A stretch of 63,572 bases of DNA, the filler included, from Olpidium bornovanus S191 (lineage: Eukaryota > Fungi > Olpidiomycota): NCBI GenBank assembly GCA_017911155.1. It is 30 parts of 30 records of this genome, joined end to end, with 100 filler letters (N's around TTAATTAATTAA, not from the genome) between each part and the next. Parts side by side here need not be neighbours in the genome. Positions count along the whole stretch, not along the records: positions 47,656 to 49,277 come from JAEFCI010000852.1; 29 more parts are not named here. The stretch is one strand, 5' to 3'. This document shows, piece by piece, positions 1-63,572 of the stretch (its first letter is position 1; the number at the start of each line of letters is the position of its first letter). Made by a program: the position numbers and the translations under genes. Under the pieces are notes generated by a model, which was not told the DNA's origin, ran no database searches, and saw only the letters and a list, made by a program, of their open reading frames with translations.

Positions 1-1662
1 CATGAGTTGGTCAAGTTATAAATTACCGTATTACCTAAATATAAAAATATCGTGTAGAAACCATAAATACGTGATAATACTATTGCATTCGTAGTATGCA
101 TTAGTGAATACATAAACTAAATATATTAACATAATTCGATTTGTGCGTACAGTTAACCAAACAACGGATGAGGAGTCGGTCCAGTTGTTCATAATGCGTA
201 CAACCCGACAACGGCTTCCGGCGAGGGAAAAATGGGAAGAAGAGATGGAGGAAATTGGGATAGCAAAGCACTACATTGGGGGTTGCGTGCACGCAACGCC
301 CTTCCGGAGTTCACTTCACATCTGGCTCCATCACTTTAGAGTAACTGACAACACTCTGCGGGCGCCATCCGCGTCGGCTGCCGGCGGGTCAACAAAAATC
401 AACCGAAGTACCCGAAAATCTATCCAGAAGTTACATGGCGCCCAATTCTCGACGAACAGGGCGTGTTCCAACGCCGTCAGCAACTTTTGCAGGGTCACGC
501 TAAGACGTCGCTGCCTCACTTCGCGCAATGTGAACTTCAGCAACGGACACCATGGCCTGGATCTGCCGGCTGAGCAAAGAACGGAGACCATGAACTGTGA
601 ACGTCGCGCCCGGGCGGACAAATGGAAAAGCCGGATTGGAACATGTCATTAGAAGCCCCAGTACACGTCCTCGGACGAACAAACACACCGGCAGAGTCAG
701 AATAGAGATATCGTCATCGTGGGAAGCAAGAAAGATCTGCGAGTCCGACCCCTCTCCCGATTCAGCACCACCCGGCGACGGTGGAAAGATCACCGTCCAC
801 ACGCCCGCAGTCAATCGTCAATCCTTTCTGCTGCCCTCCGGATTCCGGACGAACCAGAAAGGAGGTTTTGCAAATAAAGAAAATCGGGTGACGCGGGAAA
901 CCAGTAACTCCCTTTCCAGGGACAGCACCGGGGAGCAAGAAAACGGACGGGAAGCGCCGGACAGCAGGTCCCCACCCGCGGCCGGGGGAATCAAACCACC
1001 GAAGACCGTCACCAAGGAGAACCCTTGGGAGACAGCCTCTGATAGTTTTCCCGGCAGGGTGTGCCCACTAAATGAATGGATTATCTAAATATCATCACGC
1101 CTGCCGTGGAAGGTACGTTGGGGGGTTATGGACTGCACACCGCGAGTCCGACAACGTACCAAATGCCCAAGTGTCCGTTCTAGGACTTCGGTCGGCCAAG
1201 GACTTTCTTCCAGTCGGAGAAAAAGAAGGGCGAAGAAAGCCTTCGACTTGGAAATAAAAAAAGCGGTCGCAAAATGGAGAAACGCGAGGGTTCACACGAA
1301 GGTAACGGTGGCCGGTTTGGGCACCCGCGAAATGGAACCCCCCCCTCTGGGGTATCGCCGGGGCGGCGGAAAAACAGTATCAGGGAATCAGTGGCAACGC
1401 GAGGAGGCCGGGACCAGCGAGCAGGTCGCCGGGAGTGCGGACACGGCGACGGACAAGGGTCATTTTGTTTCCTCTGGGTGCGGCGACCGGAAGGGGACGG
1501 GGATGGAAAAGTTTGTTTGTTTTTTGGTACCGGCGGGGATTTTTTGGTGGGCGGGGGGACCGAAGCCTTGTTTATATAGACCTGCCGGGCCACGTGATCC
1601 GGACCTTGATCCGAACCACGTCGGTGATAGCGCCACACCGCAACGCACGTAACCGGGAAACG

Positions 1663-3551
1663 ATGACACCGGCGGCAGTCGCAGCATCCGGCGCAGGGGG
1701 GCGCTCGGCGGCTTGCCTTCGCAGCACTGTGAACGCCGCGTGCAGGTCCCGCCTGTTTGCCCACCGCGTCCGCGCGCTCGAGTCACCTTTCTCCACCACC
1801 CCGAGGCGTTCTCATAACGCGAGATATGATGATGGGCGAGGGGAAGCAAGAGAAGGATCCGCTCCCTTTGCGTTCGCCCTTGATATAGACGGAGTGCTGA
1901 TAAAGGTGAGGCTCTGGCACCGAGGACCTGGAACGGTACGCATTGAATTACATACCCCCTGCCAACTAAAAGCGGGTTGTCTTTTGCGATTCAGGGACAG
2001 CGCGCGTTGCCTCGGGCGACCGAGGCCCTGGAACTCCTGAACGGCGGCAACCCGCAGAAGAGGTTTGCATGACCTCCGTTTCCTCGAAGGCAACGATTTC
2101 TCTTTTGCCGATGGCGCACGTTGCGGGACCGATCGCGGATACCGGTGCTGGGCGACGCGTAAGACTCATCGAACGGTACGCGACAGGCGTATTCCGTTTG
2201 TACTGTTGACGAACGGCGGCGGTGTCACCGAAGAAGTGAAGAGCGCCCAGATCAGTAACATTCTCGGGTTCGAGGTCCGATTCTGAGGGCGTCCCATTCA
2301 TATACCGTCCTTCGCCCTACCGCTTCGTCGGGCTGCAAATTTACGCTGCGGACGTCGCGTTTCGTCCAGATACACCCGAGTCAGATTGTCCTCTCGCACT
2401 CGCCGATGCGCGAACTTGCCCCCAAATACGCTGATGACCTCGTTCTCGTGATCGGCGGAGCCGGGGAATCGTGTCGGGAGATCGCGCACGCGCTTGGTTT
2501 CCGCAGGGTGGCGCTGACGGAAGACGTGCTAGAATGGAACCCATCGGCATGGCCTTTTGCCGAACGCCTCCCGAAGAGAGCGAGCTCCTCGCCGAGATTC
2601 GACTTTTCCAAAGAGAACTTCGCCGCCATCTTTATGTTCCACGACTCGCGACACTGGGGTCAGGACCTTCAGATCAGCCTTGATATTTTGAGATCGGACG
2701 GCGGACGCTTGGGGACGCTCTCGCCCAGTCATCAGAACTGCCGCCCCGACAAGCATTGCGTCCAGTCAGTTCCGCTCTACCTGTCGAACCCGGACGTCCT
2801 CTGGGCAAACGACTTTCCAACGGTTCGCATGGCTCAGGGGGCGTTTCGCGTATGTCTCGAGAAACTCTATCAAGTGAGGCGGGCAAAACCCCCATAATCG
2901 AAGAAGCAAACAGAAAAGTCCGCGAGCACCGTGGCTAACCTGCGAACAGGATATAAGCGGTTCGCCGTTGAAGTACACACCGTACGGGAAGCCGATAAAG
3001 CCGACGTATGACTATGCCGAAAGGATGTTGGAGGGCCTTACTGGAACGAAGATTTCGTCGGTGGACCAGACGACGGGACGCAAAATCCGCCACATCCCAA
3101 TTTACGGTACGCCGGAAGGAGTGTCATCAACTTTTTGGCGCCGCCTGTCGCGCACTGCTAATCTCCGGCGAGCGCCGCTTTTGACCCTCACATGTGACAC
3201 ACGCGCTATCAGCTGTGGGTGACAATCCAGCGTCAGGTACGAGGGCAGATAAACTGGCGGACACCTTGCCGATTGCGAAGTGAACTGTTGCGCGGTATAG
3301 ACTTATAATTCTCGACTCTTCGCCCCAATCTTATGTAAGACATTGCCGGAGCGAGGCAAGCGGGCTGGCGTAGCTTTTTGGTTCGAACGGGAGTGTACAA
3401 CTCTCACTCGGATGCCAGGAAAGAAGAAGGAAGACCGTCGGAGATAGGAGAAGAGTTTCCTGAAGACGAGGCCGCCGGCGGTACAGATTGGGTAGTAGAT
3501 GACGTCTACGACGCCGTAAGTTTTGCTCTAAAAAAAGAGGGCGTTATGTAA
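1663..3551 (+). CDS. HDHD5: HAD-superfamily hydrolase subfamily IIA, CECR5/HDHD5-like (yeast YKR070W family), probably mitochondrial; complete, 7 exons
   Basis: Manual splicing gives an Arg/Ala-rich N-terminal presequence, motif I FAFALDIDGVLIK, IPFVLLTNGGG, SNPDVLWANDFP, YGKP..PTYDYAE, AVGDNPASDIAGA and WRSFLVRTGVY, ending TAA 3549-3551. GT-AG introns: 1906-1994, 2063-2186, 2275-2369, 2874-2949, 3107-3212, 3237-3339; all keep the frame. Confidence 0.92.
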
Positions 3552-3724
3552 GATCATATAACTTTTCACCAAGCCATCACGCACGCCATTTGGCCGACCA
3601 CTGCATGTACATTATGCTAGCGGGGCAACTTAGAACGGAAAGCGACCCTTCGCCTCCTCTCGGTGGGTTGGTCGTTATTTGTCAAGCCAACCACACGTCT
3701 CATCGCGGCCCGGCCTCCCTCATC

Positions 3725-3824
3725 NNNNNNNNNNNNNNNNNNNNNNNNNNNNNNNNNNNNNNNNNNNNTTAATTAATTAANNNNNNNNNNNNNNNNNNNN
3801 NNNNNNNNNNNNNNNNNNNNNNNN
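3725..3824. other. Artificial contig linker (44 N + TTAATTAATTAA + 44 N); first of 29 copies that split the window into 30 contigs
   Basis: An identical 100-bp spacer with stops in all six frames recurs with TTAATTAATTAA at 3769, 5531, 7497, 9153, 11244, 12692, 13959, 15732, 17915, 19081, 21024, 24262, 26013, 27553, 29372, 30945, 32289, 33487, 34755, 36973, 42960, 46277, 47600, 49322, 50611, 53003, 54583, 58820, 60530. Confidence 0.99.
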
Positions 3825-4314
3825 GCCCCCCAACCCCCCCCCCCCCCCCCCGGGTCCTCTCCCCTAACCGAAGAAACACGTTTTTTTTTCCTCCGGATAA
3901 TGGTTCCTCTTGTTTTTTTTTTTTTTACCCTCGCCCGGGCGCGGTCATCGGGTTTACGGATGGAAAGGTGTGTAGAAAAAAAGGGGGGGCGCAGCCAGGG
4001 GCAGCACGGATAGAGCTCCTACACGAATTACTTCCCGCTTTCCCCTTTTTGTAGAATCCGCACGGAATTCCAACATAAATAGGCGCGGAATCCGTAGAAC
4101 CAAAACACCAAGAAGAAACAGAGCAGAATTCTCCTTTCCTAAAATCCTCCCGCGGCCCCTTTGGATTTCCTGGGGTTCCCTCCCGAAGGCATATTTTACC
4201 ATAAGGCGGGAAGCGGTGCCGTTTGGCGCGTGGTAAGCAGCGACTTGGGGGAAGCCCGCCGCGCGTCCGTCCTGCTTTTTTGTCGCGACAACTTTTTTTT
4301 TTTCCCCCCCCGCC

Positions 4315-4355
<41 letters not shown>

Positions 4356-5586
4356 AGGGGGGGGAAGGCGTCGGGAGAAAGCCCGGTCAGAAGACTTTCC
4401 GGGCCCTTCGCAGGCCGTGCGGGTTCGCCCGAGGCGCCGCGAGGGAAGCCCCGCTTGATGAGGCGAAAACGGCCTCCGTCGGATAAAAAAGAACAAAAGG
4501 TCCTGTTGGACCAGACAAACGGCCTGTGTCCGTTTTCCGCCTGCAGGACGGTCGCGGTTTCTGCTCGCGATTTCTTTCCGACGGTCGCGCGTGCTCCGCG
4601 GCCCCGCCCGAACGCGCCCAGGCCCGTCCCTAACAGGTCCCCTCTCTCTCAACCGACAGCATCCATCGTGTATTAGAAGGGCTTTATAAAAAAAAAAATC
4701 AAACCGAAGGAAAGAAGGAATTTACAACCTGCAGGAGGGAAGCGCGCAAGGGGGGTGGGGAAAGGAAGGAGAGGGAGGGGAGGGGGTTAAACCATACAAA
4801 ACCAGATGAGAAAAAAGGGAAATAGACAAAATGTAGAAGAAAAAAAAGGAGAGGGAAAATAAGCAAGAGAAAACAACAGGAAAACCACCGAGAGGTCTGG
4901 AGTTTATGCATACACGGAAAGTACGAAAGGCGGCAAAAAAAAAAGAAAAACGAAAGTCGTCCTGGCGTGGCCGACGACGGGGGGGATGGCGGCGACAGAT
5001 AGAATCGACGGTCACCGAAAAACTGCGGAGGGAGGAGGGGGAAAAAAAAAAAAAAAATCGGAGAAACTCACGGACAGAGAGCGTACTTACGAGGAGGGAT
5101 GCAGAAAAAATATATATCGGGTGGGGTTTGCGGTACTGGTGGGGTATCGTTTCGGAGGTACGAACGTAATGTGGGGGAGGGCAAATTAAGGAACAAGAGA
5201 TAGGACGGGAAGGGGAAAGGAGGAAAAAGAAGAATATCAGTGCAATATCGTTATGGAATACAGAGATAAGTATCCTAACGGCGGGTGTAAAAAAAAAAAA
5301 AAAATAAAAAAGAACCGGACAAGGTCGAAGAACAGGCAGGAAGACCGCGACGAGGTTGGGAAGCGGCATGCAAAAATAACAGGGGGAAAAAAGGGAAAGA
5401 AAAAAAAATACAATATGAGAGCGATACATAAATCAGGAGGAGGGCTATCCAGAAAACCTGTAATCTCAAACGTGCAAAATGGTACCNNNNNNNNNNNNNN
5501 NNNNNNNNNNNNNNNNNNNNNNNNNNNNNNTTAATTAATTAANNNNNNNNNNNNNNNNNNNNNNNNNNNNNNNNNNNNNNNNNNNN

Positions 5587-6290
5587 CCGGCGAAGGGTGA
5601 TGGTTTTGCGGCGGATTGTGAGTCACTGCCGGAAGATTCAGATTGCAGCGTGTCGGGGGCGGCAGATGGCGCTTTCGCGCCAAACGCGAAGCCGGCGAAG
5701 GGTGATGATTTTGCTGCGGATTGTGAGTCACTGCCGGAAGATTCCGATTGCAAAGTGTCGGGAGCGGTAGATGGCGCGTTCGCGCCAAACGCGAAGCCGG
5801 CAAAGGGTGACAATTTTGCTGCGGACTGCGAGGCGCCGCCGGAAGATTCACACTGCAGAGCGTTTGGGACTGTATGCGGAACTTTCGCAAAAGAGAGGCC
5901 GGCGAAGGGAGATGGTTTGGCTGCGGACTGCAAGGCACTCCCGGAAGCTTCACGCTGCAGAGCGTCGGAGACGGTAGGCGGTACGTTGGAACCGAACGAG
6001 ATGCCGGCTAAGGGCGACGGTTTCGCTGCGGCCTGCGGACCACTGCCTGGAGATTCACACTGCGCAGCGCCGCGGACGGTAGATGCAGCGTTCGAGCCGA
6101 ACGAGAAGGCGGCGAAGGGCGATGGCTTTGCTGCAGACTGGGGGGCGCCGCCGGAAGATTCAGTTTCGGGGACGGTAGGCGGGGCTTTCGGGCCAAACGA
6201 GAAGGCGGCGAATGGCGACGGTTTTGCTGCGGACTGCTGGTCACTGCCGAAACCCTGCGGAGCGCTGGGGACGGCAGACGGGGTTTTCGA
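5587..6290 (-). repeat. Coding tandem repeat, about 105-bp (32-35 aa) unit, about 6.5 copies, consensus SAAKPSPFAGFxFG
   Basis: GAAGGGTGA recurs at 5592 and 5697 (period 105). The translation shows repeated ESSG..QSAAKPSPFAxFxFG units. Confidence 0.9.
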
Positions 6291-7075
6291 GCCCAACGGG
6301 AAGTCGACGAAGGGCGTTGTCTTTGATACGGATTGGGAGGCACCGCCAGATGTTTCACCGGATACAGCGAATCCGGCAAAAGGAGATGAGGTTGGACGGC
6401 TGGCGTCTGCTGCCGGCGAAACGGCCTATTCAAGCAAAAGAAAAAAAAATACAACGCTCTGTTGACAGCAACAACGATTCGATGTCGTAAGGTAGTGGCC
6501 GCCGTACACACCATGTTCTGAAAAGCGGCACGCTTTCGTCCGACGCCAAGCCTGTCGAGGCCCACAATCCTGCGTAAATGAAAAAAAGTGGGAATAAAAG
6601 CGCATTCAGAAAGTAAGTGGGCCGCAGCTGGGACGACGTGTCGGCATGGCGCACTTTCTCTCTCTGGGGTTCACGTTCGAACCACTAACGTACTTTCGCT
6701 GCCGCTGCACCTCTGCGGATGCCATCTTGAAGTGCTATTGGTGTCAACGGGCGTTTGACGGCACGAAAGCGCCCGATCCAACCAACCACCCCCCAAAAGA
6801 TCGCAAACACGCCCGCAGCGCGCCGGCGCACAAGAGAAGGAAGTCAGATTTCCCCAACCGGGTTTCGACGTTGCTGCGAAGCCGCAGCCGTTCGGGTTTT
6901 CCGTTCCGCGGCGGCAGAAGAGAAATAACCGCACACTCACTCCTAGTTCGTTATTAGCCCGTTTTCCCCCTGCTTTGTTCTCGTCTTCCTCGCCCTCCTC
7001 CTCCAAGTGCCTGTGGCCAGGCGGGCCCCTGCTCGCGTGGTCTTCCCCGTCATCGACCGCCCTCCTCTTGACCAT
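5587..7075 (-). CDS. NUP2: Nucleoporin Nup2/Nup50 (N-terminal NUP50 domain + FxFG repeats); 3' partial
   Basis: Exons 7075-6941, 6734-6694, 6569-6512 and 6425-<5587 splice in frame to MVKRRA...NNELGHFKMASAEVQRQRKIVGL. This matches the Nup50 N-terminal motif (MAKR...GTFSxASEEVLKNRxI) and is followed by SPFAxFxFG repeats. The expected C-terminal Ran-binding domain lies beyond the contig end. Confidence 0.85.
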
Positions 7076-7552
7076 CCTTGCGACTTACGGGGCGGCTCTC
7101 GGTCTTGGGTCTGGGTGGCGGTGCCGGGAAGAAGCTACGCCTGAGCGCGTCATCGCCGCCCGCCGTCACGTGAGCTGCCCGGCCCGCGGGGAGACCGGGA
7201 GCAAGGTAGAAAACGCCGAGTAGAACTTAAATGCGTGCCAAGTAACCAGCGGCAATTGACACATCCGGCAATGCACAGTCTTGGAACCACTTGTGTTAAC
7301 TCCATGGCTGGGCGCATCAAATGCGGGACAGTGGCGTTGGCCGGTGTACGAGGGGCTATCTGCCGCGGCGTAGATTCCGAAGGGCGAAGTTTCTGACCCA
7401 GTCAAACTCGTCGGTGACAATGCCAGGCGCGAAAGTTGTGTTGTGGTCATGANNNNNNNNNNNNNNNNNNNNNNNNNNNNNNNNNNNNNNNNNNNNTTAA
7501 TTAATTAANNNNNNNNNNNNNNNNNNNNNNNNNNNNNNNNNNNNNNNNNNNN

Positions 7553-8992
7553 AGCTCGAGCATTCCGAGGAGGGCTCCGTCCGTAGGGTCCAGACACTGG
7601 TGCATCATCTTGACTTCTTCTGGATTTCGCCGGCACGCCGGAACCGGCGGTTACGCCAGTATTCGTCCGCATGACGGTGTCATCGGCCCCATCGAAAGAC
7701 CTTGCCGAGCGCGCTAAACCGGAGACTGCCGCGAGGTTTGGCAACGTTTGACCGTCCTGCGTTTTTTTCATTGTTACAAAAAAAAAGAGAAAAACAAGAT
7801 GTCAGCGCTGCATTGTCGCCACCATGGCGCGCCCGCAAGACTTTGCGGGATCTCTTCGTACCGGTATCGGGCAGTCGATGGATGTTGAGCCGGAGGTGGA
7901 TGGGATTATTCCAAAAGTTTTGAGGGGAAACATGTGTATCCGTATGGAGTACTCGATCTGGAGGGCCGTCTTTTGGCCGCCGAGGAGGCCACAGGAACTG
8001 GCGACGTACAGGATGATTTTGCTCCCAGGGTCGTTGGCGGGGGCGTAGGCAACCGTCACAGGGAAAACAATTAACTGGTCCGAGTTCCTCGGAACAGCCA
8101 CGTTATCGAGCTTGCCGGAGCCGACCTTGGAGGAGGACACGTCCTTGAAGACTGCGTCGCCCTCGACCTGGTCGAAACTGGCCCCGATTATGTTGGGGTT
8201 CTTTATTCGGACTCTGAGTCCGAAATTGAACTCGAACGACAGGCCGTTCATTGTGAACGGCGCCGTGCCGTCCGAAGGCCCCTGCACTCCCTCAGTGGAA
8301 ACCTCCGGGGCCCGCAAGGACTTGACGCATATGACAATGGCGGCAATGAGCAGGACGAGCAGGAGGCAGCAGCAGCCGCAGCACGCCTTGCACCACCAGG
8401 AGGCTCCTTTCTTCGGTTTGCCCCTCTCCGCCACTCTCGCCGGCATCGGATTTTGCGGCGGATTTGCCGCCGGCGGGGGCGGCGTCTGCGCCCATTGATG
8501 CGGACCGCCGGGGGGGATTGCGTAAACGTAACCGACCTGCTGCGGAGGAGGAGGATGAGGGAAAGGAAGAGGCGTCCCGCCCAGATCCGGCTGCGAGATC
8601 TGCGGGCTGTGCAACGGCGCCTCCTCCCGAGGAACCCCGTACGGAGCCTGCGCATAATGCGTCCCGGGCACGCCCCGCGGCGGTTCCGCGTCGCCCGGCG
8701 GGCGCGCGTTTTGGTACGATCCCGAGTGCCGCGGGCCGGCGGCGTGCGCCCACACCTGCTGGTGATCTGGCACGTCGGCGTTTTCCCACCACACGGGCGG
8801 CAGCGGCCCGCCGTCCGGCGCGGCCTGCGCCGCGACATACGACGACCGCTCTTGAAATGCGGCTCCCGATTCGTGGTGCCGGGCAGGAGAGCCTGCGCCG
8901 CCAACGCTTTGGGCATCGGTATAGTGAGCCGCGGCCGGCGTCCCCTGGAGTCGCCGCTCGTCCCCGGGACCGTGATCGCCCGCCTGGTCCAT
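7553..8992 (-). CDS. Single-pass membrane protein with LEA_2/WHy-like domain; Pro/Gln-rich N-terminus; 3' partial
   Basis: The ORF runs from a disordered N-terminus into WWCKACCGCCC, a hydrophobic helix LLLVLLIAAIVICV, and the LEA_2-type pattern RVRIKNPNIIGASFDQV...KVGSGKLDNVAVPRNSDQLIVFPVTV. A GTACGA donor follows CPIP, and a further exon (DGQTLPNL...) runs to the contig end. Confidence 0.7.
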
Positions 8993-9314
8993 GGGAAACG
9001 GCCGCGAGGACTAAAGCGATTTGGACAGGGGGCAATTGGTTCCCTGGCGACCGTAGCGGTGGTGACGCCGGCCCGTCCGGCCACCGCAGCGCAATCGTGC
9101 GGGGCCCGNNNNNNNNNNNNNNNNNNNNNNNNNNNNNNNNNNNNNNNNNNNNTTAATTAATTAANNNNNNNNNNNNNNNNNNNNNNNNNNNNNNNNNNNN
9201 NNNNNNNNCGGGCGGGCGGGCGGGCGGGAAAAGAGAGAGAGCCCGCCGGCCACGAGGCGCGCGGGCTTCTTCCGTCTCGCCTCCCCCGCCACTGCCCTGC
9301 CCTGGTTTGACCGC

Positions 9315-9514
9315 CTCTCTCTCTCTCTCTCTCTCTCTCAGGCAACTGTGGGTTTCTCCTTTCGTCGACTGCGGCGACTCGGGCGAAGCGACGCTCCGAC
9401 CGACTGCAGGCCCAACGCCGCACCCACGAACGCGCGCCGCGCCCTCCCCCGCTCGCCCTGATCACACACATACACACACACACATATACACACACACACA
9501 TACACACACACACA
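9315..9514. repeat. (CT)n microsatellite 9315-9339 and interrupted (CA)n 9463-9514; a further (CA)n at 9892-9932
   Basis: Directly visible dinucleotide arrays. Confidence 0.95.
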
Positions 9515-9982
9515 AGACGCCCGCGACCCGTGTGGACGAACGGCCGAGGAGAGGCGAAAGAGCGGCCGTGAAGATCCCCGACCGGCAAAACCTCATCCGG
9601 AGCTACTCAGCGAAGCGCAGAAAACCTCGCCCTGACGCAAAAGTCGGTCCGAGCACAAGGTTCTGAGCAATTTGTGATGCAAATTCTCAAATTCTCACAA
9701 AAGGAAAAGTCATCGTAAATAACTATGACTATACTTCTCCCCATGAGGCGGACCTTGATGCACCGTGGGGTGACCGGCGACGAGTCTCGAGGACCAAAAA
9801 CCAGTCGTGTGCTCGCGGAAATCTCCTAATGCAAGCACGAAGTGCTGCTGTCATTTTTTGGGCTGCGGATCACCACCTCTTAAAACAATCCCACACACAC
9901 GCACACCACACACACACACACACACACACACAGATATATACCGCGTTTGTCACAGAACAGTCCCGGCCTTGTCAGTCGACGA

Positions 9983-11199
9983 TCAGGATGATATACGCGA
10001 AAAAACACTAAAAAGTGGGACAAGGAAACGGACCCGTACCCCCCCCCCCCCCCCCCCCCCCCCCCCAGAGCAATAGTTTTTAATTGTTAGTAACGCATGG
10101 GTCTGCCGACGACCCCTTGCCACGGAAGAAGCCGCGACTAGGGCGAAAACGGAACCTGCGCCGCGTGAGACGGTACCTCGGCTGCGTGACGGGATCAATC
10201 GGTTCCTCCTTGGCCTTCGCTCGGATAGATTCCATTGCGTCCTTGAGAGACGCCTTGTCCATGTCGTCCCTCTTCGAGAGGATGTCCTCGACGAAAGCGA
10301 GCGGCACGTCGTTGTACGCCTTCTTGAGGGAGTAGTAGTCGAGGAAGACCATCTTCTTGGAACTGCCCAGCAGCGTCTGCAGCTTGTGCAGGACGTCGAA
10401 CGCTTTCTCCACGCGTTTCGCGCTCTTGAACCGGCTGAAAAACTCGACGCTCATCGCGATGTCGGCGGTCATGCGGTCCAGCGCGGCGGGAATCCGGAAC
10501 TTGCTGCCCTTGTTGCGCATTGCCTCGATGTAAGACGCCAGGAATCTGTCCAGCATGTCGCCCGTCAGCTTGCTCAGGAGGTACTCCTGCAGGTGCTGCT
10601 GGTAGTCGGTCAGGTAGTCGTTGAGGGTGAGGATGATCAGGGACATGAGATCCCCGTCGTACCAGGGGCCCGTGAAGAGCTGGGCGAAAACGCCGCGGAC
10701 GTCGTGGAAGGCGATGTCGATGAGGATCTGGTCGGCGTGCCTCGCCACCTTCATGAACCCGTCGACGCAGCCGTTGAGCGCCTCGTTCATGCGCGGCTTG
10801 CACGCGTCTTCGATGACGCGGTCCATGCGCCGCGCGATGCCCTCCGCGAACTCGCCGCACCGCAGGTGGTCGTTCGCCACGGCGATCACGTAGTCCACCA
10901 GCCCGTCCGCTCCCTCCTGCGGCCGCTCGACCTGCTTGCGGAACTCGCTCTCGAGCAGGTCCGTCCACTTCTTCTGCGCGTCGCGCAGGCACGCCACGCA
11001 CTCCAGGATCACGTCCAAGAGCAGTTTTCCCCGGCTTGTCTCGCTGGCCAGGTCAATCTGCTGGTTGACCATCTGGAACATGATCACCGCAGCCTGCGTC
11101 CCGTAAACCCCGTTGGCGTCGGCCTCCGGCGGATTTTCCCGAGAGACGAAATCGCTCTGCTCCGTCTTCAGCAGGTTCGCCATCCACTCGTTGAGCTTC
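9983..11199 (-). CDS. SEC6: Exocyst complex component Sec6/EXOC3, C-terminal part; 5' partial
   Basis: The ORF contains GVYGTQAAVIMFQMVNQQIDLA, GLVDYVIAVANDHLRC, IILTLNDYLTDY and AFVEDILSKRDDM, typical of fungal Sec6. A last intron (GTACCG donor, ACTAAC branch point, TAG acceptor at 10008) leads to a 25-nt terminal exon giving PSVFSRISS*. Confidence 0.92.
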
Positions 11200-11335
11200 N
11201 NNNNNNNNNNNNNNNNNNNNNNNNNNNNNNNNNNNNNNNNNNNTTAATTAATTAANNNNNNNNNNNNNNNNNNNNNNNNNNNNNNNNNNNNNNNNNNNNC
11301 AACGTCCGCTTGTCGAAAACGAGCAAGGCGGCCGG

Positions 11336-11366
<31 letters not shown>

Positions 11367-13103
11367 ACGAAGCAGGCGGCAGGTCAGACAGCGCTAGTCG
11401 TCACGGGCGTTGCTACCATGGAATTCCTTTCGCCGCGGAACGTCCGCGAGCCCCTGCCACCCTCCCCAATGGTCTGCGCTGCGGGACGTGGGGACACGGC
11501 CGGCCCCCGCAAGCGTCCGACTTGCGGCGGTGGCGGGTGGCCGTGAGGTGGCTAGATCGCGGTGTGGCGGCGGTTGGCGGTCGAGCGAGGCGCGAGCGAA
11601 TTTTTCCTGCCCGCGCCGGCCCAAACACTTGCTGGCGAGGTTCGTAACACTCAACCTGCGCTGCAGCAAGCGACTTCGACTCCAACGCGGCCGGAGGGGT
11701 GCCCCCTGTGGTTGCTGGCGGCTTATGTCACTGTGCCAGCGGCGTGGCTCCGCAGCTTCTTGCCTCTCCCCCGTTTCTGGTCCCGCCGGCGTCCGCCAAA
11801 CTTCGCGGTCGGACGCCGACAAGGTGGAAGCGGACGAGACACCACGCGCCAGGCCAGTTTCTTCCGTATGTCGTGCCTAAGGCCTACCAAAATGCGGACG
11901 GCCGGCCTGGATGACCTCGCCGTTGCTGCGAACGTGGAGGTTGAGGTACCCACCGTACGACCAAGTTGTGAACTGATTACGGCGCGAACGTAGGGGACCG
12001 ACGCGCTCTTACCTAAGGCATGAGTCGCGGCAAGGCCTGCTGCGCGCTTGGGTCGAGTGCCAGCAAGAACGAAAGAAGGAAGCAAAAGCTGCCGGGACCG
12101 GCGCATAGGGAATACCGACTGCGAGCGTCCAAATTCCCGGGTTTCGCGGGCTAGCTCACTAAGCCGGACGCCCGGACGTTTACGCTCGCGGGAATCCGCA
12201 AAATTGACGACAATCAGGTGTTTAATAACACCGCCCGCAGCCTCCCCCACCCCCCTCTCCCCGCCCCCAGCAAGAGCAGAACCGAGCGGAACCGGGTAAT
12301 CGGGGAATGAAGTCTCGTTTGAATGGCAAAGGGTTCTTAGGGGCTCCAGGAACCTTCTCGTGCGACCAGGAACATTCAAACGTCCAAAGCGACAGGAACA
12401 CCTGATTGTGTTGTTTGCCTTTATTCAAAAAACAATCGGTGGTGTCAGTTATAAATTTTTGGGAATGCTCCACCCACAGGAGGGTGCAGGGCGTGTTCCG
12501 CTCCCCTGTTTCGACGTCCCGCTCGCGCATGCCTTCAGTTTCCACCTGCACCCCCCCCCCTTTCCTCCACCTCTTCCCTCCATCAGATTCCATTTCTGGC
12601 CCATTCCCACGCGTTACATTTATCCCTTCCCGCAGCGGAGATTTTTCNNNNNNNNNNNNNNNNNNNNNNNNNNNNNNNNNNNNNNNNNNNNTTAATTAAT
12701 TAANNNNNNNNNNNNNNNNNNNNNNNNNNNNNNNNNNNNNNNNNNNNACATGCCAGCCGAGTTGCTTACTGGTATGCGACCTCCGTTTCCGGTGGACTCA
12801 GAGATCGTTAGCTGGCCGACGAGGAAGACCAGGGACCGAGGCCGACGAAGACGACCCGCTGGTAGACGACAAGGTGACCAGAGATGACGAGGGGTTGATG
12901 GAGGTTGCGGGGGCGGAAGCCGATGACGTGGAACCCGACGGCGAAAGAACGACAGGGCCGGTTTTCCGCGAACGCGTGGAACGAAGCCCGCTGGCGGCGG
13001 TGGCAGAAGCGATCCGGCGAGTTGTTGAAGAGACGGAGGAGGAACCGGCAGCTAGCGGAACGACAGCACTTGACTGCCGAAACAAGTTCGTCAGTCCCGG
13101 GAG

Positions 13104-13539
13104 GGCGGCTGTTGTGAAGCGAGATACTCAAGGCGACTACCGATAAAAGATTAGGCTGAACGTAAGGCTGCGGAAAAAGAAAGATTACGCGTTGTGACTC
13201 GAGACGCATATGGTTCCCCTCCCCCCCCCCAAAAGAATTTTCTTCTCCCGCCCCGCCCTCTAAAAATTTCGGGAAAAATCCCACCACCCCCGAACGCCCA
13301 CGCGCGGCGAAAACTCTCGCAGAATAGAACGAACGCGTCCTCGAGTAACGTTAGAGTCATAGAACGAACGAACCCCAGAGCGAGTGGGAGAGGGAAAGAG
13401 AAAGGGAGACGGAGAGAACGCTTGCGAGAACTGGAATTTAGAGGCTGGGTTTTGGAGTTTTGAGTGCAAGAGCTGGAACAATGACTTTCCACAAGGCCCG
13501 GCGCTGCCTGTCCTCAACTGCCCACCTATTTTCCCAAAA
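13104..13539 (+). mobile_element. Dispersed repeat, copy 1 (homologous to 46652-47069); probably a degenerate retroelement segment
   Basis: Long near-identical stretches are shared with 46652-47069 (e.g. CAAGGCGACTACCGATAAAAGATT, CTCTCGCAGAATAGAACGAACGCGTCCTCGAGTAACGTTAGAGTC, ACTTTCCACAAGGCCCGGCGC). Stops and frameshifts are present. Retroelement origin is inferred from the gag-like ORF next to copy 2. Confidence 0.75.
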
Positions 13540-14084
13540 ACGCGGTTTACACCGTGAACCGGGCCGGGAAGAAAATGCCGGCACCAGAGATGCCGCGGCG
13601 AAGAACGATCGGTCCGCTGACAGTAACGCTGGAAAGCGGGGGAAACGTAAGCGTACGCTTCCCGCAAGTGCCGGCAGCAAGGAAAACACACCTGTCAAGC
13701 AGGAGGGGCCAGCTAGTCGTCGTACTCAGAAGAAAGCAAAACGGAACGGAATGGCGACCTGAGTAAATCTACCTGGTCAAGGTACAAACATACCATGCGC
13801 AGACACCGCTATGTCGATGCTCTGTAGCAGCTCAGCCAGAAGCTCGACTTCAGCTACGGATGTTAATTCAATCTTACCTCGTTTTTCTCCCGCCCGAGCC
13901 GCCATTTCGAACCGNNNNNNNNNNNNNNNNNNNNNNNNNNNNNNNNNNNNNNNNNNNNTTAATTAATTAANNNNNNNNNNNNNNNNNNNNNNNNNNNNNN
14001 NNNNNNNNNNNNNNAACCCCCCCCCCCCCAAATTTTTTTTTTTATTGAAATGAGGTAAAAAAAAATTTGGGGGGGGGAGGGGCC

Positions 14085-14124
<40 letters not shown>

Positions 14125-14431
14125 AAAAAAAAAAACCCCTCGTCTGTGTAACTTCATCCGCGTTGGCATATTTCACAGTGGTAATATCACACCGCAGTCC
14201 GCCGCAGTCGATCCCTTCGATTCCGTGAGTACCTTTTGGCAACGATAGGTGCTTTTGCTGCGCCGTCAGCATAGCTGCCGAGTCTTGAAGATCTGTTTGC
14301 ACTCGATGCGTTTCCGCCCTGCAGGGTGGCCGACCCGCCCGGCGGATCCCGCGTTCGGTGAGCGTCGCGGGAGTCCAACTCGGACGTGCCGGCCGCCTTC
14401 CAGTCCGCAGCCATTTGGGACATTGATTTCT

Positions 14432-14787
14432 TCGTGGAGAATGAGGGGGTTCCTGAGGTCGTCGTGGAGAATGAGGGGGTTCCTGAGGTCGTCATCGAAC
14501 CCATTGGCGGCCGTGACGCACATGACGAGGAACGATTACGGAACGCTTCCGTTTTCTCAATATGCACCTTTTTCTCAATATGCACCTTTTTCTCAATATG
14601 CAGAGCTCCATTCCAGGGCGCTGCGGCCGCCCACGGCTCGAGCGCCGCAGCTCTACCCCTTCGATCTGAGGGTTCCTCTTCGGGTCTTTTCGGAAACCGC
14701 TTCGGGCGCGGTTCCTCTTCGGGTCTTATCGGAAACCGCTTCGGGCGCGGTTCCTCTTCGGGTCTTTTCGGAAGCCGCTTCGGGCGC
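14432..14787. repeat. Three adjacent tandem arrays: 30 bp x2 (14432-14493), 18 bp x~3 (14552-14602), 39 bp x3 (14671-14787)
   Basis: Units are TCGTGGAGAATGAGGGGGTTCCTGAGGTCG, TTTTCTCAATATGCACCT and GGTTCCTCTTCGGGTCTTTTCGGAAACCGCTTCGGGCGC. All unit lengths are multiples of 3. Confidence 0.92.
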
Positions 14788-15291
14788 CTCCTCGAGACTG
14801 TTGGAGGCGATCGGCTTGCTATTTCGTTCGAAGGAGGAGCCGGTCGAAGCGCGGGCCCATTTTCGGCGGTATAAAGCGGCGGCTTTCAGGTCAAGGGCCT
14901 CGAACCAACGCCCTCGAAATGGCTTGCGGAGCGTCATCCCGCGCTGCCTGCGGCGTGTCGCGCCTGTCCAAAAGGCGCTTGTGGAGGCTGGAGACATGCA
15001 CGAGTGCCTCGCCCGGTGTTTTGCCGTCCGCGCGGGCCCGGCTCCCTGACCTTGGCATCCGGCGACTGCGGCCGGGGTTCTGCGCCGGCGGCACGGAACC
15101 ACAGGCCCTTTTTGAATTGTCCAACTTACCCTCGTCCAAGCGCGCAACATGCCGCGCACCGTGATGGCCGTCGGCGACGTCCGCTACGGCGACGTCCATA
15201 GACGATCATGGGCGCCCATAATAGGATGTTTATTGACCATAATATGATGTTGATTAGGACACCCGAAACCCAAATGTTCGACATGTATTAA

Positions 15292-15408
15292 TGCGCTTGC
15301 GTTCGCGGCATCTCGTAACGTTGCGCACCGTTATATTCCGGCATCTGCAATACGATACGCTGCGCTTGCGTTCGCGGCATCTCGTAACGTTGCGCACCGT
15401 TATATTCC
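15292..15408. repeat. Perfect 48-bp direct repeat separated by a 21-bp spacer
   Basis: TGCGCTTGCGTTCGCGGCATCTCGTAACGTTGCGCACCGTTATATTCC occurs at 15292-15339 and 15361-15408. Confidence 0.95.
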
Positions 15409-15787
15409 ACAAAGGGTTAGCACAAAGGCCTCACCGCAGCGGCGAGGGCTTCCCGGCAGCATCCAAACCGTGCAATTTTGCGCTTCTACTTTTCCAACGT
15501 GCACAAGAATGGTGTCGCACATAGGCCACCGCGAAGCCTCCGGGGACACCGTAGTCACAAACAGGTTCATGTATATTGAAAATGGACGCCGAACCGTTTT
15601 TTTTTTGAAACCAGTGCTTGGCTGTAATTATGCCTCCTTAGTTCGGCAAACTATTTTTACTTGCTCTTGGCAATCTTGCTAGCTTCCNNNNNNNNNNNNN
15701 NNNNNNNNNNNNNNNNNNNNNNNNNNNNNNNTTAATTAATTAANNNNNNNNNNNNNNNNNNNNNNNNNNNNNNNNNNNNNNNNNNNN

Positions 15788-15808
15788 GGGGGGCGGGGGG
15801 GGGGGGGG

Positions 15809-15885
<77 letters not shown>
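15788..15885. repeat. About 100-nt near-pure poly-G tract at contig start
   Basis: Directly visible; its length may be inflated by sequencing error. Confidence 0.85.
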
Positions 15886-15886
<1 letters not shown>

Positions 15887-16860
15887 AGGTTTCGGGTGGG
15901 GGTGCGGGGTTTTGGAGCGGGGACGGTGTGTTTGTGAGCGAGACGGTGTGTTTGTGAGCGAGACGGTCGGGGCGGGGGGGCGCGGCCCGGGGGCGGGGGG
16001 GGGGGGGCCGGGGGGGGGGGGGGAGGGGGGGGGGGGGGGCGCGGGGGGGGAAAAAAAAAAAAAAAAAAAAAAAAAAATAAATTTGAGAGCTGAGCACGCT
16101 GCCGCCTCCCGCTCGAACGGAGCTCGGCCGGGGCCGCACACCGCCGGGCGACGGCCGGGTTGCGGAATGGCCGGCGCACGCTGTGTATGAATCGGGCGAG
16201 GCGGAAACTCGCGCAGCGGCTTCTGGCTCTCACGGCTGACTGGCACGCACGTCGGAGGAGGCGGCCGGCGATTGTTTTCCCCGCTGACGACCGCCGCGCG
16301 ACAATACGGTGATGTTCGCAGGTGATCCAATGGAAAGCAGAGACAAAAACTATATCTGCGCCCGTTGGGCACTTCGGACGCCGCGGTCGGGCCGGCGTAT
16401 TTATTACGCGCCCGGCTTGCCGGCTCTATCTTTGTCGACGAGGAAGGCGATACTGTGGCAGGAAAGGTGCGGTGCGCCTCGGTTGCGACGGATGAGGGGA
16501 TTGAAGCGCACCTTGCTCGGCGCCAGTCCAAAAACGGCCGCGATGCGCTCGGTGCTGGCTCAGGATTGCTAAGAATCGCACTGATATACGCGCCCGTTCC
16601 GCCTGAGCGGATCTGCGTTTGCAAGTCCGGGGTTGAGGAGTGGGGGAGGAGGACAAAGGGGAAGGGAGGACAAAGCGGGAGTGGGGAAGGTTCCGAAGGG
16701 GAAACGGAAATGGAATAGTAAATGTATTTGGCGCGAGCGCAACCTGCGGGCGTGAGAAGTTGCGAATTCTGGCGCTGCCTGTAAACGGAGATAACGGGAA
16801 TTTTTTCGCTGCCGACGATCACCGGGCGGTTCGCCCTCGGGGTAACAAGCGGAACGCAGA

Positions 16861-17870
16861 TTATTCCGCCGGAGCTGCTGCGCAGGTTTCCTCCATGTTG
16901 GCGTCGTCGCTTTTCGCCGCGGCCTTCTTTTTCTTCCCGCCGCCTTCTCCGCCGCGCGAACAACCGCTTCTGCCTTTCCAGCTCTGGAGCTTCGGCACCG
17001 GCTTCCAGTAGTATTGCGTGTCGACCATGGTGCAGCTCCTCGGGGCTCCCTTGCCGATGTCGGCGTACGTCGCGCGCCGGGCGGCGTCCGGATCCGCGGA
17101 GATGTCGTAGTGCCACAGATCCTCCCTCTCCTTCCCCGTGGCGTCCTTGCCGGTGCGCGGCACCCGAACGAAAAACGGGTGCTCTTCCAGGGCCCGCGAG
17201 ACGTAGTGCTTCCAGGAGGGCGCCTCCTCGGGGCGCCGAGCGGACGGAACGGCGCCCGCCATCTCCTCGAGCACGTCCGAGATCGTCATGGACCGCTTCC
17301 CGGAGAATACCAGCGCGTCGGCTATGAGCGACTCGTAGGAGTACGGCCCGCCCGGAGGGTGGGGCGGAGGCGGCCGCGGGGTTACCGCCGCGTTATCCCT
17401 GTGCTCCCGCTCCGCGTCCGCCGAACAGTGCTTCGTCGATGCGCTCTCGTTAGCCGCGGGTTTCCTCCGCGAAGAGCTGCCGCTCTCCGACTCGGGCGCG
17501 TTGCGCTCCCTGCCCACTTCGTCGGTCCACCCGCGCGCGGATTCCGCGTCGTCCCCCGAACTCTCGTCGCAGCTGGAGATCAATAGGTCCGGGACGGAAG
17601 ACAATGGGCTGCTGACGCCGTTGGAGGACAATCGGGGGCAACGCCGTTTTGCGCGATTGGCGGCGTCCTGTTGCGATTTGCGTTCCCGGGCGTATCTCAA
17701 CAGCGAGGGTCGCCGGCTGCGATCGGTCGAAGCTGCAGAAGCGGGGCGACATGGCCCGTCACCGGAATTCTCTTTGGAATCCTGCTCCTCCGACGATCGA
17801 GCGCTCTCGGCAGGCGGTTTGCGAGCAGGTCTGCTCGTGAAGAATTTGACAGCTTGGGCCGCGGCTTTGA
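16861..17870 (-). CDS. TOS4: Tos4/Plm2-like transcription regulator, C-terminal part (FHA domain not in contig); 5' partial
   Basis: The frame is open from the contig end to 16861. The C-terminus VPRTGKDATGKEREDLWHYDISADPDAARRATY...GKGAPRSCTMVDTQYYWKP matches the fungal Tos4/Plm2 C-terminal motif (GKDAAGKPLE..YYY..E.D.D..R...G.R.CRK.HKQY.WK). Confidence 0.75.
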
Positions 17871-18050
17871 NNNNNNNNNNNNNNNNNNNNNNNNNNNNNN
17901 NNNNNNNNNNNNNNTTAATTAATTAANNNNNNNNNNNNNNNNNNNNNNNNNNNNNNNNNNNNNNNNNNNNGGCTTGCTGTCGTTCGTCCGACCTTCCGAA
18001 CGTCACTCATTGCGGCCCAACGCCTTTCGGGGAGATGGTGTTGCGTGCAG

Positions 18051-18763
18051 GCCAGAGGTACCGCTCAGGCAGCAACGTCCCTCGAGACATGGTTAAAGCT
18101 GGCGAGTTCTTCCGCAAAGCAATCGAGAAAAATCGTAAGCACGGAAACAGAAAACCTGTTGCACACGTCTGCGCGCGGTGTCGATCCGTTAAAATAGCCT
18201 GTATTTTTCCAGCGGATCCCAACGCATACTTCTACTTGGCGGACATGCATTCCAAAGGCGATGGAGTGGAGAAGGATGAGCAGCAGGCATTTGAATTGCT
18301 CCGTGCCGCGACCACGTACGGAATTCCCGAGGCGCAGCACAACGTTGCTGTACGGTACATAGAGGGACTCGGTTGCGAGAAGGATAATGCCATGGCCATA
18401 TCGTATCTAGAAATGGCGGCGATGCAGGGGTACCAACCGTCCATGGTGAGTGTGGAAGCGCAGGCTCCCGGCGTTGTCCGGCTTAGCCGCGCTGACGCCC
18501 TATATTTTCCCGCACATATACCCTGCGTATAGATCAACCTGGCGAAACATTACTCCGAGGGCGCCATCGTTGACTTCGACGAAGGCAAAGCACGGCATCT
18601 GTTCCAGTCCGTCGTTGACCGCGAGCCCCCGTTTTCGCCGTTCTGCGTTGCCGCCCAAGATGGGCTCAAGCACCTTGAAGCGCTGAAGGATTCGGGTGCC
18701 GCCCCAGCCCGGTCACTAAGCAAGAAAATGCGCGGCGGAGGCTCCCTGTGCGTGATGATGTAA
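18051..18763 (+). CDS. Sel1-like repeat protein ending in a CaaX box (CVMM); 5' partial
   Basis: Three spliced exons give SLR units (AYFYLADMHSKGDGVEKDEQQAFELLRAA; AQHNVAVRYIEGLGCEKDNAMAISYLEMAAMQGY; INLAKHYSEG). The last exon, 18533-18763, ends KKMRGGGSLCVMM*. Confidence 0.85.
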
Positions 18764-19136
18764 CCGTGCCTGGGCCCTACAGGCGGACATGCTGCAGATG
18801 TCGGGGAAGCGAGCAACAATTGTCGATAATGTGTCGAATTCCTGCGAACGGGTTGGCTATGCCGGAAGTTTTCGGCGGCAGTTGCAACCGTTAGACGGGC
18901 GCCAGTCCAGCCATCCATGTCTTGTTACTAGCTCTCCATATCCCGACAATTTTCCACGGTACCATCCGCATCATTCGCGGGATACCTCGGGATGTTCGCC
19001 GAACCTACTGCAAGAGGAGCATAGTGAACGTCACCCNNNNNNNNNNNNNNNNNNNNNNNNNNNNNNNNNNNNNNNNNNNNTTAATTAATTAANNNNNNNN
19101 NNNNNNNNNNNNNNNNNNNNNNNNNNNNNNNNNNNN

Positions 19137-19179
19137 CTGTCTGGAGATTATTTTCTTTCTTGTGTTTCCTTCATCTGCG

Positions 19180-19211
<32 letters not shown>

Positions 19212-19615
19212 CAACCGACCCGGCGTGCTTCGCCGTCTCTCTTTTTCGTTTTTCGTTTTTTTCTATTTTTTTTTTATTTTCTATACCTTTGCCGCCCGAA
19301 GCGGCGATGGCGACTCTGTCCCCCGGGCGGAAGAGCCGAGCGGCGACGATGGTGTTGTGCACCTCGGTCTCAAACACCCTGTAGAAGCACTCCCGGCATA
19401 TCTGCTGCCCAGTCTTCGGCCTCTTCAGGACGGCCTTCGCCAGGCCGCACAGCATGCACGGACGGACCATCTTTGCTTTTTTTTTGTCCTATTTTCGTTC
19501 TCTTTATGGCGGAATTTTTTGGAGTACACGGGAAGGGCCAACAGAATAAAAAAAAAAAAAAAAAAAACCTTTCGCAGATGAAGGAAACACAAGAAAGAAA
19601 ATAATCTCCAGACAG
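19137..19615. repeat. Perfect 48-bp inverted repeat (19137-19184 vs 19568-19615) next to poly-T/poly-A runs; probable assembly fold-back
   Basis: CTGTCTGGAGATTATTTTCTTTCTTGTGTTTCCTTCATCTGCGAAAGG+T(n) is the exact reverse complement of A(n)+CCTTTCGCAG...CTCCAGACAG. Confidence 0.9.
19287..19470 (-). CDS. NCS6: Cytoplasmic tRNA 2-thiolation protein 1 (Ncs6/CTU1), exon 1 only
   Basis: [61 protein letters not shown] contains two CxxC motifs and the start of the PP-loop SGGKDS. A GTATAG donor follows. Confidence 0.95.
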
Positions 19616-21154
19616 TTTACATACAAAGAGGCGGGAGACGCTCGGCGCGGACACACGCCCCGCGCCTTCTACTGGACTCAGGCAACGCGGCCCGGTTTTG
19701 CTTCCGAACTCACCGCGCCCCAATCCACCTTCCTTTCAACGAATCGCGGTTTCGTCCACCCGTCCGCGCCAATCCCGTGCGCTTTTCCTTCTCGCGCGAG
19801 AGGAGAAGGCTGCGCCGAAACGGACACGCGACCTCGGAAGGCCGTGCAGATGGGTCAAAGCCGCCATTAAAAAAATTCCCGGCTCCACCCTCCCCCTCAT
19901 CTTCGCGTTTTGCTCTGCTCGCAAATCCACGTGCCGGTGCTTCCTCTTCGTGCCGAGTCTAGAAATGTTTGCGTGCACACCTGTTTTACGTTTTCGACAG
20001 TTTTACGACTCTAAGGAAGCATTTCGATCCTGGATGTTTCCCGAGTTCTTTATCGGCTGGAGCAGGAATTGAAGGGGAGATGCTTTCGTGACGGGGACGT
20101 TTAACGACCAGAAAAAACGGATCAGGGGTGAATATTAGAAAAACTACCCTTCTGGTTTCCTTCGCACAAGCCGGAATCAACAAAACTTAAGGAATACGAC
20201 AGCGGCCGTTTCTGTCACACACCACACTTCCCCAGCACGCATTGTACGAGCGCTCGCTTGATCGGGATGTTTTCAAACTGCCCACCATATTGCTTTCTTT
20301 TGCCAATTATTTGCGGGTTTCCGCCTTTCGGGAACCCCGCTCCCCCGACCAGAAACGCCCGGACCGCTATGGACAGGGGGGTAAAGGGGCTTGTCCTCCC
20401 CGCTCAAAACTGCGGTGACGATTTTTCTCCGCCAGGGTGGACAGCGGCCCGTCCGCCGTGGGGCCTCCTTTCGTTCGCCTTTTTTTTTCGCGCAATTCGC
20501 TGTTGTGAATGCGGCGCCGGCGTTTCGCCGCGCGCTCTCTTGCTCTCAGTCTTCGGCGCGTGCCCGTCCGGGATCAGAACCACGCAATTTCTTGCAGTGC
20601 GCGGCGCAGGGAAGGGGAGAGATGTTGGGGTGGAGGGAGGGGAAAGGTGGTTTGAGAGAGAAGGAAGGTGCAACGATGAAAAGTCCGACGCACTAAACCC
20701 GACGCACTAAACCCGACGCACGGTTGAATTCTTCCTTTGTATTGCAAAGAGAAAAGGCGGTGAGGAAGGGAGGAAGGATGCGGAGGGGTCTCTTGTTTAC
20801 GATACGGGAAGGGCCACGTGTTCTATGGATCTACGGTTTGACTGGTGAGAAGGAGGTTGCGCACATCTCTGCGCCGCACGCTACAAACGCGCCTAACTAG
20901 CTTGCGGGGCGTCGTACAACTTCGAAACGGGACCTTTTGCGGGTGTGTGGGGGATGAGGGGGGGGGGGGGGGGGGGGGANNNNNNNNNNNNNNNNNNNNN
21001 NNNNNNNNNNNNNNNNNNNNNNNTTAATTAATTAANNNNNNNNNNNNNNNNNNNNNNNNNNNNNNNNNNNNNNNNNNNNCCCCCAAATTGGTGGTGGTAT
21101 TGCGTACGGAAGTTTCGTGCTAATGTTTCACCGGTTTTGTGCACTTTTGATTAG

Positions 21155-21711
21155 GTGAACCCCAAAGATTTTAGCGATGTCAAAAAGACCTTGGGTCATG
21201 CGTCCACCTTCGAAAAGGACTTTGATATCAGGTATCTTGACGAGGCGCGGCTCCGCAACTATTGCAAATTTTTAGGTATCGCAAGCTGGGGACCGGAAGC
21301 TTTGTTGAGGAAACGGTTGGAAGACTACATGGATTTTATACGAAAAGAGGATATCGTGAGTTCGGTGCAGCGCCGCGAAGGTATGCCTGTGCACTGGATG
21401 CTGACTGTGGCACCTCTTCACCGCCGACTCAGTACATTGCTGCGGAGGGGGTCGACCAGCTTTCAGTCACTGAGTTGGAGAGCGCATGTGAAAACCGCGG
21501 CATATCCACGGCAAAATCCAACCCGGCGCGGCTCCGCTTGGAATTGTCGCGCTGGATACGTCTCAGCACCGCGAGAGCGGGAAGCGTGCTTCCCAACGGC
21601 GACATGACGAACGTTCCTGTGACGGATGTTTCCCTCAGCAAGGATGTCGCTGCCGTCCAATCCCCAATGCTTGTGTTCATTCAAATGTTTATGCACGACA
21701 CGACGGAGTGA
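21155..21711 (+). CDS. LETM1-domain mitochondrial protein (Mdm38/LETMD1-like), last two exons; 5' partial
   Basis: LRNYCKFLGIASWGPEALLRKRLEDYMDFIRKEDI, intron 21356-21432, then YIAAEGVDQLSVTELESACENRGI. This is the LETM1 ribosome-binding-domain pattern (LR..L...D..I..EG...L...EL..AC..RG). Confidence 0.85.
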
Positions 21712-22738
21712 AGGCAGCTGTTTTTTGGAGCCCGTGCGTATAGAAAAACAGTATTACTTCACTGCTGTAGAGTACACAGCTCGCCGCCGTTACCTCTCTG
21801 TTCTCGGCTTTCAGTACTGTATGCCCTGCCGTCGAAGAGACCTACGATCAAAATTGTAAAGGCGGGACCAAATGTAGAATCGTTTGATTGTGCCGTTCAC
21901 AATTTGACAAAGTTTTCGCGCCGTCACTCCACGCATTTTCCGGCTGTCCTGGCGTGATTTTTTCCCATCTTAGCCTCGGCGCCCACACCACTTTTCGTTT
22001 CCTACCCGGATACCACATGGCGCGACACAGACGCAGCCGTCCTCGAGCGCGAATCCCAGACCCGGCAGTTCGGGAACCGGACCGAGCTAGGAACGCCCAT
22101 CCCCCATCTGTTGAAGGTACACGGAAAAGTCTTTTCACGGCAGCTGTGGAATATACGCGTTTCGCCATCGGGTTCAAACACGCGTTCTCGCGGAGCGTGG
22201 ACCTTAAAGCTTCCACCCACAAACGCCGGGCCGGACCCCACGTGCTAACGCTTCTCCTCCGTCCGCACAGCACGCCGTTTGACGCCCGTTCCTGCATCGT
22301 GACTGCATAGCAAGGTATGCACCATCGTAAAACAGCACGGGCTGGACGGCGGGCTTAGAATGTCTGCGCGTGGGCCTGGGGCCGGACTCGGCCGACGGCA
22401 AGCGTGCCGCCGTTTACGCATCGCTGAAATAGCCTAGGCCGCTTGCCACGGTCACTTGCAGGGTGATCCAACTCAAGCCGATACATTCCCCGTTTTGTGC
22501 AGCTTTCTCTTCCGGGCTTTTGCATAAGCGTAGCACCATTCAGGCGCCAAAAAATTATTCCCTCCGCCCCTGCCGTCCTTTCTGGCCGGCCACTCGTCAG
22601 TCCGCCTCCGTCCGTGCAGCCGGCTGGTAGATCTGTCAGTCGATCGGTCGGTGGCGCGCAAAATTTATTTCGTCCGGTGTCATTCTCAATCCATTTTTCA
22701 ATCTCTTCTCCCGCCGCCGCCGTCGCCTAAACAACGGA

Positions 22739-24217
22739 ATGACGCTTCGGCTGGACACGCTGCCGATGGAGATCCTCATGAAAATCGCAGCCTACTTGGA
22801 CCGGACGGATCTGCTCTCCCTCAACCATGTGAATGGCACAGTCGCAGCCGGAGCCGCCCGCTGCCTATGGAGCAGCGTTACCCTGCTGACGGATACCCAG
22901 TTGGAAAGCGTCGAGGGGTCTCTGCCGCGGGGAACCGGAACAATGGAGGCAGCTTTGACAAATTCGGACGCGCCATCACGGCCACCACCCGTCGGGAGAG
23001 GCAAGATTTGCCACGTGACAGCTCTGGAGCTGCTCGTGTCCGCTCTTAACGCCCATCGGGTACTACGCGTCCTGAAAGCGCTCGGAACGCAGCTGCTTTC
23101 GCTGCGGCTGGGCCTCGGTCCGGACGAGGCGGAAGGGTGGATGCCGTCACCCACCGCAGGGACGGCGACGCCGGCGGAAGAAGCGCCGCGGCAGGACATC
23201 GTCCGAGGAGACTGCGACGAGGGCGCGCCCTCGGACAAGGCGGAGACCGCTGAAGTCGTTTCCGCAGCATGCGTCAACCTCCGCGAGCTTGAAATTCGAG
23301 GACCCTGCCGCGTGGCGAAACTCCCAAACGAAGTGTGCCTTCTCCAGGCAATATGCCGCCGCGCGATATTCCTGCGAAAGTTGTATCTCGAAAACGTGCG
23401 CATGTCGACAGAAGACGTGCTCTTCGTTGTGAAGAATTATCCTCCAGGCCAGCTGACGGACCTGGGCCTCCGACCGGTCCCCGTTTTAGGAGGACCGGAT
23501 GTTGAGGAAGATTCGGGTGGCGTCACCACCGCGGCCAAACACGGACGGAGCGACGTTGTGCTTGCCGAATTACGTGCTTACCTCCGGGGCGGACTCAGAT
23601 TTCTTGCGCTTGTCGGATGGGGCGCAGGGTTCTTGGACCTGCTGGTGGAGGATTCGACCGCGGAAGGTGGTGGGTGTCCGCGATCTGGCGGTGCCGCGAT
23701 GAGGACTGGCACCTCCCTCGGTCACGATTCGACGCGAGACCACGAGGCGACAACCGTCCAGTTCGCGGGTACGGCCTGCGAACCTGGGCTACCATTGCTT
23801 CGCCATCTTTCAGTCGCGCTCTTCCACCCCAGCGAGGTCGAATATCTTGCCAAGATTGCGTCTCAGGGCTGCTTGCCCAGCGTCTCGGAGCTAACCCTAC
23901 GCGGGATGCCGACGTGGGGCGACGGCCAGGTCCACCTTTCGCAGCTGCTGACCGCTATGCCGCAGCTGCGCTGCCTCTACCTGCCTGCTCTCCGCTCCGG
24001 GTCGGGACATATCCTGTCGGCCATCATGCCGTATATCTGCGGGCTGGAGTCCCTAATTGTCGGCGGACCGATTCGGACGAACCCGGCCCTCTTCAACCTG
24101 GGCGCCGCCTCCGCCATCTCCAACTCTGGGTCGTCACGCACGCTGGCCTTCGTGGAGTTCGAGAGCGCCGGGGCCGGCGACGAGATAGTGATCGCAGCAC
24201 TCGTACGCGGCTGCCCG
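22739..24217 (+). CDS. F-box protein with LRR/RNI-like repeats; 3' partial, no intron seen
   Basis: The N-terminus LDTLPMEILMKIAAYLDRTDLLSLNHVN...ARCLWSSVTL is an F-box consensus. It is followed by L..L.L repeats (NLRELEI, FLRKLYL, QLTDLGL, LLRHLSV, QLRCLYL). The frame is open for about 1.48 kb to the contig end. Confidence 0.85.
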
Positions 24218-24704
24218 NNNNNNNNNNNNNNNNNNNNNNNNNNNNNNNNNNNNNNNNNNNNTTAATTAATTAANNNNNNNNNNNNNNNNNNNNNNNNNNN
24301 NNNNNNNNNNNNNNNNNGCCTCTGTACCATTACGATAATTCGCAGGCCGCGGAAGCCGTACAAAAATGATGAACTCGTTGTTTTTGACGTGTTTTTTTTC
24401 GCATTAGGGCAGTGTACGATAATGGGATGGTTGACATGCGATTTTGCCGAGTTGAAATTGTGCGGAGCATCAGGCTATGCGGAGCACTAAGTGCGTGTGA
24501 TTTGATTCGCAACGGCGGCAGGGGGGCGTGGAAAGAGGGAAGACCGGCGAGTTCTGCGCAAGAGTCCAGCGGCTGCGGGCGTAAATTCTAGAGGTTGAAA
24601 TCTCTGGCTGCGCCCCGACGGAGACAACGTGTCCAATCTGCGGCGGTTCCACTTCCCGCCCAGGTTCGTAACCCGCTCATTTTTTTAATTTCATTTTTTG
24701 TTTC

Positions 24705-25412
24705 TCATTTTCGGCGGGCCTCCAATGTCGCTTTCGCCGCCTGGACTATGAGCGAGTGCTCGACGGCGTGGATCCTCTCTTCCAGATCCTTCAGGTCATC
24801 GGTCGGGTATATGGCAACCTCCTGCGTGAGGATGGGCTCCCCGCGGTCGACCTCCGGGATGACGTAATGGACCGTCCCCCCCGTGCTCTTCACCTTACAC
24901 TCCTTGTACGCGCGGTACGCCCTGCCGATCGCGTCCGCGCCGTCGAACGCGCCGGGGAGGGCCGGGTGGAGGTTGATGACCGCGCCGTGCTCGAACCGCT
25001 GCAGGAACGCCGAGCTGAGCACGTGCATCCAGCCGGCCAGCACGACGAGGTCCGGCGCAGCCTCCAGGACCAACTGGGCCAGGTCCGCGTCGTACTCCTC
25101 CCGCTTCCGCCCCGCCGACGTGTACGGCTTGAGCGGGCGGGATGCGGTGGGAATGCCCGCCTTCGCGGCCCGCTCGAGGCCGCGGGCGCCCTTGCGGTTC
25201 GACACCACCAGCGAGATGCTGCCCGGCAGCTCCCCGCTGCCGCACGCGTCGATGAGCGCCTGCAGGTTCGAGCCGTTGCCGGATATCAAGACGACAAGCT
25301 TTGATCCACCCGACGGATGCAGTCGCGCTGGACAGCCGCCCGGCCTTGCGCGTCCCCTGCAACGTGAATCGCAGGAGACAAAAGCTTTCTTAGTTTCGCT
25401 TGTGCCGTGCAT
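24705..25412 (-). CDS. ADE8: Phosphoribosylglycinamide formyltransferase (stand-alone GAR transformylase); true start uncertain
   Basis: Motifs LVVLISGNGSNLQALID, PDLVVLAGWMHVLS, INLHPALPG, VHYVIPEVDRGEPI and LEERIHAVEH; stop at 24705. Confidence 0.95.
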   Translation of the reverse strand: MHGTSETKKAFVSCDSRCRGRARPGGCPARLHPSGGSKLVVLISGNGSNLQALIDACGSGELPGSISLVVSNRKGARGLERAAKAGIPTASRPLKPYTSAGRKREEYDADLAQLVLEAAPDLVVLAGWMHVLSSAFLQRFEHGAVINLHPALPGAFDGADAIGRAYRAYKECKVKSTGGTVHYVIPEVDRGEPILTQEVAIYPTDDLKDLEERIHAVEHSLIVQAAKATLEARRK

Positions 25413-25595
25413 GGACCTCCCTCATTAGGATACAATGCAGGAATCCAACGACGGGGTCCAATCCACCTCCAAATAACAAAACCAGGGTGAAACCGTTGTC
25501 AACCGGGCCGACAAGCGGAATTTGTCAAGCTTTTTGAGCACAGCTCCTACTGCCCAGCGATTTAAACGCCGCATTTCCCGTTTCGAAGCGCGCTC

Positions 25596-25826
25596 TTACC
25601 TTTTCCTCACGGCCCTCTCGTACTGTCTCGGCCACGCTATAGCCACGCCGAGCTCTTCGGCGCACCGCAGCACGAAGCCAGGATCCCGCAGGAATTCGCG
25701 CGCGATAAAGACGAGATCCGCGTGGCCGGAGCGCACGACCTTTTCCGCCAAAGCAGCGTCCTGGATGAGCCCGACTGCTGCGGTGGCTATGCCGGCCTGT
25801 TTCTTGATTTCCTCCGCAAAGGGAAC
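25596..25826 (-). CDS. NADH:flavin oxidoreductase / old yellow enzyme (NamA/YqjM-like), last exon
   Basis: After a CAG acceptor: VPFAEEIKKQAGIATAAVGLI...AEKVVRSGHADLVFIAREFLRDPGFVLRCAEELGVAIAWPRQYERA, with the C-terminal WPxQYxRA hallmark. Confidence 0.9.
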   Translation of the reverse strand, partial: VPFAEEIKKQAGIATAAVGLIQDAALAEKVVRSGHADLVFIAREFLRDPGFVLRCAEELGVAIAWPRQYERAVRKR

Positions 25827-26887
25827 CTGAGGAAGAACAACGAGAATTGCAGAAAAAAGGTAGGCGGTAGGTAAATTGGCATGCAGGTTGAGGGGAATAA
25901 GACAACGGGTATCTCCGTTTATACGCACGGACGCACACGTAATAATAACAGCCCTGTACGCACAAAACNNNNNNNNNNNNNNNNNNNNNNNNNNNNNNNN
26001 NNNNNNNNNNNNTTAATTAATTAANNNNNNNNNNNNNNNNNNNNNNNNNNNNNNNNNNNNNNNNNNNNGCAGTAGGCGCGCACCCCCGCCGACCAGGGTT
26101 TTTTCGTCAACGGAAATGTTTTGGAATCATGCGCCCGCCCCCCCGTTTTTTTTTTTTTTTTTTTTTTTCTTTTTTGTCGGCGGCGAGGTTTTCAAACGGC
26201 GTCCAAAAACAAAAACTGATAAAGGCTAGCTACGGGCACGATTGTACCCGCACAGAAACCGCCCTGTCCCGTACCTATGATAGTTGTCCCGTACCTATCG
26301 CTCTCTACTCGCAGAAGGCTCTCCCCGCGCCTCAAAGCCCGGGGTCACCTGCTGTGGCGTCAGGGCCGGGGGGAAAGCGCGCGCTCACCGGACACACCGC
26401 TGGCTCCCCAGCTCGGCCAGAAGGTCGAAGCCAAACTGGGCCCTCGCGCCGCAGAACGCGGAAGCACAAACGGTTCTTCCCCTTCCTTTCTTCCTCTTTC
26501 CCCACCTGCGAGAGGCTTGCGGCCTGTTTTCGAACAGCCTAAACAATCGATCAGACTGTTTTTTCCAAAAATTGCCCGTTCCGCTCCCCGGACGGAGAGC
26601 GGGCGGGACGGCGACGGGTGTCGGATAAGTTTACGGTTTCGGCAGCATGAACGCTCTCAGATGGGACTTCACGGAGCGCGCCTTCCCCCTAAACAAAGAC
26701 GGTTGGGAAAGAAGGGAAAAAAAGAATCGGGGCGTTTGCGCGAGGTGCCCGTTTTGCGTAGGGACGCTGGGTCGTCTAGATCACGTGAATTGCACGTGAT
26801 TATGTTTTTGGTTGGCTTCCGGCAGGAATAAGCTCGGCGAAACCCAAAAGAACTTTTTCTCCACCGCCCCCCCCCCCCCTTTCCCCG

Positions 26888-27508
26888 TGTTGAATTCTGC
26901 GTTCGAAAGGAGCTCGCAGGAGCTGCTCTATTCCGGGAATCTACCCTACTTTATGGAGAGGATTTCAGGGGAAAACCCGGGTGGGCGCAGTGCACTATCT
27001 CCCCACTGAACCCCTTTGTTTCAGGTCTCGTTTCAGCACCCCGCCTCACTGCGCACACCTCTATCTGTCTAACGCCCATGGTCACTGCCTAAACTACCGA
27101 TCTACCTTTAATCTATGCGTTTTTCTCAAACTTGGGCGGTTTCACATTTGTCTTGCGCCCTTGCGCAGCGGGCTGCCGTTAGACCTTACGCATACCCAAT
27201 CCTTCACGGAATCCAATGAACTTGACCTTGTTCAAATGTTTCGTGCACAGATCTGCCAGATTCGAGGCTGAATTGACGCGCGCAATGCGAATGATCCCGT
27301 CCGCAACGCATCGCCGGAGATGGTGATACTTGATATCAATATGCTTCGATCTCCTGGAGGTTTTCGTGTCATTTGCAAGCTCCGCCACCCCCGTGTTGTC
27401 TATGAACAACGTCGTTGCCTGCGCCACGGCAGTCGGATCGATATATCGCAGTATCGAACGCAACCACTGCGCTTCCTGCGCCGCGGCCGACCCTGCCACG
27501 AATTCGGC
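26888..27508 (-). mobile_element. Ty1/Copia LTR retrotransposon 3' end: RNase H C-terminus (27508-27179), PPT (27050-27039), 151-bp 3' LTR (27038-26888)
   Basis: AEFVAGSAAAQEAQWL...LFIDNTG...RSKHIDIKYHHLR...NLADLCTK is the Copia RNase H signature. The purine tract AGTGAGGCGGGG directly precedes TGCTGAA, and the LTR ends TTCAACA (6/7 terminal inverted match). Confidence 0.92.
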
Positions 27509-27936
27509 NNNNNNNNNNNNNNNNNNNNNNNNNNNNNNNNNNNNNNNNNNNNTTAATTAATTAANNNNNNNNNNNNNNNNNNNNNNNNNNNNNNNNNNNN
27601 NNNNNNNNAGAACCGGTAGGTGGAGGGGGGGTTAAAAAAGTATAAATTGGGCGCCAGCAAAAATTCCAAAAGAAATAAAAAACGAAGGGGGCCCGACTGG
27701 AGTGAAACTCACGGACGAGGCCGGTCATGCGTATAAGGAAAAATCGGAAGGCGGGAGGAGGAGGGGACCCAGATGTCAAATGTCAAAATGTCAACAACAC
27801 TCGTCCCCCCCTTCCCCCGCTCCCTTCTCTTCCTTTCCTTTCCCTCTGAACGTCCCCCCTCCCTCCCCCTCTCGCTCCCCCCGCGGTTCGCTTTCGCCGC
27901 CGCCTGCTTGCATGCGCACCGTCCCGCGCCGGCCCA

Positions 27937-29327
27937 ATGCGCGCGCGCGCGGAGGCCCTCCGCAAGCGGTGCCCGGCCCTCCCGCCCTCCTGCGCGGGGG
28001 CGTCTCCGCTGCTGCTCCTCGCCTTCTGCGCCGGCCTGCTCGCCTACCACGCCGCCACCTTCGCGCCTGGGCTGACCCCGCGGTCGGCGCCGGAGTCGCA
28101 CGCGGAGAGCGCCCGGCTGCCGCCGCAAGCGCGGCGTGAAGGGCGCGCCGCCGTCGCCGCGCCGTGGCAGTCGGAGCGTCTGCCGTCCGGCCGGCGGTCG
28201 ACGCCGTGGCAGGCCGGCGCCGACGAAGTGCAGGAGGGCCCTCTCCTTTTCCCGGGCGGCGGTGGGCAAGCTGCCGTTGCGTCGCGGGTCGGCGAAGAAG
28301 CGTCGACCGGGCAGCGCCGGCACCCGCACCAGAACCCGGAGCACCCGAACGTCCGGGCGCCGCCGCCGCCGCCGCCGCCGCCGACACCACCACCACCACC
28401 GGGGCCTGCGGCCAACGGCAAGAGGCGTGTCACGCACGTCGGGAACGCCGATGTCGGCTCCCGCGTGGCCCTGCACGTCCTGCAGGACATCTACATACCC
28501 AGGGACGACCGCCATGTGGGAAAGACGGTCGCGTATTCGCGACAGGGTTCGTATCCCGCCGTTCGACGCCTGCCTCCGTCAGAGAAGAAGCGGATCCTCG
28601 TTACGGGCGGCGCCGGGTTCGTGGGCTCGCACCTCGTCGACCGCCTGATGCTGATGGGCCACGAAGTGATCGTTCTCGACAATTTCTTCACGGGCTCGAA
28701 GAGAAACGTGCAGCACTGGGTGGGGCACCCGAACTTTGAGCTCATCCGGCACGACGTTGTGGACCCGTTCATGGCCGAAGTCGATCAGGTGCGCGGTCAG
28801 TCGCAGAGGTCAGGGTCCCCGATGCGCTCACCGCGGATTTCGCGCCGGTGTGGCCTGATTCGTGGTTCCTGCCCGTCCATCTGGGGCGTCTGCCGGCAGA
28901 TATACCATCTGGCTTGCCCCGCAAGCCCCCCGCACTACCAGTATAATCCTATCAAAACAGTCAAAACTAACGTCATGGGAACGATCAACATGCTGGGTCT
29001 CGCGAAACGGACCAAGGCGCGCTTTCTCTTGAGTTCCACATCAGGTGGGTATTTTCTCTGCTGTCGGTGGATGCGCACGCACTCGGACCACGCAATATCG
29101 TCTCCGAACTAAGCGCAGCTGCGCAGAGGTGTACGGAGACCCCGAGGAACATCCGCAGCGAGAGACGTACTGGGGTCACGTCAATCCGATGTATGCCTTG
29201 CGGATTGTTTTGCGAGTTGTTTCCGAACCACCCAGATTGAGTTTTTTTGCAACCGTTGGCAGCGGCCCCCGGGCGTGTTACGACGAAGGAAAGCGGGTCG
29301 CCGAGACCCTCACATATTCATACATGC
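27937..29327 (+). CDS. UXS1: UDP-glucuronate decarboxylase (UDP-xylose synthase), membrane-anchored; 3' partial
   Basis: An N-terminal hydrophobic anchor ([13 protein letters not shown]) is followed by [20 protein letters not shown], then [38 protein letters not shown] and [16 protein letters not shown] across 3 introns. Confidence 0.96.
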
Positions 29328-29427
29328 NNNNNNNNNNNNNNNNNNNNNNNNNNNNNNNNNNNNNNNNNNNNTTAATTAATTAANNNNNNNNNNNNNNNNN
29401 NNNNNNNNNNNNNNNNNNNNNNNNNNN

Positions 29428-30210
29428 CATGACGATCTCCGAGTTGGCGATGAACCTGCAGCGTGTCGCTCTTTTGGGGGATGAGGTCGCCGTAGCGGTC
29501 CGCCAGTTCCTCCAGGAGTACTGTTTCAGGTCGTCTGTTGGTTTTTTTTTTTTTTTGAAGAGTGAGCTGGAATGGAAAGAAAAGAAAGAAATAAAAAAAA
29601 AAAACTCCAGGGCATCCACCCCTCCGGCCTACCCCGCCAATTCGGCGGGAAACGAACTTAGAAAAATTCACCCTCACCCCCACCGGTGCCCCGCTCTGTG
29701 CCTTCTGGAGGTCAGACAGCGTCGTGCCCGCCACATCGTGCTCACACGCGCCCCAGTTATTTGACGTTGGTTGGAAAGGAAAGGTAGCGGAACCAGAAAA
29801 ATCCCCGTTGAAGTAAACAAAAAAGAAGGTTGCGGCTGCTTTAGAGGAGGAGTTCTTCGCCCCTGCCGACAAACCCAAGACAACAACACAAAAGAGAATG
29901 GACGGGCGGGGCGGGGAAAGGGGGACATTTCTCTGTCCTCGTGGCGGACTGGTATTTTTGTTTTTATTTCTTGCTCCAATTCTTGCCGTTCGGCGCGACT
30001 TTGTCGGCAGCAAGGGAACACCTCGCCGTGTTGTACGGGCTATCCCCGGGGCGACGGGCGAGCACCTTCGAACTCCAGAGCGGGTAGAACCTGTGCTTGA
30101 TGTCGTTCTCCCACCACAAGAGCACCCGCGGCGTGCGGACAAACCCGCTCGCCGATTTGGCGCCGCCACCGGTCCGCCGGAAGAATGTGCACCCACGCTC
30201 CCGGCATGAC
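29428..30210 (-). CDS. Unidentified multi-exon protein fragment
   Basis: Globular-looking, stop-free segments with splice-like borders: FVRTPRVLLWWENDIKHRFYPLWSSKVLARRPGDSPYNTA / CEHDVAGTTLSDLQKAQSG / TVLLEELADRYGDLIPQKSDTLQVHRQLGDRH. No family recognised. Confidence 0.4.
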
Positions 30211-30817
30211 GAGCAGCAGCCAGATTATGAGATCGGTTTCGGACCGAGCTGTTTGACAAAACGTCGGTTGTACGCTGGCGGGGCAGTTGGTGACGTCGGG
30301 GAACCCACGGAAGGACCGGTTAGCGAAAAACAACTGTCCGCCCGGCTCTTTTTTTCCCGGGCCGCGTTCACGGTCGTCTTCGCGGGGGAGCGGGAGGCGG
30401 GGGCGGGAGGGGGAAGTGGCCGAACATGCGTGACCCTCGCGCTTTGCGTCCTAGTTGACCTCGCCGCACACGGCAGCGCGATTCAGGGTCGACGACTTTC
30501 GCCCGCCGCTGCAGCTTTTCTCCCGGAGGACGTCGAGTGGGACGACGTCCGCTTCTCGGTCTTGCAGCGCGAGGATCGGCTGCCGCTGCTTCTGCCCGGC
30601 TAGGCCGGGCACGGACGCCGGCGGCGGGGGGGAGGGGGTTTGACCGGCGAGCACGCGATCGCCCGCTGCTGCTTCCGCGCTGCTCCGCCCGAAGGTGGCG
30701 GGTGACGCGGCCGCGGGCTGTTTCCTCTCTCGCCCGGGGCGGAGGAGGCCGAAGGTCTGCTCCGAGAGCGCCGCACGGGCGCCCGCGGCGCGCGCGCACG
30801 CGCGGCAGGCGGAACCC

Positions 30818-30876
<59 letters not shown>

Positions 30877-31443
30877 TGGGGGGGGGAAAAAAAAAAAAAA
30901 NNNNNNNNNNNNNNNNNNNNNNNNNNNNNNNNNNNNNNNNNNNNTTAATTAATTAANNNNNNNNNNNNNNNNNNNNNNNNNNNNNNNNNNNNNNNNNNNN
31001 CATGGCCTGCCCTTGGATCCGTTGGGACAACTCAGACTTGGGTTTCTTGCTCACGAGCAAACCCGGGTTCACGGAGCTGGGGCGCGGGCGTAAAACGCGT
31101 CGTCGACGATGTTGTTGAGTTGGCAGAAAAGCGGTCGTTCCGGTTGACGACGGAACAACTGTTCGTTGCTCGTCGGAAAACACGGTAAGGGGAGGGCGTG
31201 CAAGTTTTTTTTTGATTGACTGCGCTGGTCCGCGTTGGTTTTTCGTTTTATGTGGTTCCTTTTTTTTTGGTTTTGGGGTTCGTCCCCCCGAAATCCCCTT
31301 AACCCCCCCCCCCCCGCCCCCCTTTGCGTCGCCAAAGAAACGCCGGGAAAAATTCCGGCCGCGGACCAGGCGCGCAACACGCGCGGACCAAAACGGCGCC
31401 GCGCGTTTTTGCTTTGTTTTTTTTCTTATACTTTTTTCTGCCA

Positions 31444-32244
31444 ATGAAGCCCTCGAGATGGGATAACGCGAGTGTTTTGCCCATAACGCCCGGAGCAGCT
31501 GCCGCCCCTCGGGCCTCGCCGGCGCCGCCCGCTGCCGCCGACGCCCCTCGTGGCTCCCCGCCCGCGGCCGCTGCAGCCGACGCCGCTGACCGAAGGGAGC
31601 CCGCGCAGAGGTCCGCCGCAAGCCGGTATATCGCTTCGACGCCGGAACCTCTCGTTCAGTCTCCTCGGCCTTCGCCGGCGACGGCCTCAAAATGGAACAA
31701 AGCGAAGATACTGCTCAAGCAGCCCAAAGCCGCGGACCGCCGCGACGGCCCGCCGGCAGCGGCGGCGGCGGCGGCCGCAGCCGTCGGCTCCCCCGTCGGT
31801 GCCGCCGAACCACAGCAACCCCCGGAAAACGCGGGTCCTAGTCTTGAGTCGACCGCTCCGCCCGCGCCGGCGACGGCGCCGCCGCCGCCGGCGCTGACCG
31901 CGGGCTCGCCCGGGAAAAGATGCATACCGATCAGCGCGGAGGGCCTGCAGATCCTGCGGGAAGACGAGGGGAGGGCCAGGTCGGGCGCCTCCGCGCGCAG
32001 TACCGGCCGTGACATGGAGAGGGCGCTGCGGGTGCTGCAGCGCAAGGTCCGGTTCAAGCCCGAGGCGCCGCCGGCGTGGGCGGGCTGCTGGCACAAGGTG
32101 CGACTCCAGCTCGGGCGGGAAATCATGAAGTGGGAGCGCGACACCGAGTACGGCCTCGCGATCTGGGAGCGCGGCCTGGCCGAGGAAATGATCCTGCAGA
32201 AGGAGCTGGCGGCTGTCAACGCGGAGATCGAGGCGGCGCGCAAG
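31444..32244 (+). CDS. Hypothetical protein, Ala/Pro-rich N-part and helical/coiled-coil C-part; 3' partial
   Basis: An 800-nt open frame with strong GC3 bias in the 3' part (RALRVLQRKVRF...WHKVRLQLGREIMKWERDTEYGLAIWERGLAEEMILQKELAAVNAEIEAARK). Confidence 0.6.
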
Positions 32245-33542
32245 NNNNNNNNNNNNNNNNNNNNNNNNNNNNNNNNNNNNNNNNNNNNTTAATTAATTAA
32301 NNNNNNNNNNNNNNNNNNNNNNNNNNNNNNNNNNNNNNNNNNNNCCCGCCGCCGCCACCCGCCACCCACTCTCCCGCACTGTTCTCGCCCAGCGTGATCA
32401 GCCTGTCAACGTACTTCCACCGCCAATTTCCGTGACAAAAGGAGCACCGCGTAAAAAATGCATGAAAAGCGCATTGGAGATTGCAAAACAAAAGCACAAC
32501 TGTCCAGAGAAAGAGAACGTCGCACCGGTGGACGTCGAAAAACCATTTCTGGTTCCTGGCAGCTGTACTGTGGTCGGGTTCAGGTCACGTTCCTTATGCC
32601 GCGGTCAGATCCTTTGCCAAGGAGGTCGCGGGACAAAGCACGTTTATTCAGGTTTTCGAGTTAACCACGTGTAAAGTGCACGAGCGGAAATACAGTCCGA
32701 GCGAGGGGGCAAGCCGGGGGACGAGGTTGTGGGAAGGACGGCGGAGAAGGGACGGGCACTATTTATGTGGCGGTGCGCTCTGCGCGCCACGCTACGTCGC
32801 TCCGCACGGAACTTGGCGGTTGTCCGCGCTGGTCTTTGGCGGGTGCCCGCGCGGATTCCGTCTTGCTCCCGTATCCCTGCTGAGGCGTGCCGCGCGGGTT
32901 GTCTTGCGGTTGGCGCCCATGGTTGCTGGACTTCCCCCTTGCCTGTCTCCGCGCGGGTCTCTTCGCGGATCGCGTTGGCGGGCGGTTTGTGCACACGGTG
33001 CTCTGGGGGTGAGGGGGGGGGCTCGGAGAATTATAGCGGGGGGTTGGGTTCGGCTCACGTGACCCAGGCCCGTCAGTGTCCCTGTGGAATATGGCGGCCC
33101 CGGGCGGGACCCTAAGCGCGCGCGCACATCACACCCCCCGTACTCTCCTCGCCAGGCGTGGCGGGGAGAGTCAATCTCGCGGCGCGCCGGGCTGGTCATT
33201 GCAACGTACCGAGTTGTACTGCGTTGGATGCGCCGGGCCACCCTTTGGGGGGTGTCGCCGTGCGCGAGTGGGTAAGACGCAAAAAGTGGGGGGGGGGGGT
33301 TTGGGGGGGGGGGGCTGGGTCGGGGGCGGCGGCTGGAAGGGTGTTGACGCCATTTTCCACGTGAGATTCCAGCGGGGAAAATGGGGTCGGGGGGGTTTGC
33401 GGAGAAGGGACAGGAAGGGTCCCTTGGTGCGGCACGGTCCAGNNNNNNNNNNNNNNNNNNNNNNNNNNNNNNNNNNNNNNNNNNNNTTAATTAATTAANN
33501 NNNNNNNNNNNNNNNNNNNNNNNNNNNNNNNNNNNNNNNNNN

Positions 33543-34670
33543 GCGAATCAAGAGCCGCCATTCATTGGTATTACTGTAACGTCCGGGGAGGCGGTCCGCA
33601 TTGTTGCGCCGGGTGACCCCACTGCCCCTTGTGGGCCCATCCCGGCATTTGGCACGGCAGGCACGACGCCCGTTAGCGACCACGCGGAAGTGCTTTCGCA
33701 GTCCCCTGGACCCGACTGCTTCGTCGGGCAAATCCCCTCCACGACAGAGTGGAAGTTGCAGGCAGGCGAGGACCAAGATTTTTCGCAGGATGCCGCGCCG
33801 CCGGTCGCGGAGACACCGCCGAAAGACGTTGGGCACTGCGGCGACGGTGGCGCCCAGATCGATGGCACGCGTCAGGAGGGTCCAGCCGCGTTCGCGGAAA
33901 GCAATCACGTTCAAGAGCCTGGCGAAGCGCTCATCCCGCCGCCTTCCGCAGGCGAGCACGGGAGGACAAAGCCGGAGGAGGCCCGCCCCTCCGCGGAGAC
34001 GTCGGCATCTTTTTTCTCGGACGTCGGCGTCCAGGATGCCAAAGCGTGCGCCACGGAAAACAGCGCGTCGAGCAGGTTAGCTGTTTCTGTCGGCGTGCAA
34101 ACCGATGCAGATTGTGGGGACATCGAGCAGGTGACCGGAACGCCTGATAAGAATAACGACGCGGCGGTGGGACAAGTGATCGCGCGCGAAAGGCAATTTG
34201 CCCGTCCGACGGCCGACAGCTTAATTATCACCGCGACGCGATTATTTCTTGACAAGACGGAAGACGATAGACCGAAACGCGAATGCACAACGGAAAGCGA
34301 GCGGTCCGATTTTCTCTCGGAAGCGGGATCCGAGCTTGTTCCCCACGCTAGGTCCAGCGGCATTGGAGCGGGTAGGGTCTGACCAAACTCCTTATCCGCA
34401 AGGGGGGATTTTTTGCGTAACAGCTGATTTCCGGTCGGCTGGTACCAGACGTCAAAAACCGTCTGGGTTGGCTCTACCTTCGCCGAAAAAGGCTGCACCT
34501 GGAGATACTATGGACACGACAGGGCATCCAGAGTCGGGAAAAGGTACTTTTCGGTCCGGGAAATCGACCGGTCCCTTATTAATCGGCGTAGTGGCGAGCC
34601 CGCCGCCTGATGATGCGCAACAAACAAATTTCGCGCTCTGCAGTACCTGGATGTGGTCGAGCATTTGGCG
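33543..34670 (+). CDS. Hypothetical disordered protein fragment (probably 3 exons)
   Basis: The frame is open from the contig start to about 34372. Plausible GTAGGG...ACAG and GTACTT...GCAG introns then continue the frame. No domain recognised. Confidence 0.4.
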
Positions 34671-36544
34671 AGGTAGGAATCTGGGGTTCATTACCACCAT
34701 CTGCCGCGGANNNNNNNNNNNNNNNNNNNNNNNNNNNNNNNNNNNNNNNNNNNNTTAATTAATTAANNNNNNNNNNNNNNNNNNNNNNNNNNNNNNNNNN
34801 NNNNNNNNNNCATGACCTCGGCGAATCGCTCGTTGGATTCGCGCCGAGGTCCGGTTACGGATGCGGGTTCGGTTGCGGTTACTGGTGTGTTCGCGAGTGC
34901 GGGTGCGAGGGAAGGAAAAGACGGAGATGCGGCGTTTTTGCCCGTTGCTACGCGTAAATTAATTCCTGGGGGGGACGCTGAACAAAATACTGGGCAAAAC
35001 CCCCGGATTATCGAGTACTCCGCCCAAATTTTCGCTTTTCGCGGCTCGACGTCTTCTCGATCTCCGTCGTCTGACCATTGTTCGAGCCATCTCCGAAATC
35101 CTTCGAACCGGATCACGTCGAATTTCTTTCCCACAGCGTGCCCTGGCGACTTGTGCCGCCGGACAACGACTAGCCTTCTTTGGCACACCCGTTCTTTGGC
35201 ACACCCATACAACTGGCACACGCAGCGATCCATATGTGGGGCTGCTATCCCCGTGAGTCCTATGCCGATCTAATGATTTTGCGTCAGCTATACCAGCTGT
35301 CCGCGAGGGCGGGTAGCCGGTCATCGGCGATGATTTATCCAGCTGCAACGCATCATAAGTATGCAAACTACCAATTGCAGCCAATAATACCACTCGGACG
35401 CATTCTTGCCAGTTGAAGGTGATTGTGGCGCATTGCGGGTGAACTGAGACAATGCATACGCTCATAATGGCGCATTACTGCAAGTTGGAGCCGATCGAGC
35501 GCACACAGAGGCGCAGCGCTGCCCAATTGAATAAGCGAAGTCAATTGAATCAAACAGCCCAACTGTGTCACGATCCTACGTCGGCGGCGTCGAAAGCGGA
35601 TGTCATTAACGAAGGTGGCGCACGCGAACCTGCAGAGGGCGCAGGCCGGAAACGGCACCTTCAGGGGACATAGGGGACAGACAAAACTCCGCAGGCGAGT
35701 ATGGAAGCGTCGGTCGTAAAACGGCGGCGGCAAATTGCGCTTTGGCTACTGGCCTGAGAGCGTCGTCGAAAGCTTGCCAACGACGGTTCACGCTGCCGTG
35801 GCCAACACAACGGAGACCTGGGCCGTCACGTTGTGCCAGAAAATGTGCCCGGTTGCTGTCCCAAGCTACGGGCAGGCTTTCCGTCTGGACGGTGGAGGGA
35901 CGGCGTAACCAAAGGGGCCCGTCTTCCGGAGTCTCCGCCGTTGGGTCCCGGTTCAATTCGCTCCGAGCGCACTTCGCGCGGGGACGATGAGTTTCTTCAT
36001 TTCCCTGACGAGCGCCGAACTACTCAGGCGGCTCCGCCGTCTCCCACGCACAGTCTAACGACCCGTACCGGTGGCCGAAATGGCCCATGTCCGCGACAAT
36101 TTGCTTCCCGCGAAAAACAAAACAAAAAGTAAATACCGCAGCGCATTCGCTCGCGCCGCCGAGTGTTCTGGTAAAAAAACCGACGAACGTTCGACTCGGC
36201 CGACCGCAGCAAAAAAAGGGCAGAGGGGGCGGCGGGGTGTGGAGGGGGGATTGGCTTCGCGGTGGCACCACTTTCTTGGCTTGTGTTGCAAGAGCTAATC
36301 CCGGCCGGGCCGACGTCCCGTAGCCTCCTGCCTGCATGACGCGGTTGGCGGCATCGGTGCCCGAGGCCCTCGTAGCACAGGGTAATTATTTACCTTCGTA
36401 AAGGCTCCGGGACGAGTAAGCACGATGAAGGGGTTTGAGAGATGCGGCAACTCCTCAGCGGGAGTCGTTACGTCAGCGGATCAAACTCCCGGCGAGAATG
36501 TTGGATGTTCATAAACCGGAGGCGCATCTTGCGTACGCCCGGGG

Positions 36545-36550
36545 TATAAA
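36545..36550 (+). promoter_or_regulatory. TATA box (TATAAA) upstream of the secreted-protein ATG
   Basis: GGGGTATAAAGGGCGGG in a GC-rich context, about 80 bp before AAACATG at 36627. Confidence 0.55.
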
Positions 36551-36626
36551 GGGCGGGCCGTCGACCGCCGTCGGGATATTCACCAGCTCGGCCCTTCTCG
36601 TCTCGTCTTCAGTGAAACCGCCAAAC

Positions 36627-36794
36627 ATGCAAAAGATCCTTCCTGCCGCTTCCCTGCTGGCCGCGGCCCTGTCGGCAGCCTCTGCGTTGGGGCCGTGGGG
36701 TGCCGCCTTGAGCCACCCGCTGGCGGGGAAGCTCGGATACTCGCGGTTGTACTACGCCCCGCCTCCGGTCGTCCAAAGGAAGGTGGTTAAGAAG
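36627..36794 (+). CDS. Putative secreted protein, exon 1; 3' partial
   Basis: The ATG is in a good AAAC context. MQKILPAASLLAAALSAASA resembles a signal peptide with an A-S-A cleavage site, followed by ...YSRLYYAPPPVVQRKVVKK and a GTGCGG donor at 36795. Confidence 0.6.
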
Positions 36795-39489
36795 GTGCGG
36801 GAAGCCGCCTTTTCACCCGTTGCCTGCGGGGGGGGGGGGGGTCTGGGGCAGAAAACCCCAAAAGACGGCCCGGGGAATTTTATCCGGGGTGTGCTTGCGG
36901 GCGGGAACCCTTCCGCCGGAACGGGGGANNNNNNNNNNNNNNNNNNNNNNNNNNNNNNNNNNNNNNNNNNNNTTAATTAATTAANNNNNNNNNNNNNNNN
37001 NNNNNNNNNNNNNNNNNNNNNNNNNNNNGCCATGATGACAACCGGCGCGACGACGCCAAGTGGGCGGCGGCTGTCTCCTCGTCTTACCACCGCCGCGAAT
37101 GTCCCGAGGAAAACTGCGACCGCCGGGGGTGCCTTTATGATCATCCCAAGAGGCAGAGGCGCTGAATGACTCCGCAACAGGGGCGCTCGCGTTCTCCGAG
37201 CATTTTGAGCGGAGGGGCGCAAGAAATTCTGCGGGAGCAACCAAATTGAGAAACAGAAATAAATCTTGGGAGCCCGGGCGTGAAAACCGGAGGATCCTTT
37301 CTCGAGGACTCCGTGCCAGCAAACAACAAGCTAAGAACAACAACAATGAAGAACAGGGAACAAACGGGGAGAAGCAAGAGATAGCAATATCTAAACAGAA
37401 ACAACGGAAAATCCACAAAGCGGACGGAAAGCAGGGATGGGACGGTAGCAGGGATGGGACGGAGAAGTACGGTGGAGGAGGAAAACGCGCGTCACCTGGT
37501 GAGTGGGCTCTGCCAAGGCGACGTCCGAGCCTCGAAGCCTGGACCGTTCTCCTGTTGCAAACGCCAAGGTTTTTGTTTTTTTTTTCCCCCATCTTACTAG
37601 TCAGCCGCATTTATCTCCTTGGTTTCCCTTCTTTCGTTTTTTCGTTTTTGTTTTTTCATGGCGAAACCTCTGCACATTCGGGCCGCCATTTCGTACTTCC
37701 GTTTGTTTATTTTCTCTCAGTACCGGCGGACAGTTTATTATATGGTTTCTGCTTGAAAGCCGACCGCTGCCTGTCACTGCCGATGGCGGTCTCTCGCTGT
37801 TCCTTTTTTGGGGCCACACACGATCAAACGCTGGTCAGAGGGGTTTGCAAGTAGCGATCGTCCTTGCTGCGGAGTTCGCGTCCACACATCCTGTTGAGCG
37901 AGCGAGCCCGCCAATGAACCGCGGAGCGATGCCATTAGGTCCGATTGCGTCGCGATTCTGCTCCCGCCACCTGGACATCGCAAAACGACGGTACGCGGGG
38001 GGCGCGGCCCGCTAGGTGGATGGGGGAGCTCAGACTGGCAAAAGTCGCGTCTGATGTTGCGGAAGTATCTGGGCCGAACTCCTTTCGGACGTGATATTTG
38101 CGCCGGGGTTCGTGTGAGATGCCCCAAACTGAAGGAGTGTCCGTCACTGGGCCGCTTTAGTTTCCGCCGGCTCTGACGTACAATATAGCCGGCACGGCGT
38201 CAAAGCTGGCATCTGGTTCCCGATAGTGTTCCCTTTTCGGTAATTGATCATGTCGCGGGAGATTTCGGGCTAGGAAGACGCCTGATTATGGAAGCTGATA
38301 ACATGAATCTTGAGAGTAACGGACCTGTGCAGATAAACCCCTTTTTGTTTCTGTAGTAGAGGACCGCGATACGTACTCGAAATCCACAACAAAACACATG
38401 AATCTTCCCCGTGGAAGCTCTGTCCGCGCATGATTCAGCGCCAGAGCTCTCCCCTTCTTCCCCCCGCCGTAGCTGCTGTTGACCCGCCGTTGCCCGCCGT
38501 TGCCTTTGCCGTCGTTGCCGTCGTTTTCGCTTCCCTGTCCCGCGGCCGGCCTCAAAAACACGGCTGTTTCCCACTGGGTCTGTTCTCCAGCCCAGCCAGA
38601 CCACTGTCGAGTTGCGGTGTTTTCGGACTTTACATAGAAAAACTACTTCGTCTGGCCGGGCAACACCAAGTCCTGCCTCCATGCTTTAAACTGCACATTT
38701 GCAATCGAATAAGTGGCCAGCATCGGGACTGCTACAAAGTGGAAGCGGCTGACTTTTCATCCGCAAACACCTCAGACCGAGCCTCCGCGACCAGGGTTTT
38801 CGCATCAATTTGACCCTTCTCAAGCTGTAGGGAAGAGATCAAGGAGTAGCGCGACCACCGCGTGGCCGTCTAGCTGCTCCCCGCAAATAATTTCCCATTT
38901 GAGCATGGACGCGTAAAAAAAAAAAAAAAAAAAAAAAATAATAATAATAATAATAATAAAATCGCTGATAAGTTTTTATGCCGAGTAGTAGTCTTCACGG
39001 CGTATCGTGTGCGACAGGGAGCAGTGACAGTTGTTCCAAAAATTTTCGCAACCGCAGGTTGAGAAGGCGTCGGTTTCGCATGCATGATTTGGACGTCCCG
39101 GTAAGATCTTAGTGGTAACAAGATGCTTTGTGGCGATGGTCACCAACTCCGCCCCCCGATGCAGCAGACACCGTTGGGCAATGCGAAGTGTGGCTCACGC
39201 GGGAAGCATATTCCAAGGCCATTTGCCTTGGGAAAGTTGCCAAAGGTGCTGCCTGCCCTTATGGAGCGACTCCGGGAAGACGTTTGCGGCGTTGTGGGGC
39301 GGGGGGGGGGGATTCGGGATTCGTACTCGAAATCCGATGCACAACGCAGGGGAAAACCTCATGGCCGGAAGCTCCCGCATCAGTTTCGGCGCGGCGGGTG
39401 TGTGCGCCGCGGTGGTTCGGGAGGAGACACTTTTTTTTTTTTTTTTTTTTTTTTTTTTCACGCCCCGTGTCTTTTGGTTCGGCGGGAAA

Positions 39490-39531
<42 letters not shown>

Positions 39532-39822
39532 CCCCCCCCCCCCCCCCCCTTCCCCCCGGGGGAAAAAAAAAAAAAAAAAAAAAAAAAGAGGGGAGACGGG
39601 GGTGTTCGCCACTTTCACCCCACTCTCCTTCTCACGGGGCCCCCTCGCCCGCGTCGTCTCGACGGCGGCGGAGACAAAAGGAGAGAGAGAGAACGAGAAC
39701 GAGAAAGAGAGAGAGAGAGAGAGAGAGAGTGAGAGTTAGAGAGAGAGAGACGCCACCCGCTGCGAAACGGAGCGACGCTAGGGGAGAGGGGAGGGGAAAG
39801 GAAGAAAGAAGTGCACGCGAAG

Positions 39823-41669
39823 ATGGCGGTCAACTGGGCCATGGTCGGCGATGACGGCAAGTCGCTTGTGCTGCTGCCGGAAGAGCGCGTTTTCTACCGC
39901 CAGGACGGGGTCAGGTTCGAGCTGGAGACGGGAGGGGGCTACCCGGGAAATCTCGGTGAGAGAGAAAGAGAGAGAGAGAAAATTAGAGGAAAAGCCCTTC
40001 TCGCAACGCACGAAGGGGGGGGGGGGCCAGGGAACTTTTCTCGGAGGACGAAGCGGGGGAAAACAAGGGGGATCCGACACGCCGCGGCGGCCGCCGGGTC
40101 CCCGCGCTGTTCGTTTGCCTTCTTTCCTGCAGCCGCCTTTTTTTTTTTTTTTTTTTTTTTTTTCGTTCTCCCCGTCCGTGTATAGCCGTCCCGGTTCCCA
40201 CCTTCGCGTTGCCCCGCAATGTCCGCTGCCTGCGCACGGGAAACCGGCGGGGCCGCTGCCGCATGTGAAGGCCACGAACGTGGGCCTTCCTTATCTCTAC
40301 TCCCTCCCCTCGCATTTTTGCTTTCCAGGAACATACGTCGGTCCCGCTGGATACCTGTACCTCAGCAACCAGCGCGTGGCGTTCATCAACGCCCAACAGC
40401 CGTCGTCGTCCTCCTCGTCCTCCGGTTTCCAGAGGTATAAGGGAACGGCTGTGAACTCTTGCATTTTAAGCGGAGGCGAGAAAGTACCTTCCGGAATCGG
40501 AGGGTGAAGAAAGCGAGACACGTTGTCCGGCCCGCGATTTTTTTTTTCTTTTGCGTGCAAAGTGCGCAACCTGATATTTGCCTGACATTTCTCTGCGCCG
40601 TCTCTCCGTTTCCCCTGCCGTTCGCGTTTCTGCGCTCTGATCAGCATGTCGATACCAATCGGAAACATATCAGACGGAGTGTTCAAACAGGTCGGCGCGT
40701 AGTCCCCGGTTCCGTCGGAGGGCATGTTCCTCTTACGTTTCCGTAGATTCCCGGCTGTAACGCCATTGCGGTCGTCTTAGCCATGGTTTTCTGCAAACTG
40801 CTATGAAGCCACCGTGATGCCGGTAGGCCTGTTGTGCGGAGTCCGTCCGGGCGTGGGGCTCCTGCAAACCGCGGGCAGACATTTTCGGATCGGGTGCTCA
40901 GGTCCACCTTCTTCCAGGTGCATAATGGGGGCTTGCGCGCGCCAGGGAGGATGAAGCTGGTTTTCAAAGAAGGTGCGCTTTCAAACCGCAAGCGCCATTC
41001 GGGTCCCTTAGTGCGCGGGACCGCGCTTCTTTGCTGACCCCCCTTTTTTTCCCACGACTCAAAACGCGCGACGCGCATGTGAAATAACACCCGTCGTTAA
41101 ATTTGCAGGAGGCGGTTACGAGTTTTCTCGAAATTTCGAACTCTTGCGAGAACGGATCCACGGTAGGTCTCCGGCGCGCGCAGGGTTACCGTTTGAGGGT
41201 CTGGCGGTGGCCGGCGATTTGGCGGAAAGAAGGCGGGCCAGACGAAAAGCCAACGTCTTTTGGACGCCTTTTAAAAACGTCTGAAATCCCGCCAGAATCG
41301 GAAGGCACCCAAGTCATCGAGCACCTAGAAGAGCTTCCGGCGTACGGCGGGAATTCCGGGCCGGACTCGGGAGACGTCGTGATACTGAGCTCCCCGCTCG
41401 CTTCAGAACGGCCGCGGTTACCGGAACCCAACCCATCTGCGCCGCAGAACCCGGTGTCGGTCATGCCGCCATCAGTGCCGCCGGGCGTGGCCTCGACCTT
41501 GCCGCGGGGCATGCCCTCACCCTCACCACTGGTCATGCCGGTTGCGATGCCGCAGCCGCAGCTCCCTGCCCAGGCTCCGTCGCCCACTGGATCAGACAGA
41601 ACACCGTCCGCCCCACCTCCAGCAGAAGGCCTCCCGCCGTCCTACGAGCAAGCCACACTGCTGGTATAG
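39823..41669 (+). CDS. WBP2: WW-domain-binding protein 2-like (GRAM/PH + PPxY; fungal UPF0664-like); complete, about 7 exons
   Basis: Spliced exons: MAVNWAMV...LLPEERVFY...GGGYPG / GYLYLSNQRVAFIN / SMSIPIGNI..FKQ / PWFSANCYEATVMP / GGLRAPGRMKLVFKEG / GGGYEFSRNF / ...EELPAY...LPPSYEQA. This is the WBP2-type layout with LPxY/PPxY motifs. Confidence 0.85.
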
Positions 41670-42502
41670 CGCCCGTCATCGCCCTTTTCGGTTTTTTTTT
41701 TTTTTTTTTTTTTTTTATTTTGCAGAAGCAACGCAGCGCTAGTTCCCAAAAAATTTACCGGCCCGATTCACAGGTTGCGCAATGTCTATTCACAGAAAAA
41801 TCCCCCGAAAAGGCCAGGATCTAGGATCAGACTTTTTCCCCAACCGCATCCCAAACGCTCTCTTGCCGTCAGTCAAAAAATCGGGTTCCTTTTCATTTTC
41901 GTTTCTTTCACCAGGAAAATACCACTTGTCCATGAAATCATGAGCCGCGCGAGTCGGAAAACTCCGAAAAGGGCCATACGGTTCCGTTTCGCGCGAGCGG
42001 CGGGTTCGATTGCGCTTTCAAAGCGTGTCCGGGTCGCGGGTGGGGCGTGGGGGTGGGGGGGTAGTGGGACAATCAAAGCGGGACGTTTCGCAACTTCTGT
42101 CGGCGGACGGGAGAAAGGGGTTGGCGGAATCGCCCTCCGCCTCCGGCGGTCCGTTATACCCTGAGGCTTTTGAAACGCAGTGCGCGTCGCGGCAGGGATG
42201 TTGGGCGCGCGCGCGACGCACAGGCCCGCGAAGGCGCCGCCGGTTACGAGTGCGTGGTGATGATATGGTGCGTGATTAAATCCCTCAAGAGGGAACACAG
42301 AACTGAGGGCCGGATTTAACGCCCGCGAAAAGGCCGGCGCAGCACGGTCAGTTAGAAACGGTGGGGGACGGGACGGGGGGGACGACGGGAGCGGTCCGAC
42401 GAGAACGGAGGAAGAGCCCGCGCCGCCTTTTTTTTTTTTTTTTTTTTCCGTCTCACGACCGCCCGACGACCGTCCGGCTCGTCCTGCTCCCTTCCGTCCC
42501 CA

Positions 42503-42583
<81 letters not shown>

Positions 42584-42611
42584 TTCGCGGCCCCCGCGGC
42601 CCCCCCCCCTG

Positions 42612-42773
42612 CTATTGCCACTGGCCCTGCAACTGTCCCTGGCGGATGATTTCCGCGGCCATCCTTTCCGCGAACTCCGGCGGCGGCTGCTCTCGGCTGG
42701 CGAACTCGGCCGGGATGTTGCCGGTCTCGCGGTACAGCCGCCATTGGTCCTCAATCAGCCTCTTCAGGTACTC
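42612..42773 (-). CDS. Terminal exon of an unidentified protein
   Basis: A polypyrimidine tract and TAG acceptor precede a 54-codon GC3-rich frame, EYLKRLIEDQWRLYRETGNIPAEF...QWQ*. Confidence 0.55.
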   Translation of the reverse strand, partial: EYLKRLIEDQWRLYRETGNIPAEFASREQPPPEFAERMAAEIIRQGQLQGQWQ

Positions 42774-42836
42774 CTAACAAAAAAAAAGTTAATTATTTCT
42801 ATCATCATTTTAAGCGACGGCGCCCGCCCATTCCCC

Positions 42837-42900
<64 letters not shown>

Positions 42901-43475
42901 CCGGCCGGCCCCCCCNNNNNNNNNNNNNNNNNNNNNNNNNNNNNNNNNNNNNNNNNNNNTTAATTAATTAANNNNNNNNNNNNNNNNNNNNNNNNNNNNN
43001 NNNNNNNNNNNNNNNCATGCCTCTTGATGCACTAGTGTGGAGTCCCGCTAATTCAGTGCCCATTGGTGTAAGTGCAACTATACCTGTGCGCGTCTGAGGC
43101 ATCGCCAAGCGCGATTGACCGCACTCGTCGAACTAGAAAGGGACCAAGAAGCGTCACGTCACCCGGCAGTCAAATCTTCCATACTTGGACCAGTCTTCGA
43201 ACTTGGACGTTGCACATCTCTAATTAAATTTTTCGATATCTTCTGCAAAGCGATTACACTATGGCCTTATGTGATCGTTAACGGCGAAGCGACCTCTATG
43301 CGATGCGCGTTTCCCAGTATGCGCACATCCGATTGTCTTGTGAAGTACGGTACCGGATAGGGCATCAGACGTGCAGCGAGCCACCGGATGACACCACTGG
43401 AAAAAAAGTATCCCGCCTAGCCCAACTCGGAAAACAAAAAAACAAGAAAAAATTTTGACGAACAGTGGTCAATTA

Positions 43476-45526
43476 TTACTCCAAATTTATTTCTACAGGA
43501 ACCCTGTGCCACGCGTTGGAAAGGACGCCGCGGACGTTATATATGCCGCGCGAGTCCTCGGGCTGAGTATTGTAGCTGGAATCCACGGCCTTGCACACAA
43601 TCTCCACCCGGCCGCCTTCGTCTGCAACGTCCGCGGGCACGGGCACCTCGGCCACCCACAGCGTCCACGCCCACTGGCGGTGAGTAGATTGCACGTCCCC
43701 AGTCGCATCTCGCAGGTTTGCCGTGGCTGCATCCACTCCTGGCGGGAGCAGAACGGCATCGACCCACGTGTTGCCACCGTCTGCCGAAACATCGACGCGC
43801 ACAATGCCGCGACCGCCGCCGCTCCACGCGTACCCGCGCACAGTGACGGTCGAGGGTTGCGACTCGGCCCGGTTAACGGGCGTTGCGCCCCGGGCCGGCT
43901 GTGACTCTACCTGCGCATTCCTGTGAGCCCGCATCGTCTCGTTAGGGCGCGGAGACGTGATGGCGCTCTGGACGGGCATCTCTTGAATGGACACCGAGTG
44001 CTGGTAGTTGCTCGTCTCCAGTGTCGCAGATGGCGAGAAGCCCTTGTAGTCCCGCTGCTGCCAGTGACTGGAGCTTTCCTCCTATTTACCCACACGAGAA
44101 AATCTTTACAGTTTCGTCCTTTCCCCCGTGCGGCTCAAACACGCAAACATCGCGGAGCAGGACATACACTCGCAAGCGTTATCTTGTTGACCCATTTCAC
44201 GCTCCGAGCAGCGACGTGCCCTGGGACCACTGCCCTGAGCGGGTATCCGTGGGCCGTCGGAATTGGCTCGCCGTTCATCTCATAAGCAAGTATAACATCT
44301 CCCAGCGGATCGACGACCTTCTGGACGGGGACCGATGCACCGTAGCCCTCAGCACCGTCGAACCAGACGTGCGCAACGTTGTCCACGAGCTTGCCTTCCC
44401 TCGCACTCGAGACGTCGTAGCCCGCCGAAGCCAGGACGTCGCTCAGCCGTGCGCCAGCCCAAGTCGCATTACCGATGGCGCCGAGTTCCCACTGCAGGCC
44501 CTTTGTCGGCTTGACGTCGTGCATGCTCTTCCTGCGGTTGCCCGCGCACTGCAAACTGGCTGTGATAGTGTGCTTCGGAAACTTTCGGAGATCGTCCATG
44601 GAGAAGGTCACGGGCTCGTCCTTCGTCGGAACGTCCACGGTCAGCCTAAACTCGGCCTCGTCGACCGCCGGCACGGGCAGGTGGTTTCGCACGTAAAACA
44701 GCTTGTTGGGGGTGAGGTACGTGAGCAAGGACTCCCTGGCAGCCTCGGCATTGCAAGGCCTCTCGGAGCGCACGACGAAAGAGGGGTCGAGCTCCGGCTC
44801 GTTCACAAACAGCTTATTAAGCGCTTCAAGATCGACCCTGGCTTCCCTCTCGGCTTCGGCCGGATCCATGTCGATGACGGCGCCAATGCGGTAGGTCTCG
44901 AAGATCTCCCTGGTCTCGGGAGTGTTGTGAACAGTGAAGACGTTCCAGAACGGGTCGATGGACCGGCCGGCCGCGAGCATGATGCGGTCCCCGCCGGGGT
45001 GGGCCTCGACAAAGTCGGTAACGTCATAGACCCCGTCTCCGTGCACGACCCATACCCCGGTCTCGAGGGAGTCGTGGGCCGAAACCTCGGCTCGGGTGAA
45101 CTCTCTTCTACGTACCTCACCGGACTCGCCCTTCGGCTGCTGCAGGTTATCCTCCGGCGCGGCGGGATTTGCGGGCCGCAGTCGGGTCTCCGTGAGAGCT
45201 TCCGCTTCGGCCACCGGGAAGAACGGCGCCAACGGGGACCAGCTCTTGCAGCCGTGCGCGCCGCTGTCGCGGCGGGAGTAGATGGCTGCGGGCAGCAAGA
45301 CGAACCCGAAAACGGCTGCGGCGGCCGCCTTCACGCTGCTCCTGTAACCCTGGCGGCGAACGGCGACCCCAGCAGAAGACGGCCCGACAAACCCCCGGGG
45401 CTGGCGGCCGACAGAGGACAGCGGTGGCGTCAGAGCCGGGCGGGAGCAGGCTCTGTAAACATCTCGAGTTGCTGCCCTGCGAGCAAAGTCCGCTCGCAGG
45501 AACGCGCGCCGGACGGCCAGGGGCAT
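43476..45526 (-). CDS. SUOX: Sulfite oxidase (mitochondrial presequence, cytochrome b5, Moco and dimerisation domains); complete, 1 intron
   Basis: b5 domain VYDVTDFVEAHPGG, Moco domain FYVRNHLPVP...ASLQCAGNRR...HGYPLRAVVPGHVAARSVKWV, intron 44167-44082, then EESSSHWQQRDYKGF, VRGYAWSGGGRGIVRVDVS and NVRGVLSNAWHRV. Confidence 0.97.
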
Positions 45527-46651
45527 TATCCGCCCGTTCACAGTAAAGGGGTGGCGAGGGCGGACGGACGGACCGAGCCAGCGCCCTTGAGCCCCGTTTC
45601 CTTGAACCGTCGGTCGGCGGGCGATGTGGCTGGGAGGCCGAGGGAGACGGCGGCGCGGTGACGAGGAGGGCGCGCGTCGTGCAGCGCCGTCCCTACTTAT
45701 CTCAGGCGGGTTTTCGAAAAAAACAAAAAAAAAAAAAAAAAAAAAAAAAACCACACACCCCACAGGATTCCACGGTGTGAGACGGCGGTCTCACTAGGCG
45801 CGAAAACATGTAGTCACGTGACCTGTTGTGCACTAACTGGTAACCGCCGCGCAGCGGAGGTTCTTCGCCGAGCACGAAACACACCACTCACTTCCGTCGC
45901 TCTACGCCTGCATTTCGCGCGCGGCTTCGGACATTGGTGACGCATGATCGCATGCCATGATGCTCAAGGTCCGAATCCTCGCCGTTGAACACGAAGCGGT
46001 GGCAGCATCATGGTTTTTACGGTTTGCGGGCACGATCGGCGTGTGTGGTGATGTTTGTGCGCGGTCAAGAACCTCTGCTAAGCGGCGGTTATCTGTTCAT
46101 ATGCACCAGGTCATGTGGCTACGTGCTCACCGAGCTATTTCAACTGTCGTAATATACTCGTAAAATGCAGGATCACCAACGGCCTCCGGCCTCGTTGATT
46201 CAGGGAACACGGGACCGTCGCCGTGTGAGCGGNNNNNNNNNNNNNNNNNNNNNNNNNNNNNNNNNNNNNNNNNNNNTTAATTAATTAANNNNNNNNNNNN
46301 NNNNNNNNNNNNNNNNNNNNNNNNNNNNNNNNCCGTGTTGGCGCAGCAAATGCGCAATATGGCCTTTCAGAGTTATGATGCGCTCATGACTCACCTCCGC
46401 CTAGCGGAGCGGTGTCGGACGGCAATGTGCCCTCCCTCGGCTGCCCCCCCCCCGGTTTTGCACCCCCCCCATATAATAGCCTAGCTTGCGCATAATCCCC
46501 CCCCACACCTCTACCGACTTCCGACCGTAAAATAGCGAAATAAACAAAGCCATACCGCTTGTGCGCGTTTACCGGGAGGACGGCTCGCGACTGCGACTCC
46601 CCCGGCGGAGGGCGGCAGCTCCTTGGGTCCGGTAAGGGTAGGAACGTGAGA

Positions 46652-47069
46652 GGCGGTGTTGTGAAGCGAAAAGTTCAAGGCGACTACCGATAAAAGATTG
46701 GGCTGAACGCGAGGCTGCGGAAGAAGAAGGATTACGCGTTGTGACTCGAGATGTGTATGGTTCCCCCCCCAAAAGAATTTCCTTCTTCCGCCCCGCCCTC
46801 CAAAAATTTCTGGAACGACCCCCCTGAACGCCCACGCGCGGCAAAAACTCTCGCAGAATAGAACGAACGCGTCCTCGAGTAACGTTAGAGTCGTAGAGCG
46901 AACCAACCCCAGAACGAGTAGGAGAGAGGAAGAGAAAGAAAGACAGAGAGGACGCTCGGAAGAACTGGAATTTAGAGGGTTTTGGAGTTTCGCGTGCGAA
47001 AGCTGGAACAACAACTTTCCACAAGGCCCGGCGCCACCTGTTCCCAACTGCCCACCTATTTCCCCAAAA
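46652..47069 (+). mobile_element. Dispersed repeat, copy 2 (homologous to 13104-13539)
   Basis: See copy 1. It lies about 200 bp upstream of a gag-like ORF on the same strand. Confidence 0.75.
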
Positions 47070-47265
47070 GCTGGCGCTCCCCGGCAGGACAGGTAGTGGG
47101 AAGTCCGTTTGGCTATATCTGTGCTGAGTAATGTGACGTTGTCGGCGTATGATGACGGAAGAAAGGACGAGCTACCGCGAGTGATAACCGAAACTGACTG
47201 ACCGAGATGGCAGGACTGGAAAAAGAGGGAGTACGATACGAGACGGGGACAGTAGCCCACGTCGT

Positions 47266-47555
47266 GTGCGTTTAGGGAATAATACGTTAGCCTCGAATGT
47301 GATTGAAGCTGCTTCAGCAGCCACGTCTCTACGTGTTGAGGAACTGCTTTTAGCAGCTCAAGTACGATCGGAGGAGACCTTTCGAAAGAATGAGATTCAG
47401 ACGGCGTTACAAGAGTTTCTTGGCAAACACGAGTATTTTAAGTTGCGGAATGTTACGGCATATTTGAAGAAGTTCGAGCTGCACTTCCGGCCGCTAGATA
47501 TGATGGCTGCTGAAAAACAACGGGCATTTCTTTTAACAGTGCTTCCCGAACATGA
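47266..47555 (+). mobile_element. Ty3/Gypsy gag-like ORF fragment
   Basis: YFKLRNVTAYLKKFELHF...AEKQRAFLLTV resembles the fungal gypsy gag N-terminal F.G.NVT.FL..(F/Y)E motif. It is truncated by the contig end. Confidence 0.5.
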
Positions 47556-47761
47556 NNNNNNNNNNNNNNNNNNNNNNNNNNNNNNNNNNNNNNNNNNNNT
47601 TAATTAATTAANNNNNNNNNNNNNNNNNNNNNNNNNNNNNNNNNNNNNNNNNNNNCCCCCCCCCCCCCCCCTCGACTTGTGCAATTCCGTTGATTTTCTT
47701 TTCGATCCCTTTATTTTGATTTTACTCCCTCCCCCCCTTTTTTTCCCTTGCTTCGTCTTGC

Positions 47762-48660
47762 ATGCGCATAAAACCCACGAACCGCCGCAACATCAAAATA
47801 AAAAAGAGAATGAGGTCGTCGAAGCCGAGATCGCCGTCGGGCTTGAGCGTGCGTCGAAGTCGGAGAATGCTAAGTTTCGAGCGCTCCCTGTGCCGTCGGG
47901 CCGAGAGCAAGAGCGTCCGTTTGTGCGTCGATCTCGTGGCCGTGTTCTACGTCTCCGCCGGGGCGCTCCGCCTCCTTTTTCGTTTCGTCTTCTTCTTCTT
48001 CTTCGCAAGACCCTCCCCCCCCAGAGCACGGGCCCCCTGCGGGCGCGGCGCCACTACCTGCCATCCCATTCCCCGTCGTTCCGAAAGTCCTCTGCTCCGT
48101 CCCTTCCCCTCGACATCGAGAGGATCCCAACGGCGTTTTCGAGCTCGACACCGGCGCAACGCGCTGCCGAAGACACGCGTCCGGCGCAACGCGCTGCCAA
48201 AGACACGCGTCCGGCGCAACGCGCTGCCGAAGACTCAAAACGCCGATGCAAGATTATAAGGGACAACTTCCAGAACATTGCCGTAAGTTTCTTGCTATCT
48301 TCGGCAAGTTACTTATCTGATGTTTCCTTGAACTCAGGAAGCTCCGTTTTGATGCCTCACAGGAACCCATTCGCCGCTTGGCCCACTGCAACGGTGACCA
48401 GCCCAAGCCCATTTCGAGCCGGCTCTACGATGACACACGCGGTGTCCTGAAAGTCTTTCAGGAGAACGTGGTCCGCAATGCGTGTCTTTCTGCTTTGTTT
48501 GTGAGTAGATTGGCGAATAAGTAGTTTGCAAGCAGTGTGAGCAATTGCACTTACATATATCCTCCATCGTCGCAAGTCCAAACGCAAGGCTATCACGTCT
48601 CTGGATGTGGTCTACGGGCTCAAGAAGCAGGCGCGTGCCCTGTATGGTTTCGGCGGCTGA
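47762..48660 (+). CDS. Divergent histone H4-like protein (putative H4 variant; pseudogene not excluded)
   Basis: Exons ...-48282 | 48363-48500 | 48577-48660 join in phase 0 via GTAAGT..CAG and GTGAGT..AAG introns. They give [89 protein letters not shown], with the unmistakable H4 C-terminus. Exon 1 (47762-47914) and the start codon are inferred. Confidence 0.8.
48151..48240 (+). repeat. 30-bp x3 coding tandem repeat ([30 protein letters not shown]) in the H4-like N-tail
   Basis: CCGGCGCAACGCGCTGCCGAAGACACGCGT units start at 48151, 48181 and 48211. Confidence 0.95.
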
Positions 48661-49377
48661 GCTACCCTTACGTATAGTTTGATAGTCTTTGATTGGCCAT
48701 AACTGATGTTTAAAATTGCGCAACGGCTCTCCGCATTATTCGGCAGGCCATTTCCCCAACATCACTTTCCTACATACTGCTCAGAACCTGGTATGCATTT
48801 GATCGGTATCTTCGTTATATATTGTCGTACAAATCAGGCAGTGAGAACGTCATTCTAAACGGCAACAAAGTAAACGGAAATTGCCGAACATAAATTGCTA
48901 GTTGGCCGGTTGCAAGAAATTAATTTCTACTGCCACCGACTACCAATGTTTGCCGTGGTAACCCCTCCCCTACACCAACGGGCCACGCCCCGAGCCCAGC
49001 AGGAACGCGCGCACGTCACGCCTATTTTGTGCTGACCACCGCCGCCGCACGTTTACCGATATTTGCTCACTTAATTTACTGCGCCGATGTCCCACCGCTT
49101 ACGCGAGCTGGACCTGATGTGGTTGCTCAGCTGCGGGCTTGAACGGTATGCAAGCGCATGCGGCAGATTTGTCGTCGGCGTCCTCGCTGACGAATATTGC
49201 TGCGTTCTTCGGCGCAAGCTTTTGCCATCTGCCAGGGGTGCCGGCCGGCGGGGCGGCGAGCCGTGACTGCGGCGCGCNNNNNNNNNNNNNNNNNNNNNNN
49301 NNNNNNNNNNNNNNNNNNNNNTTAATTAATTAANNNNNNNNNNNNNNNNNNNNNNNNNNNNNNNNNNNNNNNNNNNN

Positions 49378-50364
49378 CATGCCTCCCAGCACATTCTGTC
49401 GACTACACGTCCCAGAGCTACGACGAGCTGTCTCGGGGGGCCGTCGGTCGACTTCGTTCCGGGACGCTGTGCGCCGCACCAACCCCGCTTTCTGCCGCCG
49501 GAAGGTCTGGGTCGATCCTGCGGCAGTCTTCACGGAATAGCGCGCCTCGCTTTGGTTATTCGGATGAAGGGCGCCGCCCCCGACGGGTAACGTTCTCTGA
49601 AGGGACCAGATCAATCGAGGAGGAGCGTGCTGGCAGCAAGAGAGGAGAGGGAGGCGCTTTTGATGATGAAAAGCCGATCCCGGCCGCTTCGTCCCCGCGG
49701 CCGGCGTATGACCCGGCTGTTGATGTGAGGCTGCGCCAGGACGAAGCCCTCGTGAACCTGAGGAGCGACTGCCGTGCTCTGTACGACGAGCTCAAGGCCA
49801 GTGGCGGCGGGACGCGCGAGCAACGGGAGACATACCGCAGGCTAAAAGCGTATGTTCGAGGTGAGGCCAACGGAGGGGTTAAGGCACTCTGGACTCGAGA
49901 TCGATTTGGAAACGGCGGGTGAACGCCAGTCGCTGTCGTATCTAGGCGAGCGCTCGATCACCTCGGCGGAAGAACCGCGGTCCCCGTTCGCCGTCCGGGG
50001 TTCTCCGGCCGCCGACAGCGCCGGAACCGCGGACGCGCTCCAGGAGACCGACGCCCGGTCGCTTTTGGAGGCCGGCGGCGCTCCGGGGCTTTCGCCGCCG
50101 AGCGCGCAGCCGCCGGTGCCGCTGACGGAAATGTCTGTCGCCCAGCTGAACGCGCTGAAGCCGGCGCTCCGGAAGATAATATCCGGGCCTGAGCGGCGCG
50201 GCGAGGATGTCCGGAGAGCGAAGGCCAGGTACAAGGAAATCCGCCAAGAATTGGAGAGAAGGAGGAGGGGGAGGCCGGAGGGGGAGGAGGAGGAAGAGGA
50301 TCCCGTGATTCCGACTCCGGCGGAGCCCGCGGCGGCGGAAGACGGGGCAGCCAGCGACGTGTGA
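49378..50364 (+). CDS. Hypothetical protein C-terminal part with two short helical-hairpin segments (FAM13A/Sld2-N-like pattern, tentative)
   Basis: Three exons can be joined in frame. Segments: LVNLRSDCRALYDELKA..TREQRETYRRLKA and MSVAQLNALKPALRKII..PERRGEDVRRAKARYKEIRQEL. Stop at 50364. Confidence 0.5.
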
Positions 50365-50474
50365 GCGGTGTTCCCAATCGCGAGCTTGTGACTAACGCGC
50401 AGAAGTCGCCAACGGTTTGACGCTAATTCTCCCCTCCTTCCCCCTCTTCCCTCCTCTCCCGCCCTTCCCTCCAC

Positions 50475-50558
<84 letters not shown>

Positions 50559-50792
50559 CCCCCACCNNNNNNNNNNNNNNNNNNNNNNNNNNNNNNNNNN
50601 NNNNNNNNNNTTAATTAATTAANNNNNNNNNNNNNNNNNNNNNNNNNNNNNNNNNNNNNNNNNNNNCGGAAGCTTTTGGGCGGCCACCCACCCCCCAAAC
50701 GCGGCCCCGGGGGGGGGGGTGCGCCAGCTTTTGTGGGGGGGCCGGGGGGGGGAACGACTTTTTTTTTTGCGTGCTAAACGTCCGCCCGCCCC

Positions 50793-50827
<35 letters not shown>

Positions 50828-51460
50828 GCGGCGAGATGTCAACGCAGTGGGAGGCCGAGGCTTATCTTCTGGCGGCGAATTTTTTTTGATGTCGTCGCGC
50901 TGCATTACTGGGACGACGACTTCCTTTTTCGAGGTCTTGTGAGGGTAACGTTCGCTAGAGTCCCCGAACAACGTAGACGTCGCGGCGTGATATCGGCAGA
51001 CATTCCTCGAGATTAGGTCGCGCAGGTGTCGACGGAAAACAAGCTGCCGTACGGTTTTTCACAACCCGACCAAACAAAAAACAAAGAAAAGCCGGCGCAC
51101 AAAAAGGACGGGGGCAGAAATTCCGCAGCATGCCCGGCAATGTGGCGCGCGCATCCCCCAACAGGGCAAAAAAAAGGGGATGCCCCGAAAAAGTCCGTCG
51201 ACCTCGAAATGGCCAAACTAAATCTGCCTTTGTTGGTAGAAGCGAAAAGGCAACCAATGGTTTTTTTGGTGTGTGTGTGTGCGTGTGTGTGTGTGTGCGT
51301 GCGTGTGTGTGTGCGGGGGGGGGGGGGGGGGGGAAGGAGGTTTGGAACTGGAGAGACGTTAGCACTCATAGTCTCAAATTCATGCGCAACGGGGTTGTCC
51401 ACTTTCGTCTTCTCCCCTTTTCTCTCAAATTTTCCCCCGGAGCATAAGACCCACCTATCC

Positions 51461-52914
51461 TCAGTCTATGAAAAACTTGAGTAGATCGCCCAGGGACACT
51501 ACGCCGACCAGGCTGTTGTCTACGTCGACAACGATAAGACGATGCACGGGACTGGTCTTCATGGTTTCGAAAACCGAGCACAGCGACTCGTCCGGCGTGC
51601 AGGTGTGCACACCCTCGAAAGTCTTCGCGTCAACGCCGGATACAACGGGCAGGAAAATAAGCAGGAGCCGAGACCACCCCGCGGAGGAGTAACGCGTGTC
51701 CCGACGACTTACCTCTGGTCTCAGCAATAGCGCCTCGCTGACCGGCATGGAAAGATCGTAATGCAGGCCGCCTCGCGCGAGGTTCTGGGGAAGGTCACGC
51801 GCAGGGTTACGGAATTCTCAGCAAACTTGCAAGGTTTGAGGCGTGCGATGAATTCCCGAGAGCACGCCGCTTCGGGCCGCCCTTTGCTCACCATGACGTC
51901 GCGCTGCTCGTACACGTTGACTACTATACCTGTGCTGGTGCGGAAAACGTCGAGAAACGTAAGAGAGACGAGCCCCTTGCACAGGCGAAGGTGTGGACCT
52001 GCGTCTCGGAGACGAACCGACGAAAAAAAGCGGCGATCGCCGGGATTACCGTTTTCTAAGATCGGGACGACTGTTATGCTTTTCTTCACGAACAGGTTGA
52101 TCAGGTGGACAACCGACGTGTCCAGCGTCGCCGTAACGAGGTTCTCGTACGTCCCAATTCGCAGCTCGGCGAGCGACTGCCGAAGCAGCGAAGTCCATTG
52201 TCGACACTGGGCATGCAGGAAACATGTTAAAATTGGTCAGGGTTGAGCCATAAAGGAACCCCCCCCCGGTTCTGATCATTCCCCAACGCGCCAAGGCATG
52301 CAACAGGACGGTCCGCAAGGCGACGAGCAAACAAAATCCGTCCGCCTTCTCCCCCCCTTTCCCCCCCTTTCTCCCCCATTTTCCTCCTCGACTAAACCAA
52401 GCAAGATGCGCACGTTGGCTGCGATGTACTTGATGATCCTGTACTGCGTCAGCACGGACACGACCAGCTCCCTCTTCGAGGTCGAGTCGACATCCACGAC
52501 GGGAAGCTTGTGCGACCGCGAGTTCACCAGGAGCTTCGTCGCTTCGTAAAGGGATTCGGAGGGATGAAGCTTCAGGAGCGACGGGTCCGCCGCGCCCGCT
52601 TTGCGCTCCATGTCTTGTACACCCCGGCCGAGATCGCAGACACCAAGTCAGGGCAATGTTTTCGCCGGATTTCCGGCGCCAAAGTACCGCCGCTCGAGTC
52701 GGAGGGGGGGGGGGACCGCGGAGTGGGAAAGGAAGATAAGCGCGAGCAGTCGTACCCTGCCATCCCTGCACCTGAAGCTGCTCGATTTCCTCCAGCGCCG
52801 CTGCAGGCGACGGGTGAGAGGAGTACTTGTGGAACAGCCGCACGAAGGTCGAGACGGTGAGCATGCCCGCAAAGTTGCGCTTCGCCGAATTCCAAAGCGG
52901 AGCGGAGACGATGC
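51461..52914 (-). CDS. SNF4: AMPK/Snf1 gamma subunit (four CBS domains); 5' partial
   Basis: Exons: IVSAPLWNSAKRNFAGMLTVSTF / LHPSESLYEA...HKLPVVD...VVSVLTQYRIIKYIAAN / LRQSLAELRIGTYENL..ATLDTSV / NVYEQRDV / HYDLSMPVSEALLLRPE / FEGVHTCTPDESL...VHRLIVVD...GVVSLGDLLKF. Confidence 0.95.
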
Positions 52915-53058
52915 CTGCATGGATGTCGCGTCGTGCGCGAAGGCCCGATAAAACCCCCNNNNNNNNNNNNNNNNNNNNNNNNNNNNNNNNNNNNNNNNNN
53001 NNTTAATTAATTAANNNNNNNNNNNNNNNNNNNNNNNNNNNNNNNNNNNNNNNNNNNN

Positions 53059-53675
53059 AAACGGCTTAACGACCAAAGGCTGACTGGCCATCCATTATCC
53101 ACAGGTGATCATACAGGGAAAAATTTGGCAACGTGGTATATCAAGGCGTTAGAAAAATGGAATCCTCTCGACAACCATGGCCACGTCACTGCCGACAATG
53201 CGTCAAACAACATCACTCTGTTTGCCAACTTTGAAGAGACCATGGACAAGGTGACCACATGCAACGACTGGCGTGCGGATCAGAACGTGCATGGATGTGT
53301 TGCACACGTCCTGAACCTTGGCGTTAAAGATGGTCTCAAGGCTTTTGGTGCACCGATCGAGATTACCAATCCGCAAGAGGCTATTGAGCTTTGCCCAATG
53401 AGGTAAGATCACCGTTCATTATGAAGTTGCAGTCTTGTTATCATGCACCGCTAACAGTTTTCATTCCGCTTTCAGCATTGGGGCAATTGTTGACGTGCCA
53501 GATGGCGAGTACGTTGATTTGAAAACGGTACACCAGCGCATTCAAGGCCTGATCAAATACGTCAACAAGAGCTCCAAGCGTCAGGAGGTGTTTGAAGCTG
53601 CTCGTGTATACATTCAACCTACGCTTCCGAAACTCAGTCTTGCCACTGAAGTTGCTACGTGCTGGAACAGCACAT
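53059..53675 (+). mobile_element. hAT-superfamily DNA transposase fragment with one spliceosomal intron, interrupted by an LTR element
   Basis: HTGKNLA..., VTADNASNN, CVAHVLNLGVKDGL and EVATCWNST (for TRWNS) are hAT signatures. An in-frame intron lies at 53403-53475 (GTAAGA, GCTAAC, TTTCAG). Confidence 0.88.
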
Positions 53676-54538
53676 TGTCACGGCGCGCCCGCTACGGTGG
53701 CGTCAAACCCCTCAGGCCGCCAGGTACTGTGATTTTGTCAAGAAGGCAAAGGAAAATCTCCAGGTAGTCCGCGGTGCACGGTGTCAGCAGGGGTAAAAAA
53801 AGCCTCTGTTCGCGAGCCGTCCAGCGGAGGCGTCAACACGGTCAAGGCCGCTTCAGCAACGTATGCGCCCAGGCATTCCAAGGACCGCAGCAGGCTCTAG
53901 TCGGGGGCCCTCCGACTAAAGACAAGCCCAAGTCCCTTGCAAAGGCTGGGAGCACCTACGCAGCGTGCGCCACGCCCGCGCGCGTCTACTACGCCGTCAA
54001 GCCGCTCCAGGGCCAACACCTACCTCGACCTTTGCACGTCGTCCCTGCAAAGAATCGTCCAGCCGCCACGCGTCAGAGACCGTGGTGTTAAGGCGCGCGC
54101 GAGCGACGGCGCGCTCTACACGAGCCTGCAGGGCCTCCGAGAGCATCGTTCTTTCCTTTTGAGGACGGAAATGGCCGGCGGCCTCACGGCGGAGCGGAGC
54201 TCCGGGGAGGCCCCCGCCGCCTTTTAAGGCACGCCAGGATTTAAGCTCGCCCCCGTTCGCGCTCCACTTTTGTTTAGACTTTTTGGAACCGAAAAGTGGG
54301 GGGGGTGTCACGGCGCGCCCGCTACGGTGGCGTCAAACCCCTGAGGCCGCGTCAAGCCCCTCATGGGAGCGCCTGCCGAGCAACGGTCACGTGATCCAGA
54401 AATCGCCGAGACCACTGGACACACCAGTGTGTCTAGTCGCGACATCACGTGACCTCCAGATCAAGACCAAGACCAAGACCAAGACAGGCGGGCTCACCAG
54501 TGTGGTGGCGCCCGCGGTGTGGTGGGCTCACCAGTGTG
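53676..54538 (+). mobile_element. Internally deleted Ty3/Gypsy-type LTR element: 5' LTR start, integrase-tail remnant, PPT, 3' LTR (runs off contig)
   Basis: TGTCACGGCGCGCCCGCTACGGTGGCGTCAAACCCCT[C/G]AGGCCGC occurs at 53676 and 54306. The second copy directly follows the [17 protein letters not shown]. Between them is YYAVKPLQGQHLPRPLHVVPAK, resembling a gypsy integrase C-terminus. Confidence 0.75.
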
Positions 54539-55145
54539 NNNNNNNNNNNNNNNNNNNNNNNNNNNNNNNNNNNNNNNNNNNNTTAATTAATTAANNNNNN
54601 NNNNNNNNNNNNNNNNNNNNNNNNNNNNNNNNNNNNNNAAAAAAAAAAAAAACGCACGCAAACGCTCCTCCCTTCCTCGCATCCCGGATTCCAGGCAAAA
54701 AATTTAAATTAAAAACAAAAAGAGGGAGAAAAAAAACCCCCTCGCGTTGCTCTTCACGCGCCCCCCCTCCTTCCAAAACCCCTTCCCCCCGCGTCTTCTT
54801 TCAACTTCCCTTTTCCCCCCCCCCCCCTGCGCCCGCCCCCCGCGTTTCAGCCGTACGGCGGCGCGCGCGCCCACTCCCCCCGCCGTTACCTCCTTTCCCT
54901 TCCACCACCTCCTCCTCCTCCGCTTCCCTCTTCCCTCTTCCCTTTGCCCTCGTCCCGCGGAGCTCTAGCTCGCCCCTTTACTACTTTCCCTCCGCTAGGG
55001 CTTTTGCCGAAAGCCCCCTTTTCCTCTGAGCCAAAAAGTCCCCTCTCTTCCCCGCTTCCCGCCCAGCACCGCCCCACCACACACGCGCCCCCACCCCCCC
55101 CGCCTCGCCCTGCCGTGCCGTGTCCCCGCCGGGGGGAAAAAAAAA

Positions 55146-57543
55146 ATGGCGGGCACGTGGAGGCTCCTGATCGGACAGCTTCGGCGCGCAACCTCGCGGA
55201 AAGGCACGTCGTCGTCGCCGCCGCCGCCGGCGACAGCAAGCGCGGATCTGGACGAGAAGCCCGCGGCGTCCTTCCTCGAGCCCTCGGGCGCGTCCGCCGC
55301 CGTCGCCGCCGTCGCCGCCGCCGCCGCCGCCGCCGCGGAACCGGCGGTCTGCGCGCTTTCCGTTCCCGCGATCGTCCTGCGGGCGGAGCAGCGGGTGGGC
55401 GAGGCGGAAGGCGAGGCGCAGTCGAGCCAGACGCACGCGTGCGGGACCACGGCCGAAAAGGATCGCCGTTGCGGAGAACAGGCCTGCCGCTGCCGCAGCT
55501 GCTGCTGCCCCCGCTGCAGCTGCTGTCCCGAAACGCCCTCTCCGCCCTCGCAGGACTTCCCTTTGAGCCTTGACGGATGCGCCTCGGCGTCTTCCCTGGA
55601 CGAGTGTTGCCACGCTTCGTGCGGAGGCGGGGCCGCAAGCGTCGCCGCGGCCGCGCCGGCGCACCCGCAGAAGTTCCCGATGGCGAAATACGCGGCATCG
55701 ATGCGTCGAGCGATCATCAAGCTTGCTAGTCGGCCTTTCGCGGACTCCGTCGGTTCGCTGGTTCCGTCCTACAAGCGGCAGCCCGGTGCAGGCGCCGGCT
55801 CCGCTGCCGCCTGCTGCCCGGAACCTCAGCTCTCGCGAGCGGAGGTCATAGGTCTGCTGTGCAAAACGGTGCCGCGGTGCAACGTCGTCCTGCCGCGCTC
55901 GGGCTTTGTCTTCGGCGTAGATCTTGAGAATCTCCCGCCGGTGGTCACGAGCGAAGTCGTCTTCGAAAGAGGCCTGCGCTGTCGAGTTCCCCTGATCGTG
56001 GAGCGCTGCGCGCGTTACATTCTCGAGTCGGGTTAGTACGGCCGGCGTTACGGCGGGCAACCGCGTCCTGCGGCTTGCACCCCGTTTTGTCGGACCCGTA
56101 TCCCGTGGGCCTAAAGCTTGCGCGTTTGCCTGACGAACGACAGGAACGGACGTCGTCGGCGTATTCAGAGTGTGCGGCTCAATCAAGCGGATGAAAGAGC
56201 TCCGGACGCTGTTTGATACGCCGCCTGCCTTCGGCAGGGACGTTCAGCTGGGGCGCCGTTGCGCCTATTCCGTTCATGACTGCGCCGGTGTCCTGAAGCG
56301 GTACCTGATGGAGCTCCCGCAGCCCGTGATCCCGTGGGAACTTTACTCGACCTTTCGCGAGGTCGAACTGCTTGCCGAAAGCAACGGAGCCTCGGCTCTG
56401 ACGAAGCCGTCGGCTGCGAAGGCTCTGGCGGAGTTCATACGTGACCTGCCTTCCATGAACCGGGACCTCCTGCTGTTTTTGACGGGCACGCTTGCCGTGT
56501 TTTCCTCGTACTCCTGCAGCACGCTCATGTGCGTGGACAACCTTGCGGCGGTGTTCCAGCCCGGCCTTCTGAACCACCCGAAGCACGCGAGGGACCCCGC
56601 CGAGTACGCCCGGAACCAGAGGGTCGTGGCCGCGCTCGTCCGGCACAACCTGACGCTTTTTGCGGACCCGGGGCTCGAAAAACTTCCGCCGGCGGGGGCG
56701 CAGGGGAGAGGGCCGACGTGCTCCCGGGAAACCGCGTCCCTGATTCCACCGGACGTTGCCGCGGGCGTTCCGCGGCCTCCGCGTCAGCGCGACCGGCCGC
56801 TGCCGAGGAATTCGGCCGGGCCCCAGCAGTACCGCGACTGGCCGGCAGGCGCGCCGCCGCCGCCGCCGCCACCCGCGGAACCCGATCCGTCCGGGGAGGT
56901 CCCTGCCGGCGACCAGCCTTCGTCCCCGGCGCAGCCGCGCAATCCGTCGGCCGCGCGCGCGCCGCGTTCGCGCCAGCCGCCGCCGCCGCCGCTGTTGACG
57001 ACGCTGGCGCCGGCCCCGCACCGGGGGCCGCCGTGCTCCGCGTCGAAGACCTCGCCCCGCCGCCAGCGCGCAGGATGTACCCTGCAGCGCAACCACGCGC
57101 GCAGGAACCGGAGGGGCTGGCACGCCTGCCCGAGGTCGACGCCGGCCGCGGCGGGCCCAGCGGCGAACTTCGGCGCGGCGCCGGCGCCCGCCTCGTGCTT
57201 CCCGCCGCGTTCGCCGACCGCCTCGTGCTTCCTGCCGCGTTCGCCGACCGCCGCGGCGCGCGACGCCGCCGGCGGGCAGCTCGTGCGCTGGCCGTCGTTC
57301 TTGTCCGACCGCCCAAAGCGCTCGTCCACCGTCGCGCCGTCCGTCCCGCGCCGGTCCGCGACGATCAGCGTGATGCCGCCGCCCCCGGATGATCCCGACG
57401 CCAAGCAGCGCGAGGCGGTCTCCAGGGCCGCGAGGCCGGATGCGCGGGAACCGGCCGCCCGCCGGGACGGGCGCGAACGCAGGTCCGCCGCCGAGGAAGC
57501 GGCCGCCGCGCCGCGCCGTCCAGACGTTTCGCACCCCCGGTAG
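55146..57543 (+). CDS. Rho GTPase-activating protein, Sac7/Bag7-like; complete, 2 exons
   Basis: FVFGVDL...VPLIVERCARYILESG, a GTTAGT..CAG intron, then TDVVGVFRVCGSIKRMKELRTLFDTPPAFG (arginine finger), VHDCAGVLKRYLMELPQPVIP and NLAAVFQPGLLNHP...EY; Pro-rich tail. Confidence 0.92.
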
Positions 57544-57650
57544 CGGGCGCCAAGAAAAAAAAAAAAAACAAAAAAATGCCCGGGGGGGTCATGACGGGTT
57601 TCCCGCGGCGAATTTTTTTATTTTTATTATTTTAACATTTTGGTCACCGG

Positions 57651-57681
<31 letters not shown>

Positions 57682-59000
57682 CAAAAAGGAAAAAGAAACA
57701 AGGAAATCAATCAGCCAGGTCCGGAAAAAACAAAAAGACTGTCGTTCCCCGCATTTCCGAAGGTGTTTTCGAGGGAGGGGAGAAAAGTCCCGGCCGCGGG
57801 GGAAAAACCGATCCGCCTCGCTTCTGCCCCGTTCCACGCTTCCAAGCGCCGGCCCTTTTCCGACTCAAGATTTCTCCGCTCGGAAGGGGGTGCCTTCTGC
57901 CGCCCTCTTCGTCTCCCCGTCTCCCCCCTTCCTCTCTTCCCTCTTTCCCTCCCTCGTTTTATAATTCCCCTTCATCACGTCCGACACAAATCTTTCTCCC
58001 CCTCCTTTTTCCATTACTCGCATTTTTCGCATTTTTTGAGCATTTCCCAACCCCCCCCCCCCGTCCCCCCATGATCCGCCCCTTCCCCTTCCGCTCCCTC
58101 GGCGCGCAAGCAATTCAGGAAAAGGGGCGAGCTTCTCCGCATCTTATTTGTTTTTTCTTCTTTTTCACAGCATCGTCGAATCCTTTATTTGAAGGTTTCC
58201 TCCTTCCTCCAACCCCCCTTCCCTCCCCGCCACACACACACACACACCTCTTCGCCGCTCCTTTTGCTCCTCACATAATATTTTGCACCGTTGAATTTAT
58301 ATCCAATTTTTTTTTATTCTGCTCTGGTAATTTAAATCCTGACCTCCGTCCCGCCCCCCCGCTTTTGCCCAACCTCCCCCATCCTTCCTGTTCCCCCTCC
58401 CCTCCCCCCCCCCCTTCCGCCACCCCGCCTTTGGCGCGGGGTGAAACCGGCGAGAAACTCACACATTACGGCTCTCATTTAATTTTTTTTTTTTTTCGTT
58501 GGCTGTTCGGGTCCCGGACTCGCTCCGGGAGGGGATGGAAGTGGGGGGGGGGTGTGGCGGGAGAGGTGGGCGCCAATTTTTTTTTCTCTTTATTTCTTTT
58601 TCGCCGGGAACAAACGGGTAAAAGGAAAGACCGACAAAAAAAAAAAAAAAAAAAAAAAAAAACTGGCCCCCCCCCCCCCCCGCCCCCCCCCCCCCCCACT
58701 TCCATCCCCTCCCGGAGCGAGTCCGGGACCCGAACAGCCAACGAAAAAAAAAAAAAATTAAATGAGAGCCGTAATNNNNNNNNNNNNNNNNNNNNNNNNN
58801 NNNNNNNNNNNNNNNNNNNTTAATTAATTAANNNNNNNNNNNNNNNNNNNNNNNNNNNNNNNNNNNNNNNNNNNNCATGTTGGTGCCTATCTTGCCTGCG
58901 AATTTTTCGTTTTGAAGCGGGAGGTTTGTGCCCGGCACTTGTTTTCTAACTTCATATTATCGACGTTTTTCGTTATATCCTTACGCTGGTCTTTGCAAAG

Positions 59001-59732
59001 CACGGGCAAGTCCTTGTGTACGATTTACGAGATCCGGCGATCGGCGACTTGCCGAGAGAGGTTGTTAGGCTCTCGGCACACGGAGGTACCACGTCGTCTT
59101 CTTTGTTGGTTCGACCGTCGAGCACGGCATTTCATCTTGCCCGGCCTCTCTGACCACGTCAATTGACAAAACCGCTAGACGCCGTGTCTTCCGCGGCATT
59201 TCATCCGAGTTGGCCGCTGCTGCTGACGGCGTCCGGACAACGGAAGTTCTCGCTGGCGGACACCTGGGCGTTTAGGAGCGGACGTGCGGAGAGAAAGTTT
59301 TCGAGCGACAGCGACGGCAGCAGCGACGCGGACTCCGAGTCAACGGACGACTCCGACGCAGACGTTGAGTCGACGGATGACTCCGAAGCAGACTCCGAGT
59401 CGACGGATGACTCCGACGCGGACGCCGACAAGGGTGAAAGGCGACCGCAGGCCGACGGACCTTCGTCCGCGGCGGATGAGGGGCCGTCTTCGACGGTCCG
59501 GCCTCCCGCAGACGGCGAGAGCAGCGCGGTTGATAACACGCTCCGGATATGGCACGTCCCCGCCGTCTGGACCACGTATGCAGCCGATGGTCCGTGGGAA
59601 GCGGCGGCGGCGGAGGCGCGGCAGGAAAAGGACTCCGCCACGGACGGTGTAGGAGGGGATCCGCGTTCCGGGGCAGATGCGGCGATGACCGACGCCGCAG
59701 CCGCGTGCGCGGGCGCGGCGTCTGGACAATAG
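59001..59732 (+). CDS. WRAP53: WD40 protein WRAP53/TCAB1 (Swt21-like), last two exons; 5' partial
   Basis: HGQVLVYDL...LSAHG|DAVSSAAFHPSWPLLLTASGQRKF...DNTLRIW matches the WRAP53 C-terminal AH.D.V....HP..P.LAT.SGQR.F...DNSL..W signature. Confidence 0.82.
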
Positions 59733-59796
59733 ACCACGTCTGGACAATAGACCACGTCTGGACAATAGACCTCCCGCACAACCTCGACGTGCCCAA

Positions 59797-59845
<49 letters not shown>

Positions 59846-59847
59846 GC

Positions 59848-59921
<74 letters not shown>

Positions 59922-59962
59922 AGGGAGGGCGGCGAGACGGAAAGAGAGAAAGAAAGACTCAC

Positions 59963-60252
59963 TAGTGCACGAAGCCGAAGCCCTTGTTCGGTACCTTCCC
60001 GTCGGGGCCGGGCGGGGCGGTCCTGTCGACGACGGCAAAGCAGCCCTTGACGGGGCCGACCTCGGAGAAGAACTCCTCGAGCTGCTCGTTCGAGCAGTCG
60101 TAGGGCAGGCCGAGGACGAAGAGGGTGGACGACGAGGTCGTCGCCGCGACCTTCTTCGCCGCGGCGGCGGCGGCCTCCTCGTCGTCGTCGTCCTGTTCCG
60201 GGGACTGGACAGCAACAGGACCGCGGGCTCCGGGGTCAGGGGCGGCGGTCAT
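59963..60252 (-). CDS. RRM protein, Nop4/RBM28-like, exon 1 only
   Basis: MTAAPD...STLFVLGLPYDCSNEQLEEFFSEVGPVKGCFAVVD...NKGFGFVH(Y) contains RNP2 and RNP1. A GTGAGT donor follows at 59962. Confidence 0.8.
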
Positions 60253-60284
60253 TTTCTTTTTTTTTTTTTTAAAATTCTTTTGGC

Positions 60285-60285
<1 letters not shown>

Positions 60286-60315
<30 letters not shown>

Positions 60316-60353
60316 CTTCTTCTTCTTCTTCTTCTTCTTCTTCTTCTTCTTCT
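60286..60353. repeat. (CTT)n microsatellite, about 22 units
   Basis: Directly visible, just upstream of the RRM gene ATG. Confidence 0.95.
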
Positions 60354-63300
60354 CCTCTGCCGAGAGCGAAAAGAAGAAGCGGGAGAACACACGTGCGCCC
60401 GGGGGGGGGCGGAAGGGCGTGTGCGGGAAGAGTGAGGGGACGGCGCGGAGCGGGGCCGCCGCACGACGCAAAAACGGCATTCAGGNNNNNNNNNNNNNNN
60501 NNNNNNNNNNNNNNNNNNNNNNNNNNNNNTTAATTAATTAANNNNNNNNNNNNNNNNNNNNNNNNNNNNNNNNNNNNNNNNNNNNTCATGCCGCCCCTGG
60601 CAGAAGAGTCATCCACCGGAAGGCCAAAACGCCCTCGAGAGGAAACTGCGAATAGTAGGAATAGTTCGATCATCGCAAATGCCAGTACAGAAAACATCGA
60701 ATGCTCACACTGTGAAGTTTCTTGAACGGCGGAAAAATGGACGACGGGCCTTTGAAAAAAACAAAGCGGAGATATGCAGTGTATCATTAAGTCTGAAAAT
60801 CAAATAAAAATTTCCGCGACAATCCAAAAACGTCAGGTAGACATTCTGGCAATCGCTCCTCAGCGAAGGAGCGCGTTCCCATTTCCTCATGATCGATAAG
60901 ACATGGTGGAAAAAACCTCATCACGCGCGCGCTGAAGTATTCGCCAAGTAACCATCGCTAACTTACAGAAGCATCGCGATGAAAAACGTTTAAAGTACCT
61001 AATCGTTGAAGATTAAGACAGGTTAGCAGCAACCCTAACGCAGCGCGCTAGTCATCCAAAACCGGCAAATTTCCTTCAGTGCTAAACAGTTTTCTCATGG
61101 TTTTTCGATGTGAGCTGAGTAAAGCTTGCTCATCAAAAGGTGAGAAAAGGGATGTTCACTCCTGACTAACCTGTGGCTTCAGAGCGCTTTCGACTCGGAC
61201 AAGCCACCGCAATCATTTAACGTAGCAACGGATGGCGCGTATCCGCGTCTAAAATAATCAAAGTTGGAGAATTAGAACACGACAACGGGAGAGCACACAA
61301 GACTCTGCGCTTATAGTCCATCAGATGGAACTGTCTGTACGACATGTGCATTCTCGACAAGGTGTGTTCCGTCTGGGGCGGCAACGTATTTCTCATCTCT
61401 TGGAGCGCTTATACAAAAAAATGCACCGCCATGCTTACCCGCTGAAGATACGAGGATACGAAAGTCCGGAAAGGCGGCACAAACCTACAGGGCTGGCAGG
61501 AGAACGAACCGCAAGTTCTGGTTAGGGCATGAACAAACCACATCGTCACGAACGTAGCTACAGGTCAAGGCTCAGTGTGTTTGAAAATATGGTGCTCTTC
61601 AGGCGGCAGGGTCTTACGTCTGCCTCAGAAACACGGACCAAACATCGGTTCATCGTCACCGTCGACGACCACCCGGGGCAAGGAGGAGTGACCACCCGGG
61701 GCGGGGAGGGGGGAGGGGGGGGGGGAGGGGCGACGGCTCCGCAACTCCCCCCGCCGCGTTATGTACCAGAGGTTCCCGCTGGCCGGCTGACGAGAATGAG
61801 AGCGGCCTTTCGTTTCTCGGGAGGACGGGTCGGCCGGCATTTTTGCGGGATGGAGGGCGGGAAGCAACGGCCAGAAAAAGCACCGTTCGGTCTGGGCGGG
61901 GGACCCCTTTTTATACCTCGGGCGTCCAACCGGCGACAAAAAAGAAACCGAAAAAAAAACGAAAAAACCAAAAACAAAGCGGGCTCTCCTGGGGGGGGGG
62001 GGGGGGGGGACAAGGGGGGGAAAAAGGGAAAGGGAGGAGGTTGTGGTGGAAGAGAAAGTAGTGGGTTGTGGGAACGATAACCCCCCCCCCTTCGCCCATT
62101 TGTGCATATGCCGACAACGCATTATACATTCTGTACTGTACTGTACTGTGGTCGACCGTCCTGCACGATAAACGGCGCCGGCGACGTGAACAACTGACGG
62201 CAGCCAGTGTTGTGGGCTTTCGACGGAGAGAGAAGAAAATCAGGGAGAATAAGAATAGTAAATGGAGGAGAGGCAAAGAGAAAAGCAACGGATTCCGTGG
62301 ATAGCGAATTGCCGTCGAGGCGCCGCTGATTTCTATACGGCACCCTCGGCAAGCAATCTTTGGTTCTCGCTCTGCCGATGCGGGCGTCGGCGTCCCCTTT
62401 CTGGTGCCCTGCTTTTCGCTCTGGCAGCTGATTTGCCCGCGGCTGGACGACACCCCCCTTTCTGCTTGCCCCGTCAATAACCTGCTTTCGTCCTGATCTC
62501 CGGGCCCTCTGCTACATCATGCGGTGTTCAGAACCGGTTTTCGGTAACCGGCCAATGCGTCGTTGGTTGGTTAAGATCGTGGTAGCATGTTTTATGAAAC
62601 CCGACGTGGCCTGTAGCCGGTTCGGAGAGCAGTTCTGAAATCTCGGAGGGCATGAGAGCTGTGACTCCGACACGGCATCGACATAATTACCGGCGTCCAA
62701 GGAATGGCCGTCTGGTTGGCGGGCGGCAAATACCATCGATAAAGAGCGAAAGAAAAAAAAGGAACGGAGAAAGGGAAACAGCGCTCTCCGCCAGAATGGT
62801 TGCCCGGGGGCCTCATGAAGACCGCGCAGCAGCACCCTTGATTGCGAACTGCTCCTGCTTGGCGAGAACTATCATGCAGGACCCCTCTCCTTAGAGGAGC
62901 GCTAGGCATTGAGGGTCGCGGGATAAAAATGAAAGAGTGCCGGGCGGCGGTGGCCGTAGTTGCTCTGGCAGCACATTATGCGGCTCCCTGGTCCTAGGCC
63001 AACGTGAGCGTGCACTGACACAGGTCATCGGGAAGGCGAACGTTTGCCCATCATCAAAGGCCATATGGGGTCAAGAGATCCGATCTCCGCCGGAGGGAGG
63101 GGGGGGTCAAGAGTTGGTGTGCCGCGCGGCCTGCCACTGGGACCAGCCAGTGCACGTTTGACCCTCCAAGGTAGCCGCGGCTGTGAGCGATGTGAGCCGT
63201 TCACGCGGCGTGAAAAAGAGTGACGCATCTTCGCCAAAATCGAACGCGACATTGGAACAGTTAAAACTAAAGGATATGGTTCCGGCGGAAGCGGAGGCGC

Positions 63301-63572
63301 CTGCTGAGGGCCTGCAGAAGAAGGGCGCGCGACGGGAACCAAAATGCCAATGTTTCTCACGGCGCCTCGGTTTGCGATTCTCCGTGGCATGTATCCGCGG
63401 ATTGACGGATGTTGTGGTTCGGCGTAGTGCGGTGGTTGCTGCTCCCCTTACAACGGCAAAAAACAGATCTAGATGGTGTCTTGTTTCTGACTGTACAAGT
63501 GGGCAGCTCAGGGCAAAAGTTAAGGGGCCATGAAAATGTTGAGGCGTGGGAGTCAGAGGAAAGTGGAGTCGA

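Follow-up and report, generated by a model that had tools for sequence, protein, structure and literature searches.

Histone H4 is the least variable of the core histones, and each of its few variants has revealed a specialised chromatin pathway. The latest such variant is the fungal H4v, a substrate of the ATRX-like remodeler SAD-6. The H4v of Neurospora is 62% identical to H4, is found in nucleosomes, binds H3 as well as ASF1, and is deposited by SAD-6/ATRX (bioRxiv 10.64898/2026.08.11.744009). The H4E/H4v group occurs throughout the Pezizomycotina, in basal Taphrinomycotina and in Glomeromycota, and has longer, divergent tails and an intron pattern of its own; an origin from an old retrocopy with later intron gain was proposed for H4E, which shows no phenotype in Aspergillus (PMC10878826). 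Other fungi also carry divergent copies. Five divergent H4s are present in Rozella allomycis (PMC10878826), and Laccaria bicolor has eleven H4 genes, several of them divergent (PMC3029354). In view of H4E/H4v, the five H4s of Rozella and the many of Laccaria, the statement in an earlier note on the locus described here, that true H4 variants are rare, is overstated for fungi.

The locus was found in the fungus Olpidium bornovanus S191 (assembly GCA_017911155.1). The window, that is the whole stretch of DNA analysed, comprises 63,572 nt, and all positions count along it. The piece at 47656-49277 (JAEFCI010000852.1) is a short 1.6-kb contig with a GC content of 55%. It carries an H4 paralogue with two unusual features: a repeat-bearing extension takes the place of the tail, and an apparent exon-boundary shift has replaced the H2B-contact end of helix α2.

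Gene structure, transcription and splicing

Translation of the piece revealed three colinear H4-like exons on the plus strand that are split by two phase-0 GT-AG introns (Table 1). The introns have a GC content of 0.43 versus 0.57-0.62 for the exons. Sequence of the piece is present in at least eight RNA-type runs from two studies, with 0.17-0.48 of its sampled words in each. Contigs of 545 nt from data set X1 and of 419 nt from data set X3, which belong to different studies, both contain the precise exon joints 48282|48363 and 48500|48577. The earlier note had placed the introns at precisely the positions that these contigs skip and had proposed to look for reads across the junctions; both joints are thus present in assembled contigs of two RNA data sets. 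The X1 contig extends to 48863 and the X3 contig to 48837, about 200 nt beyond the stop codon, and the intergenic region 48864-49156 is uncovered in X1 and X3, as expected of RNA. The evidence for splicing consists of assembled contigs from two runs, which settle the dominant isoform, and minor isoforms could escape such contigs. The H4 paralogue is transcribed and spliced exactly as modelled.

Table 1. Features of the H4-like locus of O. bornovanus, with positions along the window
Feature	Position	Strand	Remarks
Candidate start ATG	47762..47764	+	Out of the H4 frame in the assembly; in frame only with an extra T after 47810
Transcribed upstream stretch without stop codons in the H4 frame	47765..48150	+	Candidate Arg/Pro/Ala/Ser-rich N-terminal extension, or else 5′ leader
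(TTC)7, in frame	47984-48004	+	Within the upstream stretch
In-frame tandem repeat	48151..48234	+	30 bp x 2.8 copies, 10-residue units; last partial copy runs into the H4 basic patch
End of exon 1	48235..48282	+	Matches H4 residues 15-30; basic patch KRRCK partly kept
Intron 1	48283..48362	+	80 nt, phase 0, GTAAGT...CAG, between H4 residues 30 and 31
Exon 2	48363..48500	+	46 residues; H4 residues 31-69 (α1, L1 with +2 insertion, most of α2), then CLSALF
CLSALF codons	48483-48500	+	Terminal six residues of exon 2; no relation to H4 residues 70-75
Intron 2	48501..48576	+	76 nt, phase 0, GTGAGT...AAG
ALTYILH relic in intron 2	48547..48567	+	Frame of exon 3; matches AVTYTEH (H4 residues 69-75)
Coding part of exon 3	48577..48657	+	27 residues matching H4 residues 76-102 (L2, α3, C-terminal strand)
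Stop codon TGA (assembly)	48658..48660	+	TGG in X1 and X3 contigs
3′ untranslated region	48661..48863	+	About 200 nt, AT-richer, without histone stem-loop

At the DNA level, a DNA-type contig (X27, a run with another organism label) is 100% identical to 48446-48641, a segment that includes intron 2, and a second DNA-type contig covers 48044-48272 colinearly. No reads on the piece were seen in the samples (4-6% of each run) of two large poly(A) runs and one WGS run, for which the sample amounted to 1.9 Gb; these three runs bear the same organism label as the data sets that hold the piece. A search against Rfam gave no match to the histone 3′ stem-loop, and the mRNA is therefore considered to be of the polyadenylated type.

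Other splices around intron 2 were enumerated, and only 48501-48576 combines a consensus donor with RNA support. The alternative donor at 48482, about which the earlier note had cautioned, does exist as an option, but gives no open frame. A weak splice at 48484-48541 would retain the ALTYILH relic in frame and was not seen in the RNA contigs. Since the contigs confirm the splicing, the lack of R45, Y72 and H75 in the expressed form is independent of an uncertain splice model. The DNA contains two spliceosomal introns that the RNA lacks, which is not the structure of a processed pseudogene. The claim that the introns rule out a retrocopy thus holds for a recent processed retrocopy, but an old one that gained introns later is compatible with the structure.

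Two further observations concern the sequence of the piece. A 14-nt inverted repeat (86% complementary, 1-nt loop) at 48440-48468 falls within the most conserved coding part of exon 2 and is probably due to chance. Towards the right end, another transcribed segment begins at 49157 and is cut off by the edge of the piece at 49277. Left of this position, the contigs of X1, X3 and X25 (the last a DNA-type data set) have a sequence (...CCTTTCCTGCCAGAA) that differs from the piece, and no canonical splice signal is found there. The break at 49157 may reflect a structural difference between the sources, an assembly join, or an exon from outside the piece.

Divergence from canonical H4

In comparisons with PDB chains, exon 2 matched histone H4 with an E value of 9e-7 and exon 3 with 4e-9. 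The spliced product aligned to canonical H4 with 94 bits (E 6e-32) and 56% identity over 90 columns. Identity to canonical residues 15-102 amounts to 50 of 87 aligned residues (57%), and the alignment has two gaps, the deletion of A33 (one residue) and an insertion of two residues in L1. A divergent H4 had already been recognised in the earlier note; its count of 53 of 87 identities over residues 16-102 (about 60%) was slightly too high. No Pfam family was assigned to the single exons or to any of the longer ORFs on both strands, in the case of the exons because they are too short for the histone model.

The product shows the colinear order α1-L1-α2-L2-α3 plus C-terminal strand of an H4-type fold, with significant similarity to H4 along it. 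Most of the α2 core, α3 (LDVVY.LK) and the C-terminal strand are conserved, as are K16, R17, K20, R23-N25, R35, R36, K44 and K77-K79, and the canonical end LYGFGG is kept. All changes listed in the earlier note (K31E, loss of A33, R39H, R40C, G41N, R45P, L62Q, and VTYTEH to CLSALF) are present in our alignment, together with L49R, Y72S and H75F. The near-invariant residues R45, Y72 and H75 are consequently all replaced, in addition to R39, R40 and L62. R45 is a dyad-proximal residue that enters the minor groove and is a SIN site. Y72, H75 and Y88 belong to the H4-H2B bundle, and the C-terminal strand contacts H2A and ASF1.

An apparent exon-boundary shift at the end of α2

In a low-stringency tblastn search with canonical H4, the match of exon 2 ended at ENVVRNA, and that of exon 3 extended back into intron 2, where the piece aligns with AVTYTEH---AKRK of H4. 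When the intron was shuffled, the resemblance between ALTYILH and AVTYTEH had a P value of 0.0005 in the frame of exon 3 and of 0.002 in any frame. The CLSALF that ends exon 2 scores like unrelated sequence against H4 residues 70-75. The in-frame ALTYILH spotted in the earlier note is thus real and does resemble AVTYTEH, and splicing removes this relic from the mRNA. The reservation that the loss of Y72 and H75 depends on the splice model is settled by the X1 and X3 contigs: the expressed form uses CLSALF, and the protein lacks T71, Y72, T73, E74 and H75.

Relative to a colinear H4, the DNA holds 76 extra bases, namely 67 at 48483-48549 and a 9-base insertion (RRK) at 48568-48576. Of the 67 bases, 49 fall within the 76-nt intron, together with the 18 bases that form the old LTYILH codons and the whole 9-base insertion, and are spliced out. 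Left behind are the 18 foreign bases of CLSALF, and the distance from A69 to K77 is unchanged. The canonical spacing is restored because the intron leaves 18 foreign bases for 18 old ones. As judged from the sequence, the old codons for H4 residues 70-75 are stranded in the intron, and the end of α2 appears to have been replaced by a shift of the exon boundary. The 67 bases would be either an older intron with a decayed acceptor or an insertion that brought in a strong donor.

N-terminus, start and stop codons

The canonical tail SGRGKGGKGLGKGG with K5/K8/K12 is absent from the product, and homology to H4 begins at residue 15. The low-stringency search with canonical H4 detected no convincing relic of the tail in any frame of the piece. 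Its place is occupied by low-complexity sequence and the 30-bp repeat. Upstream of the fold, no stop codon interrupts the H4 frame over the 192 codons that reach the left edge of the piece (P=0.035; such a length was reached in 3.5% of dinucleotide-preserving shuffles). In the assembly this frame contains no ATG, and the H4 part also has no Met codon at all. The ATG at 47762, suggested as the start in the earlier note, is in a different frame from the H4 exons of the assembly, and its ORF ends at 48259. No joint that would mark an upstream intron bringing this ATG into frame was present in the RNA contigs covering 47731-48151.

The sole X1 and X3 contigs that cover this region (47731-48077 and 47744-48151) have an extra T after 47810. 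With this T, the ATG at 47762 opens an ORF of 247 aa with a pI of 11.5 that fills nearly the whole transcript. The extra T may reveal an indel error of the assembly, a frameshifted allele in the sequenced strain, or a near-identical second copy. A second difference affects the stop codon. In both X1 and X3, the A at 48660 is a G, which turns TGA into TGG and adds 14 residues up to a TAA at 48700-48702. Over 545 nt of exons and 3′ UTR, assembly and contigs differ at no other base. An A preceded by G is an unfavourable context for known A-to-I editing. RNA editing is therefore an unlikely source of this change, which moreover is complete in both contigs, at a position for which there is no DNA contig of those samples.

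At least in the strains from which the RNA data derive, the gene most likely encodes a protein of 247-261 residues that consists of a basic, repeat-containing extension of roughly 158 residues, which is probably disordered, followed by the H4 fold. A word-indexed protein search with the 202-aa upstream frame yielded no homologue of the extension, and no Pfam family was assigned to it.

The upstream region has a complex repeat structure. An imperfect palindrome at 48131-48156, centred on CGAGCTCG, stands directly before the first 30-bp repeat unit, where several contigs branch, and RNA contigs break or branch at the 30-bp array itself. The segment 48048-48157 is multi-copy: X1 has a 91%-identical version that diverges after 48157, and contigs branch at 48048-48077. 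An X3 contig leaves the piece at 48151, and another contig, seen in X1 and X3, passes from unrelated Lys/Arg-rich sequence into the 30-bp repeat at 48156. About 224 nt upstream of 47731, one X1 contig has a repeat-like block. At the left end of the piece (47656-47745), there is first a run of 16 C and then C- and T-runs (47726-47745); reads of unrelated poly(A) runs stick to this end only partially. Its low complexity is probably the reason why the contig ends here and alignments break near 47731.

Selection on the histone fold

When the coding sequence was substituted at random down to 56% protein identity, the frame stayed free of stop codons in only 16% of the runs. The locus itself has an uninterrupted frame of 89 codons, the length of each indel is a multiple of three, and so is the period of each of the two upstream repeats. 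For the 37 replacements, the BLOSUM62 scores average +0.11, compared to -0.63 +/- 0.27 in neutral walks that keep the frame (P=0.007). If residues 70-76 are left out, the mean score rises to +0.37 (P=0.002). GC contents at the three codon positions of the H4 part are 0.56 (GC1), 0.41 (GC2) and 0.69 (GC3), which looks coding. Since the replacements are more conservative than neutral drift predicts, the fold appears to have been under constraint. The conservative replacements, the preserved phase, the GC signature and the ORF together point to purifying selection on the fold through most of its history; such tests cover the past and not necessarily the present day.

Search for relatives and a parent gene

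Protein, metagenome and viral searches did not retrieve an orthologue. A word-indexed protein search for exon 2 within a stop-free 67-aa reference gave no candidate. HMMER searches with exon 2 against 1.84 billion representatives found only canonical H4 or tandem mis-predictions with about 62% identity; these representatives are clustered at 50%, and closer relatives could hide behind canonical ones. Metagenome contigs gave no match by protein pattern or by exact 36-mer, no relative was found among viral contigs, and the ESM Atlas returned only generic histone-fold clusters below a useful score. The exact products of two ORFs of the piece have no record. The motifs TSLD and KVF.ENV resemble basidiomycete-type or other non-ascomycete fungal H4, which gives a weak hint as to the possible parent gene.

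In data set X9, which has a different organism label, contigs are 96-97% identical to the 3′ flank and the intergenic region, but lack 122 nt at 48954-49075 and 2 nt at 48816. These contigs suggest the existence of a close relative or a divergent strain. Matches are thus spread over three organism labels (that of the RNA data sets, that of X27 and that of X9), and the sampled poly(A) and WGS runs with the first label gave no reads. Such a distribution would fit a symbiont, parasite or contaminant associated with the labelled organism, or else a region specific to certain strains.

Discussion

Precise splicing, homology to H4, the intact frame, the conservative replacements, the GC signature and the ATG-initiated ORF of the RNA-derived version all argue for a functional variant. 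Our preferred reading is therefore that the locus is a lineage-specific H4 paralogue that is transcribed, precisely spliced and makes a functional variant, and we put the chances of this at about even. The paralogue keeps the H4 fold between the basic patch (K16) and GFGG at the C-terminus, and has given up tail residues 1-14, several arginines of α1 and L1 including R45, and the end of α2 (Y72, H75) that packs against H2B. From textbook nucleosome structure one would expect that the conserved α2 core, α3 and the C-terminal strand still allow pairing with H3 and binding of H3-H4 chaperones, and that DNA binding near the dyad and docking of H2A-H2B are weakened. The protein might then serve as a specialised, low-abundance replacement of H4 or as a histone-fold partner outside the nucleosome. 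Destabilised or non-octameric particles and stage-specific use, as envisaged in the earlier note, would be possible consequences.

Several features speak against a functional variant. The missing ATG in the assembly, the stop-codon difference and the upstream 1-nt indel fit relaxed constraint; furthermore, the extension is without homologue, no orthologue was found, and R45P, L49R, L62Q and R40C are non-conservative changes at core or DNA-contact positions. A more specific proposal holds that a functional H4-fold protein with the extension of about 158 residues dimerises with H3 and forms no normal octamer. It would instead give rise to tetrasome-like or sub-nucleosomal particles or act as an H3-sequestering partner at a particular life stage, and its exon boundary would have shifted naturally, swapping six codons while the length of the helix was kept. 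We regard this full scenario as unlikely.

A quite possible, if not probable, alternative is an expressed unprocessed pseudogene. According to this explanation, a DNA-level duplicate of an H4 gene, or of a former variant, is still transcribed and spliced, makes no protein and is decaying. It would account for an assembly that has neither an in-frame start nor a Met codon, for the frameshifting indel and the stop-codon difference between the assembly and the RNA-derived contigs, and for α2 codons that lie in an intron with unrelated sequence in their place. The replacement of the N-terminal tail by repeat-rich sequence, the loss of invariant residues and the failure of protein and metagenome searches to find an orthologue are also in agreement with decay. 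However, the replacements in the fold are significantly conservative, and the codon-position GC signature is kept. In addition, neither the two indels nor the shifted splice disturbs the phase of the reading frame, the spacing after splicing is exactly that of canonical H4, and the RNA-derived version has a full-length, ATG-initiated ORF.

It is improbable, in our view, that the H4 part is just a 5′-truncated fragment that was fused to or captured by a multi-copy repetitive element and became an incidental part of a chimeric transcript. The abrupt start of H4 homology at residue 15, directly after the 30-bp minisatellite, would be expected in this case, and so would the 91%-identical second copy of 48048-48157, the contigs that enter or leave the 30-bp repeat with different flanks, the repeat-like block about 224 nt upstream of 47731, and the location on a contig of only 1.6 kb. 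But no transposon-related family was detected in any frame, no terminal repeats bound the H4 part, and neither conservative substitutions nor a preserved frame are anticipated for a passenger. It is highly improbable that the organism has no other H4 and that the locus encodes a strongly divergent canonical histone instead of a variant: the locus lacks an acetylatable tail (K5, K8, K12), R45, Y72, H75 and, in the assembly, a start codon, it has a long polyadenylation-type 3′ UTR and a modest contig depth, and even in Rozella and microsporidia the divergent H4s are described as groups of paralogues that include an H4 recognisable as such (PMC10878826).

If the paralogue is a true variant, as we favour, it would serve as a natural test of what H4 requires when it works outside the canonical octamer, as the tail, the dyad-proximal arginine and the H2B-contact face have been dropped. 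If it is a decaying duplicate, the finding is an ordinary one. Functional or not, the locus appears to record a splice shift that replaced part of a conserved helix, with the old codons still visible in the intron.

Comparison with known H4 variants

Trypanosome H4.V, human H4G, rice H4.V, Oikopleura H4t and bracovirus CpBV-H4 are likewise rare H4 variants with specialised roles, and in CpBV-H4, too, the H4 fold is preceded by a long, basic N-terminal extension (reviewed in PMC10878826). These variants are of unrelated origin, are 73-85% or more identical to canonical H4, and have none of the substitutions seen here. Rozella, Laccaria and Yarrowia (H4_1) provide further cases of independent H4 duplicates with graded divergence, some of them with N-terminal extensions and introns (PMC10878826, PMC3029354). 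By inspection, however, the H4s shown for these three fungi keep the Gly/Lys tail and the TYTEH region, and neither an extension with repeats nor a substituted end of α2 is described for any of them.

For a comparison of gene structures, the 22 intron sites of Yun and Nishida (PMC3029354, Fig. S4, Table S4) were mapped with an uncertainty of about one codon. The exon lengths of H4E include 29-32, 16, 88 and 60-63 nt (PMC10878826). The mapping is considered valid because the H4E-type sites reproduce the lengths of 32, 16, 88 and 63 nt of Flipphi et al. Introns of canonical Pezizomycotina H4 genes are located near codons 3, 48 and 94, and those of Laccaria H4 genes near 8, 27, 64 and 77 (PMC3029354). 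The introns of the present locus (30|31 and 75|76) exactly match none of the 22 sites; the nearest are one or two codons away, and the Laccaria site at about residue 77 is the known site closest to intron 2. H4E has 5-7 introns, near codons 19-20, 29-30 (phase 1), 35, 64|65 and 85|86, whereas only two, both in phase 0, are present here. No pair of phase-0 introns of H4E lies 135-138 nt apart, and intron 1 is 2-5 nt from the H4E intron i2, which is in another phase.

The proteins differ as well, as seen by inspection against the rows of Fig. S4 in PMC3029354 and the description of H4v. H4v aligns to H4 without gaps, whereas two gaps are needed here. H4E-type proteins have a unique C-terminal part in which GFGG is replaced (RP.YGFD..., PMC3029354 Fig. 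S4), and they keep the RRLARRGGVKR loop; the O. bornovanus paralogue, in contrast, keeps LYGFGG and the canonical α2 motif and has lost this loop. The N-terminal extension comprises 5-25 residues in H4E/H4v compared to about 158 here. Because both the intron pattern and the signature residues differ, the paralogue does not belong to H4E, and it would thus be an independent case of a divergent fungal H4 paralogue outside that group.

H4E/H4v (hheA in Aspergillus nidulans, NCU04338 in Neurospora crassa) is nevertheless alike in being a divergent H4 paralogue of about 60% identity (62% for H4v, 57% here) with introns, a polyadenylated-type mRNA, an altered, longer tail and a partly kept basic patch. 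By analogy, its binding to H3 and ASF1 and its deposition by SAD-6/ATRX may serve as a working model for the paralogue of O. bornovanus.
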